Of a stretch of 64,000 nt of DNA, positions 1 through 64,000 are shown in pieces; position 1 is the stretch's first letter; each line of letters starts with the position of its first letter. The stretch spans positions 109,045 to 173,044 of the forward strand of contig DF237094.1 of NCBI GenBank assembly GCA_000708835.1, in the 5' to 3' direction. This stretch comes from Klebsormidium nitens (taxonomy: Eukaryota > Plantae > Klebsormidiophyceae). A program made the position numbers and the translations under genes. The notes beneath the pieces were generated by a model. That model was given only the letters and a program-made list of their open reading frames with translations, was not told where the DNA came from and ran no database searches.

Positions 1-4
1 GCCT

Positions 5-120
5 TGCTCCGCTCTGATACGTTCCCAGTACCTTTTGCAATCACCTTTGTCAGGAGCTTGCGGTGACTGTGAAAGGAGCGGGGAATCCGCCCAGTCGCAC
101 GAATACTTCGATAAGAGCGA
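5..120 (+). repeat. Degenerate intronic echo of the acceptor region and 5' part of exon 205-387
   Basis: 51-120 caggagcttgcggtgactgtgaaaggagcggggaatccgcccagtcgcacgaatacttcgataagagc aligns with 215-284 caagagctcgcgctgatcgagaaagaggctggaaacgccgcccaggcgcgtgagtacttcgagaagggc. ctccgctct..tacgttccc occurs near 7 and near 147. Confidence 0.75.
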
Positions 121-204
121 GTCACGAATTACTTTTGCGGTATCATCTCCGCTCTCTTACGTTCCCTTTCCTCCTTGTCATACGTTTCCCTTTATTGTCT
201 GCAG

Positions 205-3200
205 GTACCTCCATCAAGAGCTCGCGCTGATCGAGAAAGAGGCTGGAAACGCCGCCCAGGCGCGTGAGTACTTCGAGAAGGGCACGGGGTACGCGCCGCG
301 GTCGGCGGCACTCTGGCAGGCGTGGGCGCTGCTCGAGGCCGAGTGCGGGAACGCAGCGAAAGCAAGGGAGTTGTTTCAAAAGGCCAAGTAAGTTTCATAG
401 CGTCTTATTGCTGTGTTTTGGAGGCCACTAGTCTTTCTTTCATCTCTTTTTCAGTCCTTGTGAGAAGCGGAGAGGTGGTTAAAGTCCTGACAGAGTCGAG
501 ATGGCGGGTCACTTTTCTTCGTCCTGCGAGCACTATCATTCACAGTCGTCCTTTTTCTTGCTCTTGTCCAGCTGACAACAAGCTGGACCAAGTAAGGTAA
601 GCGGTTAGTTCTGCAGTTGACGTGAAATGCTGACTCGTGAATTCATCCTGATGCTGACTTTCGATGCTAAATCTTGACCCTGACTTTCTATATTCTGATT
701 CTGCAGGGAGGTAAGCCCGCGCAGCGGTCCCGTCTACCTGGCCTGGGCGCTGTTTGAGGCGGAGTGCGGCGAAACGAAGGCGGCCCTCGAGCTGTTCGAA
801 ACGGGCCTGGCGTATCGTCCACGAGACGTAGTTCTCATGCAGGTAAGATTACGTAGCTCGCTTAGAGTCGCCGACAATGCCCTGTAGTTCAGAGCTTTGT
901 TATCTGTACTTTCAGTGGGTATTTCGACGACATCGATCGAGAGAGTCCTTTCGACTTGCAAGACGACTGGCTTTGTCCGCGGATACCTTCAGACCTTTCC
1001 GTATCCAAGCTCTTTACAGAATAAGTCGCAGGTCTTCGCAAGCTCCTTCTTGAGACGAGCGACCAGGGCGACCAGCCTAGCTGGCCGAATCAATTACCAA
1101 ATTTCAGAGATCAGACATTGAAACGCACTACTGAGTTGCAGGTTCTGCGCTGGCTTCTGGTACGACGAGGGTGCTCACACCCGGCTGTTGTTTTGGCGAG
1201 CGGCGGCTCCTCTGAACCAGTAAACTGGGCTGGCTTTAAGGGAACGCCAATTTTCTTTCGAATCTACTATGATCTCAAGTTCTGTTAGGACTTTGTTGCA
1301 GGCCTTTGCGCTGTTACTATACGACGAGGGCGACCCTGCCCGGGTATAGCTGTTGCGGCGAGCCACATTTGGTTCCACGTCACCAGCTCAGCTGGCCACC
1401 TTTTGTTTCTCAGAGTTCATTGATTCCATGAACCTTTTTTGATGGTTTTACTCTTGAATTCGTTGCGCAGGCCTTTGCGCGCTTTCTTGTACGAAGAGGG
1501 CAACCTAGCGCGTGCGCGCCTCCTGTTCCGGCGCGCCACTCTCCCGGATCACGTCACCAGCCCAGTTGGCAGGTTTCACTCTTGGGCTTTTATTCAACTC
1601 CCGGGTTCTTCTCGACCTTCTGACGGGCGGATCGAAAATGGTTTGTGCAGGCCTTTGCGCGCTTTTTGTACGACGAGGGCGACCTTGCGCGCGCGCGCCT
1701 CCTGTTCCGGCGGGCCACTCTCCTGGATCCACGTCACCAGCCCAGCTGGCAGGCGTGGGCGATTATCGAGTGGAAGGAAGGGAACGTGCCCAAGGCGCGG
1801 GAGCTCTTCCAAAAGGGCGTCTGGGCGGCGCCCGGGAACAACGCTGATGTCGTCAAAGTGTTCCAGGTGGGTGGATCGTTGGACGTGGCTGACGTTGCTG
1901 GCCGGAGGGTCCGACGTTGCTGGGGGGCTTCTGTTTAGGGCTCTGCAGGGCCCCAGAATCTCACTGACTTCTTCCAGCTAAACGGACAGCTTGACGCCTC
2001 CTTCCCTGTGACCATCTTATCATCTTATGAGGCAGCCGGTATGATGTTTGGACGTCGATTTCCAGTTAACGAGGCAAAGGCCATGCATAGACCACCAAGC
2101 TTGTACTTTGTCACCGCCCTCACTAAGTGCCGTCCGAAGTTGTGAGCGTCAGGGACAGCAGCGGATGTCAGGCACATTGACGCCCATCTCAAGCGAAAGC
2201 GAAGGTTGGGCCAGAAACAAATACGAGCGTCCTTGCTTGCAGGCGTGGGGCGTGTTGGAGGAGCGGCAGGGCAATCTGACTGTTGCACGCGAGTTGTATA
2301 AGTGCGCGCTCAAGGCCGACCCAACGAGCGTCCTCACTTGGGAGGTGAGTTCTGGGCGCACGCGCGCATCGGTGTCTCGCGAGTGGCTTTCAAAACGGCT
2401 TGAGGAGTTCTTATAAGATCCAGCTTTGATTTGGAAGAGTGAAATTCCTTGTCGTGCATCTTTTCTTGGGAGGTGGATCCCGGCGCATGCGCACAATGCG
2501 ACAATACGATAGTCTCGGCTCGCATCCATAAACATCTTGCAAGCAGACTTCAGGATACATAAGTCACCGGGTAGAAAATGATCGAGCGTGACGTCACGTG
2601 GATAGACGTGGGTGCAAACTGCGCAGCTGATTGGTTGCCAAGGATTCCAAAGCTTCCGAGTGATGCGAGTGGAATTACAAACGTCTTAGCCGGAGTCGTA
2701 TGCGGACATAGCGTTGTTTGGAAGAGCTAAGCTCCTTGGTCGTGCAAATGGCAACTTATTGCAGGTTCCGCACCTTCTGAGAACGCACTTACTGACAAGG
2801 TCATCAGATGCGTGCCCATTTTCACGTTGGTTGAGAAATGACGTTCACAGTGTCGGCAGCAGTCATTTTGCCATCGTTCTCTTTTGTGATAGCTTTTGTG
2901 AATGTGTCGGAAGCCCAGCGCTCGTAGGCCAGATGTTCATTCAGTAGGAGCCTACTTCACCAAGATGCAGGAACGATTATTTTCATTTCACTCCGCCACC
3001 AGGTGGAAGATCGCAAACTACTTGGGTTTACTGAGTTAACCCTTCCCTTCTTCGCGCAGTCGTGGGCGCTGTTGGAGGAACATGTGGGGAACATTTTCCG
3101 TGCGGACGAGCTCCGGCGGCTGTGCATGCAGCAGCAAACGGAAGTCGTTTCCGTCGACCTGAGCCTCACGGAGGTGCTCGCGCCGGCGTTTAGCAAGATC

Positions 3201-3281
3201 AAAGAGTGGTTCAATTTCAAGGACAAGATACCGCTTGACAAGCAGATTCGCGCGTCGAGGGTTAGGGTTGAGGACGATTGA
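205..3281 (+). CDS. HCF107: HAT/TPR-repeat chloroplast mRNA maturation factor, HCF107/Mbb1-like (5'-partial; earlier exons lie before the window). Exons 205-387, 707-842, 1651-1866, 2243-2344, 3060-3281
   Basis: Exons splice in phase with GT-AG and encode successive HAT repeats (ALWQAWALLEAECGNAAKARELFQKA; SWQAWAIIEWKEGNVPKARELFQKG; AWGVLEERQGNLTVARELYKCALKADP). The C-terminus SWALLEEHVGNIFRADELRRLCMQQQTEVV...APAFSKIKEWFNF resembles the HCF107 tail as I recall it. Orthologue versus paralogue not tested. Confidence 0.8.
1138..1572 (+). repeat. Three tandem degenerate echoes (1141, 1301, 1471) of the acceptor plus first ~100 nt of exon 1651
   Basis: Each starts at gcag followed by gcctttgcg (gttctgcg in the farthest copy) and tacga(c/a)gaggg; the two nearer copies run to cacgtcaccag. 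Spacing is 160-180 nt and similarity rises toward the real exon. Confidence 0.9.
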
Positions 3282-4809
3282 AACCAGGTTTGAGTCGGAA
3301 ATACTGTTGCCTCGCTTGGCTGCGGGGGCAGCACCGTCCGCTCCTCGAAAGTGGACGGCAGTCTTGCTAGTGACTCTTATACAAGTACAATCTGATGGTT
3401 GCTTCACACGTGTGTGACTCGAAGGCTTTATGGGCATGTTTCAGCTCATGGTGGTCTTTCTTTGTTTTGCAACGTGCGCTTTCTGTCCACAAAGTTGCAC
3501 AAGCTCTGAACACTGTTCTCAAAATGCTCGACAACCATGCTCGTGTCGGAGTCTACTCTATAGTGATGGGTGTACTCACCTATGTACGATCGGTGTCACG
3601 GGTCAATTATTGCCTGTGCCTAGCTCAAAGTCTGAACGCTTCTTGCACAATGCTCGTTTTGATGTTGGTTTGCGCAGAGCATGCGTGCTCTTCAAACTTC
3701 CGATGCATGGTGTCCCAGGCCCGATCCCAATGCACGCTCAACTTGGCAACTTGGCCGTAGTCCCAGCTCCATGCTCATCATATATTACTCTCAAGTTTTA
3801 TGAGCGATTCGCCTAGCGCCACCTGGCGCTTTGAAATCCTGATGCTATTTGTGACGCGCGGGTGACATGTCGTTTGAGTCTGTGACGACCCATGCAGGAA
3901 TCTAGTTATGACGCGCGTACGTTGCTACGACCGTCGAAGCCGGCGCCCGTATCGGATGCATATGACGTCCAAGCTGGGAAATCGTGGGGATCCCTCCGAG
4001 GTCCACGTCGTAGTCAATCATGACATATGCAACCTTTCAATGATGGTTCTGCCCAGCAGTATGCCTGGCAACGGCGCCTTGCAGTCACTGCAATAGGCTA
4101 TACCTACTTCGCGGTGTGTTCCATCATGGACCAATGATGGGAATGGAGAGCGCTTTGCGTACAGATAGGGGGAGGCAATTGGCACAACGTCGGATCGAGG
4201 ACTGCAGACTTCAGCATTTCGAATGGCGCCTGAGAATGTCAACTCTCTGAGCAGCTCAGCGCTCCTTTCTTGAACTCTTTGATGGAAAAAACTGCTGTCT
4301 CCTCACTCATTCTCAAAGACGCAGTACGTCCTTGCAGCTCACGTTGCCCCTTCATTGCGTCTCCAAAATCTCTGTCACTTTGCAGTTTACCATCTTGCGC
4401 CAGCTCATCCACTGAGAGTTGAAGCAGAATGCAGACAAACTTGCAGCTTTTTTTGGCGAAGCTTTTGAGCTAAAATCTGCTAAGTCCAGATGGAAACTGC
4501 TTCAATTGGATACAATTTAGTTCGTGAAGGGCTGATCCAGGTACTAGCTGGCTAGGGGGCTATTGGGAAAGGGGCCTAGGGGGCTCACTTCTGTGCCTAA
4601 GCCTTTCGGAGTTGGGTACAACAAACCCCGAGTACGAATTATGTTGGCGCCGGCATCAGTGATGTGACTCGTTTTCAGCATCATACCCGTGCTGTTCCTC
4701 TCGCTGTTTGAGTCAACCTGAAGGGAGAGTTTGCACAGTTGCCTCAAATCAACAGAGAGTTGGATAAGGGCTTGGGAGAGCCCACAGCAATTGTTGCCAG
4801 CTGAAAGCG

Positions 4810-7256
4810 ATGCGCGCAAGCATGGATGACTTATCGGGAAAACAGCCATCAGCGCGCAAGATCCTGATACCCATCAGCGACTCTCCTGAAAGCAAAGCGG
4901 CCCTGGTATGGGCAGTCGAGAATCTCATCCGGAAGGAAGACCAGGTGTTGCTCTATCACATGGTCAAGACGCCAACACTAATTCCCACTGCAAGTAAGTT
5001 ACTCATTCCCAGACATGGTTTGTCAAAGAAGGAGTTGACTTTGGAGGGCAGCTGAGGAACTCAGGTTTGGAACAAACAGCTGTGCATTGATTGAAATATA
5101 GGTGAAGATGAATTAAATTCTTTTCAGCTCATGCCTTTCAAGGGTTTCTACGGGATGAGTAGCATGACTTCAGTCCACCACCACGTCAGGTGGCATTGCA
5201 ATCATGCCTCTTCTTTTCTCCAGATTGATTCAGTACCTGCCTGGATTGCTGGTTGCCAGATCCAACTCAAAGCTCTAGAGTTCCTCCCTTCTAGAGTTAG
5301 CATCAAAACTCCCGCCAATAGTTGCAGTATTTCACTCTTACAATGAAGTGCGCCATTGCCAGGGCTTGGGCACACATGCAATCACGGATAGCAAGAGAAA
5401 GCTTTCTAGACAAAGCAATCGAATAAAGCATCAAAGACAAGTATATAAGCAAGTCAAACCTGCCTTGCAGTGGGAATGGTACCCTACTCGGGGGCCTCGC
5501 CTGCGATGCAAAAGGCGCACGTTCTAGTTGCGACAGCGGACGGGACCAAGTTGCTGCGCAGCTTGCAAGCCTACGGCACAAACAAAAAGGTGGGCATGAG
5601 GAAAACATATTGATTACATCATGCTAGCGTGATGACGGCAATAAAGTACGCTGGATTGCTGTGCCCAGCTGTAGTTTGATTAACTGAATCCGCATCCCTA
5701 CTCTTACATTCTTCATCGTCTGTAACACCGTTTCAACAAAATTTCATGGTTGTGTTGGTGTCTATGCTTTTGATAGTAATGCCGTCAGGGCCAGCAGCAT
5801 TCGCCCAACTGTATTTATCCAACTTCGACCACACTGTCAAGTACATCCACTTTAGTGTACTGTTTTATAGGCCAATATGTAACCCATCTCATCTTTCACA
5901 CCTTTCAAATACTTGCAGCATGGGATCCCCGTTCTCCGATCTGTCAGTGCCTTCCAAGCTAGGCAAGAAACATGCAAACCACACAAATCATCACTCCAGT
6001 CTTGAAAGTCCAGTCTTGTGTCCTTCCTCACATCCTTGGGGTCTTGTTCTGTGCACCAGATCGATGTGACAATAGAGGTTGGACGGTGCGACAATCGACA
6101 TGCAGAGCTACTGCGGAAGGCCAAAAAGGAGGCGGCGACGCTCCTGATCATGGGAGCTGGGGGATCCCCCAGATTCGGTCTGCGGTGGGTCGCTTTGTGC
6201 TTTTCTGGTTTTCAGGTCGTTCTCGATTCCCATTGCTCCTGAGACTTCTGGAACTGAGAAAGTTTTGGATTGCCCAATGCTTCCGAAATTGTGGGTGTCC
6301 TTATAAGCGGCTGCTTTCCGCTATGCTCAGGAGCTCTGTGCCCATTGGAGTTCTGGCGTTGGTAAAGTGAATGTTCGACGCTTGCGGGGGTTTTTCCATT
6401 TGACTTTGAAGAACGGCTTGAGTGGGGTGTGTCAGATAGCCTCAGCTCACCAGTTTGCATGCAGCTGGGTAAATGTACTTTGCCGTTGAGCAAAGGAAGC
6501 AAAGCCAATTCCTCCGTTTGTGACCGCTTTCTCTCTGATTGTACTTCTGGAACATCTGGGCTCGGACCAAACGATCGAAGCCCGTCTGTTGACTAAGGTC
6601 CCCTCCGTTCGAATACGCTTGTATCAAGGAAAGGAGGGCACAAGCAAAGCCTGACTTGAAACTGTCGTTCTTGCAAAGTTGTTCTCAAGGCAACCAGACT
6701 GACAAGCATCTCCACGATCAGACCCGCGTAATTTGACTTCAAAAGCGTTGGCTTCGTCCGAGAATGCAGCACAAAACAGCCCCGGCCTGTAGCCCTTCAT
6801 TGCTAGCACGCGGCCCGGAGCGGACTTTCCACAGAGCACACGTTGGAATGGCAAGCAAGATCACTTTGAGTTCCATGCTACGACACAAAACGGCGACACC
6901 AAACGACACCAACGCGTCTAACAAGATGTCCAAAGCTCTAATCCTCGGTACTCCTCTTCTGCAGGTTGGGAAAAAAGCAAACCTTGTCGGCCCGCATCTG
7001 CCGGGACGCGGAGTGCCACGTCATCCTGGTTGACAAGAAAAAGCGCCCCACGATCCACGCCAAATCTCCGGCGATCGAAAGCGTTGGCACCTCTCCTTCG
7101 GAACCCCGTGGGGAAGAGTCCGACAGCCGGGGACTATCCCCGGGGGGCGGTTTGGCGGGGATCCGGGCGAAGCTGGCCCTGGAAGTTCCGTCGGAGATAG
7201 TGCTCGGCGAGTTGGCGACTCCAAAGTTTGACGCCAGCCCAGCAAAGGCACAGTGA
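4810..7256 (+). CDS. Universal stress protein (UspA) domain protein. Clear exons 4810-4993, 6060-6184, 6965-7256; middle exon(s) unresolved
   Basis: RKILIPISDSPESKAALVWAVENL..EDQVLLYHMV is a USP N-terminal motif. LLRKAKKEAATLLIMGAGG and LGKKQTLSARICRDAECHVILVD match the USP C-terminal pattern. The last two exons splice in phase (CG|G). Confidence 0.75.
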
Positions 7257-7264
7257 GCCGCGTC

Positions 7265-7565
7265 TTAAACCTGGCTCTTGTGATCACCTAATCATTTGAG
7301 GTTTGGGAACCGTATGTTGTCCTGTTGGCAGTATCCGAAAATCTCGATAGACAATCAAAGACCTCGGACAGTGAGCTGCGTGTTAGCCTTTGATCACGTG
7401 ACTGAACTTTCCTAAGCCATCCGAGGTTTTGGAACTGTATGTTGTCCTGCTGGCAGAATCCGAAAACCTCGGTAGACCGTGTTAGCTCTGGGTCTCGTGA
7501 TTGAGCTTTCCTAACCCATTCAAGGTACGCTATCCTGCTGCCAGATTTCGAGAATCTCAGTAGAC
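7265..7565. repeat. Degenerate ~125-bp tandem repeat, about 2.5 copies
   Basis: gtatgttgtcctg(t/c)tggcag(t/a)atccgaaaa(t/c)ctcg(a/g)tagac at ~7312 and ~7437; decayed ctatcctgctgccagatttcgagaatctcagtagac at ~7530; gtga(c/t)tga(a/g)ctttcctaa twice. Confidence 0.75.
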
Positions 7566-8000
7566 AAGCAGATCTAACTGAAGCCCGTTGAAAGCTGTCA
7601 TATGCTGTTGTAGGCATCCTTCGCGTTCGCTTCATTGGGGAGAAACGGTACTGATTTGCGCTCAAAGGGCTCTCCCTGCGGATTTCGTTGAGCTTGTGAT
7701 GCACAAGGCGTGGAATCAAAAGTAGGCGCTTCTCTTTGAAAGCGTTGCAAAAGCGATGCACGGAAACCGTGTAGCTCAAACGTGCCCTCGACGACAATCT
7801 ATAAGGCCCTGCTCTTTACTGGAAAAGAGTCCTTATACCATCCATATCATTTTTCGTTTGTTTGTTCAGGACATTGGCCTTCTAAGTACAAGGGTTTGAT
7901 TACGGCCCGATCCCTTTTCAGATCGTCCGCATCAATCTTTGCTAAGTGCTGATTCCCTTTTCTTCCTTCTTGCTGAATCAAAGCCGTTCGTCTTCTACAG

Positions 8001-10141
8001 GAATGCAAGTAGCGCAACCCTCCCGCCAACACCCATAAGTGACGCTGCGCTGAACACTGCGCCCTTCAACCCCTCTTCCCCGGTCGCAACTCCCAGCGAC
8101 TGCGTTTCTCTCCCACCTCAAACATCTTCGGACGGTGCGCGCTCACACACGGGCGGCGCGCGCCACGGAATCGGACGGCGCGCGCGCACCAGCGGATGGC
8201 GAGCGCAAAGAATCGGACACCCCGCGCGCCCAATCGGACGGTTCTCGGACGTGCTCTCAATCCCGAGAGCTCTTCCCGCTGCCCGAATGGGACGCTGAGG
8301 GAAGGGCGGGCAGAGACGCGGACGCAAAGTCGGAGGGGAAGGTGACCGGAAAGGAGAAGATGAGCGGAACGGGAAAGGTGGGCGGAATGAAAACTGAAGA
8401 TGCGGTCGGAAAGGAGCACGGAACAGGGGGCGGAAGGGGCGAGGTGGACGGTGAGCCCGAGCGAGGTTCGGACGCAAATGAGGAGGCTAAAGAAAATGCG
8501 GACGTAGTTGCTGACATCACTGCCGAAGCTCAAACGCCTCCGCTGGGGCGCGCGCGCGCGGGTGGTTCCGACTGTTCTTCGCTGACAGGAGTTCCTCAAT
8601 CGGATGGAGCTTCACCGAGAGAAAAGGAGGGGCGCGCATTTTTGGCGACGCCCCGGCCCTTTGGTAATAGACTGGACGCGATCGGGGTGCAACTACCCAG
8701 CCCGAAGACCGGCACTGTTCGAAATGCGAAGCCGCCGCCGGGACCGTTGGAGTCCCCGTTCTGCAGTCCCCGCCGTGAAAAGCGGCCGATTCCGTCAGCG
8801 AAGGCGCTGATCAACCGGGTGTTTTTGGCTCTTAACGAGGCCACCTCTGCGGGGTCCATTAAACCAGACCCGTTTTCAAAACCGTTTCTAAGTCCGCCGT
8901 CAAACCCGGTGTCAAACCGTCGCAGAAGCCCCGCTCGGTCACTCAGATCCCGGGGGATCCCTCCGCGGAAGCGCGCACCGGCGGACGGTTCCAGAGAGTC
9001 CCCGGTCGTCGGTTATCCGTCGATCTGGACGTTCGTGAAACCGCAGGTTACTGCGGGCCCCGTGTTCGGAGCATTGTCCGAAAATCTGTCCAACGATCAT
9101 CCAGACGAAACGTTGCTGGACGATCGTTGGACGTGTGTCAGAAAGTCGCAAGACAGTCGACGGGCGTCCGCAAGACACTCGCTGGACGGCCAGTTGCCAG
9201 ACTTCGGGCGGATGTCCGCCGGAAAGGCGCTGAGCGCTCGCCAGCTGTCCGCCGGACACTTCTCGGACGTTCGCTGGCTGTCACCCGGACAGCCTCCGAA
9301 CGGTCGCCGAACTTCTCTCGGAATTTCGCCGGACGCCCGCCGAACCTTCCGTGAAACGGCACCGGACAGCCGGCGGAATTCCGCCAGACGCTCGCCGGAC
9401 GCTTGCCGGACGTCCGAGGGGCGTCTGGGACGCTCGCCGACACCGTCCGAAAATCAGACGGGTGCCGAACCGGAGGCCTTGATAGCGCGGCTGAGGGAGC
9501 AAGTCGATCTACTGACGGAGATCGGCAGTCTGAGAGATAGAGAATTCGAAAACGTCGCGAGCCGCGCGAAGCAGGCGGAGAAGGCGGCGGAGGAACGAGA
9601 GAGGTGAGCTAACTTTGTGGGTTGCGAGGTTTCGACGGATGAATTTCGACATTTTCGAAGTTTGAGGAAAAACAGCCACGAAATTCTCCTCTCTTTGACC
9701 CTGTTTGGCTGTCCTGGTCCGACGAATGTCCTGCTGCGTACTCTCGTTAATCCTAGAGGGCGCTTTGAAAAGTTGAGTGTTTGGGTAGTGTTCTTTGGGC
9801 TCATCAAGTCTTCCGCTTTCTTCTTCCTTTTCTTTTCCTGTCCTTGATGGGAAGGTCTGATTAGCTCTTGTTCTCTCCATAAGTTTTCAGGTTCGGCCAT
9901 TTCCTTTCCCGGAATTCGACATTGGAAAGCTCCGCTGATTTATAGCAGCTCGGATCAACACTAGTACGGGTTCATTTGCGCCCAAGCCAACCCGTTCCGC
10001 TGACCGCTGTCCGCTTCCGTTGTCGCAGGGCGCTCCTGACGGAAAAACTGATGCGGGAGGAGGCGGAACTCAAGGCGAGGCGGCTCGCCAACCAGATGGC
10101 GGCGTTGAGAGTGCATGCATCGCGCGCAAATGCGGGCGCTG
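8001..10141 (+). CDS. Hypothetical protein: long Ser/Pro/Arg-rich disordered exon followed by coiled-coil exons (about 8001-9603, 10029-10141; probable further exon near 10858). Apparent 1-nt frameshift near 8145; ends unresolved
   Basis: 490-codon ORF 8135-9607 ends EALIARLREQVDLLTEIGSLRDREFENVASRAKQAEKAAEERER at a gtgagc donor. The next exon ALLTEKLMREEAELKARRLANQMAALR follows a gtcgcag acceptor and ends at gtaag. Acceptor tctacag at 8000. Confidence 0.6.
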
Positions 10142-12223
10142 GTAAGAGAAAGTTGACTAAAATAGGAATTGATTCTATCTGCGTGGTGAGCGTTCAAGGC
10201 CTTTACGCAAGATCGTCTATCGCACTTTGATAGGCGAAATCGTCGAAGACTTCAATGCAACAGATCTAGACGAGCGCTCATAGCGCTACTGAAACGTGCC
10301 AAGTTGCGCGCGAGTACGAGAGGCGTTTCCGAAGTTGATGGTAAGTATCACTCGGAAGTGTTCGGACAAGTCGTAACAAGATTCCGGCGCTGGTAACTTA
10401 TGAAAAGAGCTGGTGGCCACAGACGGTCCAATAGGCTTTGCCAAGGACGAGCTTTCCGAGAGCTCGCGAAACGAGAGGTTCCTGAGCGTGCTCCCACGTT
10501 TTCCAATGACGTTCGTTCTTCCGTGGAATTGGGGAAGAACAACAGGAGAAAACTGGTGCACGGGAAAGGCGAAGTCAGGGAGGGGGTGAAAAGGGGCGAC
10601 TGCAGTATTCAAGGGTTTGTTTACTTGGCAGGGATGCCAGGTTGCACGCTTTTGTGAGCTTAGGTATCTCAATATAGAGGGCGGAAGATCGCGTTTTTCT
10701 AAAATTCTACTAACCCGTATGTTATTCAGGTATCTCCGAATGCATTTGGGTGCTCCAACTTGGATAGAATCTATTGTTCTCAGATTTTGATGAGTATGTT
10801 TGGTAATCAACTCTGGGTGCTTATATATAATGTTTTTAACTCGTCTGCGTAGATTAGATGACGAGGCGCTCATCACGTCGGTCTGGTTGCAGCGTACTCT
10901 TCCCAAACCTTTCGCAAATCGTTTGGAGTTTGTCGTTGACCAAAGCTGCCAACAAGCATGGCTAACCACAAAAAGTCCCCCCCGCTTAGAAGGCAAGGAC
11001 ATCTTTCACGACTTGGTGTACTGTAGGCACTAGAATCGAAGCTTGCGTCAATCTGGGGTTTAGTGTTCCAGCTTATTTTTGGGTTTAGTGTTCAGCCCAT
11101 CCTTTACCTTTGCAGATCGAACGCATCCCCCACCGCGCCGGTAGTTGCCATCCAGGAGGGTTTTTCCGTTCCGCACCTCAGCATTTCCTGGAGGGAATCC
11201 GCCGGACCGGGACACTAAAAGCCGACCTTCATTTGAACCTGATGAATTGAGTCTTTACATAGGAGTCCCGCCGTCGCGTCCTAAGTTATCCACATTGCGC
11301 GCGCATCGTCTTTGCAGCTTAGAGCTGATGTCCAAGCCATCCGATATCGCGCGCGCGCGCGCCCCAATCACGTGCTTTGATTCTCGCACATGTACTGACG
11401 AAGAATCTGTCCAACATCAACCTCTGTAGATTAACTTCCCGAGATCTTGGTTCATCAGCTTTGCAGGAGTCCACATTAGGATTCAACGCGAAACTTTGTG
11501 GGATTTACAGACTGTATTCTAGCATCAACGGACTGTTTTAATTTGGAGCGTCTTGTCGGATCAGTAATTCTCGATCTGTGCATGCCACCTCATGCCTGAG
11601 ACAAACAACAACATGATAGCCTGTATGAGGCGCTTAACGCACTGGCATGCTTCAATGACAGTTTCCATCTGCTGATATGAATCTGACGGGCTCGATGCCC
11701 GGCCGCACATGTCTTGTATAGTGTGAGTCAATTGGTTTGATTCACGATTCCACGCAACAGCCGCCATGTTCAGGCTGACCGTGAACTGCGCAGGCGGAAT
11801 CAGTAGGAGCCGCGCGCCAAGCTTCAAGGCTTCGCGTGCACATGTGTATCATGGCACACGTATACCTAGCTCAGTGTTCATTGAAGATCGTTGGATCGCA
11901 CATACGCATGCATTTCCTAATTGCGGCTAGCATCATTGACGGTGTGATTTTAGTGCAACAGAGGTCGGAGCTTGAGGCATCATCCCCGCTTCTGCGGTCC
12001 GCAGGCTCTGTATCAACCGTCTGAGTATGACCCCAACAATCAATTATGTCACGCAAGCTAAGCAATCGTTGAATGAACATGCTGCTCGATTAATTGACTA
12101 TGTCCGGGAAACATAGAACCGGTCCACACGTTGTTACCCCCGGGGCCCAGCGCTGCTTGAGTCAACATATGCACCCTAAGGGATCTTTTCTGAAACGACA
12201 CACTCAGTACGTACATACGAATT

Positions 12224-12311
12224 AATGATCAACTCGGGTGCGCCCAAGAAAATCATGGGTACGTACAAACGAAAACAATGATCAACTCGGACGCGCCAAG
12301 AGAATCATGGG
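12224..12311. repeat. Short direct repeat, 2 copies of ~36 bp
   Basis: aatgatcaactcgg(gt/ac)gcgcc(c)aaga(a/g)aatcatggg at ~12224 and ~12277. Confidence 0.8.
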
Positions 12312-12982
12312 CATATGTTTAGGTCATTTTGGATGTCGTGTCTTGCGGGGCGCGGCGGGTGTCGAGTGTGCTAGTTGCTCAAAAGACGAGCAATAGAATG
12401 GCCAGTCACTGGCTGGTGTGCACAGGCAGCCAGTTTTCACATACACATAACATTTTAGGACGTTACGAAAGCGCCGCATGGTTGGCCATCGCTCAACAAA
12501 TTACTGCTCGTTGTTTTAAATTTGGCAATGATAAAGTGTCCCTTTGGATGACGTGCCGCTTGCACAGCAATCCAACCAGTTTCGCTCGTTTCCAAGATAG
12601 AACCCGCGAATGTAGCAACCTCGTTTGTCAATCATGATTGCGACCACTTCAACACATAGAAAACTGTCAACGTCCCACTGGTACTCCCTCTGTCAATTAA
12701 AGCCGGCTGCACCATGCGGCCTGCAAGAGCAGCATACTATCTCAATTCATCTGCCTATGTGCTTCTCAAATGGAGAAATTAGAAGCAGTGCGTCAACAGT
12801 GTACCTCAACAGTGTACCTTGTGTGCTCAGTCGTGACCACTGAAACCACATTCTGGGAGTCGCGTTACATATGAGCCCAAAGAAAATTACATACAGCAAT
12901 GGTCGCCTGCCTTACCTTGCTTTTTGGAGTAACAAATCAACCCAGTGTCAGGACAGCAAAATTGCAAGGCAGTTGCCTTGCT

Positions 12983-14533
12983 TCACGGCCGCCGGAAGCG
13001 GATAGGCCCTCTGAATGCGGCGTCTGGATCCAGGGTGTTAGAGCCCTGTAAAGATTACATAAGTCAAGTTCAGACAGAAGAGCCTCCCCTTATTTGCTGG
13101 TGACGGCGTGCTCTAAGAGGTTTCATCAGACAAGTCCACCCTGCGCGAACAAAAGGCCATGAACAACTTCGGAGAATGGACGGAGGGGGATAGAAATTCA
13201 TCTCTTGAGGAACGGTTGTGGGGGCTCATCCCGTGTATGTTTGTGACTGATCCTATTAGTCATGCGATGATCAAGAGATAGAGATGCCTTCATAGAGATG
13301 AAAAGCTACTTTCTAGTTGCTCTCCCCAAGCTTCCAAAAGTGTCAGGCAGCAGACTGCATGGCTGCCGCTGACGTACTAGGGAGAGACGCTGTTGCGGGC
13401 AAACAACACTACTCCGCCACAGTACGAATGGCAAACAGAGGAGTCTGTCCCTTTCACTTCCTCAATCTCTTTGAACGCTCCAACCACACTCAGATGTCAA
13501 GATCGCTTGCGCCTTTGGCCCATTTTCAACAGGATCATAACCCCCGGTGGTCTCATTCAGTGCACAAAGTACTGTTGAAGCTCAGGAAATACATTTGCCA
13601 AGCCTGCGAGCATTAGTCAGAAAGTAACAGAACTCCCTTGCTACAAGCATAAAAATCTTACTGCCAGCTATCAGGGAGGGGGCCCCCAAACCTGGTTATC
13701 AGAATTGATGTGCCTTTGCAAAATTACGTACCCCAAGGACGTTCCTGATTCATACTAGATTGATCATTTTCTGGCATTGCGGAGAAAAGAATACTGGGTT
13801 TTGATGCAGGTGGTGAAAACTGGAAACCGATATGGATCCAATGGCAGCCCTGAAAAGAACAAAACAAGGCAGAACACACTGAAGTGAGGGCTACAACAAG
13901 ATTTTGATGCTCGTGTCGAAGTACAGAACTTGTAAAAGTTGAATTACTTGCACCACCATGGCGCTCATTGACAACATCTAAACCTCTTCTGATGGTCATG
14001 CCCACCTGCGTGATCCTGAGCTGGCCCGCCTTGGCCAGGCTCCGACCAACGTCTCTAACCTGCTCCATGATGTCCCTCCATCCGACCCCGCCGAGTGCCC
14101 GAGCTACCTCAGACGGACAGATTGACGATGTGGCTGCCCGCTCACTCAACATTTTTAGCGCACAATGCTCAATTGCTTCGGCGCCCGGGATGCAGTCGCT
14201 GACATGGACTAAATTGTCTGGTTCTTCTCCACATACTCCTGTTTCCGCATTCTGAGATGCAACTAGGCGCGGGCCCAAGTCAGGAGCCCTCGATGTGACG
14301 TCTGAACCAGCAACAGGACTGTCTTCTTGCCTGGACGCTTGTCCTGTCTTTCCATGCCCACGAGATGTTTCGTCGAGCACGTTCCCCTTCTTGCCCTTCT
14401 TCCTGTTGGATGAGCTTCTCCCCTTGCTGCCAGTCTCACCCGTTCTTTTCTCTTTCCCTGACCCACGTGTGCCACGGCTTCGAAGTGAGTGACTCACTTC
14501 TTCCTCTTTTCTCTTCTTTGGCTGTGGGGACAT
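12983..14533 (-). CDS. DUF3253-domain protein with basic N-terminal extension. Exons 14533-14006 and 13045-12983
   Basis: ALKMLSERAATSSICPSEVARALGGVGWRDIMEQVRDVGRSLAKAGQLRITQ spliced (gtgggc..tttacag) to GSNTLDPDAAFRGPIRFRRP* gives the DUF3253 signature (TICPSEVAR..WR..M..VR..A..L...G...ITQKG..VDP...RGPIRLR). N-terminus MSPQPKKRK. Confidence 0.85.
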
Positions 14534-15099
14534 GCTTTGCTTGCAACCAAGCGCCGTTTGCTCCTCATGTCAACCACCTCAGGCCAAGTGGAGCTACGGT
14601 AGCTTGCTTTGAACGAGTCAGCTTGCATGAGAATGGAGCGACTGGAGGGTAAAAGCCCTCACGAAGCGGGTCATCTCAGCCGTCGGATATCGCTTGAGGT
14701 GTTTCCTTCAGCACATCGAGCCGTCAAATCTGGCGGGAACGAACTTTCGCTTCTTCATCCCTTCAACTGAAGTTTAACTTTAAGTTCTCCAGAGTTCGTA
14801 AAACCTGTGATGACAGTGATCAAATCCAGGAGCCAAGGCAGTGGCTCTTGGCCCTTCTTTTCTAGCGACAGGACAGACACTGAAAGTCTGATTGCTTCAT
14901 GGTAAGAGTAGAGATTTGCTTGGCGCTGGTCACTAGTTCCGCAGAGCGCGAAGGGCAGTGCATGGCGAAGAGAATACGGGCAGGAAGAAGGAGCATAGAC
15001 CAGCTTTCTCTTACTAGGCTTTGCTGACTGCATAGCCCCATTTTCTTACCGGCCTGCACAAGTTTACAATAATTTTTAGCTTTTGGGAACCAACTGATC

Positions 15100-18000
15100 A
15101 TGGCGGAATCATCGGGAAGCGGCGTCCACCAGTTCAACAACATCTTTTTGTCCATGAGGAGCGGCCTGGTAAGCGCGTACTATCTACCTGTTCGTTTGTG
15201 CGACTTGGAAATCTGAAGTGGAGTTTCTACAAACCCTTCTGACAGCTCGAGGATGCTCACTGCAACATTTCGATCTGGAGTGGTGTGATGATTAAAGCTG
15301 GAGTGGCGTGATGACATTGCTGCACGCAGTTTGTCCAGTAAGGGCACAACATTGTATTGTACCTCAATCGTCTTGCAGTAAGGCGAATTGTCCGAAGTTG
15401 CCTGGCAAGACATCTGTGGACGCGAAGGGCATGCCACCTTTGATTGCGCCAGTACAATCATTTCCTGCCGCAATGTCTCTCTAAAGTGGCAGCTAACGCC
15501 CCAAAAATAGCTTCTGTACAACCGAGCCGTTATGGGCTGTATCAACCTCACACCATCCCCACTGCTGGTCTCAGAACCCGGGTCAGCTCAAACTGCACTC
15601 CGGCGGCCTCACTTGGAAGAAGAGCGGAGGTGGCAAGGAGGTCAATGTCTCCCGCAACGATATCTCCAGCCTCATGTGGCTTAGGGTTCCGAAGGGTTTC
15701 CAATTGGCCGTGAAGTCCCGGGCAGGGTCCAAGGTCAAATTCAATGGCTTCCGGGAGCAGGTGAGCTTCAATTTCTGTACTGGTCTTTTCCCCTTTGGCA
15801 CTGATGATGAGTTTGTCTAAAGTACTTTGGAGGCTTGCGCAAGAGTTCCTGCCCAATTTCTCGTGGCAGGAGGGCAGGCTTTGCTGTTGCAGTCAGCTTC
15901 TGAAACTGTGCTGGTGTGCTTGCCACTATCGTCGGCATCCTTCCTTCTCGCAGCACTTTTGAGATATGTTAGGGTGCCTCTCCTACCCAGGTCTTGTTTA
16001 AACCCTCTCGCAAAATATTTGGACGGGTATGTGCGCAGTCAAAAGACTGTAGTTTTCTACTAATTTTTCTGCAGGATGTGAAAGCCCTGACTCCCTTCTT
16101 GACGAGCACGTACAAGATCACGCCCGAAGATAAGCAGCTGGCCATTAACGGACGGAATTGGGGGGAGGCAGAGATCGACGGTAGGAGGCTTTTCTTTTAA
16201 CTGAACGCATCTTGCCTTGCGTCTCATTTAAACGAGCTTGCATGGGCTTCCTTACGCTCGGTCACGCCGACTCCCAAGGTTTTGAGGTTGTAATCCTTTT
16301 TGGGAAACCAGGCGTGTGTGGCTTGTCAGCTCGAACTGACTTTTGCCTGCTTTCTGGAAAGTTGCTTGTGCGGAGGTGCCTTGCATTTCCCCTTTTTGAC
16401 AGGATGAAAGCAGCGGATCGCTGACATCCTTCATACAGCAGAACGATTTACTCTCCGCATTGTCGAAAGAACCCACCTCTCCAGCCAAAAAAGGTCCCGA
16501 TATTCTCCTTTCACAAGCCAAGAGACGAGCAACTAATTCTGGGGTGCTCGATAAGTCCAGTCCTAGACCCCCCCGCCAGTCAAACTCGAAACAAGAGGGG
16601 GAGGAGCTCCACCGCCGAAGACGCATCTGTTTTGGCCTTGCTCTCTCTAGTCGTTGGTTCTGCTCGGGTTTCCACTGCACGGGCCTCAAGCAAAGTCAGG
16701 GCTACCCTCATCTTTGCGCTGACACCCACGAAACATCAGCGAGTCATCTTATGTCAGCACGCTCACGAAGTTTCTCGCCATCGCAGGCAACATGCTGTCC
16801 TTCAACGTGGGGTCGAAGCAAGCGTTCGAACTGGCGCTCTCAGACATTTCGCAGGCTACGATCCAGGGCAAGAACGAGGTCGTTCTGGAGATGCACGTCG
16901 ACGACACGTCGGGAGAGCACGAGGTGCGTGCTTCACCCCTTTCGGAATGGTGGATGTTGCCTTTCTTTTCAGACTCTTTGCTAGAAGAGTCTTGTGCTGG
17001 AGAAATAAAACGCTTACTTCACAATAGCAAGTACATCGTGGCCCAAGCCGAGATCCTGTGCACCTATGGATTCTGGTTCCTGCTTGAAGGTGTTTTCGTC
17101 AACTTGCAGTCCTTAACTCGTTGACGAATCTGTACCTAGTCCCCAATGTACACCTCCGCATGCACCGGGGTTTTGAACAGCACGCAAGGGTTCCGCAATT
17201 TTCCTAAGAAGCAGACGGTCTGTTTGTTAAAAAGCATGAGGCACCTCTTCTAAGCTCTGAAGAAAGTTTTTAACATTGCGCAGAAGGACACGCTGATCGA
17301 GATGAGCTTCCACATCCCTCCAACTAACACGACATACATCGGCGACGAGGAGCGCACGTCCGCGCAGCGCTTTTACGAGCGGATCCTTGAGCGGGCGGAC
17401 ATCGGACCGTCGACTGGGGAGGCGGTGGTCACATTCGACGAGGTCGCGATCTTGACACCAAGGTGCGTGCGCAGGCTGATCCGCTTGATATTTGGGCTAA
17501 TGGTGTAAATGAGACTTTCGAGATGCGAATCCTTCCGTCGACCGGGGAGGCGGTGGTCACGTTTGACGTGGTCGCAAAGTTGACACCAAGGTGCGTGCGC
17601 ACTCTAAATCACATTGGGTTTTGTCTGGTGTTGAAAGAGTCTTTGACAAGCGGATCCTCGAGCGGACTGACATTGGGACGCAGTAGGGAAGGCCGTAGTC
17701 GCGTATAATGCGATCGCGATTTTGACACCGAGCTTTGTCAGCAATATATCTTCCAATCCATCTTCTGGGACTGGTTAGTTATAGGCCCTGCGTTTGTGGC
17801 TCAGTTCGCAATCCCACCCGGTCGACAGATACATGAGGTTGTCTTCCACGAACTAGGGGTCTCCACCTGAGAGCCCCTTCCTATGCTTCCGACATATTAA
17901 CAGCAACATGAAGTTTTTGGACATGAAAATTTTGCGCGCAGCAATGAGAGAGCTTTCGTCACGGCTCACTATCCCCTCTCGGCAAGCTTGTCAATACCAA

Positions 18001-21000
18001 CGAAGTTACTCAGGCAGCACTCTCTTATTGCAACGTACGTTCTGCCCGCTCGTTGACGATATTCAGATACTTCATGCTACTTTGCAGACAGAGAATCCAG
18101 ACTTGGATTTTACCCCAAAACTGTGAAAGCCTATGAAACCCTAGTTATTTGAATCCTTAACGCCTAAAATCTGGAACCTTGCAGGGGACGGTACCAAGTG
18201 GAGCTGTGCTTGGGCTTCCTGCGGCTGTCGGGGCAAGCCAACGACTTCAAAATTCAGTACCCCAACATTGTCCGCATCTTTCAGCTTCCCAAGGTGGGTC
18301 TCAGAGTGTTTGCGGTACTCTCTTCGCACTATACCCACCCACAAAATATCTGTAAAGGATGGCGTGGTCTCTTCCCAGGGCCCCCCGTCCTCTCATCGGG
18401 GCCGTATTCTAGTTGGCTGACAGATGTCAGCGTTGCCCACGTTCTTAGGCGGATCCTCGGTATCTGTGAGGACTTGTTTCGTAACACTATTGCCTGGTCC
18501 CTTCTCCGGTCCCGAGCCTCTGAAAGTGAGGTTCAGCAAAGCTCGGCAGCCCTGTTGCGCGTTTCCGACCACGAGCAGGTTTTGATTCTCCTCGATACGC
18601 CCAACGATTGTTCTCGCGCACTTTTGGAGACTTTTTGTTCCACAAACCACGGCCCGCAGCAGTGAAGAAGTCGAATATGAGAGCGACTCACAATCGCTTC
18701 TCTTCCTCGCAGCCCAATCTCCCGCACACTATGATTGTGATCACGCTCGACCCCCCAATCCGAAAGGGCCAGACCTTCTACCCGCACATTGTCCTACAGG
18801 TAAGGTCGCCTCGCGCTGCTTCGACCCGTTGGCACCGGTTGTTCCGTCCTTTGAAATCCGTCTTTTTTGTTCGCTCGAAAGTCGAGGTGGCTTTATTAAC
18901 TTTCCGGAGCGGGCTTGCGGCGGTTAAACATCGTGAATTTGTCTTACTAACCACCGTTCAACCGCGCTGATGGAAACAGGGCTCGTATCGAGTGACGTCT
19001 GACGATTCAGTTGGCAAGTTTAAATGTGCGGTCGTGCCACATACAAGTGCAGCATGAATCAAGCCTGTAAAATTCTCGAAATCAGACCAAAGTCAGTGTG
19101 TCGCTACGGCCGAAAAGCCGAAGGCACATTTGAGTGGTGTCTGACAGCATGTGAAGACTCCCGCACACCATCACCGTGAAAATTGAGTACCTAGCGACGA
19201 AAGGCGAATAGATTCCTGAGCCCTCAAAGCTCTCACTTTTGCCTGCTGGAAGTGCCAGCGGTACCAGCCTGTGCTGTGTTAGCCTCTGTCGGCTTATCGA
19301 ACCGAGATTCCACGATCCTCCCTGGTTTTCTGAGACGTATCATGATGACCCTGTCGTCTGTGACGCCGACCGTGTGCACGACCTGTGACGTCACATCATC
19401 CTCCCTCGGTGCAGTTCCCAAGCGAAGAGGAGATCTCCGTTGCTCTCGACATCGAGGAGCAGCTCCTTGAGACCAAGTACAAGGACAAGCTAGAGCCCAC
19501 CTACAAGGTATGCCTCCGCTTTTTTTCTTACTGATCTCTTTCTAGTTCTTGATTCCTCTGTTTGTTTGCTTGCACGTTACTGCACACTGCGGAAGCCCCG
19601 TAAATGCTAGTGCTGCATGTCTGATCTGATGTTCGTAATGCTTCCTTGAAACTGGGTTGCTTTGCAACAGGGCCTGACCAGGTTTACACCTCACTATGCC
19701 CCTTTTGCACTCTCTGTTCTTTGCATTTTGTGCCCCAGCTCTGTCTCATAACGTAGGCTTGAACTTCTAATCTTGACTGAAGCCGACGACGTCTCAAGTT
19801 GGGGTCAGAAGCCCATTCTAGGTGCGCTGTCTAATCTGGTAGATCTTGGGTGACGCCTGCATATTTCTAAAACCGTCTCATACCTGGTTTGCCTCCCACA
19901 GGGCCTGACATACGACGTCTTCTCGCGGATTCTGAAAAACCTGGCGGATTCCAAGGTCACCAAGCCTGGGCAGTTCAAGAGCCACGGCGACCAGTCAGCG
20001 GTAAGCTTCACTGTCAAAGTCGCCTGGATTTTAGTATCTTAGGGGATGCCCTGGAGTTTTCGTTCTGTGGCGATTGTCCAACGGTTGTTACTGACCGACC
20101 CGTCATGGTTATTGCAATCAGAGCTTGGATCTGTACAAGACGCGAAATACGGTAGCACAGCTCGGAATTGTCTGCAGGGTTGGAAAGGCTGTGTTGCTGA
20201 GTCGTTGACGATTTCAAGTAAAGAAAAAATCTGCAGAGCGTTTGTCGATGCTTGGCAAGCTTCTCGACTTCCATGTCTCCTGCGGCACTGCTCAGAGACA
20301 TCTTCCTTATGACTGGCTTTCTCTGAGGACCGATTTTCTGATCACCTATCCGTCACCAACTAAGGAAGGAGCTTCAGTCGGGGTCATGTGCGAACCGTCT
20401 CGCTCGCAAGTCGGAGCCTTCTGCCTATCAGGAGAATTTGTTGAGCACTAAACATAGTCGTGTGGGTTGGTAATCTGCTCGCACAATCTGAGACCGGCTT
20501 TGTGTTTTCCCAGGTCAAGTGCTCGTACAAAGCGGAAGAGGGTTTCTTGTACCCGCTCGAGAAGAGCTTCTTCTACGTGCATAAGCCGCCCATCCTAGTT
20601 CTTCACGACGAGGTACGTACCGGCTTCGCGAGTTAAAATCGTCCACAGACATATGGGCCTTGACCTGGTTTCTTTGTTAACCGCCATCCTGTTAAAATTC
20701 GATCTGACAAGGAGTACACGGCAGTCAGCAATGAAGAATCGGTGGGTTTGATTTCCTCGAAAGTAGTGCACTGGACGAGCTTTCTGCTTACGTTGAAACC
20801 AGATGGCAAGCAGCAGGTGGTCACGGCTGCCGGTTTCAGAGGTCCGTTTATTATTCTCAGCAAGCATGTGAACGTCACTTACTTCATCCCAGTGCGCGAG
20901 CGAACATCGAGCCATTCAGATTCAAACATTTAACATTGTTAAGTTGCCTAAATTGCGGCCGCCAGTTTTGGAAAACAATCCCTACATGCTGACGACACCT

Positions 21001-24000
21001 TGGGCGACGCTTGCAGTGCGAGACAAGGAGTGGTCGCGCAAGTGGCAAGTTCTTGAGTAACAACCACAGGAAAAAGTTATGGGCAAGGGAGGCTAGTACA
21101 AGCCAAAATGTAAAACGCTTTGACAATGCTGTGTCCACTTGTGCAGATCGAATACATCCAGTTCGAGCGGCACTCTGCGTCGGCGTCAATGGGGACCCAG
21201 GCGAAGACGTTCGATCTACTGGTGCACTTGAAAACGGAGGTAAGTATCTTCCTTAATTGGACTGCTCTGCCTGAGCCTACTATGTCCAGTCGTGCCTTCC
21301 ATTTCTTTTAGCCTTTTTGAGGCTTCTTGTTGTGTGCATTTTGAGCTTTGGTATCAAGACTAAAGCACGGGCCTCGAAAGTAGTGAAGGTGGTTCGAAGT
21401 GTCGTCTTGCGATTTCCGCCTGTCCATGCATTGGGACGGGGCAACAACGTTTTCAGCCGAGGCGTTCGTCCGGAACAAGATGCGGACAGAATTCGCGGCT
21501 GGTCAACCCTTTTGTTTTGTCACCTAGCACTACCATGACGGCCCACTGGACAATTGCGGTGTGAGGAATGGCGCACGCAACAAATTGGCAGTCTTGCGGC
21601 CGAAAGGTCCTGCTAGCGACTTGAATGTGCGCTATTCGCTCTGCCGCTACTCTTACCGGAGGAGCACTTGCATTTCCTTCGAGTTAACACGAGATCTGCA
21701 TTTTGAACCCGTGTTGTCGCCAACCTCAGACTGAGCACCAGTCCTTGACATTCAGAGACTGGAAGTTCCCCCGCTCTTCATTTCCATCCCGGCCAAGCGG
21801 ATAGAACCCAATCCTGCCGCTTGCTGACATCCGTGGTAAAGATATTCTAATCAGAGGACTTCCGAATCTCGCCTTTTTCCAGGCAGAGCACCAATTCCGG
21901 AACATCCAGAAGACGGAGTACTCGACGCTCTTCAACTTCATCCGGGCCAAACGTATTAAGATCCTCAACTTAGCGGAAAACCAGGACCGAGGGGGCGGCG
22001 CGGTTGGGGCGGCCGCGGCGCTCGATTTGGAGGAGGAAGAAATGGACCCGCATCTGGCGAGGATCAAAAACGCGCGGGAGGGGGGGCCGGCGATGGTCGG
22101 GGAGCAGGACGATGACGACAGCGATGACGAGGTATGACGTCATTGGATTTGCTTTGCTCCTGAGAGGTGTCGTACCTGGTAGCAGTAGTTCTCCTCTGTG
22201 ACGGCTGCTGCTGGGGCGGCAGCGGTGAGGGAGGCAAAACGTGATGCTGCGCTCTTGCGGTTTCTTGGTGCTTCGACTTGAGAAACTAAGGTCTTGCAAG
22301 GTGTCAGGAAGCGTTCAAGTGATCCTGCGGTGTCATGGAAGTCGGACGTGTATTTGCAGACGAATTCAGGATCGTTTGCGGGACGCTGTGACTTTCGGGT
22401 CTTTTGCTATGCCCAGAAGTACACATTCCTTATTTTCCAGTTTAAAAGCTCGCTACTCTGCCATGGTGCTGACAAAATTGGACGGACGGGTTGGACATTT
22501 CTAATTATTGCCAGAAGCCAATTCGGTAAGGTGCAATCCTGAGTGTTCGAGTTTGTGTGTCTGCAGGACGAACATTTGATTACATTTGAATCTAATTTAA
22601 TTTGGGGCGCGGACAACGACGGCGGCAGTCCGACGGATAGTTCAGACGAGGAGGGGTCGGACGCTTCGTATTAGCGCCAGGAGCTAAAACCCAATCCCGT
22701 TAGGCGCAAAAGTCTGATTATTCGAAACTGTGTGTTCGCAGGACGAGGACTTCAAGGGGGGCGCGGACAGCGACGGCGGCAGTCCGACGGATAGCTCGGA
22801 CGAGGAGGGGTCGGACGCATCCGAAGACGCGGGGCCGAAGCGGAAAGCGGCGCCCAAAGAAAAGACGCCCGCCAAGAAAAAGAAGGCGGAGAAGCCGGAA
22901 AAAGGTGCGCGAAATTTACTTCGGTGACGAAACCAGTCTTATTCGACGGACGCCCAAAAAATACTAGGGCGCAGCATCGACCTTTGGTGAATTCCGGTGC
23001 ACGCTTCGGAGCTTCAAAAGTTGCAGAGGTTTCGGATTCTGAGCAATGGTTGAAGCGGTTGGATAAGCGAGTGTGCTTTTTGCGCTGTCCCCGTTCTTCC
23101 TCTGTGCGATCGTTCTAGACTTTAGTGCACGAGGTTTGGGGTGTGCGGATTAGGATTTCCGATAAGGAGCATTTGTTGGATTGATGGATGAAGCAAAAGT
23201 GGTTAAGCAAGGGCGTCAGACGTCATTCTGAAAGCTTGGGCTCTTACTGGAAAGGAAGGATGATGTATGATGGAGAGTCTTCTCTGTGCAGAATTGCATT
23301 CCCGATCAATCTCCTCACTTGCTGGTCCCCTGGACTTACGTACGTTGAGGCGCAGGAAACAAGGAGGAATCGTGCTTTCCATATTGACCGGTCACAGACG
23401 ATTTTCGTTTCCTTCGTCAGCAGGAAAAGACGAAAAGAAAAAGAGGAAGAAGAAGGACCCCAACGCGCCCAAGAAGTCGCTCAGCGGTTTCATGTTCTTC
23501 TCAAAGGCGGAACGCGAGGTGAGCTGCTCTTTTAGAGACGCGGATCAGATGTCCCCGCAGTGGTGTCAAAGCATGTGAGTTTTTCAAGTCTTGAGAACAG
23601 GGGTAGTTTTGCTTCCTTCCGGACGCGGATCAGGGTGCCCCGCTTTAGTCCGAAAGTATATGTGAGCTGTCACCTTTGACAACAGGAGTGGTTTTTCATT
23701 CTATTGGAAAGCGAGGGTGAGTGAGAGTATCACGGGCCAAGCCGACCACAATTATCTTCGTCGCATTACCATATAACCTGTGACAGCCTGTTAGGTGACG
23801 AGTGTTGGAATCGTGTCGCAGCGCCCTTCGCCCATTTACGAGCGCTCACTTCGCCGGCATTTTCTGACCGCAAACGTTTGCTCTCTTGCAGAGGCTGAAG
23901 AAGGAAAATCCGACCCTTCCCTTCACGGAGATTGGCAAAGTGTGCGGCGAGAAGTGGGGCAAAATGTCGAGTGAGTTGGCCCCGTCGTGCTTTGCCCTAT

Positions 24001-24595
24001 ACTCCTCACCTGGTTTACTCGGTCTCTTTGTGTACCCCGTCTGGCTTTTTGATTCACGGATGTTGGCTCCCATCTCGTGGCGTGTGATTCGGATCGAGTC
24101 AGATGATGCGACAGTCAATGTCCTTATCGAAAGTGCAGAAGTTGAAACGTTCTTAATTACGACGAGGGAGTGATGGTTTCTCGCAATCCTTGTTCCTTCT
24201 CTGAGCTTGGAACGGTGCTCCAGTCCAGAAGTGGAGAGGTTTGGTAAAGCGGAAGGCACACAAACGGAGGTGACCATTGGCAGGAATTCTTCCGGAATCC
24301 TGATCGGCTTCTTTGACTGGTCCGTTTGAAGTCGACTCAGACGTATCTAGCATCTTGCGCCCTGGATGTGGTCTCACCTGTATACAAAGTCACCTTTCAG
24401 TATAGCCCTTGTGACGTCACCTCTTGTCCGTCTGGCTTCCTCGCAGAGGACGATAAGGCCCCTTACGAGGAGCAGGCCGCGGCCGACAAGGGGCGCTACA
24501 AGGAGGCCCTTGCGCAGTACGAAAAGAACAAGAAGCAAGAGCCAGCGCCAGTGGAGGAATCCGAGGAGGAAGAGGAAGAAGAGGACAGCGATTAG
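15100..24595 (+). CDS. SSRP1: FACT complex subunit SSRP1/POB3 with C-terminal HMG box. 16 exons: 15100-15168, 15575-15760, 16075-16180, 16787-16923, 17284-17462, 18185-18293, 18713-18799, 19415-19507, 19902-20000, 20514-20612, 21147-21239, 21883-22131, 22742-22904, 23421-23518, 23892-23970, 24447-24595
   Basis: Contiguous in-phase exons give [143 protein letters not shown]: all canonical SSRP1 motifs. Confidence 0.97.
17531..17735 (+). repeat. Two degenerate echoes of the 3' end and donor of SSRP1 exon 5 in the following intron
   Basis: ccgtcgaccggggaggcggtggtcacgtttgacgtggtcgcaaagttgacaccaag|gtgcgtgcgca (17535-17601) copies 17407-17473. Older copy agcggatcctcgagcggactgacatt...gcgatcgcgattttgacaccgag at 17649-17732. 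Confidence 0.9.
22561..22670 (+). repeat. Echo of the acceptor and 5' part of SSRP1 exon 13 in the preceding intron
   Basis: gcag|gacga...ggggcgcggacaacgacggcggcagtccgacggatagttcagacgaggaggggtcggacgcttcg is near-identical to 22739-22822, with an AT-rich insertion and a stop after it. Confidence 0.9.
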
Positions 24596-25665
24596 GAAGG
24601 AATAATGCTGACAGTATGAGCATTATCAGCTTGTTGAATAGACGCCCTGCGGTTGTATGGTGGACAGCTGAAGTCACAAGTTCCTGTCGTCCCTCCAAAG
24701 TCGCGCCTGGAGGATTGAATCTTTTGCGCATGCGAATCGGTTCTCGTTGCATGAGGGTTTGTGCTGTGGTCAAATCTGGAGCAATAAGAGCATGAGGACT
24801 TCTTCTAGAGCCGAATTGAAGCACAAGTTGATTGGTTCGTCATGCCACAGACGATCACATCTCGTCTCAACACCGTTTAGAGGACCGTGGTCTGTTAATT
24901 GTATCATGTACCTAGGCAAGTTTGACCAATCAACTGAGACAACATGTCTACATGCATGCTTTTGTAGTCCGCACGTTCAATGCGGCCTAACCACTCCTTA
25001 GTATATCGGTATTGCATGCGACTACTCGTCAATCACAGAAAGCTTCGATAGAGACCGTACATTCACGCTGCCTTGCGCTCCATGGCTTGGGCAATGGACT
25101 ATATATGTACTCGGCGGAATGAGTTCGCATTGCAACGACCGTATGAGCTCCGGTTGTTTTGACATGGAACATTCTAGATTCTAGTACTTCAATGCGTTTC
25201 AGACGGGCTCAGGTATGGGTTCCAATCGGCTGCGCATATCAACCATCAAAGTGTGCACATGCGGGCCAGTGAGTTTGACGGTCCTAGTTGGAGGGCTAGC
25301 TGGACCGCCTTGAAAGCTCCCAGGGCCACAGTGACCGATCTGGTTCCGACTCCCGAGTCGGCTTTTGCAGTGGGGGGCCCGCGAGTGCGCGCCTTCTTCG
25401 TGGCGGGCCACTGCATGATTTCAAGTTAGTTAGGCATGCCTGTTCCGCCCAACCCAATGACCGAAATCCGTTTGAGTATGTTGGGAAGGCACCGGACTTC
25501 CCTTCCCCTGTCATTTTGAAGTTTGAGGAATCCAAATAGTAAATACTAAATAGTGCTCAGTATTAGCACGGTGCACCAGTGGCTGAGCATTGAATGGCAT
25601 AGGTAACGAGCTGCGCTGCTTGCTGGACAAATCAAGCGCCTCGTCTGCTAGGCCTGCTTAAAACA

Positions 25666-26703
25666 ATGGCATCCACATTTGCATTGCACAGCAAAGCCGG
25701 AGCCTGCTGGTGGGCCAGAAAGTTGTCGAGTTTGGGTGGTGGTGGTGGTGCTTCGGGTGCAGCAGCCCAAAATGTGCGGCCCATGCTTGTTGTCAGATCA
25801 AGTAGCCACGTGCGGCAGAACGGGATTGGCTGTGTTGTGAATTGCAAAACCCCCATTGTGAGCGGTGGACGGGGAAGGGCTGTGATATCAGTAGATGAAG
25901 ACCAGTTTTTCCCCGCTGCAGTAGCAGTATCTGGTGGGCAGTTGGTTCGGAGAAGGGCGCAAGCTGCTGCAAAGGGGGCCGCTGAAATGCCTGGTGTAGA
26001 ATCTGCCGGTATTGAAAAGAGGACGTCGGTAAACCAAAGCAAATTGTGTCCAGAGTGTCAGCATTCCAAGCTGTTGATAGACTTTGAAAAGACAGTCACG
26101 AGCATGGATGGGCGCACTGACTTGTGCCGAGCGTGCATGGCTGTGTTCCGGGCGAAAAGCATGCAGAAAGAGCTGCATCACTTAGGGCTGAGTGTGGCAG
26201 AGGCGTGGGAGCGGGCCAAAGCTTGTGCAAAATGTGGGCTTTCAAAGGAACTAAGGGACTTCGCACGAAATTCTGGGCGCAAGGATCAGACGCAAGGTTA
26301 CTGCAGGGCCTGCCAGTCTGCATCGCAAGCTGCTTTGTTGCGGTCAGCTCCAACGGTTCAGCCAATGCGGTGCCGCCGTTGTGAGGAGGTCAAAGATGCT
26401 GATGAGTTCAGTATACATCCAAGAAGTCCACTTGGGCGTCAAAGTGATTGCAAAAGTTGCGACAAGGCCAGGTTGGTGCAGATCAGGCAGAGAAGGAGGA
26501 GTGAAAAAGTTCACCTTCCAAGGAGGGCAAAGAAGTGTATTGCCTGCGGCAAGCAGAAACAAGCATGCGAGTTTTACGCCAATACTGTAGCATTGGATGG
26601 GCTGGCAAATGCATGTAGCTCATGTTCGCGCGCTGCTGAGAAGAAGCGTTACAAGGTGCACAAGCAGAGTGGGTTACAGAAGCAGGCGTCAACAGAGCGA
26701 TGA
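25666..26703 (+). CDS. Intronless 345-aa protein with four C-x2-C-x3-K-x4-F-x13-C-x2-C zinc fingers and a transit-peptide-like N-terminus
   Basis: Fingers: CPECQHSKLLIDFEKTVTSMDGRTDLCRAC; CAKCGLSKELRDFARNSGRKDQTQGYCRAC; CRRCEEVKDADEFSIHPRSPLGRQSDCKSC; CIACGKQKQACEFYANTVALDGLANACSSC. N-terminus MASTFALHS..., Ala/Ser/Gly/Arg-rich with no acidic residues for ~75 aa. Confidence 0.85.
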   Translation: MASTFALHSKAGACWWARKLSSLGGGGGASGAAAQNVRPMLVVRSSSHVRQNGIGCVVNCKTPIVSGGRGRAVISVDEDQFFPAAVAVSGGQLVRRRAQAAAKGAAEMPGVESAGIEKRTSVNQSKLCPECQHSKLLIDFEKTVTSMDGRTDLCRACMAVFRAKSMQKELHHLGLSVAEAWERAKACAKCGLSKELRDFARNSGRKDQTQGYCRACQSASQAALLRSAPTVQPMRCRRCEEVKDADEFSIHPRSPLGRQSDCKSCDKARLVQIRQRRRSEKVHLPRRAKKCIACGKQKQACEFYANTVALDGLANACSSCSRAAEKKRYKVHKQSGLQKQASTER

Positions 26704-27129
26704 TGTTTGGGAGCTCTCGCTCTCTTAACTCAGATAATGCTTCCGGCTTGGAGCAAGTGATTCTCCAGGGCTCGGGCGGAATGCCCAGAAGTTTCTGGGC
26801 CTGGCCGGCGTGAATGATCAAAGTGCCTACTCCATAGGAGAGCCCACTTTCTTTGAGGTTTGCACTCTAGCTGCCGGGTGCGAGCGAGCTGTTGAACGAG
26901 GTGTCCCCTTGGGATATCACTGGGCGTCTCAGGTGAGCAACGTACTCGGGAAAGACTTCACGTTTCTTCCCCCTCTTTGTTTCTTCAGATTCAGCTCATA
27001 CTGCTGATGTTTTCAAACTCTAAGGGCTTGCCAATTGACAACAACTGTAGTAACAGTCGTCTCGGTCAATGATGCAGTTTTATTGGTTGACCAAAGGTTC
27101 TAGGGGTTTGTGAGAAATAGCTCCAGTCC

Positions 27130-29800
27130 TTACACGACGTGACAGCCACTCCTTTGGAATCGTGAGCCATAGTTGGTTTCTTCCGAGTTCCAGTTCAGGT
27201 ATGCCGTTGCGTGCGCAGCGCTTTGCGTGCCGCTGCCACAGCGGAACTGCGCAATGCCTCTGTCACTATCAGCCCCGGACTTTGGACGATGTAAATTTCG
27301 ATGGTTTTCTTGAATAGAGGTCCGGCATACTCTGTTGCATGCACAGACCAGTGCACAGAGAGCATGCCGTAGAAGAAGTGAGGCACACAGAGACGCAAGC
27401 CTTTTCGGGTCACTGAGGAAACCGTCTGGAGCTTCCCTTGCAGTTGGGCTATCTTTCCTGCACTTAACAACGTTCCCTTTTGTTTTCCATTTCAGCTGCG
27501 GTTTACCCTGGTGCGAACCGCTTTGGCCTGAAGGAGTCAAGACAGCGTCGGCATCTGCGCTCTCCGTGACAGCAGTGGCTGTTGCAGCGGTGGCCAGCGC
27601 CGCGCCTAGTTCGTCCTAGGCAGACCTTGGCAGCAGCCCCGACCGAATCAAGTTCTCTCCGCAGGTCAGAGGAAGCCACAAATCAAGCTTGTTGCTTTGC
27701 GGCTGACCTTTCTGTGCTATGATCGGGTTAAGGCCGCACAGCGAAGTGACGCCGGAATCCACTAAAATCTGAACTGAGTTGAAATTCTAGTCAGGCAGCT
27801 ATGTGCATAGACTCACGACCCTATTCCTCTCGAGAAGTGCGCCTTGAAAGGCAACCCCATCTATGTCGAATGGCGAGCTTCGCAGCGGCCAGCTTCAGCA
27901 CCCTCTCGAGCTTCTGTTTCATTTTCAAGGCACATTTGCTTCTGGCATTTTGTCGCTGCTCTCGGTTTTTTGATCTCACTTCCTCTTGTACAGGAGCATG
28001 CTGTTGCGGGCGACTCTGTGTTGAACCTGTACGACCCGATCCGCCAGCCGCTTCCAGGCGCTCCTTCCGCAGTTTGTTCGGAGGCACAACAGAACACCTT
28101 TTCTCACACACCATCGCCGCAGTCCCGGGCCTGCGGGAGCTTCCTCTTCAAGACGATAGCGCGGCTGCTCTTTTCCACCCAAGCGTAAGCACAGCCGCCG
28201 CTTTGGCGGTCACTCCTTGTTTTATGTACGTTGCCGTCTGGCTTTATGTTCTATCATGCTGAGACCACCTTCAACTTGTCTTGCGTCTTGGGCTGCATGT
28301 CGGTGTTTTTAAACTTTTAATCAAGTCCAGACACTGTGGTTTGGAGAGTATGGGGGAGAGTATGGGGGTTACAAGATTGATGCACCACTTGTCATGTCCA
28401 ACGATGCACTTCTTCGTCGGATAAAAGGTCTTGGAAATCTTTCTAAAAAGCCTGCGGTCTAGACCTTTCTTCCTGGGCACACGTTCAACGTAGTCCAACA
28501 GAGCGCTTAGTAATTGCTTGCCTTTTTCCGCTAATTTTTACTGTGCCTGGTCAGCCAATTTGTGTCGCATCCGGCAGTGATTAAGCCTAACGACACTCTT
28601 AGTTTCGCATCATTTAGTCGTAAGCCTAGCAATACTCTTGAGAAATCAACGCGGCATAAGGTGCCCTCCTTCAAAACAGCCTTCTCTTTTGAAAGACCCA
28701 ATCTTGCTTTCGGTTCAACTAGGCGTTTTCGACACTGTCGTTTGACCTTGTCCGTCACAGAAGTGCGTTTGGCTCCGATGTTTCTGTTCCATGTGCATCA
28801 GATCTTACAGCTTCTTCATAGCAAACCAACGGCTTAACAACGGTTGTGAATTCATATTTTTTCGCAGTCTATGAGCACAGAAACGTTGATCAGACCAAGC
28901 CTTCCGAGAGAATAAATTTGGCTTGACGAAAGCTCCCATACAGATGCAGGAGTTTTTGTTTCAGCAGGTTGGGAGAAGAAGCCTTCTGGGTGAAAGCTTT
29001 CGCTGCGCATTGAATATTCGGATGGTCGCCTATTTCCAGTTCGCAGGACACGAGATTGGGCGACCAGCTGTCGACCCCTGGCGGCGGGCATCTTCACGGT
29101 TGAAGACCAACAGTCTTGTGCCGAAGGGAATCGTAAGCGCATACGTCTCCTCTCACCTTCGTTTTGCGCCTCTACTTCTTTCTCGGTCGTCATGAACCTG
29201 GCTGGTCGTTCGTATAATTCTTATGGCGTCTCCAAAACCTAGCAGGTGTTAAGAGTTTCTTAAAGAAAAAGACAGAAGGAGAAATGTCCACTGCCAACCA
29301 GGTTGGAGTATCTCGAGCAACCGTGTATGTTGACCTGCGTGTGCGATCTGGACTAAGTGTTTGGATTTAACAGCGATGCAATGGTTGCTTTCTTTGTACA
29401 TGACCTCGTGGGAAGCACCACTTGTGAAGACAGCATCTTTTAGACCTCAGGATCGATCAGAGTGTCCTCTTCGTGGTCTCCGTGTGTTTGCAGCAAATTG
29501 CTGATCTCTCTTCCCGTGTTGATACGCTTTCAGAGGTCTTCTTCAGGATTGTTGGTGTCCTACCTTCCCTTCCTGCCAGATTGGCAGTCTCTTTTACTGT
29601 GGCCGCTTCTTAAAAGCTTCGATTACTGGGTGTTGTTTTTTATCACTTCAAACCGTGTGGGCTGTTATTTAAGTGTTAAAGGACTGTTCGTCTCCTGTTT
29701 GCAGTGTATCATTGTTTTGGCCATCCACTCGTTCTCAGCAGTGGGCTCTGACTATCGACCCAAATACTGTCTGCTCAATGTACTCCGACAGAACTGTGCT
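27130..29800 (-). pseudogene. Long decayed, apparently intronless reading frame of unknown family (unit 1)
   Basis: ORF pieces 28271-28498 and 27821-28114 are in the same frame, separated only by stops. Flanking pieces 28531-28758, 28852-29193 and 27130-27540 are frameshifted. LDY(V/I)ERVPRKK..VGHD(K/N)WCI and SHE(V/I)MY..QIA.AGQHTRLLE are shared with unit 2. Confidence 0.45.
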
Positions 29801-29846
29801 TCTCAGTGATTCGCTTACTCGCTACTTGCCCTCTGTGTCTCCGCAG

Positions 29847-29933
29847 GTTCTCCGTGGCCCCTATCATAAATGCGTCACATGCTCGACCACGTCACGACCG
29901 CCGATCTGTCCTTGAGTTCTGCTCAATCCTCAG
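29847..29933 (+). pseudogene. Orphan exon remnant (intact 88-nt paralogue at 35414-35501)
   Basis: Both copies have a tctccgcag acceptor and a cag|gtcag donor. The unit-2 copy reads VIRGPFHECVLMLDHVITADLPATADQYS; the unit-1 copy has a 1-nt deletion. Confidence 0.4.
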
Positions 29934-30500
29934 GTCAGTTCGCTTTGCCACGTGGCATCCTTTGCGCGAGTCATCTCGGCCTACATCCTAGCTTGTTCCT
30001 TTCTTGTAACCTCGACTTCGCCGCTTTCTTGTGGACGGAAACGGACAGGACTTTAAGGGTCAAGGTGTATGGAGTAACTTAACAGGTTCCTAGCAATTCG
30101 AGACGAGCTCGAAGGAAAGATATGGCAGTAGCTTTTCGGCTCTCGACAATAGCCGAGTTGGAGATATCTGACGCCGAAGCATTTTCAGTTTAAACTTGGA
30201 TTCAACAGGTCCGAACGAAGCTGCTTTTCAACGTACGTCCCTCGCATTTTGCGTCATAGATATGATTTCGGACTTAGCTTTCACTCTATCTACTTGTGAA
30301 GTCACCTCTGCCCGTCTATCTGCATGCAGAATCCTACTGCCGGACCAACAAGAGTTCTGGAATCCGCTTCTAGCCTCTTCCTTGTGACGTCACCTCGGCC
30401 CGTCTGATTCCTTTGCAGAGTCCTGGATCGGGTCACTACATACGCCCGAAGTCCAGCTTCTCTGCGTGACGTCACCTCTGTCCGTTTCTTCTCTTCGCAG

Positions 30501-30664
30501 AGGACGATAAGGCCCCTGTCGAGGAGCAGGCTGCGGCCGACAAGGGGCGCTACACGGAAGCCCTGCGCAATACGAAAAGAACAAGAAGCAAGAGCCCGCG
30601 CCGGTGGAGGGATCCGATGAAGAAGAGGAAGAAGACCACTGCGATCAGGAAGAAATATTGCTGA
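30501..30664 (+). pseudogene. Frameshifted duplicate of SSRP1 terminal exon (unit 2)
   Basis: ttcgcag|aggacgataaggccc...gacaaggggcgctac matches 24447. A 1-nt deletion (gccctgcgcaatacg versus gcccttgcgcagtacg) shifts the frame. The 3'UTR copy follows. Confidence 0.9.
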
Positions 30665-32061
30665 CAGTATGAGCACTATCAGCTTGTGGATCTGACGCCC
30701 TGCGGTTGTACGTTTGGACAGCTAATATCTCGAGTACTTGCCCTTCAATCAAGTCGCGCCCGGAGGATTGATACTTTTTGCATGCGATTCGGATTCTTAC
30801 TGCATGGGGTTCTTGTGTGTTCTACGTCCTGGGCGACGAGAGCCTTGGGAGTTCTATCAGAGCTAAACTGAAGCACAATCTGTTTGGTACGTCATGCTGC
30901 AGAGGGTGCACGTCTCGCCTTGACACTGTTTGTCAAGTCGCCGATTGAAAGACCGTGGTCGTCCATGCTAAGTAGCTTGGGCAGTCGCTTTTGCCAGTTT
31001 CTAAGCAACATTTCTGGGTGCACGCTATTGTGGTATGCATGTTCAATTGAGCATACGCACTTCCGAGCTTTCCAATCAGAACTTTGTCGCGTGCAACTAT
31101 ACCCCTCAAGTATAAAGAAGTTTCCATAAAGCCAGATGCGCTGCATGGCCAGGGCGATGGACTATCTGAGGACAGAATGAATATGCATCATTGACCACAT
31201 AAGCTCGGACGGTCATATTGGCCCATAGATCCTACATTCTGAGCTCTGCTTGCCATCAGATCGATGGGCTCATGCTGCAACTATATATGAGGGCGGCTCC
31301 AATGGGCTGCGCATATCTAACCAGATCGATTGAGGTGTTTAAGTTATAGAAAGGAGCTGCACAATGCAACCGAAATCAATATATACTAGCTACTTTCTCG
31401 GAAACACTGCATATGGTCACCGGACATGGACGATCCAACCGGGTGGATTGCAAGGCTGTAATAGGTACGTATTGCCTTGATGCAATATATTCCGACCTGC
31501 ATGGCAAAAGAACAACGGATCAGAACCGCACACTTTTGGTCAACTGCCGTGTGGGCAGTTGACAATGGTTGTGCCAGCCGAGAGACGGACTGCAGTTAAA
31601 ATGGCGATCGATAGAGCTAGCGACGAGCTAGCCCTCGTGCATGCAGATTAGGGAGCCCCTTGAGAATCTCTTAGGAATCTGCCACAGCTGAGACGTCCAT
31701 GGTTGCCGGCATTGATTTTGGGTCGGCATATGTGGTTGACAACGTTGCACATTTCCGAAACCCATCGTACGACTTGAAGGGCTGGATTTGAAAACCTTCC
31801 CACACCGATCAACGGTTCCGATCTTTCGTAGTCGGACCCACGAGTGCTCCTACTTCGTAGGTCTGGACTCTGGAGTGGTGTATGCATTCCGCCGCAACAC
31901 ACTGACCGGAATCCGTCAGTATTTTTGGAATGCACCAGACCTCTCGTCTTTGAAGTCCGAAGCTTCTCTAGAGTCTAGGCTGTACATTGTCACATCAGCA
32001 GCACGAGCTAGGCTGCTTGCCAAGCAAGTCAAGCGCCACGTCTGCGGGTCTGGTGAAAACA

Positions 32062-33105
32062 ACGGCATTTGCAAGTGGGGTGCACAGCAAAGCTGCAGCC
32101 TGCGGGTGGGCAAACAAGCTGTCGAGTTTGGATGGTGGTATTTCGGGCGCAGCAGCCCAGAATGTGCGGCCCATGCTTCTTGTCTCATCAAGTAGCCACA
32201 ATGCAGTCGGCTGCATTTTGAACCGTAAGACACCCGTTTTGGGCGGTGGAAGGGGTGCGATACGAAGGGCTGTGATATCAGTAGATAAGGACCAGTTTTT
32301 CTCCGCTGCAGTAGCTATATCTGGTGGGCAGTTGATTCGGAAAAGGGCGCAAGCCGCTGCAAAGGGGGCCGGTGAAGTGCCTGGTGTACAATTAGCTGCC
32401 GGTATTGAAAAGAGTACGTCGGAAAATCAATGCAAAATATGCCCAGAGTGTGAGCATTCCAAGCTGTTGATAGATTTTGAAAAGACAGTCACGAGCGTGG
32501 ACGGGCGGACTGACCTGTGCCGCGCGTGCATGGCTGTCTTTCGGGCGAAAAGCATGCAGAAAGAGCTGCATCACTTGGGGATGAGTGTGACAGAGGCATG
32601 GGAGAGGGCCAAGGCTTGTAAGAAGTGTGGGCTCATAAAGGAGCTGAGGGATTTTGCCAGGTCTTCTACGCGTAAGGATCAGACGCACTCTTACTGCCGG
32701 GCCTGCCTCTCGGCGTGGCATGCTACTCGGCCGCGGTCAGCCCCAACAGACCAACCGTTGCAGTGCAACCATTGTGGGGAAGTCAGAGCTGCTGATTGGT
32801 TCGATCTGAATCCAAGGAATTCAACTGGGCGTCATGAAATCTGCAAAGTTTGCAAGTATGAGAAAAAAACCCTCGGGAGACAGAAAAGGAGGAAGACAGG
32901 GGTCTATCTTCCAAGGATACGAAAGAGATGCAATGCCTGCGGCGAGCAAAAACGGGCGTGCGAATTCTACCTTGACAGTGCAGCCGTGGATGGGCTATTG
33001 AATCAATGCAGCTCATGTGTGCAAGTTGCAGAGCGGAAGCGTTACGAGTTGCGCAAGCAACGGGGGGTGCAGAAAGGCAGGCTTCAGCAGAGTGATGGTG
33101 TTTGA
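32062..33105 (+). CDS. Paralogous four-zinc-finger protein. The ancestral ATG is ACG (32062); first in-frame ATG at 32173
   Basis: Uninterrupted ORF with all 16 finger Cys retained. Fingers 1-2 are nearly identical to 25666-26703; fingers 3-4 have diverged (CNHCGEVRAADWFDLNPRNSTGRHEICKVC; CNACGEQKRACEFYLDSAAVDGLLNQCSSC). acaATGgcat in unit 1 is acaACGgcat here. Confidence 0.8.
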   Translation, partial: TAFASGVHSKAAACGWANKLSSLDGGISGAAAQNVRPMLLVSSSSHNAVGCILNRKTPVLGGGRGAIRRAVISVDKDQFFSAAVAISGGQLIRKRAQAAAKGAGEVPGVQLAAGIEKSTSENQCKICPECEHSKLLIDFEKTVTSVDGRTDLCRACMAVFRAKSMQKELHHLGMSVTEAWERAKACKKCGLIKELRDFARSSTRKDQTHSYCRACLSAWHATRPRSAPTDQPLQCNHCGEVRAADWFDLNPRNSTGRHEICKVCKYEKKTLGRQKRRKTGVYLPRIRKRCNACGEQKRACEFYLDSAAVDGLLNQCSSCVQVAERKRYELRKQRGVQKGRLQQSDGV

Positions 33106-33669
33106 GAGCTTGGGCTCTTTTGCCTCATCCTAGTTGGAGCAAGTGGATCCCCAGGGCCTTTCACTCATGCTGCAATCAAATACAGCGCCCGCTCTGTCTA
33201 CGGGCTACTGCAGGTTTGCAAACTGGTCTAGCTGGCAGGTGGAAGCGGTTGTGAGAAGTGTATATGGGGGTGGAGGGAACATCAGGAGGCGCGTCAATGA
33301 TGGCTGCACAACTAGAGTGGGATAAGATGTTTACGTTACAGGGCGGCGAAGAATATGTCGGAGGGGGGGGGTCCAGGAGGGGACTCGGGGGGTGGCGGAA
33401 CGCTCACTAATAGGGGCTGATCGGGCGGGAGAGTTGAGGGGGGGGGGTGTCTGAGCAAGGTGTCCTTCGCCGAGGTAGGAGTTTGCAGCACTCTTGCTCA
33501 AGTATCGTTTATGGCCTGGCGCTGCAAATATGGAACATATGTCTTAACCACACCACTAGTCTGAGTACTCTTTAAGTAACCCACTTAGTAACCGACTGCT
33601 CTTGCGGAACCTGGTTTGGCAGGCACTGGGCAGCAGCTTGGGTGCTTGGCATAGGGCAGGGGTCGCTGT

Positions 33670-33810
33670 TCATGACACTACATTGCAGCTGGTTGAGCCG
33701 TTGAAGATGGCCGCCTGGCCGAATGTCAATGCGGTGTTCTGCTGAAACATCGTCAGCGCCTTGTACAGGTTGGTCATCGCGTCGTTGGCCTCAGACGTGC
33801 CGAAGTCTCG
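33670..33810 (-). pseudogene. Captured 3'-terminal coding fragment of an unrelated gene inside a unit-2-specific segment (~33155-33890)
   Basis: GC3-rich 47-codon frame RDFGTSEANDAMTNLYKALTMFQQNTALTFGQAAIFNGSTSCNVVS* with no counterpart in unit 1. Confidence 0.35.
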
Positions 33811-33899
33811 CGAGCTTTACTAACAGGGCGATGCCCTGAAACATTATCGAGGTGTTTCGGGTGAGCAGGGAATTTGGAAAAGGACTGAGAAGGTGATTG

Positions 33900-35400
33900 C
33901 TTCTCCCTTTTCTTGTCTCTTCATAACTTCAATCGTCTCCTGACACTGTAGCTTGGAAAGTATAGGGGTTACAGAATGATGCACCAGTTGTCATGTCCAA
34001 CTTTTTCATCGTATGAAAGGTCTTTACTAGTTATCTTTAAAAAGTGGCTGCGGTTTGAATATTTCTTCCTGGGCACACGTTCAATGTAGTCCAATAGAAC
34101 GATGATCGATTGCTTGCTTTTCTCCGCTATGTTCTTCTGTTTCTTTTCAGCCACTGTTCTGTTGCATCCGTCGTTCTCTGAGCCCAACAACGCTCCAGAG
34201 GGGCCAATGCGACAGAAGACGCCTTCTTTTCAGAATTGGCATTCTATCGATAATGTTCAATTTTGCCCTTGATTCAATCCGACCCAAATTTCGACACTGT
34301 CGTTTGCCCTTGTCCTTCCCGGAAGTGCGTTTGTCTCGTGCGAAGTTTCAGTTCCACGTGCATCAGGTGTTTGGAGTTTCTTAAAGCAAACGGCTTTACG
34401 GCTGTCATTTTTTATGATCTTTGCTGCCTTTAAGCACAGAAACATATGCCACACCAAGCAGTCCGAGAGAATGTTTCTGACTGGATGGGAGCTCTAATTT
34501 AGATGCAGGAGCTTGAGTTTCAGCAGGTTGAAGAAAGAAGCTTCTGGTCGACAGGTTTCGCTGTGCACTCAGCGTTCTGAAGGTTAAGAAGGTCGCCTTT
34601 TTCTCGACTTGCAGGACACGGGATTGGGGCGACCAGCTGTCGGCCCCTGGCGGGGGGCGTCTTTACGTTAGATAACAGCGAAGACCGACAGCCTCGTGCC
34701 AAAGGGGGAACGTAAGCGCGGACGTCTTCTTTGACCCTCGTTTCGCACCTTTATTCGATTCCCGGACGTCTGCAATTCTTGCCCCGGTGTCCGAATCATT
34801 CTTATAGCGTCTTCGAAAATTCATCAGGCGGTCAAGACCTTGTTGAATACAAAGACAAAAAATACGAGTCCGCTGCCAACTTTGGAAGGTTTCAAGCAAG
34901 CGTGTATGTTGACCTGCGATTGCGATCTGGGCCATGTTATTGGATTCATAGAACTGATGTAAACGGTTAATTTCGTTGTACATGATCTCGTGGGAAGCGC
35001 AGAGGGCACCACTTGTGGGCAAAGCACCATTTCGCCGACCTCAGAATCGCCCGGAGTTTCCTGTTCGTGGCCTCTTTTTGTTGTTGTTTTGTCTTCCCGT
35101 GTTGGCGACGTTCAGAGGTCTTCTTTGGGCCTTGCCACTGTCCCACCTTTACTTCCTGTTTGTTTTACTGTGGCTGCTTCCCAGAGCTCCAATCACTGGG
35201 TGTTCTCTTTGACCACTTCAAACCGTGCGGGCTGCTACTCAACTGTTGGAGGGAACTTTTGCCTCCTTGTTGCAGTCTGTCATTGTTTTGAACACCCACT
35301 CGTTTTGCAGTCGGCTCTGACTATCAACCCACAGACTGTCTGTTCAAGTTGCTGCAACGAGACTTTGCTTTTAGTGCTTCGCTCACTTGGTGCCGGCCCC
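33900..35400 (-). pseudogene. Second copy of the decayed reading frame (unit 2), lacking the 3' half
   Basis: Collinear with ~28300-29830; multiple stops and frameshifts; includes ORF pieces 33969-34190 and 34663-35022. Confidence 0.45.
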
Positions 35401-36106
35401 TGTTTCTCCGCAGGTTATCCGTGGCCCCTTCCATGAATGCGTCCTCATGCTCGACCACGTCATAACCGCCGATCTGCCCGCGACTGCTGATCAATACTCA
35501 GGTCAGGCCGCTAAGTTGCCACGTGGCACTGCCCTTCGTGGTTAATTCGGTCTCTTAGCTGGCTTGTTGCTTTGCTCGCAAGTTTTAGTTGCCACTTTCT
35601 TGAGGACGATCTGTCAAGCACAGTTTAGAAAGCGATCATGATTTTCCAAGACTCAAAAATCGCATGGAGTAGATTGATAGGGCGGATGGCAACTTGACAC
35701 GAGCTCAAAGGAAGAGATCAGGGCAGTAGCTTCTCGTCCCTTGGCAATACCCTAGTCGGAGATGTTTGACGCCAAAGCGCGTACAGTTCATATTTGAGAC
35801 CGACGGGATCCCGATCAAGCTGAAATTTACCTTCAAATCCCTCGCATTCTACGCGGTAGGTGTGATCCCACATGTAGGCGAAGGTAGCTCTAACTCTTGT
35901 GACATTACCGCTGCCCGTCTATGCCCTCGCAGAGACCTGGATTCGGTGCACATGAGTGAAAGGTCCGCTTCTTGCTTATGACCCGTAACGTCACCTTTGC
36001 CCGGCTGATTCCTTCACATTGTCCTGCATCTCATCCTACATACGCCCGAAATCCACTGTCAGCTTATCTATATGACGTCAGCTCTGACCGTCTGTTTTTC
36101 TCGCAG

Positions 36107-36420
36107 AGAACGATAAGGCCCTTACTACGAAGAGCAGGCCGCGGCTGAGGATGGCCGCTTCAAGGAGGCCGTGCCAGTACGTCAATGACAAGAAGCAAGG
36201 GCCGGCGCCGATTGAGGAATTAGAGGGAGGAAAGAAAGATTTGGACAGCGACTTAACAGACACGTGACTGACCGTACGAACGCTAAATCAGCCTGTTGAT
36301 TGCCACCCTGCTGATCGCATGAGACACTAGTCTCGACCATTGAGTCGTCTTTCGGACGTTGGGTCCGGCAATCTGAACTGGGTTGCATGCGAATCGGGTC
36401 CTCGAATGTATGAGGTTCTT
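36107..36420 (+). pseudogene. Third, most decayed copy of SSRP1 terminal exon plus 3'UTR
   Basis: tctcgcag|agaacgataaggcccttactacgaagagcaggccgcggc...aagaagcaag; gcatgcgaatcgg(g/t) shared with 24728. Confidence 0.85.
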
Positions 36421-37840
36421 GTATTGATATTACGAGCATCGTTCGTGCAACCTCGATTCAGGCGTGCTAAGTTCCCCGCTGAGGTTGATCGTGCAGCTAG
36501 GCTTCTTTCAGCTCTCAAAGGGCTCATGATGCTCTCATGGTTCCAGGCAAACAAGCGATTGCAATCTGATGGGACTGAATGAACGTAGTTCAGTTGGATC
36601 AATTCAAATATAGCTCATCTCGATGAGTTCACCGATTAATGGTGTCGATTATTGAAACCGGACACTGAGAGGCGAGAGCTGGACGGCGGCTCATACGTGG
36701 CAGTAAATTGATCGGTGGCACATGATCCGCAGACCGGGATTTGGGCTGTTCAAAGATCGAACACCTAACGTGTGCATGCAAGGATGAGATACCGGCCCTG
36801 ACTCGAGCAGTTTCTTATTCAATGTGGCCGTGATTGGATAACACTCATGCAAACTAGCCTCAGTAAGGCTGCATTTGTAAAGCTGCCCGCCCGCGTCGAC
36901 ACTTTGCGACCGGTCGAAGACTCGGAGCCTAAACAGATTTCCAGATCGTGAATAGCTAGGGCAGCCGCACCGCGGGCCGGCTCCGTCCTGTCAATCACTA
37001 GATTGCCCTTGCACGTACTGCCATATACATAGCATCTTCGTTTTCTCAATGGGCAGATTGGATGGAGTATATTTGAAAACGGTCGGATGGAACAACTCAG
37101 GGCGACCCCTTTCCAGCTGACCACCAGATGCATGGCCGGGCCTACTCATTATAACTTCGAAATCGATCTAGTAAACTCAAATCCAATCAACTTCGAGTGA
37201 CGTGATTAGGGCGGTACAGTATCTGAGCCGTCGTAGGTCTCGCATTAGCCCGTCAACACCAATCAGATCTGAAGATCCGCGTCAGAATGTTCAACGCGTC
37301 AATGCATCTGCTTTCTCTGGCCTATTCCTTCTGCAAACTATCGTTTGAGTAGCGCAAATTTTCCGCTACCTCTCGTTTAATGTCAAACGACGGAAGCTAC
37401 CCAACTTTACCGATTTTTCCGTCTTCTTTGAGCGTGCCAGGCTTGAAAAAAGCGTAACACTGGCCCGGGCTCATAAGTTATGCTATCAAATCACCACCCG
37501 TACAGTCTCGCAATCATCGCCCGTGCAGTCTGTACAACCCATCACGACAAGTCCTAGGTACACCAAAATCGCGGGCCCCTGGCAATATGCCTTCGCGCCC
37601 GACCAGAGACAATTATGCACACGTGAACAACCTACCCAAGCTAACGCGAACAACCTACCCAAGCTTACACTTCCACTTGATAGTGCATCTACGTCCTCCG
37701 CCCAGAATTCTTTCCAACTCCGCAACACGTGCTTACATACAATGCAGCGATTTCCCACCAACGAAACACGTTTTCAGCGCGCCCCGCTCTTATTGCATCT
37801 GCGGCCCACCGCCCACCAATTTATTCACACCGCTCTGACG

Positions 37841-40800
37841 TCACGCTGACTGCAGCGTGAACGCGCGCACGTAATCGACGACGAACGCGTTCTTGTCGGG
37901 GTCCTTGAGATCCGCGACGGCGGGGAGTCCCTCCGAGCTGGACACACGCAGATCGCCACATTTTCAATAAATTCAAAGGAAGATATCAGTAAGCCAGGAT
38001 AATAATAAGCTCCGACCAACATTGAAAATCCTAACCCAAAAATGTACCTGCTCCGCACCCATACCCACCCTGACCACCAAACTAACCCTACCCGTCCCAG
38101 TGCGGTTACCTTATCTCGGCTTGTTATCTTTCTTGAGTTCAATACATTTTCAGAATGGCAAAACACGCGCGAAGTGAACTTCAGATCGATTGGTCTGTCA
38201 CTCAGGGAGGCAGTCTGCAGTGTTTACGCTCGGCTGGATCGGAGCAACCAAAACCCGGTGTCCAAGGCCACCGAAGAGCGATCGGACGGCTCAGAAGCTC
38301 TGAAAGGGGTGTTACCACCCCTTTCGACGGTGCCGGACTTCGAAGGGCCTGTCTCGAATGCGGCGGTCTACCTGAAAACCTCGGTGTCGAGGAAAAGGTA
38401 CGACTGCTCGGAGAAGGGCCCCGGGGGAGTGGTTTGCCACGCCAGCTGTCCGTCGAAGTAGAAGAGCAGCGTGTTGGCGTCCTTCCACCAGACGCCGTAC
38501 GTGTGGAAGTCGCCGGACGTGAGCGTTCCGGCCGGAAGGCGGTAGTTGTATGGGAGGGCGAAGTCCGGCGTGCTCGGGGAGATGTTGTCCGGGTACTGTG
38601 AGGTAAAAGAGAACGGAAAGAGTCGGTGACTTTCTTTTCTTTTGCTGGCGACAAAAGATTTGCGAATCAGAGCACGTTGAGTGGAGCTTACAAGGACCCA
38701 GAATTCGTTTCAATCGAAAAGGCTGCGGATCCGATCATGCCAGCGTGGCAGGTCAACCCTGAGTACCGTCGTTTCAGACTTTGATACGATTTTCAAACGG
38801 GGTAACCGGTGCTAAGCTCGCAGAGTTGAGTCTTAAGACTTTTCCGGTCAACGGAAGTCCTTTAGCGGAAGGAAAATCTGAAGCATACGACATCGGATCA
38901 GAATACATGACGTGTCTTTCGGAGACAAAGTCGTATTTTCGAGAGACAAACGAAGGGTGCCAGAATGGAAATGATAGCAAAGGGACGAGTGCCTTGAAGA
39001 CAAACGGCGGGTCGATTGGCGCGGCATATCCAACTCAACTTGCCCCAATCAAGCATCTGGCCGTCTCTTTCGTTTCCGGACACAAGCAATGGAAAGGATG
39101 TGCGCTCGGAATGCGACGAAAGAAAACGAAGCGCTGAGGGGAAGATTTGTTGCGCTACTCAGACGTAGCACGTTTCGAACTCAGTTTTCAGAAACAGTTC
39201 TACAAGAACTTCCAGGTCTTCCAATGAGGTGTTCCGATTGTCAAGGCCGTCAGCTCAGAACCTCATAGAAGGAAATCAATCCGATATTCAACGGCTTAAA
39301 GCACTCAAAAACGAGGGAGAGCCCGGCGCGCTCACGTAGTGTGTGTTGATGTTCATGTAGCGGCTGCGGTAGTTGCTCGCGACGCCCACCGTTTCGATGA
39401 CGTCAATCTCCGTCCGCTGCGACTGGAACCAGAACGATGACGTCATCTGCATGTTGGACGCCTTGAAGCGGCACTCGTAGTACCCATACCCCGCGATCGC
39501 CGCGTTGGACGAGATAACCGCGGAGCTAACCCAGGGGTCGTTGTACGGGTCGTTAACCTGGTCAACGCTGCTAACCGTGGTGGTTGACGTCAACCTGGCG
39601 ACACCCCCCCCCACGGCGACGTTCGCCGGGTCGAACTGACTGGGCAGGCGGCCCGACCAGTACGGGTGGGTCGCCCGCCACTTGCTGGTGTCAAGTTCGT
39701 CGCCGTTAAACTCGTCGGTTAGCGCCGGGTTAACGACCCAGCGATAACCCGACGGCGCGGCGGGGAGGTTGGTACCGGAGGGGATAGCCGATGCAGTTAG
39801 TGGAGGAGGAGTGGCCGGGGCAGTGGTCGGGGAAGGGGTGGCCGGCGGTTTTGTTGGAGAAGGAGTGGTTGGGGGGTCCGTCGGGGAAGAGGGTGACCGG
39901 CGGACTGGTCGGGCTAAGGGGTGGCTGGGGGGGGGGGGGTCGGGGCAGGAGTGGTCGGGAAATTGGTTGGGGAAGGAGTGGCCGGGGCATCCGTCGGGGA
40001 GGGAGCGGCCGGAGGATTGGTCGGAGAAGGTGTGGCCGGGGCAGAAGTCGGAGAAGGCGTGGCCGGGGAATCCGTTGGGGAGGGAGTGACCGGCGGGTCG
40101 GTCGAGGGAATGGTCGGAGAAGGAGTGTCTGGAGGGTTTGTTGGGGCAGGCGTGGCGGGGGCAGTAGTCGGAGAAGGAGTGACCGGGGCATCGGTCGGCG
40201 AAGGAGTGACCGGGCGAAGGGTTGGGGATGATGTGATAGAAGCGGGCGCCGCGAGCGCGGCCGCGGGGCCGCCCGCGCAGCTCGCGAACGGCGCCGCGTT
40301 GGGCCCGCACGTCCCGGGGCAACACGCCATGTTCTGGCCGTCGAGGTTGTAGCACGGGTTTGGCGCCTGGGGGGGACACGTGCCGGTCGAAGAAGAAGAA
40401 CCGGTAGGAGGAGGAGGAGACCCGCTAGCAGGAGAAGGAGACCCGGTCGGCGAAGAAACGGTCGGTGCAGGGGTGACGTCAGTGTCGCCCGCACACGTGG
40501 CGAGCGCGCCCCCGTTCGGGCCGCACCCCCCCGCGCAACACGCCATGCTCTGGCCGTTGAAGTTGTAGCACGGGTTGGGCGCGCCGGGGGGACACGTGGC
40601 GCCCGCCGGCACGGCGACCTTCCCGGCGGCCAGCTTGGGGACGGTGGCGTTGGCCACGTGGCAGGTGGCGATTGGGTCGTTGTCGGCGCCGCACGCGCTG
40701 GAGCAGCAGGTCATTTGGTCGCCGATGGCGTTGTAGCAGGTGCGGGTGTTGAGGGGGCAACGTTGGGGAGCCACGTGGGTGACGTTGTTGAAGGGGGGAA

Positions 40801-43789
40801 CTGCATGAGGGACGTATTGCGAGGTTGACTTGTTGAGAGTTTTGAAAGAAGTGGAAGCTACGGAAGTGTCGAGATAAAAGCGGGCTGAAAACTTCAACGG
40901 ATGCGTGCCGAAAGGCAAATGAATCTGGAGGAAGCTTTGAATGCATATCACGATCCACGCGCGCACTTTTAATTCGGCCGGGATCCTCGTGGCAGAAAGA
41001 ATGAGCACTCTCGCGATCCTTCCATGAAAGCAGAAAATAAAGTCGGCTATTTCCAAAACAGTGAGAGAATGCTCATGCTCAAAAGATGGGCTCATTTCCG
41101 CTTGCAACGCTGCCGCCCAGATGGGAATCCGAACACTGCGGAGTTCGAATCGAGTACGAGTTCTATTAGCGTACCTGGAAACACATCATAACTCGACAAC
41201 GTTCACCAGACATGCATTCTTGGGCCAGTTGCGGATCAAAAGCGCTCCTTTCCATGCATTCTTGGACTTTGAAAAGCGAACAGATGCTAAGACTGATTGC
41301 TTACCAACGTAGTCAACGTGACCGATGTGCCTGGCATCGATCGTCTGGTTGTCGTTCGCTGCACACGAAAGAGCGTGTCAGATAATGCTACGGCGATGAG
41401 GAGACCAAATCGGAAATCAAGCTGGTTGATTTCGAGACAAAGGATGCCGTACATTTTTACCTACTGATGAGAGAGATGAGCAGGGAAACTCCTTGGCGTG
41501 AGGAAGGCAGCGCGGAAGAAGCACGGTGAGGTCTTAGAAGACCTTGCAATGGAGACAGAGGCCTCGAACAAACAGCTTATGAACCTCGAGTCTGGATCCC
41601 CAAACACTATTCTCCTCGGGCATGATCACTGGATGAGTACTAAGTGCATGCGTTATGAAGACGCAAAGCGACACTTGGCGGAGGGAACATATTGCGAGGA
41701 ATGAAGGTAAGCTAGGGGGCATGAAGGGCGCCAGAAAGGGAGGAGGACAGAAGGAATCCGCATGGGGGATTCCTTAAGGCAGGTTTGGCAGTTACTGAAT
41801 GGTGGAATACCAGGAGCTGAGTAGGAAGTAAGGAGAGGCGTCGGAAGAAGGCAGTGGTGATGAGGCAATGGACAAGTGAAAGTAGGAGACGAACGAACGG
41901 AAACCAAAGGCGGGTTGGAAGCCAGAAGAATGAAATGGAAAAGAAAGGCAATAGACTAAGGACTGTGATAAGGCTAACACAAGGCCCTTTGCCCGATCGC
42001 CCATTGAACTTTGAGATGCAGGGGTGAAAGTTAGGGAGTAGTGGTGACTTTAGATTGTGTTCTCCCGACCCTCTCCGAAGGCCTCACCCCCCCTCTCAGC
42101 TTGTGGAAAAGCGCTCAAAGCCTGTCGACTCAAAAAGTACGAGACTAACTCAGAAGAGGGTGGGATCTGCCTTGTCCCGCACTAGAATTGAAGCCGGGGC
42201 TTGCACATGGGTCAAACATCTGAAGGCCCCCTCCCTTCCCCAGTTTAGGGCAACGCAGCCAGTCCCATGCAGCCCCCCGACTCGCTATCAAAACCCAATC
42301 CTCTGCTACGTCAAAGTGACCGTTTTATGAAAGGTTTGAAAATGGAACTTACTTTCTCCTCAGCATAGTTCCAGACAGTCACTCCATGAGACTGGCAATC
42401 AGCGCAAGCTGACTCTAAGGGGACTGCCACAAAAAGGACCCAGAATCCAGCAGACATAAAGTACCGTCTGAAGTTCTAAGCAATCCTTTGAAGCTTTTGA
42501 GTGACACATGCAGACCAGGATGATTTAGACCCTACGGATCCAATCTAAGAACTTAGGAACCAAAAGTGTTGACAAAAGGTTGGCTGCCAGCAACCGAGTC
42601 AGTGAGCGGTTTGTCTGGGACAGACATGGTTCAACAAATCACTGAAAACTGCAAGGTTTGCCTCCAAGTGTATGAAAAGGCTGAGAGGTCCTCAACCCAC
42701 CAGGAGAGATGGTGACATTGTCAAGGTACACTCTACTCGTTTTTCCAGCAGTGAAGAAGGCAACGGCCAGCGTTTCGTTATCCGCAGTCGCCACAAAGGG
42801 TCCGGTGCGCATGCGTGAGCCAGGCACCACTGCCGTGATGACAGCTGTCGCGTCTACAGCGATCGCCAAGTTGGCGGAGGCGCCTGCGCTGGCAGTCATC
42901 CGCAGCGAAAGGATGTACGTGCTGCCTGTAGCATGGATGACTTGATCTGATTTCCCGCCCAATCTAGATGTTGTTGTAATCAATCAGCAACTGGATAGAT
43001 ATTGAGGTGATTTGTACAGTCTCAACTGGTTTTATCCAGATCCTGCCTTGGTGGTACTATACTGCATCCTGTCAACTCTGCTAGGAATCTGAAAAAGGGG
43101 TTTGGCTTTTAATGTAACTGGATGTACAAGCCACAGAAGATTGATGTAAGCTAAAAGCTTCCAAGTGCAGCTAGGCATTTGTCTGCTAGGAATTACTGGT
43201 GATTCATTCTAAGAGCTGATGTTGTGCCAGATCCAATGTGGTACAATGCTGATCATGAGATTAACTTTGCATGAGAACAAGGACCTTACTACAGCGCGCT
43301 TTCACCCGGCTTTCTGAAGAAGCCCATACTCCTCTAGCTAAGAATCTGAAGGAATGCAATCCGCCCCGTGCATTGATCAGCTCAATCCAGATCAGATCTG
43401 CGCCCATTGGGTGCCACGCACAATGTCCCAGACTCTACAATGCAGCATCTGCCGCGCACCCCAACCTTCCAAGGTTCAGACTTTGATGATCTGTCTAAGC
43501 TGAACATCCTTACATTCAACCCCGTGAACTCACCTGGAATCAGCCCAGTGACATTCTGCCTCAGGATGACGCCATCCTTGTGCACAGTCACTTGCACGCC
43601 ATCTGGGGCGAGGCGCGCGGAACCTGGGGCGGGGCTTAGGCTCTTCCCGGGAAATGCTGTCCAGTTACCGGTGAGAAGAGCCACCGGGGAGCTTGTTGTA
43701 GAGCTGCCAATGACGAACTGCATTTGGATCAGCGCTAGGGTGGTGGCGAGCAAAGGCAGCAGGGGGGCTGAGCTGGGCGCCAAAGCCAT
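37841..43789 (-). CDS. Secreted modular glycoside hydrolase: signal peptide, CBM-like beta-sandwich, three 6-Cys repeats, Pro/Thr stalk, GH16 domain (beta-porphyranase/agarase type). Exons 43789-43534, 42925-42701, 40800-39336 (frameshift at G13, 39927-39939), 38595-38372, 37937-37841
   Basis: All four introns are GT-AG and in phase. GH16 motifs: W..NPALTDEFNGDELDTSKW...HPYWSGRLPSQF..NV; YGYYECRFKAS; catalytic EIDVIE (39410-39393); DFHTYGVWWKDANTLLFYFDG; DLKDPDKNAFVVDYVRAF. Signal-like MALAPSSAPLLPLLATTLALI. GLIPGSTYILSLRM..VYLDNVTI is typical of galactose-binding-like domains. Confidence 0.85.
39790..40245 (-). repeat. Coding minisatellite (xPATPSPT-type Pro/Thr repeats) forming the GH16 stalk
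   Basis: Repeated TPSPT units (plus strand ggtcggggaaggggtggccgg variants), more than 10 copies. Confidence 0.9.
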
Positions 43790-46779
43790 ATTGGGATTTG
43801 CTCCAATTCGGTTTCTGAGAAGTGGAAGGTGTCGTAAGATCACGACCTGAGGGAAGGGTGGAGCTAGAGAAGGGTGATCTGCAGATATTTGGATCCAGAA
43901 ACGCGAAAACTTAGAAGCCCACAAGTCCTCAAATCCACTAATCACATCAATCAAATCAAATTCTGCAGTTGCAGGCCCTAGCGATGCTTGGCTTAAACTG
44001 ATGCCAAGGCCGGCCGATCGCTAGGGCCTCATTGGCACAGTCTTACAGCCACAGTTGCAGCCGCGTTGAGCCTGACGTCCGCATGTCCGCAGGTGACACA
44101 GAGCGACCCCCATCGGCGCAGCGCAATGCATCAGAAGGCTGTCTCCTTCTCTCCACATAGATGATCGCCCAATGACTTCTGCGCATATGATGGAATGAGG
44201 TTCGATCGAAGCGCGCGGGTATGAAGAAAGACCGAGGAGCTGCCTTTTTCGAGGAGTCCCTCTGCCTTCCTTCCTGCTGGCAACGACGCTCGATCATCCT
44301 TCTGTAGGTCCTAGCACTGGCAGCGGCTGCAGTGCGAAGGGAGGCCATGAATCTTCATGAAAGGCTTGAAGCTTAGCTACCAGCCTACCAGTACGGCTCC
44401 GCTGTACTTATACGGTAGCTCGCGACGATCGGACCGGCCGTATGCTCGATGGAAAATCCCAGTGCCCGGTACAAGCCGGGGCGAGCTGCTGAAGGCTGCG
44501 TTCCTACGCCGCTGAAAGGATCAGTTGGCTTATTGCAGTTAATGCGATGTGGTATGGACCATTGTACCGGTAATATGTACTTTGGAGTCTGGACTTTCAG
44601 CTAGGTGGCAATATTCAAGGCATGGGCATTTGAGCACGCTGCTGGAAATTCGGTATACAGCTGGCGCGACGTTTTGCGATGTGACCGTCGGAATTTCCGA
44701 GCTTCCAGTTGAGCGACGGCCCGGTTCGCTTCCGAGAAAAACAAGGCTGAAATAATGGCGCTGATACGGGGATCATCCAAAGTTAGTGTCATATGATTTT
44801 GTCGTCAACAATTATTTGCAACGACAACTGGTATTTGGCATCAATTGTCCGCTTTCTCAGGCTGAGACCAAGTGCTCGAGCCTCGAGCATCGATGATCGC
44901 AGCCAAATCGGCGAGCATGGCCCCAGTCCGGCCGGTCGGTCAAACCGAACGGTGTTCCGCCCACGAAACCGTACAATCATAGCTGGTCAAAAGTGTCGGC
45001 CTAAACAAATCCGTACAATCATGATCGCAAGTCTCCGGAACAATGATAAGTTATGACCAGCCGCGAGGAACTCGTCATGCGAGAATCGAGAATCGAGATG
45101 CATTGCGCACTGCAGTACCGGCCTGAACAGTGAGCGGTCTCAAAGCCCAGTTTGACATGCTTTAAGATGTGACTAATAGTGGTCACTAGAGAGATATCCG
45201 ACACAGCGTGACGTGATCATTACGCGTGTAGGTTGGGCAACAGTGTGGACTCTGGATCAGTCTGAGGGGACCCGCGTTATAGCCGATCGAGGACACCTTA
45301 TTTGATTGCGTCAAATGCTCATGGCATCATGGCATGCCTTTCACCAAACATTAATCGTCGTTTACAAACACCCATTAGAATCGTCCGACCAACTAAAGCG
45401 GCCGAGCGAATTTATTGGAAACGTTCCTCTTCATGCTGTTCAATCTTACATGCTTCCCTTACTTGTTTAGTACGCGGCTCAGTGCGCTGTGCATTCGCAG
45501 TAGTAAGCATGCACAAATGGGTTTGCATGAAAAAGTCGACTACATCAGCGGCTGCGTGATTCACATGGCCAAACGGCCTCCAAATCTTAGGCACCTGAGA
45601 CAATCGGAACGCCCTAAACGGGTGACAAGTGGATGCAAGATTGTCGCTAGAGACGAACAACAGAGGCGGCCAGCAAATCGCGTTGGCTTGATGTCCAAAT
45701 GTTAGAGCGAATGTGAAACCATTGGCCAGCGTCCACGGCAACCGCCGGTTCGTTTCGAGCTTGTGCGATCCTTCTTTCCTTCTATTTCTAGCAATGAAAC
45801 CTTACGAAATCGGCACTTGGCAGGTTTTGAAGCAGTCTTTTGAGACCAACACAGATATTGGAACAATTGCACCTAGAAACCTTAGTAAACGAGATAGAAT
45901 TTCGCGAAACCTTTCAGAAACTCTAGAGCCGCCTCGATTGTCACCGCCCTTGCTGCTCGGGAAAGCGGTCGTATCCACTGGCGATCGTGATCAACCAGCG
46001 CTCGCGAGCACCGCAACGCTCGTAAACGCCGGAACACCGAGCAGCAAGGCCAGTGAAACTTAGAGACGCTCTCTCACTGACTTTCAAATCTCGTCACAAG
46101 CCCTTATGACCTCTATCGCCAACTCGTAAACTCGGACCGCTTCGCTCTTTACCTGCGCGAACTGGTCAGTCTCAGTTACTGGGATGCTTGCTCCGACGGG
46201 ATACTTGTGTCTCGGCGACATTGTGGCTGGTGACCCCGCCCGAAGGGTCGCCAGATTAACGAGCCGCCGGGCGGCACAACTCTGGAAGCTTCGCATGACG
46301 GAGGATTCGGGTGATCCTCTGCCGTCCCCGTCGACCTGGTACAAAACGAGCAACCGTATTTGCACCATATGTTTTGACCGTCACCAGCTTAAATTGTTGA
46401 ATTTCCCCACTTACGTTCCACGTCACCGCATGTTGGCAAAAGCGTCATGGTCACAGAATACTGTACCACGAACAAGAAAGCACTTCACAAACCTTTTCAG
46501 CAGATGAAGCAAACTCCTGACTCAGTCTGGTGGTAAGAGATCAGGAGGGCTCAACCCCGCTAAGTCATGCGAGAAGTCCCAGAAATAAGCTGGCCACAAG
46601 ACCCGGCAAACTCTCAAGCCACTGGAGGTAACCAAACGCCTTAGGATGACGGGGAGCAACTCTCCGACCGACTGCGCTGCTTCCGAATGTTTTCCATGAG
46701 CTCTCTTGACCAGAAATGCCGGTCTCTGTTTCTCGCTACAGATGCTTTACAGCGACCGAGGTGCACCCCCGACCAAAGT

Positions 46780-46898
46780 CGCTCCTTTCCACAGCGTTAT
46801 AGAAGCTGCTCTTGACCAAAAACCAGTATCTCAAGTCACGCGCTCTTTTTCCAGAGCGTTATAAAAGCTGCTCTTGACCAAGAACCAGTATCTCAAGT
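46780..46898. repeat. 62-bp period direct repeat, 2 copies plus a decayed partial near 46700
   Basis: agcgttata(g/a)aagctgctcttgaccaa(a/g)aaccagtatctcaagt occurs twice. Confidence 0.9.
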
Positions 46899-47115
46899 AG
46901 TGCTACAGTACTTACAGCAAAGTCTATCGCGCTGCTTCCTAGAGCGACAAGTGAGCTGTGCTGGGAATCAAAAGGGACGGCAAGGGACGTGAAGGAGCGG
47001 AGTCTAAGATGCTCACCCTGCGATTCGTCCGTTTGCTGACGGCCAAAGCGTACCGCTGCCAAGGGAAGACGCCGGCCCGTCCGGAACATGCAACGGAACT
47101 TGCAGCAGAACACCC

Positions 47116-47278
47116 ACGGAAAGGGGACGGACGCGGACGGAACATGCACGGATCGTGGACGGTACACGGACGGAACGGGGATGGACGGGGACGGAACGGG
47201 GACGGAACGCGCACGGAACGCGGACGGAACGGGGACGGAACGAGGACGGAACGGGGGCGGTATGGCCCGGACAGAACA
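47116..47278. repeat. 11-bp minisatellite, consensus GNGGACGGAAC
   Basis: ggggacggaac ggggacggaac gcgcacggaac gcggacggaac ggggacggaac gaggacggaac, with decayed units upstream. Confidence 0.9.
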
Positions 47279-47601
47279 TAAATGGCCGAATAAAATGGCC
47301 GGAAATGTGATCTGTAATCTGTGATAGCTAAGAATGATTTTGTGCAAGAGAAATTCGGAGACGTTAAAAGCTGAACTTTAAGACAGAGTGGTCAAGGCAC
47401 CCAGGCCTCTTGTGAATCTCGCAAGAAAGGGGTGTTCCGCTTGAACAGTTCATCCCACCTACGGTCGAATCGTCGAAGGCCACAACTGAAGTGCTTTCAA
47501 ATATCTGGCGAGTGTTGGAAGGTGGCAAGAATTGAATGAGAGGCCTTATTGGGCTGATAACAGTCCAGAAAATGTCAGCAACTTAGGAGAAAGCTGTAGA
47601 C

Positions 47602-47734
47602 GCGCCTCAAATGTCGCCGCCCTTGCTGCTTCGGGGAACGGTCGGAACCGCCCAAGCTCGGAAGCGCAAACGGTCGGAACCGCCAAAGGACCCCCGTTGA
47701 GTTCAAGCAGCAAGGGCGGCGACATTTGAGGCGC
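47602..47734. repeat. 133-bp hairpin element: perfect 30-bp inverted repeats around a 73-bp spacer (mini-MITE candidate)
   Basis: gcgcctcaaatgtcgccgcccttgctgctt (47602-47631) is the exact reverse complement of 47705-47734. The spacer contains aacggtcggaaccgcc twice. Confidence 0.9.
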
Positions 47735-48193
47735 TCCTCCACTCACCTGGTCGCCTTTGCGGGCTTCGTGTCCATCCGTTGCATAAGGTGACAAGTCAGC
47801 GTCCGATTGCTCTAATCGTTTGGCTCTTCACTCCGGCCTACCAAACGTCGGAATCTTGCTCGCAGAAAGTCGACGTCTTGGCGACACTTGGACTGGGGCT
47901 TCCGCTCGCATGTCGCCCGGACTCGCGGAATGCCAAACAGAGGCGGCTCTTGCGGCCGCAAAAACGCAGACTTCTGGCGCTCCCTTGCCGTTGGTATCAG
48001 CCTGAAAATGAGATGAGCACCTCAGTATCCGGGCTTTCAGCAGCGAGTCAAGCACCCCCTTACCTGAGTTTACTTCTATTGCACGCGAGTTTCTGTGACA
48101 GGAGCAACTTCTCCAGTTAGCGAAACAGGGACTGCTATCCTCCTCAGGAATCGCAAAGCATTCCCTCTTAAAGCCCTGCCCGCCAGAGCCAGT

Positions 48194-48468
48194 NNNNNNN
48201 NNNNNNNNNNNNNNNNNNNNNNNNNNNNNNNNNNNNNNNNNNNNNNNNNNNNNNNNNNNNNNNNNNNNNNNNNNNNNNNNNNNNNNNNNNNNNNNNNNNN
48301 NNNNNNNNNNNNNNNNNNNNNNNNNNNNNNNNNNNNNNNNNNNNNNNNNNNNNNNNNNNNNNNNNNNNNNNNNNNNNNNNNNNNNNNNNNNNNNNNNNNN
48401 NNNNNNNNNNNNNNNNNNNNNNNNNNNNNNNNNNNNNNNNNNNNNNNNNNNNNNNNNNNNNNNNNNNN
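48194..48468. other. Assembly gap (275 N)
   Basis: Run of N; both flanks carry gcccgccagagc. Confidence 0.99.
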
Positions 48469-49369
48469 GCCCGCCAGAGCTATTCGGAGACAGCAACCTC
48501 AGACAACTCGGCAGACACGCACCGAACAATCGCATGAAAGCAGCTTCAAGGGGGAGCGGAACGGGAACTTCAATCCGAATCAGACAGATACAAAGCAAGG
48601 GTAGAACAGAAGCACCATCTCTAGTTAGACGACGAACGATTCAAATCCTCCTGTGAAAGCGCAAACCATTTCCGATTACGCCCTGCATCAGCAAAAAGAA
48701 GCATAAAAGGCGGTGGGACCAGTAGGTCGAGGCAAACTTTCGCAAAAGCCTGGGACTGAGGTGCTCACTTGGGCTTCTAAGCAGCAACGACGCTTGCACC
48801 CCGTCTAGAACGACCACGAAGAAGAGTTGTAGATGGTTTCCTGCAACGGGCAGGGAGAATGTTATAGCGGCAGGATAAGGTAAAACCTAACGAGCTGCAA
48901 CTCTAAGCAGATAAGTTCATCTACCAACCTGCGGATAGATTGAAGAGAGCTTTCTGACGGTGAACGTTCAGGAGCTGCCCGCAAACCCAAGTTGCCAGCA
49001 AATCTCGAAGGCGACTTCGTTTGGTGGATCCAGCTTGTCAAATCAAAAGGGGTCTGACATTCCCCGCCGCTGCGTGCGAAGCGACTAAGCTTATGGATTT
49101 GGAACAGCGCAAATCCAAAGCAGCGCTCAGCTGATGTAACAGACAGACTCCTTGTTCGCTGAACTAAAGGCAGACTGATCCGGAGTGTTCAGACACTCAG
49201 CATCTACTGTGAATTCTGCTCCGTGAACACATCACCAACTGAACACAATCACCGAGCTCGATCGATCAGATTGTGGAGCACTCACCAGAGAAATTGACAT
49301 CTCAGGACTGCGACTCCCAAGCGCTTCATCTGACGTCACTTCACTGACGTCCTCACGCATCCACGCAAA

Positions 49370-49896
49370 TTGTGCCGCTTGCAGCTTCGCACGCGCGGGT
49401 GCTTCTCACTCCGCGGTCGCCCGCACACCTGGAAGGAAAAGGGCGAGCACCTCAGACCCTGTCCTTGGGCAGTCACGAAAAGCACCCGCCTTTGCATCCC
49501 GGTGTTAGAAATATGCCTTCTCGGGTGCACCTGTGGAGAAAAACGCCTATGGGAACCAGCTTTCCCGGCATACGCACAGACGACTTACAAGGTCTAGGCA
49601 AAGCCCCGACCAACGCGCTGCCTGCAGAGCCGGTAAAGTGGGCTGGCCCCATTCTATCGTCGGCAGCCCTGCAGAAAAGTGGCGGGGGGAGAAACTGGCC
49701 AAGAAACAACCCCCCCGGAGTGCAAACAGACGACTTACAGGACCGGGGCAGAGTCCCGACTGCAAGCGATGTTTGCCTGAGCCGGGAGATGAGCTGCTCT
49801 TGGCCCTACGACGTATGAGGAGGACAGACTCGAAAGCGGAATGCAAAGAGGGGGCTTTCTGCTTTGCGCACAAGGGCCAGGGTCTGAGGTGCTCAC
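49370..49896 (-). mobile_element. Inverted-repeat element copy 1 (arms 49445-49467 and 49871-49894); 49896-49429 reads as a GT-AG intron on the minus strand
   Basis: gagcacctcagaccctgtccttg pairs with caagggccagggtctgaggtgctc. The minus strand begins GTGAGC and ends cttttccttcCAG. Homologous to 50462-50878. Confidence 0.55.
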
Positions 49897-50461
49897 CATG
49901 ATAAAAGAGGGGTTAATCTCTTCATAGAGCTTCGCTTGCAGGATTTGCTCGTTTCAGGAACTGCAGTCCGGCGAAAGTACGACGGATGCTCCCCATTTCA
50001 AAGTCGCCGCACCAATGGATCGCCCAGACCGCCACCACGCCGTTTGCTGCAAGGAAACTGTCTCAGTCAGCAACATAACAGCCCTGGCCAAAAACAAGTG
50101 ACGTCAGAAGGGTGACGGGATGTGACACTGACGAGATGTTTTGCGTGAGGTTTGATTGACGGCAAGCCACTAAGGCACAGTCAGCCTAGCTGGACAGCCA
50201 TCTCGGTCCTCTGAATGCGGGCTCTCCCGCTGGACAGCCATCTTAGTGTTCCCTCGTTTGGGTGAATTTGCAGGATTGGCAGACCCGGCCGAAGTATGAA
50301 GGCAGCGATCCCCTATTTGTTTGACCAAACCAGGCTGAGTCATCGTCAATCTCGAGAAGAGTGCTAGGCGAAAAAGCTAGAGAGGGGCTCACCTTTCTGA
50401 CGTCAGATGTCTTGAAGTCGCCGCAATCTGACGTCATTCACATTTAAATAGCGCCCCACAC

Positions 50462-50878
50462 CAATTGCAGACGCCGCTTCTTGCGCGATCGCGCTTCTCG
50501 GCCTCCGTTCGCCGGCATACCTGGAAGGGAAAGTGCGAGCACCTCAGACCCTGTCCTTTGCGCAGCCACAGAAGCACCCCTCTGTGCATCCCGGTGTTAG
50601 AAAAGCATCATCTTCGCAGCCCGGGAGGTTCACCTGTGGAGAAAAGACCTATGGGTAACCAGCTTCCCGGGATACGCACAGACCACTTACATGGGCGGCG
50701 CAAAGCCTTAACCAAAGGGCGCTGCTTGCAGAGCCGGTAAAGTGGGCTGGCCCCATTCTATCGTTGGCAGCCCTGCACAAAAGTGGCGGGGGGAGAAATT
50801 GGAGGAGAGAAAGACAGACAAGGATGCCAAGGAGGGGCTTTGGGCTTGCCGCACAAGGGCAGGGTCTGAGGTGCTCAC
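50462..50878 (-). mobile_element. Inverted-repeat element copy 2 (arms 50537-50560 and 50854-50876); 50878-50521 reads as a GT-AG intron on the minus strand
   Basis: Same arms; internal block gcagagccggtaaagtgggctggccccattctatcgt is shared with copy 1; minus strand aag|GTGAGC ... tttcccttcCAG. Confidence 0.55.
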
Positions 50879-53800
50879 CTTTGTGTAACTTAGCGTTGCG
50901 CCAACTGCAAACTGAACGTAGAATCGCCAGTATGACAGCAACACTGTTGTCCCCCAGCCCCTGCAGAAAACAGTCATGTTCAGTGGAGAGTAGCTTGAGA
51001 GGAGATGACAAATCATTGTTTACCTGTGACAAATTGGATCAGGGAATGAGAGCGGGATCTGCCTGAACGAAGGATGACTTCATTGAAAAGAAGGACAAGG
51101 ACTGACTTTGTTAACAGGCTCTTGTCGCGTGGCCTGCACACGTCTTCCAGTTGCGTACAGTAACGCATGACCTACTTCTAATAAATTCGCATGCTTGGCT
51201 GCCAAACTGGACCGCACACCTTCCTTGAGAAACATGCAAGCAGTGCACTCCGCTCAGATGCCCAGCCTGCCGGCACCATAAGCAAAAACTTTGTGTTTGT
51301 TCATAAGACAGAAAATAGACACAGAAGAGCCAAGTCGCAAAACGAGAGGGACCGAAGTGCTGACCCAAGGAGAGCCTCGGAGATAAGAGCGGCGGTTGAA
51401 GAGAGTAGGACGTCAAGTTCTGGAGGCTGCGCTTGAACCAGGTCCATGTGTCTACTCCAGAAAGTAAACGGGATCTCAGGTAAAATGCACCAGGATAGGA
51501 CTCTGATTCTGAGCCAAACAGAAGGGAGGAGACAAAATGAAGGGGCGTCGAGAAATTTAACGAGGCAAAACTGGAAGCCTGTGCTCAGGAAGCTTACTTC
51601 TCCTCGCACATCAAGAGTTGCGAATGTGAGAACCTAGGTACAACTCGAAATCGCTAGAAGCGCTAAGCTGAAGAAGGCTATATTCAATCTAGGACAACTG
51701 GCAACCTTCCTGAACTGAGGCATCAGACACCAAAGGAAGCATCTGAGAGCACGCTTTTGCCAAAAGAACCTCATGCTTGATCGCAGGGCTGGCGCCTGTC
51801 TCGTGTGTAGTAGATCTGATGCTTCGCTGTGGTTAAAAGCCCTCAATTCTGCTACTTCTCAAAAGAAAGACCAGGGTCCATCCTAGAGAAACACCAAGCA
51901 GCAGGTCAGCTTGAAACCAGCCTTGTTCCCAGTGCCCCCTGCCACACTCGTTCTGCTTAAGAAACAATTGAGGAGCATAAAGAACCGCTCATATGAAAGC
52001 ATAGACTCACCTTGCTCCCTTTAGCCAGTGTCAGAGACTTGCAGGCAGCCCCTTGATGGAATGCTGAGCTGGAAGTGCGCGCTGTAATCTCCATTATAAC
52101 CACACAGCTCTGTGATCGATCTTGCTAGGCTGGCTTTGGCGGAGCGCTGGCGGAGTTCAAGTTTTGGAGGCAAGGACGCACTGCGAAATCTGCTGATTTG
52201 TGCTGGGTAAAGAAGTGAATGCCAAACAGTGGCCAAGACAACGAATTCATAGTTGCAGGAAAGCAGCGCAGCTTGAGAGACAGAGGTCAAAGCAGCCTGG
52301 AAGAGTCTCGGCACTCAGGCTGAGCTGCATTGCTGCCATCTAAGCTGCGTCAGCTCGCCCTCGTGCGCCCTCTCCTTCTGAGAAGGCACCTCTGAAAGCT
52401 GCGCTGGATCTCTGCATTGTCAGCGCGGAAGACAGCGAGCTACACCACGCAAGCAGAGCAAAGCGTTTGTCCTCAGCAAAACTCAGTCTCATGGCAGAAT
52501 GGCTGCCCGGTCTTCAGATTCCCTCAACCGGTCAAACTTTGAAGCGGGTGGGTGACGGTTCTGTGGACTACCCCGGTTTGTTGCGCTTGAGTCAGTCGGG
52601 CCACACAAATGATATACCAGGTTTGTGACGGTCACTTGAACCGGCACCTGCTGGGCTGTTAAAAGGCATGTTTCGACCGGGGCGTGACTACGGGGCCTAA
52701 AGACTGAGCAGCATGATAAAACCTCAGCCTGCCTAAACCCGGCTTCACTACCCGCGGCGCCGTAGCCCGCCGCGCCGGCACAGTTCATGGCGCCCCGCGT
52801 GGCCTGATCGAGGCGGCTGCCGCCTGCTGAGCTGCGCGCCCGCATTTGACCACTTTGAAATCCAGCTGTTGAGAGCTGGAAACAGCAGTGCTGATTGTGA
52901 ACGTGAAGTAGTCCTGAGCATAGCAGAAGCGCCTGAGAACTGGAGAACTAGGGGTGGAGAAGTGGCGCCGCTTTGGTCGCCGCAAAGTGCATGCCTTGCT
53001 TGGGGGAGCGGACCACCACAACTAGCATGAATGTTGCTGTCGCGCAAGGCAGTGGCCCCAGTAACACGGAAGCAGCCGAGAGGAAGTAGCCGGACCTAGG
53101 CAAGTGAGACTGGCCGATCTCAGTCATAGTGTGCATGCTGATTATCTTCCTGATAGCGTATACGTGTTTTGAGCTTTATTGTCATGGGCGTTGCCTTCAA
53201 TCCTTACAGAGTTGAACGCGTGCCTCTGTTGTACTTCTTGGGCCGCTCTTACAAGGGGGAACCTTCTTTTATTCTGTGAGAAGCAAAAACTTACAGCTGG
53301 AAAGTAATGCAAAGTCTGATCTGGCATACAAGTCGGGTACAAGTCCAAGTTTATTTTTGCGAAGAGTTTGATATGAGGTGTGTACATGTGAAGCGCATCC
53401 TCGAGTCGCCCGCTCTCTGGTGGGAAGAGAGTGACAGAAGCAGCAAGTCGATCAGCGCGATCATTCTGATGGTCGCTCTTTGTTCTCCTTCTTTTGAAAG
53501 AAAAGTGCGCTTGCTTCTTCGTCAATAACTCACTGAGTGGAAGCGATAAGCATGGTCATCACGTCTTCTGTCGGATTCAAAAGCTACGGCTCTTTTGACT
53601 TCTGTCCTCAACCTCGGTGCTAGCTAGCAATAGCCTCTTTTCTAACTCCATCTCTGGAGAGCAGTGTGCCTTGTTGTTTCCAAAGTCCTGTCCGGATGCT
53701 TGACGAAGTAAGGGAATTCCCTGGCAGCTAGTTGGAAGATGCAAGTGGTACTATGCATAGCCCATAGGTTCAGGCCCTAAATTGCCCGTCTGATGAGACG

Positions 53801-53950
53801 GGTACCATAACACAGGAGGCCGAACGTGGTCACATGTTTCCGATGAAAGGGATGGTGAGACTACGGCCGCGCGCGACACCGCTAGTAATATTGGTGCCAG
53901 GACCTGGGCAGGGCCTTACACAGTGTGAAAGCCGCTGATGACTAGCAGCC

Positions 53951-54446
53951 ATGATGGCAGACATGTCGATGAGCACGGGGCTGAGCGGAGCTAAGACGTC
54001 GTATTCGAACGGTTTGTACCAAATCATCACTTTCCCTTCCCGCCTCCAGGAGAGCGGGAGCTCGATACTGTCCTTTGTCGTCAGAATTCTGGCATCGGAA
54101 TCACGTGCCTGGTCCACATGCACCATCATTCCCCTTTTCCTTTGCAGTGATCAGGTTTGACAAACGGAGGGCGTATGAGCTCCAGCTGAAAGGCGACCTT
54201 GTTGCGAAGATCACCGCAATCGGAGACTCGGCTTGGGCCACCATAGATTTCTGGGATGCACAAGGGAACAACGTGCAAACACCGGAGGTCGTCACCCTGT
54301 TTGGGCCGTTCGGGGGAGTGGTTCCCCTGAAGTATGGGCAATACCGGCTCGCTTGGCGGGATAAGTACAAGCTGAGCGTCGAAGGCGGGAGTACTTATCA
54401 TTTCACCCCCCCAAACGAAAGTTGGGTTTACATCACCGAAGCTTGA
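53951..54446 (+). CDS. Small hypothetical protein (~120 aa), exons 53951-54011 and 54148-54446
   Basis: ATG exon ends at G|gtttgt; strong acceptor ccccttttcctttgcag; in-phase product ..SNVIRFDKRRAYELQLKGDLVAKITAIGDSAWATIDFWDAQGNNVQTPEVVTLFG..YRLAWRDKYKLSVEGGSTYHF..*. Family not recognised. Confidence 0.6.
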
Positions 54447-54724
54447 GTTTTTTGTGGAGTACGGTTTGTAGGAACAGAAGTTGCCACGCGAGTCCTTGCG
54501 CATGAACCATACATGGTCTCTAGCATCCCTGTCCATGAATATATCATCATGTGGGATGCAAAGATGAATAAAGACGCAGGACGTCCCTGATTGCGCCCAG
54601 AACGCTTTTAATGGGCGCCGTGACTCCAGTGACGTGACACGTGCAAGGCAAGGAGCGCATCCACAAATCGAGGAGACGTTATTATGTGGGCTTAATAATC
54701 CTGACATGTCACGATGTTCCTATC

Positions 54725-57320
54725 TAGTTTATAAGCGTCTAATGAAAGCCAGATGTACTTTCCCCTGCGTTGAACTTTCAATCAAATGGAAATGAACGGC
54801 TGTCGAGATGTGTGAATACATGTGTCCGGTAAAATGTGTCTTTACCCACCAGAGCCAGAAGTGCACTAGCTAGTTGGCCCTATTGTGTTGAACGGCTTGA
54901 GCCGCCTCGCATCGACCCTACAGGGTCCGCGCACAGGCCTCGGTTAGGGCGGAGCTGGCCGACGCTGGACAATAAGTTTAAAGCATCGTTCGCATGCGGT
55001 CAGTGCGCGGCTACCACGGGACCATGACGTCACCACAGTCCAGTTCGTAATCAAGACCTGGCTGGCGTCCTATTTTCGGCGCCGCACGTTATCATCCTAA
55101 ACCGCATTGCATGCCTTTATGAACAGTTTCTGCAGGGAGACAGGGACGCTCATGGAGTTTACTTAGCACTTCCGTTAACAAACTTGCATGAAAGGGTCAA
55201 CCGTCTCGCCGCCCGTCTCGCCGTAACTCTTCTCATTCTTGCACACGCACTGCTTACGCGAACTACTGATGCGCGTTTTGAGGCTTCTCACCTTTCCACG
55301 TTCAGAAACGCGTATTTAGGTTCGAAAGACGTGCACGGCGTCGACCACCTTTTTAAGCCCCTGGGCGAGGATTATACGGAGGCAGCAACTATCGGGGGCG
55401 CCGGCGCCTTCTTTGAGCCGAGATGCTGATGGCACTCTTGTCTCCAGAGTAGAGTTCCTGTCGTCCTTTCTTTTAGCGGTCGGCTCCCGTTTTCCAGATT
55501 GGCGCAACGTCCACTTTGGTTGGCTCTGCGGTCTCTCGTTGCTGCGCATTGCCAAAACGAACTTGCTGGGACGCTTCACCATTGGAGGTGTTCAACCGAG
55601 TTGCCCAAGACTGCACGTGCGACCGGGGCGCGGCGGGCCCGGGGCACAGACTGCTTGCGTTGCTCGCGGCCGCGGCTTACAATCTCGTGGGCCCCTAAAC
55701 CCCGCGCGGCTTCAACCCGGGCCGCCGGCGCCGCCGCATGATTGATGTTGCGTCAGGGGCTCAGAAGACGTGGCGTTTTGCTTGACTTTTCGTGTGTCTA
55801 CAGTCACAGTGGAAGAACAGGACTAGGAGCGATACCAGCAATATGGATCATGATGCAGGCGCCCGGGGAGAAGGCAGCGGGAGTCGATGAGCGAGCGAAG
55901 AGGACGGAGCCTGATCTGGGCAAGTGACACCTGTTGAGCTTGATTGAGATCGTTTCCGTCAGCACCTCTTGCCTGCCCAGCCTCCTCTTTGCACTCTGAC
56001 TGCGGTGGCGGTTTTACGAGCGCCCAGTAGACCTTCAATCTAGCTTTTAAAAGCAACCACGTACTACAGCTGAAGTTGGTTCATGCAGAGTGATTGGCTA
56101 GCTGACGCCTCAGGATCTTCAGGTCTACTGGAATGAAAAGGATAATCTTGGAAACGGATTGGCTAGCTGATTGTTCTGACATGAACGGTAACAAGTTCCT
56201 CAAGGACATTCTCTGGCTGCTGCCAATATTCAAAGGAGACGGGTCGCTTGCTCTGCCATCTACACAAGCTTCTGCTGGATGTAATTGCAACTCGTCTGTG
56301 TTGCATACCCGCACCCGGTCTTTCGCCCCTGATTTGATTCCATGGAACAATTCCAAGGAACAAAAACTGCACTCTCAACGTACGACTCGTATCTGATATT
56401 CTTGCATAGTACGGCCGAGAATGTTGTCTTTATTCGAGCAATCTCTTGTCTTGAATTCCGGTTACGTAATTATTCAATGTATTGATGGCCCCGCATGAAT
56501 GCGCCACAGACACGCGCGGTCTATATGCCTTGTGATGCGGCGCGGGCCGCGAGCACGACACCGCACATTTGCAAAAGGAGAAAACGGTCTGTACGCGTCT
56601 CATTAATCCTGACACGTTGTTCACGAGCTTCTAAGCGTCTACTTAAAGCCAGACTTGCTCCCCCTGCGTTTGACTGCATGCGCATGCCATATGATCATCT
56701 AGAAGGATATTCTGCAGGGATCTGCATGTCCTGTCAGTCATGTTATTAGTCCCAGAGCCAGATTGTATGAGCAGTAGGAGGGCTCGAGCCGCCTTGAATC
56801 GACTTCATGGTCCACCAGCGCGCGCGGCGGCAGCTTTGGTGGCCACTGCACGTCATGCCGGCTGGCCGCTTGGCAACAGGTGAAAAAACAGAGTGGTTTG
56901 CATGCGGGCATGAGAGTCGAAAGCGCCACGAAGTCACTGACCCGGAGTCGAATGCATAAATCATTACCATCTTGTCGATGCCCACCATCACCACTCTAAC
57001 TGCATGAAAGTTGGTGAAGACGAGACACTTAACATAAGGACGCTCACGGGGTTGGCCCTCAGATCTTGCAAGCAAATGGCCCAGCCGCTTGGTGCAACAC
57101 TTTTCGCAGCTACAAGCACTATTTACTCGAAGCACTCGCTCGAGGCTTATCAGGTCTTAGAGCGCTACTTTTTTGCGTCAGCGGTTCTCGTAGGCTTCGA
57201 GAGACCTGCACGGCGTTAGCCACCCTTTTGAAGCCCCTGCGCGAGGAGTCTAGAGAGGCGGCTACCTTCGGGGGCGCCTCCTTTGAGGTGATACTTGCCT
57301 CGGGCGTAGTGCTCAGAAGA
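54725..57320 (+). repeat. Old ~1.9-kb-period tandem duplication (54725-55430 versus 56625-57320) with decayed coding remnants
   Basis: taagcgtcta..aaagccaga..cccctgcgtt; ccagagccaga; gagccgcct(c/t)g(c/a)atcgac; gcacggcgt..ccacc.ttt..agcccctg.gcgagga..gaggc.gc..c..tcgggggcgcc are shared. HGVDHLFKPLGEDYTEAATIGG versus the frameshifted LKPLREESREAATFGG. Confidence 0.7.
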
Positions 57321-57963
57321 TCCTGCAAGTGGAGAGATGTACAAGTGATCGAACGAGGGCTCGGGTTGGGACTGTAATGCTTTAAGTATCTCGCTAGCTG
57401 CTCTGCAGTCTCCGCCTAAAGCCAAGTGGTAAACTCAAACCGGCCGCCTAAGGAGTTAAAGAAATGGTGAACAGAATAAAATACAAGCCAAGTATATAAA
57501 GGCATTCTCTGAAGTTTGGACCAAGAGCTCGATGGTTCACAAACAACAAATGTTGCGCGAGTAGCGTAGACACAGCAGGCGGAAAGAATCGAAAGCCCAT
57601 GAACATGGCAACAGCCCGGAAGCTCTGAAAGAGAGTGTGCAAGATCAAGCAGTATCTCAAGTCTTCAGCGAACGGCTGCCTAAACTGTCAATTCATAGAA
57701 GCTGACAATCCATCGCTTCTGTATGGTACGTTGGCGGGGGACAAAGACGGGGTGCGCTCTGTAACCTTCTAACGCAGCGAACAAACGATTCCATTTTCCT
57801 GATTTCGATGCTATCGCAGCAGAACAGAAGATTCCTGGTGCGCTAGCCAACTCAAGAAGAACAGTAGTCAACAACAGCAGAGCGCAAAAGGGCGGGCTCA
57901 AAGTATCGGTCCATAAATTCCTGCCCAAACCCTGCAATTGTCGAAAGCCTGGTCAGACTTGTT

Positions 57964-60900
57964 TCAAAGAAAATCTTCAAGCCTGTTCAAACGACTTGGA
58001 GTCTGGAAAGGCAATACCAGCGCGACAACCTCAAAAAAGAAACTCCGAGGCGAAACTAAGTCACATCGTAGACTTGTCCATCTGGAATAGCCAACCAAAC
58101 TCACAGAAAAGCTGCCCTGCGTTCCTCGGGAGTGCGACCCCGACATGCTGGCAGTCATTTGCGCGAGAACCGCCGGCAGCTGCGTCTGAAGAAGCTTCTC
58201 GTAAAAGGCGTGCAGACTCTGAATGCGTTCCCTGCAACAAGGAGCAAAGCTGGTCAATGACACCGGTTTGATTAGACAATCGTGGGCTTTGAGTAAAAGA
58301 CGAGCTCGTCAGGCCGGATCTGGAGGCGTTCCTGCAAACAGTAGAGACTTCCTCTACTAAGAAAGGCTAATCTGAAAAATCGTTCATTCAATACATACGT
58401 CCGCCAGCGAAAGTGGGGACTTCCTCGAAGTAGGTGTTGTAAACGCTCCTACGTATTCACCGGACGGCTAAAATTGCGCAACCGCCATTATTTTTCAAGC
58501 TCTTACCTGGTCATTGCGGTGACGCCGTCATGCAGTTTCGGTGATGGCAACCGTCAGACTCCTCACACAAAATTTTGGAAAGACTGCTTGGTCTGCAGCG
58601 ATTAGAGTTCTTTGTAAGAGACGGATTCTACGGCGGCGTTTCCAACAGATATCAATCAGAAGTCGTTTGTTGAAGATAAGTGACGACCTCCTCCGCTACC
58701 GAGTGGAAAATACTCCGAAAAGCAAGAGGGAGATGCTGTCTCACTCGTAGAGCGATTGCAAATGCTGCAGCTGTCGGCTCTGCTCCAACCGCATCGTTAG
58801 GAAGTCCCGCTTCGTAAATGTCTCTCGGCTTTCGTCCCCATTTGCGGGCGCCGACGTGCTTGCCGTCCCCCGCTCGGTAACACTCCCCGGTCGCTCCGTA
58901 ATGGTCGGCACGCTGCTAAAGCCCCTCTCAGTTGCATTCCTCGGGCGATCGGTGACGGTCGGCTCGCTGCTAAATTCCCTCTCGGTTGCATTTTCCAGAC
59001 AAAGTTCGTTGTCGAGGCGCCTTGGCTCAGCTTTTCTTTCCTGTTTTCCGGTAAACGTTCCTGGGGGATCCGAAGTCGTCGCTGGCTGAATCCCGTTCCT
59101 TTCAGGGGCACCATTTGCTCTCTGACCATTTGCTCCAGTCACGATCTCCGGCGCAAAGTCGATCCCAAGCGCTTTCGCGAGTCGTTCCGTTCCGGCCGCT
59201 TCCTCCGCCGGATCGTACCGTCGAGCCGACAGCGCGCCAAGTGGCAGCCGCGGAACGACCGGGCCATTTGCGCGCACGTTCGAGACTTGCGCGTTTTGGG
59301 TTTGCACGTCCTGGTTTGAAAGGTTTGGGGGGTCTGAACTTTGGGTTTGTGAGTTCTGGGCTTGGGAAATGGAGGGTAGTTTGTCCCCCGCTGACTGTTC
59401 CATCGTTCCATTCCGCTCGGAAGCAATCCCGCTCGACTGCGCTCCGCCTCCAGGGGCTGACGTCAGCTTTGGCAGGGATGCTGACGTCGAAGCCGACGCT
59501 GACGTGGCAGCTTTTGCTAACGTGGAACCCCCAGGTTGACCGTCCCGGTTAGCGGCCTTCGACGCGTTCCTCTGCAAATGGCTGTCCCTCCGCAGATTTC
59601 CGCTCTTCTTGGTTCCGTTCTTGGGCGTTCCTTCCGACGAAGAAGACGCCTCTTCTCCCTTTTCGCTTTCTTTGAGCGCCCCAGCAACCCCTTTTTTCCA
59701 CAAATTCAGGCTCGGAATAAACTTGCCCGTTTTCCGCGTGTTCAGAACTGGGCTCGGGCTCCGCGCTGGCCCATTCGCCAGCGGATGCTCCGGTCCTGAA
59801 CCAGTGTCAACAGTCTCCGCTCCGTTTGCTGCGCCTGAGATTGACACCGACCCAAACCCGGCCGCCCAGTTGAAGTCCCCGGGAAGAGGCGCGCTCATCG
59901 ACATGAGATTGTTTGCCGCGATTCCGAGGACGGGCGGCGACTCGTCCACGCTTCCGATCCGCATGTTTGTCGCCTCACGAATCTTCGCAGTCAGGCTCGC
60001 GACGGCTGCCGCAAAGTCGGCGTTCGTCACGCCTTTCCGCCGCGGATCCATCTCCGAAGGGCGACCATTGTACGGGAACAGCTCCTCTTCCCCGTCGCCG
60101 TTTCTGTCCACGCCTGATACCCTATCCCCCAACGAGGCCCTCATTCGCTTCTCGATCGCCCGCAGCTCTCGTCCATTTTGCCCCGCACCCCCCCTCGTGC
60201 TGGGCCTAACACTCCTCGAACTCAACTCGCCCTTCTGCCGGGGGGTCCTGGTGTCAACCCCCCGGGCCGACGCCCACCCCTTGTCCCCATTGACACTTTT
60301 CACCGCGTCCTTTTGGATGGAGTCCCAGTCCCCCGGCGCCAGGCTCCGCGCGAGTTTCCGGTTGATGTGAAGCGCGCCAAAAGCGCGGTCCGCCCGTTTT
60401 TTCTCCCAGGCTAGTTGTCCGCGTAGGCCCCGGTTGCGCCGCTCCAGGTCGCCGATGCGCGCGCGCAATTTGCGGACGCGCGTCTGATGGATCTGCTGCA
60501 TGACGCCGTCCTGCACAGACGGGGGCCGGGTTTGTTTGCACCAAAAAGAACGAGCAGATCGGGAGTAATGAGAAGAGTGGGAAAAGTGACGAGCGGAAGA
60601 AGAAGCAGAGAACGTGGGAAAATGTAGAAGCAGGGAAGCGGGGAAGCGTTAAGAACGGCGAAGCGGAGAGGCGCGAAGACAACAGAGACGAGGAAAGTTC
60701 GCGACCGGTGCACATCGTAAGATCGGACGGTAAAATCTATCTAGGTTGTACAAAGAAGCAGCGATCCAGCATGTGACGTCGGTCTGGCTTGGATCGGTAT
60801 TCTGCCGTAGGTTTCTGTGTCTGAACGAAACTGCGACCCGCGAGAAAAGACACGCTCGTCGTGTTCCTGTCATGGGCCCGAGACACTCGTACGTTCCGAT

Positions 60901-63373
60901 TTGTAAAAAAACGGAGCAAGATAGATGGTGCTGAACTCCCGGCCGTCCAGCTTCTCTCGACCCATGTTCAAACCCTTTCCTGCCTATGCTTTTGGCTCTG
61001 CTTTTGCCTCTACTTTTCGAGACACCCGGGTCTGTTAGATCCGACAGAGCGTAATAAGCTGGTGACTTCTTGAGAAATATTCCGTCGAGCAGTGCCAACA
61101 TTTTCCGCTCTCAGAGAACAAAACTGGCATGACCAGAGATGACGTCAGCGGCTCACCGTGAGTTGCTTTGACAGGCGGTACCAGCGTAGCGATGCGCGCA
61201 GCGTTCGGAACTCGGTCTTGGCGGTCTGCTGCCCGCTGAATGCGAGCTGGGCCCACTTCTCAATCTCCACTTCGGCTCTGCATGCAGGGGAGCAATCCTG
61301 CTCGTCATTAGGGACCTCAAAAAGAATAGAGGCGCGGAGATTGCGGTGGCGGTTTGCTGCTTTGGTCCTTTTCCCGATGGCGACTTCGAGGTTTGAGAGC
61401 TTCGACCCTAAAACCTATGAGCAGTAAACTCCTAAAACCCTGGAACCCCAGGACCCTAAAACCTAGTCCCGGACGAGAGTTGCAGACTCTTGTTCCTTGC
61501 ATCCGAGGCGCTCGTATGTTGCTCAAACGTTTTCGCATCAAAGGGCACACATTTCGCCCCGCCTTGATCACGCTCTTTCGCACTGGGCTTTCGAGACGGG
61601 GAGCGTTAAAAGTCACCCTACCATTCGTTGCAGAAGCGACTGATTAAGGTTTGTGTCAAGGAGCGAAGAAATGAGCTGCGGGCAGCAAGCGTAACCCGGC
61701 CAGACTCCTTTCTCTGTCGACCTCATATTCGTGCATTTGAAACTTACCAACCTTGGACGTGAGTCGGAACGTTTCGAGGCATGCTAAGAAAGGTTCCATG
61801 TTCCATGCGGACGATGCCTGTTGGTATAATGCAGCAAACAGTAAGTAAAGGACTCTGCTTTTGTAGAGTCCTTTTTCCGAATCTGACTCGTTGTTGAGAG
61901 ATAACGGACTCTGAGATTTTGCAGACCCTAGAAGCAAGAGAAAGGGACAATTCTGACCTCGCTTGCAGCTCCCGTTGCCCTGTTATCTCTAGGAGCATGG
62001 TTGAAGGGAAGAAGCAGCGGCACACGTCTTGCAGAGTCCCGAGCTGGCCGCTCAAGGTCGAGCGACTGGAAGGAGAAGGGAGGAGCCACACGTCAGCATG
62101 TCATCAGGAGCAGGACGTCCCAAGTCAGCACCTCATGTCGTGCAGTGACGTGTTTCAAAAGTAAAGGATCGACCAACTGCCAAAGGCAACGGCCGAGCCA
62201 CTCATAAAAAGGTAGTCGCTTTCCAACTCCAGTGTCTCCGTTGAGCTCTCTGACAAAACGACTTGAAATCCTTGAAGGGATCGTATGAGGTGCTGGGTCG
62301 AGCAAGTGACAGCGATTGGCCAAAGGAGGGGGGAAGGATGCACGGCAGCTTGTCTGCAGAGATCGCTTGGGTGGCGGCTGGAGATTACAAAGAAGACCGG
62401 GCGCGTCCAGCGACTGCTGAAGAAGCCTCCAGCGCTTTTTTTGGGCTGAAGTGCTGACAATTTCGACTTCAAGTCAATGCTACTACAGAAGCTCACGGAA
62501 CGGAGAATTAATCCTTGGCGCCTGGGCTATGGCCATACTGTACTAGTCCACAAAAGATGAACAGCTGTTCCAAAGTGCGGTAGTTCGACTTCAGACAGTC
62601 CTGATTGAAGGCCTTAATCATTGTCTGACGGAGGCTCTCTCCCAGCAGCCTCGTCGGTGCTCTTTATACATAGCTTTGAAGCCAAAATTTTCGTCATTTG
62701 GAGGGCAGCTTTCAGTGTTGCTTCGCACATAAACAACCTGATTTAGGTCAGCTGAATGATTGCCATTCATCAGAGTGAAGGTTGTTAAGAAAGCTGTGGA
62801 GCTAGTCTCCGTGTGTTAATCCAGCATTCATATCAACCAGCCAATTGGATTTGGGGCAAAACTCAAGCCAGAAGCGTAGATGCCTGGGAAGAAGTCCACA
62901 ATCGAACACCCACTGGTGGTGCAACTTCAGTACAGCCGAATCAGAGTAAGCAACAGAAAGGCTTTCAGTGACCAGATTAGCAACAGTGTTGTCAATGCTG
63001 ATTCCCTGGTAAACTGCAGCGCTCACCTTCGCACCATCTGGCTCGTGATCACAGTGATCTTCGCAAGGCTGTTGGTGGGGAGCTCGCACGTCTTGGCCGC
63101 AGTCGCCTGCCAGAGTTCCAAGTCGCGCATTGCCCCAATGAGCTGCGCAATTGTGTCGTGCACCTGTGAACAGACCGCCTGCAACCTCTCCTCAACTTTT
63201 TCATAGTCCTCGCCATGCACCTTCCAACGCTTGCGGTCAAGAGCTGCCTCATAGTCGCTCAGAGGAATGTCCAGTTCCGGGCTGCTGCTGAGAGAAACTG
63301 GGGAAGTTTCTGCGTTTGTGATCGCTTCCGGATCCATGTCGGAAGCTCTCTCTAAATTACTTGTCTGGGCCAT
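57964..63373 (-). CDS. Large hypothetical coiled-coil/disordered protein. Supported exons 61277-61157, 60510-58745, 58231-58105, 58002-57964; probable first exon 63373-63027; extra exons between 61278 and 63026 possible
   Basis: 1766-nt open exon with cag acceptor. In-phase joins give ..LSKQLT|DGVMQQIHQTRVRKLRARIGDLERRNRGLRGQLAWEKK and ..QHLQSLYE|ERIQSLHAFYEKLLQ..GSFS|TPSRLNRLEDFL*. Exon 63373-63027 ends in phase 2 at gtgagc, matching the phase of exon 61277. Confidence 0.65.
58887..58994 (-). repeat. 54-bp coding tandem repeat (18 aa), 2 copies plus a partial
   Basis: NATEREFSSEPTVTDRPR / NATERGFSSVPTITERPG / VTERG. Confidence 0.85.
61406..61466. repeat. Degenerate interstitial telomere-like cluster (CCCTAAAA/CCTAAAA units)
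   Basis: ccctaaaacct, cctaaaaccc and ccctaaaacct within 60 bp of an intron. Confidence 0.45.
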
Positions 63374-64000
63374 ACTAACTTGAAAGCTAGGTAATCATGA
63401 GCAGGTCTTTGCAGCGAGTCGTTAAGCTAAGACTAGCCACGATTGGAAAGCCTGCTGCATTTGAAAGAGGTTGAGTAATTGCTGATCATGGACTCTCTTT
63501 CATCAGAAGCTGGACTCACTTTAGCATTTATTCTCCCACAACGTGCTTCCTTTCGTAGTATAGCTCATGAATGTTCCCGGCGTATCTCTTTTCATCAACA
63601 AGGCCAAGAAGGATGTTGCAGAATACCGAACCAGCTCCTAATTACTTCGGGAGCTTCAACTTCAGAGCGGCAACTCTTAAAGGTGCCCTGCTCAGAAGCT
63701 GCTGAAGGCTGTGAAGCTGTCCACAGCCTTTAATTGGTCGAACTCCCCTAAATCGGCGATCCAAAACCCTAATACTCGTGGGATGGAATTGCGAAGACGT
63801 CTTCATGCATAACTCGAGCTTAGCTCCATCTTTTTGAGATCCGTCTTTTGCATGTGGAAGGACACAACAAAAGTTGCCCCTGAAGTTCTAGTCTGCAAAA
63901 TATAGTAGCTCGAAGTACCTGCTATGACGTGGTGAAACATGCGTTTTGGGGCGTTTTTGCGCAGGACGCGCTTTTGCGTATCGGGCCCCGGGGACCACTA

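What the first reader, a model, noticed from the sequence alone, without database searches (positions are those of the whole stretch)
37841..39780. Bacterial-type beta-porphyranase/agarase-like GH16 domain in a green-lineage genome
Seen: catalytic E-I-D-V-I-E (ExDxxE) with HPYWSGRLPSQF, YGYYECRFKAS, FHTYGVWWKDANT and DYVRAF motifs, in a spliced gene with a signal peptide. Known: land-plant GH16s (XTH, EG16) use ExDxE, while ExDxxE marks laminarinase/agarase/porphyranase/carrageenase branches. The W.GR.P..F and FH.YG.WW.D pattern matches my recollection of Bacteroidetes beta-porphyranases such as Zobellia PorA/PorB. Inference: an intron-domesticated horizontal acquisition, possibly acting on an uncharacterised galactan of the alga's own wall or mucilage rather than on red-algal porphyran.
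Basis: partly seen in the sequence, partly recalled or inferred. Interest (0 to 1): 0.78.

Follow-up and report, generated by a model that had tools for sequence, protein, structure and literature searches.

The report
Bacterial-type galactanase gene in Klebsormidium
A land-dwelling green alga related to land plants carries an expressed, intron-containing gene for a secreted enzyme whose nearest relatives are bacterial enzymes that cut red-seaweed-type galactans, so the alga probably took it from bacteria and may use it on an undescribed galactan of its own wall.

Summary
All five motifs, including the catalytic E-I-D-V-I-E, lie on the minus strand in three exons at 37841-39779.

These exons are the tail of a six-exon gene (43789-37841) of about 772 residues. 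In order it encodes:
- a predicted signal peptide
- a CBM-like beta-sandwich
- three orphan 6-Cys modules
- a Pro/Thr linker
- a GH16 domain

RNA contigs confirm four splice junctions. They also remove one of two frame breaks in the linker. The other break, a 13-C run, is unresolved.

The best solved relative is Zobellia beta-porphyranase A (E 6e-33 for one exon alone). The closest relatives are two tandem Klebsormidium nitens paralogues (64-67%). After those come only bacteria (44-51%: Planctomycetota, Chloroflexota, Verrucomicrobiota, Bacteroidota).

The algal genes form one strongly supported clade inside an unresolved bacterial radiation. They share one intron position, are under purifying selection (dN/dS 0.19) and carry the host's TGACGTCA signature.

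Some bacterial homologues sit next to a sulfatase, GH29 or GH2 gene. These are the enzyme families of the porphyran exo-cycle.

Horizontal acquisition is well supported. The substrate is inferred only. The scan had already noted the tandem paralogues on another piece (s1-332576).

The parts
43534..43789 (-). Exon 1: ATG at 43789-43787, predicted signal peptide (about 28 aa, hydrophobic core, cleavage region ...VIG/SS), and the first half of a CBM-like beta-sandwich domain
   Evidence: Sequence read. tblastn of paralogue P0002 residues 21-94 hits here. The RNA junction 43534/42925 is confirmed. The signal peptide is inferred from the sequence and from the aligned ...G/SS site of P0002; no predictor was run.
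42701..42925 (-). Exon 2: second half of the N-terminal CBM-like beta-sandwich domain
   Evidence: tblastn of P0002 residues 85-157 and alignment A3. The AF2 model of the paralogue's domain (pLDDT 70) has as best PDB fold match 8XMZ, a porphyran-binding CBM (E 3.6e-7, TM 0.60), then CBM16/4/22/61. The Atlas feature search gives CBM_4_9 at 0.95. The 5' junction is confirmed by RNA. The 3' donor at 42700 is inferred.
41305..41358 (-). Exon 3: 54-nt mini-exon (18 codons, phase 1 to phase 1)
   Evidence: The junction 41305/40800 is seen in an RNA contig of run X8. The 5' end at 41358 is inferred: it follows the only AG that keeps the frame, downstream of an in-frame stop at 41380-41378. The contig runs 7 nt beyond it.
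39336..40800 (-). Exon 4: three Cys-rich modules, the Pro/Thr linker and the first 148 aa of the GH16 domain
   Evidence: Both ends are confirmed by RNA junctions 40800/41305 and 39336/38595. The orthologous ORF P0012 in L001 runs uninterrupted from the Cys modules through the linker into GH16.
40277..40759 (-). Three about 34-aa modules with six Cys each (C-x8-C-x9-CC-x3-C-x9/10-C) at 40759-40661, 40594-40493 and 40378-40277; presumed small binding modules of unknown fold
   Evidence: Alignment A4 with the modules of P0001, P0002 and P0012 has 9 invariant columns. There is no Pfam hit. The only hit in the word search is P0012. The AF2 model is poor (pLDDT 65).
39780..40276 (-). Pro/Thr-rich linker (TPSPT-type repeats) with two frame breaks in the window sequence: an extra base at 39891 and a 13-base C run (G on the + strand) at 39927-39939
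   Evidence: Three reading frames each carry part of the repeat. RNA contigs of three runs leave out one base at 39891, which restores the frame there (table 4). No contig crosses the homopolymer. A run of 12 would give one open frame of 772 codons (own reading).
39336..39779 (-). GH16 catalytic domain, part 1 (148 aa): N-terminal strand/helix element, W-x-x-R motif, Trp platform, catalytic E-I-D-V-I-E, N-T-H
   Evidence: phmmer against PorA 4ATE gives E 5.9e-33, 4AWD 3e-25, PorB 2.9e-14.
39393..39410 (-). Codons of E-I-D-V-I-E: predicted nucleophile Glu (39410-39408), Asp (39404-39402) and acid/base Glu (39395-39393)
   Evidence: They align with E145/D147/E150 of 8EP4 and with the E-I-D-V-I-E of PorA. 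8EP4 is taken to be BpGH16C because its chain numbering fits the N61/W64/R67 of PMC12316285 (own inference). The roles come from GH16 literature (PMC6827312, PMC12316285).
39648..39659 (-). Codons of W-S-G-R, the Trp/Arg pair of the negative subsites
   Evidence: They align with W64/R67 of 8EP4. In BpGH16C, Arg67 with Glu238 binds O4 of the -1 galactose and Trp64 stacks on the -2 sugar (PMC12316285). Arg-70/Trp-67 of PorB are described as characteristic (PMC6827312).
38372..38595 (-). Exon 5: GH16 domain, part 2 (FHTYGVWWKD..., FLDTEVF)
   Evidence: phmmer against PorA gives E 2.7e-10. Pfam PF00722 scores 18.5 bits, below the cut-off of 22. Both junctions are confirmed by RNA.
37841..37937 (-). 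Exon 6: GH16 domain, part 3 (GLP...DYVRAF) and the TGA stop at 37843-37841
   Evidence: Translation, alignment, junction 37937/38372 in two RNA runs.
38596..39335 (-). Phase-0 intron between N-T-H-Y and Y-P, at the same position in all algal copies
   Evidence: The same position and phase are found in P0001 and P0002 (L002) and in the L001 copy. The intron is spliced in RNA.
37938..38371 (-). Last intron, specific to this copy; it holds a high-copy repeat at about 38025-38115
   Evidence: Spliced in RNA. It is absent from P0001, P0002 and L001, where this stretch is one exon. DNA word depth is about 3550 in the bin 38030-38229, against 10-20 in most other bins.

Best explanation
This is a nuclear, expressed, six-exon gene of Klebsormidium (nitens or a very close strain). 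It encodes a secreted modular glycoside hydrolase of about 772 aa. The parts, in order, are a signal peptide, a CBM-like beta-sandwich, three 6-Cys modules, a Pro/Thr linker and a C-terminal GH16 catalytic domain. The catalytic domain belongs to the galactanase branch, closest to Zobellia beta-porphyranase A. It descends from a bacterial GH16 taken up by an ancestor of Klebsormidium-like algae. After uptake the gene gained introns, duplicated into at least three copies, acquired alga-specific Cys modules and linkers, and took on the host's sequence signature. It most likely works as a retaining endo-beta-galactanase. The CBM-like and Cys modules would hold the enzyme on a wall or mucilage polymer. 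The first Glu of E-I-D-V-I-E attacks the anomeric carbon of a beta-D-galactose in subsite -1. That galactose is held by the Trp platform and by the Arg/Glu pair that reads its axial O4. The last Glu acts as acid/base. Shown here: gene structure, expression and splicing, family placement, intact catalytic and -1 subsite residues, purifying selection, and a restricted eukaryotic distribution. Inferred: secretion, binding by the accessory modules, galactan as substrate, and the substrate being a D/L-galactan (porphyran-like, possibly sulfated) made by the alga itself.
For: Gene model and expression:
- Four GT..AG junctions appear in RNA contigs of three runs, and one frame break is removed by RNA.

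Family placement:
- PorA is the best solved relative for each exon and for the paralogue's whole domain.
- All three exon pieces tile the domain at 64-67% identity to the K. nitens paralogues and 44-51% to bacterial proteins.

Active site:
- E/D/E, W41, R44, W117 and Ser115 align with E145/D147/E150, W64, R67, W134 and the Ser/Gly position of solved porphyranases (PMC12316285).

Horizontal transfer:
- The algal sequences form one clade (100/99) inside a radiation whose other 60 ingroup rows are bacterial or from unnamed metagenome contigs; every named one is bacterial.
- All named non-Klebsormidium hits in three searches are bacterial.
- Neighbours of P0003 and of the GTDB loci are bacterial operon genes.

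Long residence in the alga:
- A shared phase-0 intron.
- dN/dS 0.19 and dS 0.74 against the L001 copy.
- Five TGACGTCA sites inside the gene, against a genome-wide excess shared with a K. nitens scaffold.

Substrate lead:
- Bacterial homologues lie next to a sulfatase (L004), GH29 plus GH2 (L008), GH29 (L015) and GH97 (L006). Sulfatase, GH29 alpha-L-galactosidase and GH2 beta-galactosidase form the porphyran exo-cycle in PMC12316285.
- The N-terminal domain's best fold match is a porphyran-binding CBM.
- Klebsormidium 'pectin' is Gal-rich and lacks uronic acids. Chlorokybus 'pectin' holds mostly L-Gal plus sulphate (PMC10953000).
Against: - No activity has been measured for this clade or for its nearest bacterial relatives. 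PorA is only about 44% identical.
- The tree backbone is unresolved, so neither the donor nor a firm nesting inside one bacterial subclade is shown. The weak sister is Verrucomicrobia subdivision 3 (90/48).
- The 13-C homopolymer still breaks the frame in the window, and no contig crosses it.
- The residues of the sulfate pocket are not established (His, as in PorA, where BpGH16C has Asn61; Gln where it has Ser136).
- The CBM fold match is not specific: CBM16/4/22/61 score within two orders of magnitude, the model's pLDDT is 70, and it was built from the paralogue.
- Sulfated or L-Gal polymers have not been reported for Klebsormidium in the papers read.
Confidence: 0.68

Rival explanations
1. 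Same enzyme, but aimed outward. It would digest galactans or exopolysaccharides of neighbours in soil crusts and biofilms (other algae, cyanobacteria, bacteria) for carbon, space or defence, rather than remodelling the alga's own wall.
For: The enzyme is secreted and carries CBM-like modules, the typical build of bacterial degradative enzymes. The red alga Chondrus makes a porphyranase against a polymer it is not known to contain (PMC9771727). No matching polymer is documented in Klebsormidium.
Against: K. nitens is a photoautotroph. Three paralogues have been kept under purifying selection, and transcripts appear in runs labelled as this organism, which fits a housekeeping wall role at least as well. 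Klebsormidium has a Gal-rich, uronic-acid-free matrix fraction of unknown structure (PMC10953000).
Confidence: 0.2
2. The copy in this window is a decaying pseudogene. The two frame breaks in the linker would be real, and only the tandem paralogues on the other scaffold would be functional.
For: Two frame shifts lie within 50 bases in the window sequence. No protein of 191-695 aa from this locus is in the protein collection.
Against: RNA contigs from three runs lack the extra base at 39891. The other break lies in a 13-base homopolymer, a classic assembly-error site, which no DNA or RNA contig crosses. Transcripts are correctly spliced on both sides of the breaks. dN/dS against the L001 copy is 0.19, and all catalytic residues are intact.
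Confidence: 0.08
3. The substrate is not a galactan but a beta-glucan, for example callose or laminarin-type beta-1,3-glucan, which is abundant in Klebsormidium walls. Many ExDxxE GH16 enzymes act on such glucans.
For: The ExDxxE motif is shared with laminarinases (PMC6827312). Callose is prominent in Klebsormidium walls. JGI annotators label many relatives 'beta-glucanase (GH16 family)'.
Against: No laminarinase matched exon 4 even at E up to 10; laminarinase-type glucanases appear only as marginal matches to exon 5 (E 0.07-0.7). Every strong match is a porphyranase, agarase or carrageenase. The Arg and Glu that bind the axial O4 of galactose in BpGH16C are conserved (PMC12316285). Bacterial neighbours are sulfatase, GH29 and GH2 rather than beta-glucosidases. 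The JGI label is generic.
Confidence: 0.08
4. Vertical inheritance of an ancient eukaryotic GH16 that was lost in all other sampled eukaryotes, or a transfer from alga to bacteria.
For: The algal clade has a long stem (0.44) and is not robustly nested within one bacterial subclade.
Against: Hundreds of diverse bacterial members from at least six phyla surround it. No other eukaryote appears among the named hits. Red algal GH16 group with subfamilies 13/14 instead (PMC9771727). Vertical descent would need many independent losses.
Confidence: 0.04

Closest known systems
Zobellia galactanivorans beta-porphyranase A (PorA; PDB 3ILF, 4ATE), a small GH16 group left unclassified in the 2019 subfamily roadmap
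   Same: Best solved relative of every exon and of the paralogue's full domain (E 5.9e-33, 2.7e-10, 1.1e-49). Shared features are E-I-D-V-I-E, H-P-aromatic-W-x-G-R, M-T-S-S-F-W, N-T-H-Y, F-D-T-E-V-F and the Ser at the position that excludes 6-O-methyl-Gal (PMC12316285).
   Different: Only about 44% identical (measured through the PorA-like domain of P0028). The algal proteins lack PorA's insertion before G-L-P and have their own loop after N-T-H-Y-Y-P. PorA is a single-domain marine bacterial enzyme. This protein is eukaryotic, intron-bearing and carries extra modules. Its activity is unknown.
Uncharacterised bacterial GH16 clade (Tepidisphaerales, Phycisphaerae, Pirellulales, Chloroflexales/Anaerolineales, Verrucomicrobiota, Armatimonadota, Bacteroidota, one cyanobacterium)
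   Same: The nearest non-algal relatives, 44-51% identical over the whole domain. Some carry an N-terminal CBM_4_9 before the GH16, the same order as here. Some sit beside sulfatase, GH29 or GH2 genes.
   Different: They have no introns, no Cys modules and no Pro/Thr linker. Most have F-x-W-x-G-L-P where the algal proteins have no Trp. None has been characterised.
GH16_12 and GH16_11 beta-porphyranases (Bacteroides plebeius BpGH16B 4AWD; Zobellia PorB 3JUU)
   Same: Second and third best solved relatives (E 3e-25 and 2.9e-14 for exon 4). They share the N-terminal element and the W-x-x-R motif (PMC6827312).
   Different: They form a separate, strongly supported clade in the tree (100/100). They have long insertions around the catalytic strand.
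Chondrus crispus CcGH16-3, a red-algal beta-porphyranase (PMC9771727)
   Same: A eukaryotic alga with a GH16 of the marine-galactanase branch, close to bacterial enzymes and predicted to enter the secretory pathway. It sets the precedent for an alga-encoded porphyranase.
   Different: According to that paper, red-algal GH16 group with subfamilies 13/14, not with PorA. The host is a marine red alga with sulfated galactan walls, whereas this host is a terrestrial/freshwater streptophyte. I did not compare the sequences directly.
EG16-2 / XTH lineage (GH16_20) of streptophytes, proposed to derive from alphaproteobacterial ExoK by transfer near the Klebsormidium divergence (PMC8711696)
   Same: Another GH16 in the same genome with a proposed bacterial origin and a wall-remodelling role.
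   Different: It belongs to the ExDxE branch without the beta-bulge, acts on xyloglucan or glucans, and sits in a different part of the family. The gene here would be a second, independent GH16 acquisition.

Membership tests
Glycoside hydrolase family 16 (CAZy GH16) | Sequence homology to GH16 catalytic modules across the whole beta-jelly-roll domain | tested here: met
   The three exon pieces tile the domain in alignment A1. PDB GH16 chains are hit at E 5.9e-33 and 2.7e-10. Pfam PF00722 is found only below its cut-off on exon 5 (18.5 against 22 bits) because the domain was searched in pieces. The paralogues P0001 and P0002 carry PF00722.
Glycoside hydrolase family 16 (CAZy GH16) | Catalytic Glu-x-Asp-x(-x)-Glu on one strand | tested here: met
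   E-I-D-V-I-E at 39410-39393 aligns with the catalytic motif of PorA and with E145/D147/E150 of 8EP4.
GH16 beta-bulge branch (ExDxxE: laminarinase, agarase, porphyranase, carrageenase) as opposed to the XTH/EG16/lichenase ExDxE branch | An extra residue between Asp and the second Glu | tested here: met
   The motif read directly has the extra residue. The distinction is described in PMC6827312.
GH16 galactanase group (GH16_11, _12, PorA group, agarases) | N-terminal short strand plus helix element, and a Trp (with Arg in porphyranases) in the first loop lining the negative subsites | tested here: met
   The alignment starts at residue 4-13 of the domain and covers the N-terminal element of PorA, 4AWD and PorB. 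W41/R44 align with W64/R67 of 8EP4. The feature is described in PMC6827312. This is a sequence alignment only; no structure of this protein was modelled.
PorA group (unclassified sister of GH16_11/12) | Clustering with PorA at the roadmap's network threshold (E 1e-55) or in a supported clade | tested here: not met
   The paralogue's whole domain against PorA gives E 1.1e-49 in a different database. In the careful tree the algal clade does not join the PorA clade and the backbone is unresolved. It is best treated as its own lineage next to PorA, not as a member of the PorA group.
Beta-porphyranase (EC 3.2.1.178) | Hydrolysis of the beta-1,4 bond between D-Gal and L-Gal-6-sulfate in porphyran | not testable with these tools
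   This needs enzyme assays. Indirect leads only: conserved -1 subsite residues and the sulfatase/GH29/GH2 neighbours of bacterial homologues.
Beta-porphyranase (EC 3.2.1.178) | Pocket that accepts the 6-sulfate of the -2 L-galactose | tested here: inconclusive
   The position of BpGH16C Asn61 is His, as in PorA. The position of Ser136 is Gln. The third residue (Asn234) could not be aligned from exon 5 (PMC12316285).
Horizontally acquired bacterial gene resident in a eukaryotic nucleus | Spliceosomal introns and spliced transcripts | tested here: met
   Four GT..AG junctions in RNA contigs. One intron position is shared by four algal copies.
Horizontally acquired bacterial gene resident in a eukaryotic nucleus | Nearest relatives bacterial, with no relatives in sister eukaryotic lineages | tested here: met
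   Named hits other than Klebsormidium are all bacterial. The only eukaryote-type hits are Klebsormidium-like fragments. Limits: most hits are unnamed metagenome proteins, and only the best 120-150 were listed.
Horizontally acquired bacterial gene resident in a eukaryotic nucleus | Robust nesting inside a defined donor clade | tested here: inconclusive
   The algal clade is at 100/99, but its sister (Verrucomicrobia subdivision 3) is only at 90/48 and the backbone is a polytomy.
CBM_4_9-type carbohydrate-binding module (N-terminal domain) | Match to the family profile, or a clearly matching fold | tested here: inconclusive
   No Pfam hit for the window pieces or for P0002:21-160. No BLASTP similarity to the CBM_4_9 of bacterial P0032. 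The fold of the paralogue's domain matches beta-sandwich CBMs in general, with 8XMZ best at TM 0.60. Atlas features give CBM_4_9 at 0.95.

The most novel reading that the evidence does not exclude
Klebsormidium, an early-branching land-dwelling relative of plants, builds an agar/porphyran-like D/L-galactan (possibly sulfated) into its wall or mucilage. It remodels that polymer with a small family of PorA-type GH16 enzymes captured from bacteria. This would be a second, independent GH16 transfer that shaped streptophyte walls, alongside the ExoK-to-EG16/XTH transfer. It would link the L-Gal/sulphate 'pseudo-pectin' of Chlorokybus to a dedicated enzyme set.
Probability: 0.25. Interest if true: 0.75.

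Novelty: new member of a known kind. Interest (0 to 1): 0.5.

Why it matters
GH16 is the family that gave land plants XTH, and that origin has been traced to a bacterial transfer near the Klebsormidium divergence. This finding adds a second bacterial GH16 lineage, from the galactanase branch otherwise known from marine bacteria and red algae, living as a small expressed gene family in the same alga.

It also gives a concrete handle on the poorly known, galactose-rich, uronic-acid-free matrix of Klebsormidium. Expressing one domain and testing it on wall fractions would show whether early streptophytes have an agar-like D/L-galactan.

The work also points to a large uncharacterised bacterial clade of PorA-like enzymes in Planctomycetota, Chloroflexota and Verrucomicrobiota, whose natural substrate is unknown.

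The paralogues are in GenBank only under a generic lectin/glucanase name. The one paper I found that searched K. nitens with porphyranase queries (10.1101/835561) counts 'other GH16' without discussing them.

Tried and rejected
- **Pfam on exon pieces.** Exon 4 gave no GH16 hit and exon 5 only a sub-threshold one. I read this as an effect of splitting the domain, not as evidence against GH16.
- **A short intron bridging the two frame breaks.** Considered and rejected: there is no GT..AG pair in the roughly 60 bases between them. One break is an indel relative to RNA.
- **The search for related loci with alignment A1.** This failed because the exon fragments broke column conservation. I repeated it with A2.
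- **Exact look-ups of two intronless window ORFs, to name the assembly.** Nothing found.
- **blastn of the window against the K. nitens scaffold L002.** It found only the GH16 paralogues and no shared repeats. I linked the window to the species through the TGACGTCA excess instead.
- **BLASTP of the paralogue's N-terminal domain against a bacterial CBM_4_9.** No similarity, so co-transfer of the CBM with the GH16 is not supported by sequence.
- **Cys-rich module.** No Pfam hit and no homologues beyond the L001 copy, and the AF2 model is too weak (pLDDT 65, pTM 0.35) to search with.
- **Contamination by bacterial DNA.** Rejected on introns, spliced RNA and the host palindrome signature.
- **FastTree placement of the algal clade outside everything else (support 83).** The careful tree did not uphold it.
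Full report
**What is at the stated place.** The feature is on the minus strand. Translation of 39779-39336, 38595-38374 and 37936-37841 gives 148, 74 and 31 residues plus a stop. Each piece was searched separately and by reference. I never joined them.

**The gene is much larger than the stated span.** tblastn with the two closest database proteins showed further matching exons upstream. Reading the sequence gives this six-exon model:

| Exon | Coordinates | Content |
|---|---|---|
| 1 | 43789-43534 | ATG, signal-peptide-like N-terminus, first half of a beta-sandwich domain |
| 2 | 42925-42701 | second half of that domain |
| 3 | 41358-41305 | 18-codon mini-exon |
| 4 | 40800-39336 | three 6-Cys modules, Pro/Thr linker, first 148 aa of GH16 |
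| 5 | 38595-38372 | GH16, part 2 |
| 6 | 37937-37841 | GH16, part 3, and stop |

**RNA evidence.** Contigs of three runs labelled as the same organism show the junctions 43534/42925, 41305/40800, 39336/38595 and 38372/37937, all GT..AG on the minus strand. So the gene is transcribed and spliced. The exon 2 to exon 3 junction and the 5' end of exon 3 are inferred only.

**Frame breaks.** In the window the Pro/Thr repeat passes through all three frames within about 50 bases.
- RNA contigs of three runs omit one base at 39891, which repairs one shift (table 4).
- The other shift lies in a 13-base homopolymer (39927-39939) that no DNA or RNA contig crosses. Twelve bases would give one frame of 772 codons.
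- The related ORF P0012 on metagenome contig L001 reads from the Cys modules through the linker into GH16 without interruption.

I therefore take both breaks as probable assembly errors, but the second is not proven. No protein of 191-695 aa from this locus is in the protein collection, so the locus may be unannotated or mis-modelled.

**Family placement.**
- Against all solved structures, exon 4 matches Zobellia porphyranase A at E 5.9e-33, B. plebeius porphyranase 4AWD at 3e-25 and PorB at 2.9e-14. Agarases and carrageenases follow much more weakly.
- Exon 5 gives the same order at its top.
- No XTH or EG16 chain matched. Laminarinase-type beta-glucanases appeared only as marginal matches to exon 5 (E 0.07-0.7).
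- The paralogue's whole domain matches PorA at 1.1e-49 over its full length.
- The alignment to 8EP4, whose numbering fits BpGH16C of PMC12316285, maps these residues onto the window protein: His for Asn61, Trp for Trp64, Arg for Arg67, Trp for Trp134, and E-I-D-V-I-E for Glu145/Asp147/Glu150. Ser stands at the position where 6-O-methyl-tolerant enzymes have Gly.
- In that paper Arg67 with Glu238 binds O4 of the -1 galactose. The corresponding D-T-E of exon 5 is conserved.
- The catalytic machinery and the galactose-reading -1 subsite are therefore intact. The sulfate pocket cannot be judged.

**Relatives.**
- The word search found two K. nitens proteins, GAQ84215 and GAQ84214. They are adjacent on scaffold DF237129.1 and 64-67% identical to the window protein.
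- It also found a closer copy, about 84% identical, on a metagenome contig of a Klebsormidium-like alga (L001).
- After those it found only bacterial or metagenomic proteins at 44-55%.
- The exhaustive search with the paralogue's domain gave 1046 hits. The named ones are Aquimarina, Fibrobacterota and Tepidisphaerales. The only eukaryote-type hits are short Klebsormidium-like fragments.
- A scan of one genome per prokaryotic species gave 15 loci: Chloroflexales, seven Planctomycetota, two Verrucomicrobiota, Armatimonadota, three Bacteroidota and one unplaced bacterium.
- A profile search listed 120 best hits. Every name other than K. nitens is bacterial, including Anaerolineales, Abitibacteriaceae and the cyanobacterium Mastigocoleus.

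**Tree.** FastTree on 172 domains and a careful IQ-TREE run on 69 both put the window exon and the two paralogues in one clade (98; 100/99). In the careful tree that clade lies inside the ingroup, which also holds the PorA clade, GH16_11/12 and many uncharacterised bacterial clades. Its stem length is 0.44. Its sister, a Verrucomicrobia subdivision 3 MAG, is weakly supported (90/48), and the backbone is a polytomy. Bacterial origin is the economical reading. The donor is not identified.

**Signs of long residence in the alga.**
- All four algal copies share a phase-0 intron between N-T-H-Y and Y-P. Other introns differ between copies.
- Over 206 codons against the L001 copy, dS is 0.74 and dN/dS is 0.19.
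- TGACGTCA occurs 19 times in the window (1.07 expected) and 7 times on the K. nitens scaffold L002 (0.33 expected).
- Five of those sites lie in this gene, one across the codons of I-D-V-I in the catalytic motif and one across the stop codon.
- This ties the window to the Klebsormidium genome, as earlier notes of the scan state, and shows amelioration of the acquired gene.

**Accessory modules.**
- The N-terminal domain has no Pfam match.
- A model of the paralogue's domain (pLDDT 70) is an all-beta sandwich. Its best PDB match is a porphyran-binding CBM (8XMZ, E 3.6e-7, TM 0.60), followed closely by CBM16, CBM4, CBM22 and CBM61.
- Language-model features point to CBM_4_9.
- Bacterial relatives P0032 and P0137 carry a true CBM_4_9 in front of their GH16, and P0127 carries one inserted in it.
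- No sequence similarity links these bacterial modules to the algal domain.
- The 6-Cys modules are found only in these algal GH16 proteins and could not be modelled well.

**Substrate.** Nothing here measures activity, but three leads point to a D/L-galactan.
- Bacterial homologues lie directly beside a sulfatase (L004), a GH29 and a GH2 (L008), a GH29 (L015) and a GH97 (L006). Sulfatase, GH29 alpha-L-galactosidase and GH2 beta-galactosidase are the exo-cycle that finishes porphyran oligosaccharides in B. plebeius (PMC12316285).
- The active-site residues are conserved, as described above.
- Klebsormidium 'pectin' lacks uronic acids and is rich in Gal. Chlorokybus 'pectin' contains mostly L-Gal plus sulphate esters (PMC10953000).

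Whether the target is the alga's own polymer or a neighbour's is open.

**Comparison with the literature.**
- The GH16 roadmap left PorA in a small unclassified group and describes GH16_11/12 as almost exclusively Bacteroidetes (PMC6827312).
- Red algae encode GH16 enzymes near subfamilies 13/14, one of which is a proven porphyranase (PMC9771727).
- The Penium genome paper searched K. nitens with porphyranase queries and counted 12 GH16, but discusses only EG16-2 (10.1101/835561).
- The XTH-origin paper treats only the ExDxE lineage (PMC8711696).
- I found no paper that describes these Klebsormidium genes.

**Verdict.**
- The enzyme is a new, eukaryotic, modular member of a known enzyme kind.
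- The scan had already noted the tandem paralogues on another piece (s1-332576).

Noticed in passing
window 38025-38115 (inside the last intron): A short high-copy repeat. DNA word depth is about 3550 in the bin 38030-38229, against 10-20 in most other bins. Many contigs end or diverge here, and variants are seen at 38072 and 38080.
   Followed up: no
window 37836, 39398, 39438, 39585, 40474: Five copies of the palindrome TGACGTCA lie inside this one gene. The window holds 19 copies against 1.07 expected. One copy spans the codons of I-D-V-I of the catalytic motif, one spans M-T-S-S and one overlaps the stop codon. Three TGACGTCA sites also lie inside the GH16 exons of paralogue P0001 in L002 (10563, 11073, 11113).
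   Followed up: partly
window 39822-39973: RNA and DNA contigs at high depth (150-250 in RNA) match this part of the Pro/Thr linker only partly and then run on unlike it. They probably come from other, strongly expressed genes with similar linker repeats.
   Followed up: no
L001:6690-10678 (JGI metagenome 3300060285, contig Ga0590115_0002306): A Klebsormidium-like alga in a metagenome carries a copy about 84% identical in protein. It has the shared N-T-H-Y|Y intron, an extra intron after P-A-N-V-Q, and no intron before G-L-P, so introns were gained or lost between close relatives.
   Followed up: partly
P0028 and P0029 (metagenome proteins, 847 and 722 aa): These are Bacteroidota-like proteins (P0028's C-terminus looks like a secretion-sorting tail) with two GH16 domains in tandem. 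The first is very close to PorA. The second belongs to the uncharacterised clade nearer to the algal enzymes.
   Followed up: no
P0127, P0137, P0105 (metagenome proteins): These bacterial GH16 proteins have a CBM_4_9-like module inserted inside the catalytic domain, between the first strands and the Y-Y-E-A-R strand (Pfam-confirmed for P0127 only; P0137's confirmed CBM_4_9 is the N-terminal one). P0127 ends D-T-E-V-F-S-Q-Y-G, like the K. nitens paralogues.
   Followed up: no
window 40277-40759; P0001:10-50; P0002:155-195; P0012: A 6-Cys module of about 34 aa (C-x8-C-x9-CC-x3-C-x9/10-C, with conserved N-P-C-aromatic-N-x-x-G-Q). It has no Pfam family, and I saw it only in front of these algal GH16 domains.
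   Followed up: partly
window 39891 and 39927-39939: Two single-base frame breaks in the window's sequence, both in runs of one base. The first is contradicted by RNA contigs. They look like assembly errors and may explain why no protein from this locus is in the collection.
   Followed up: partly
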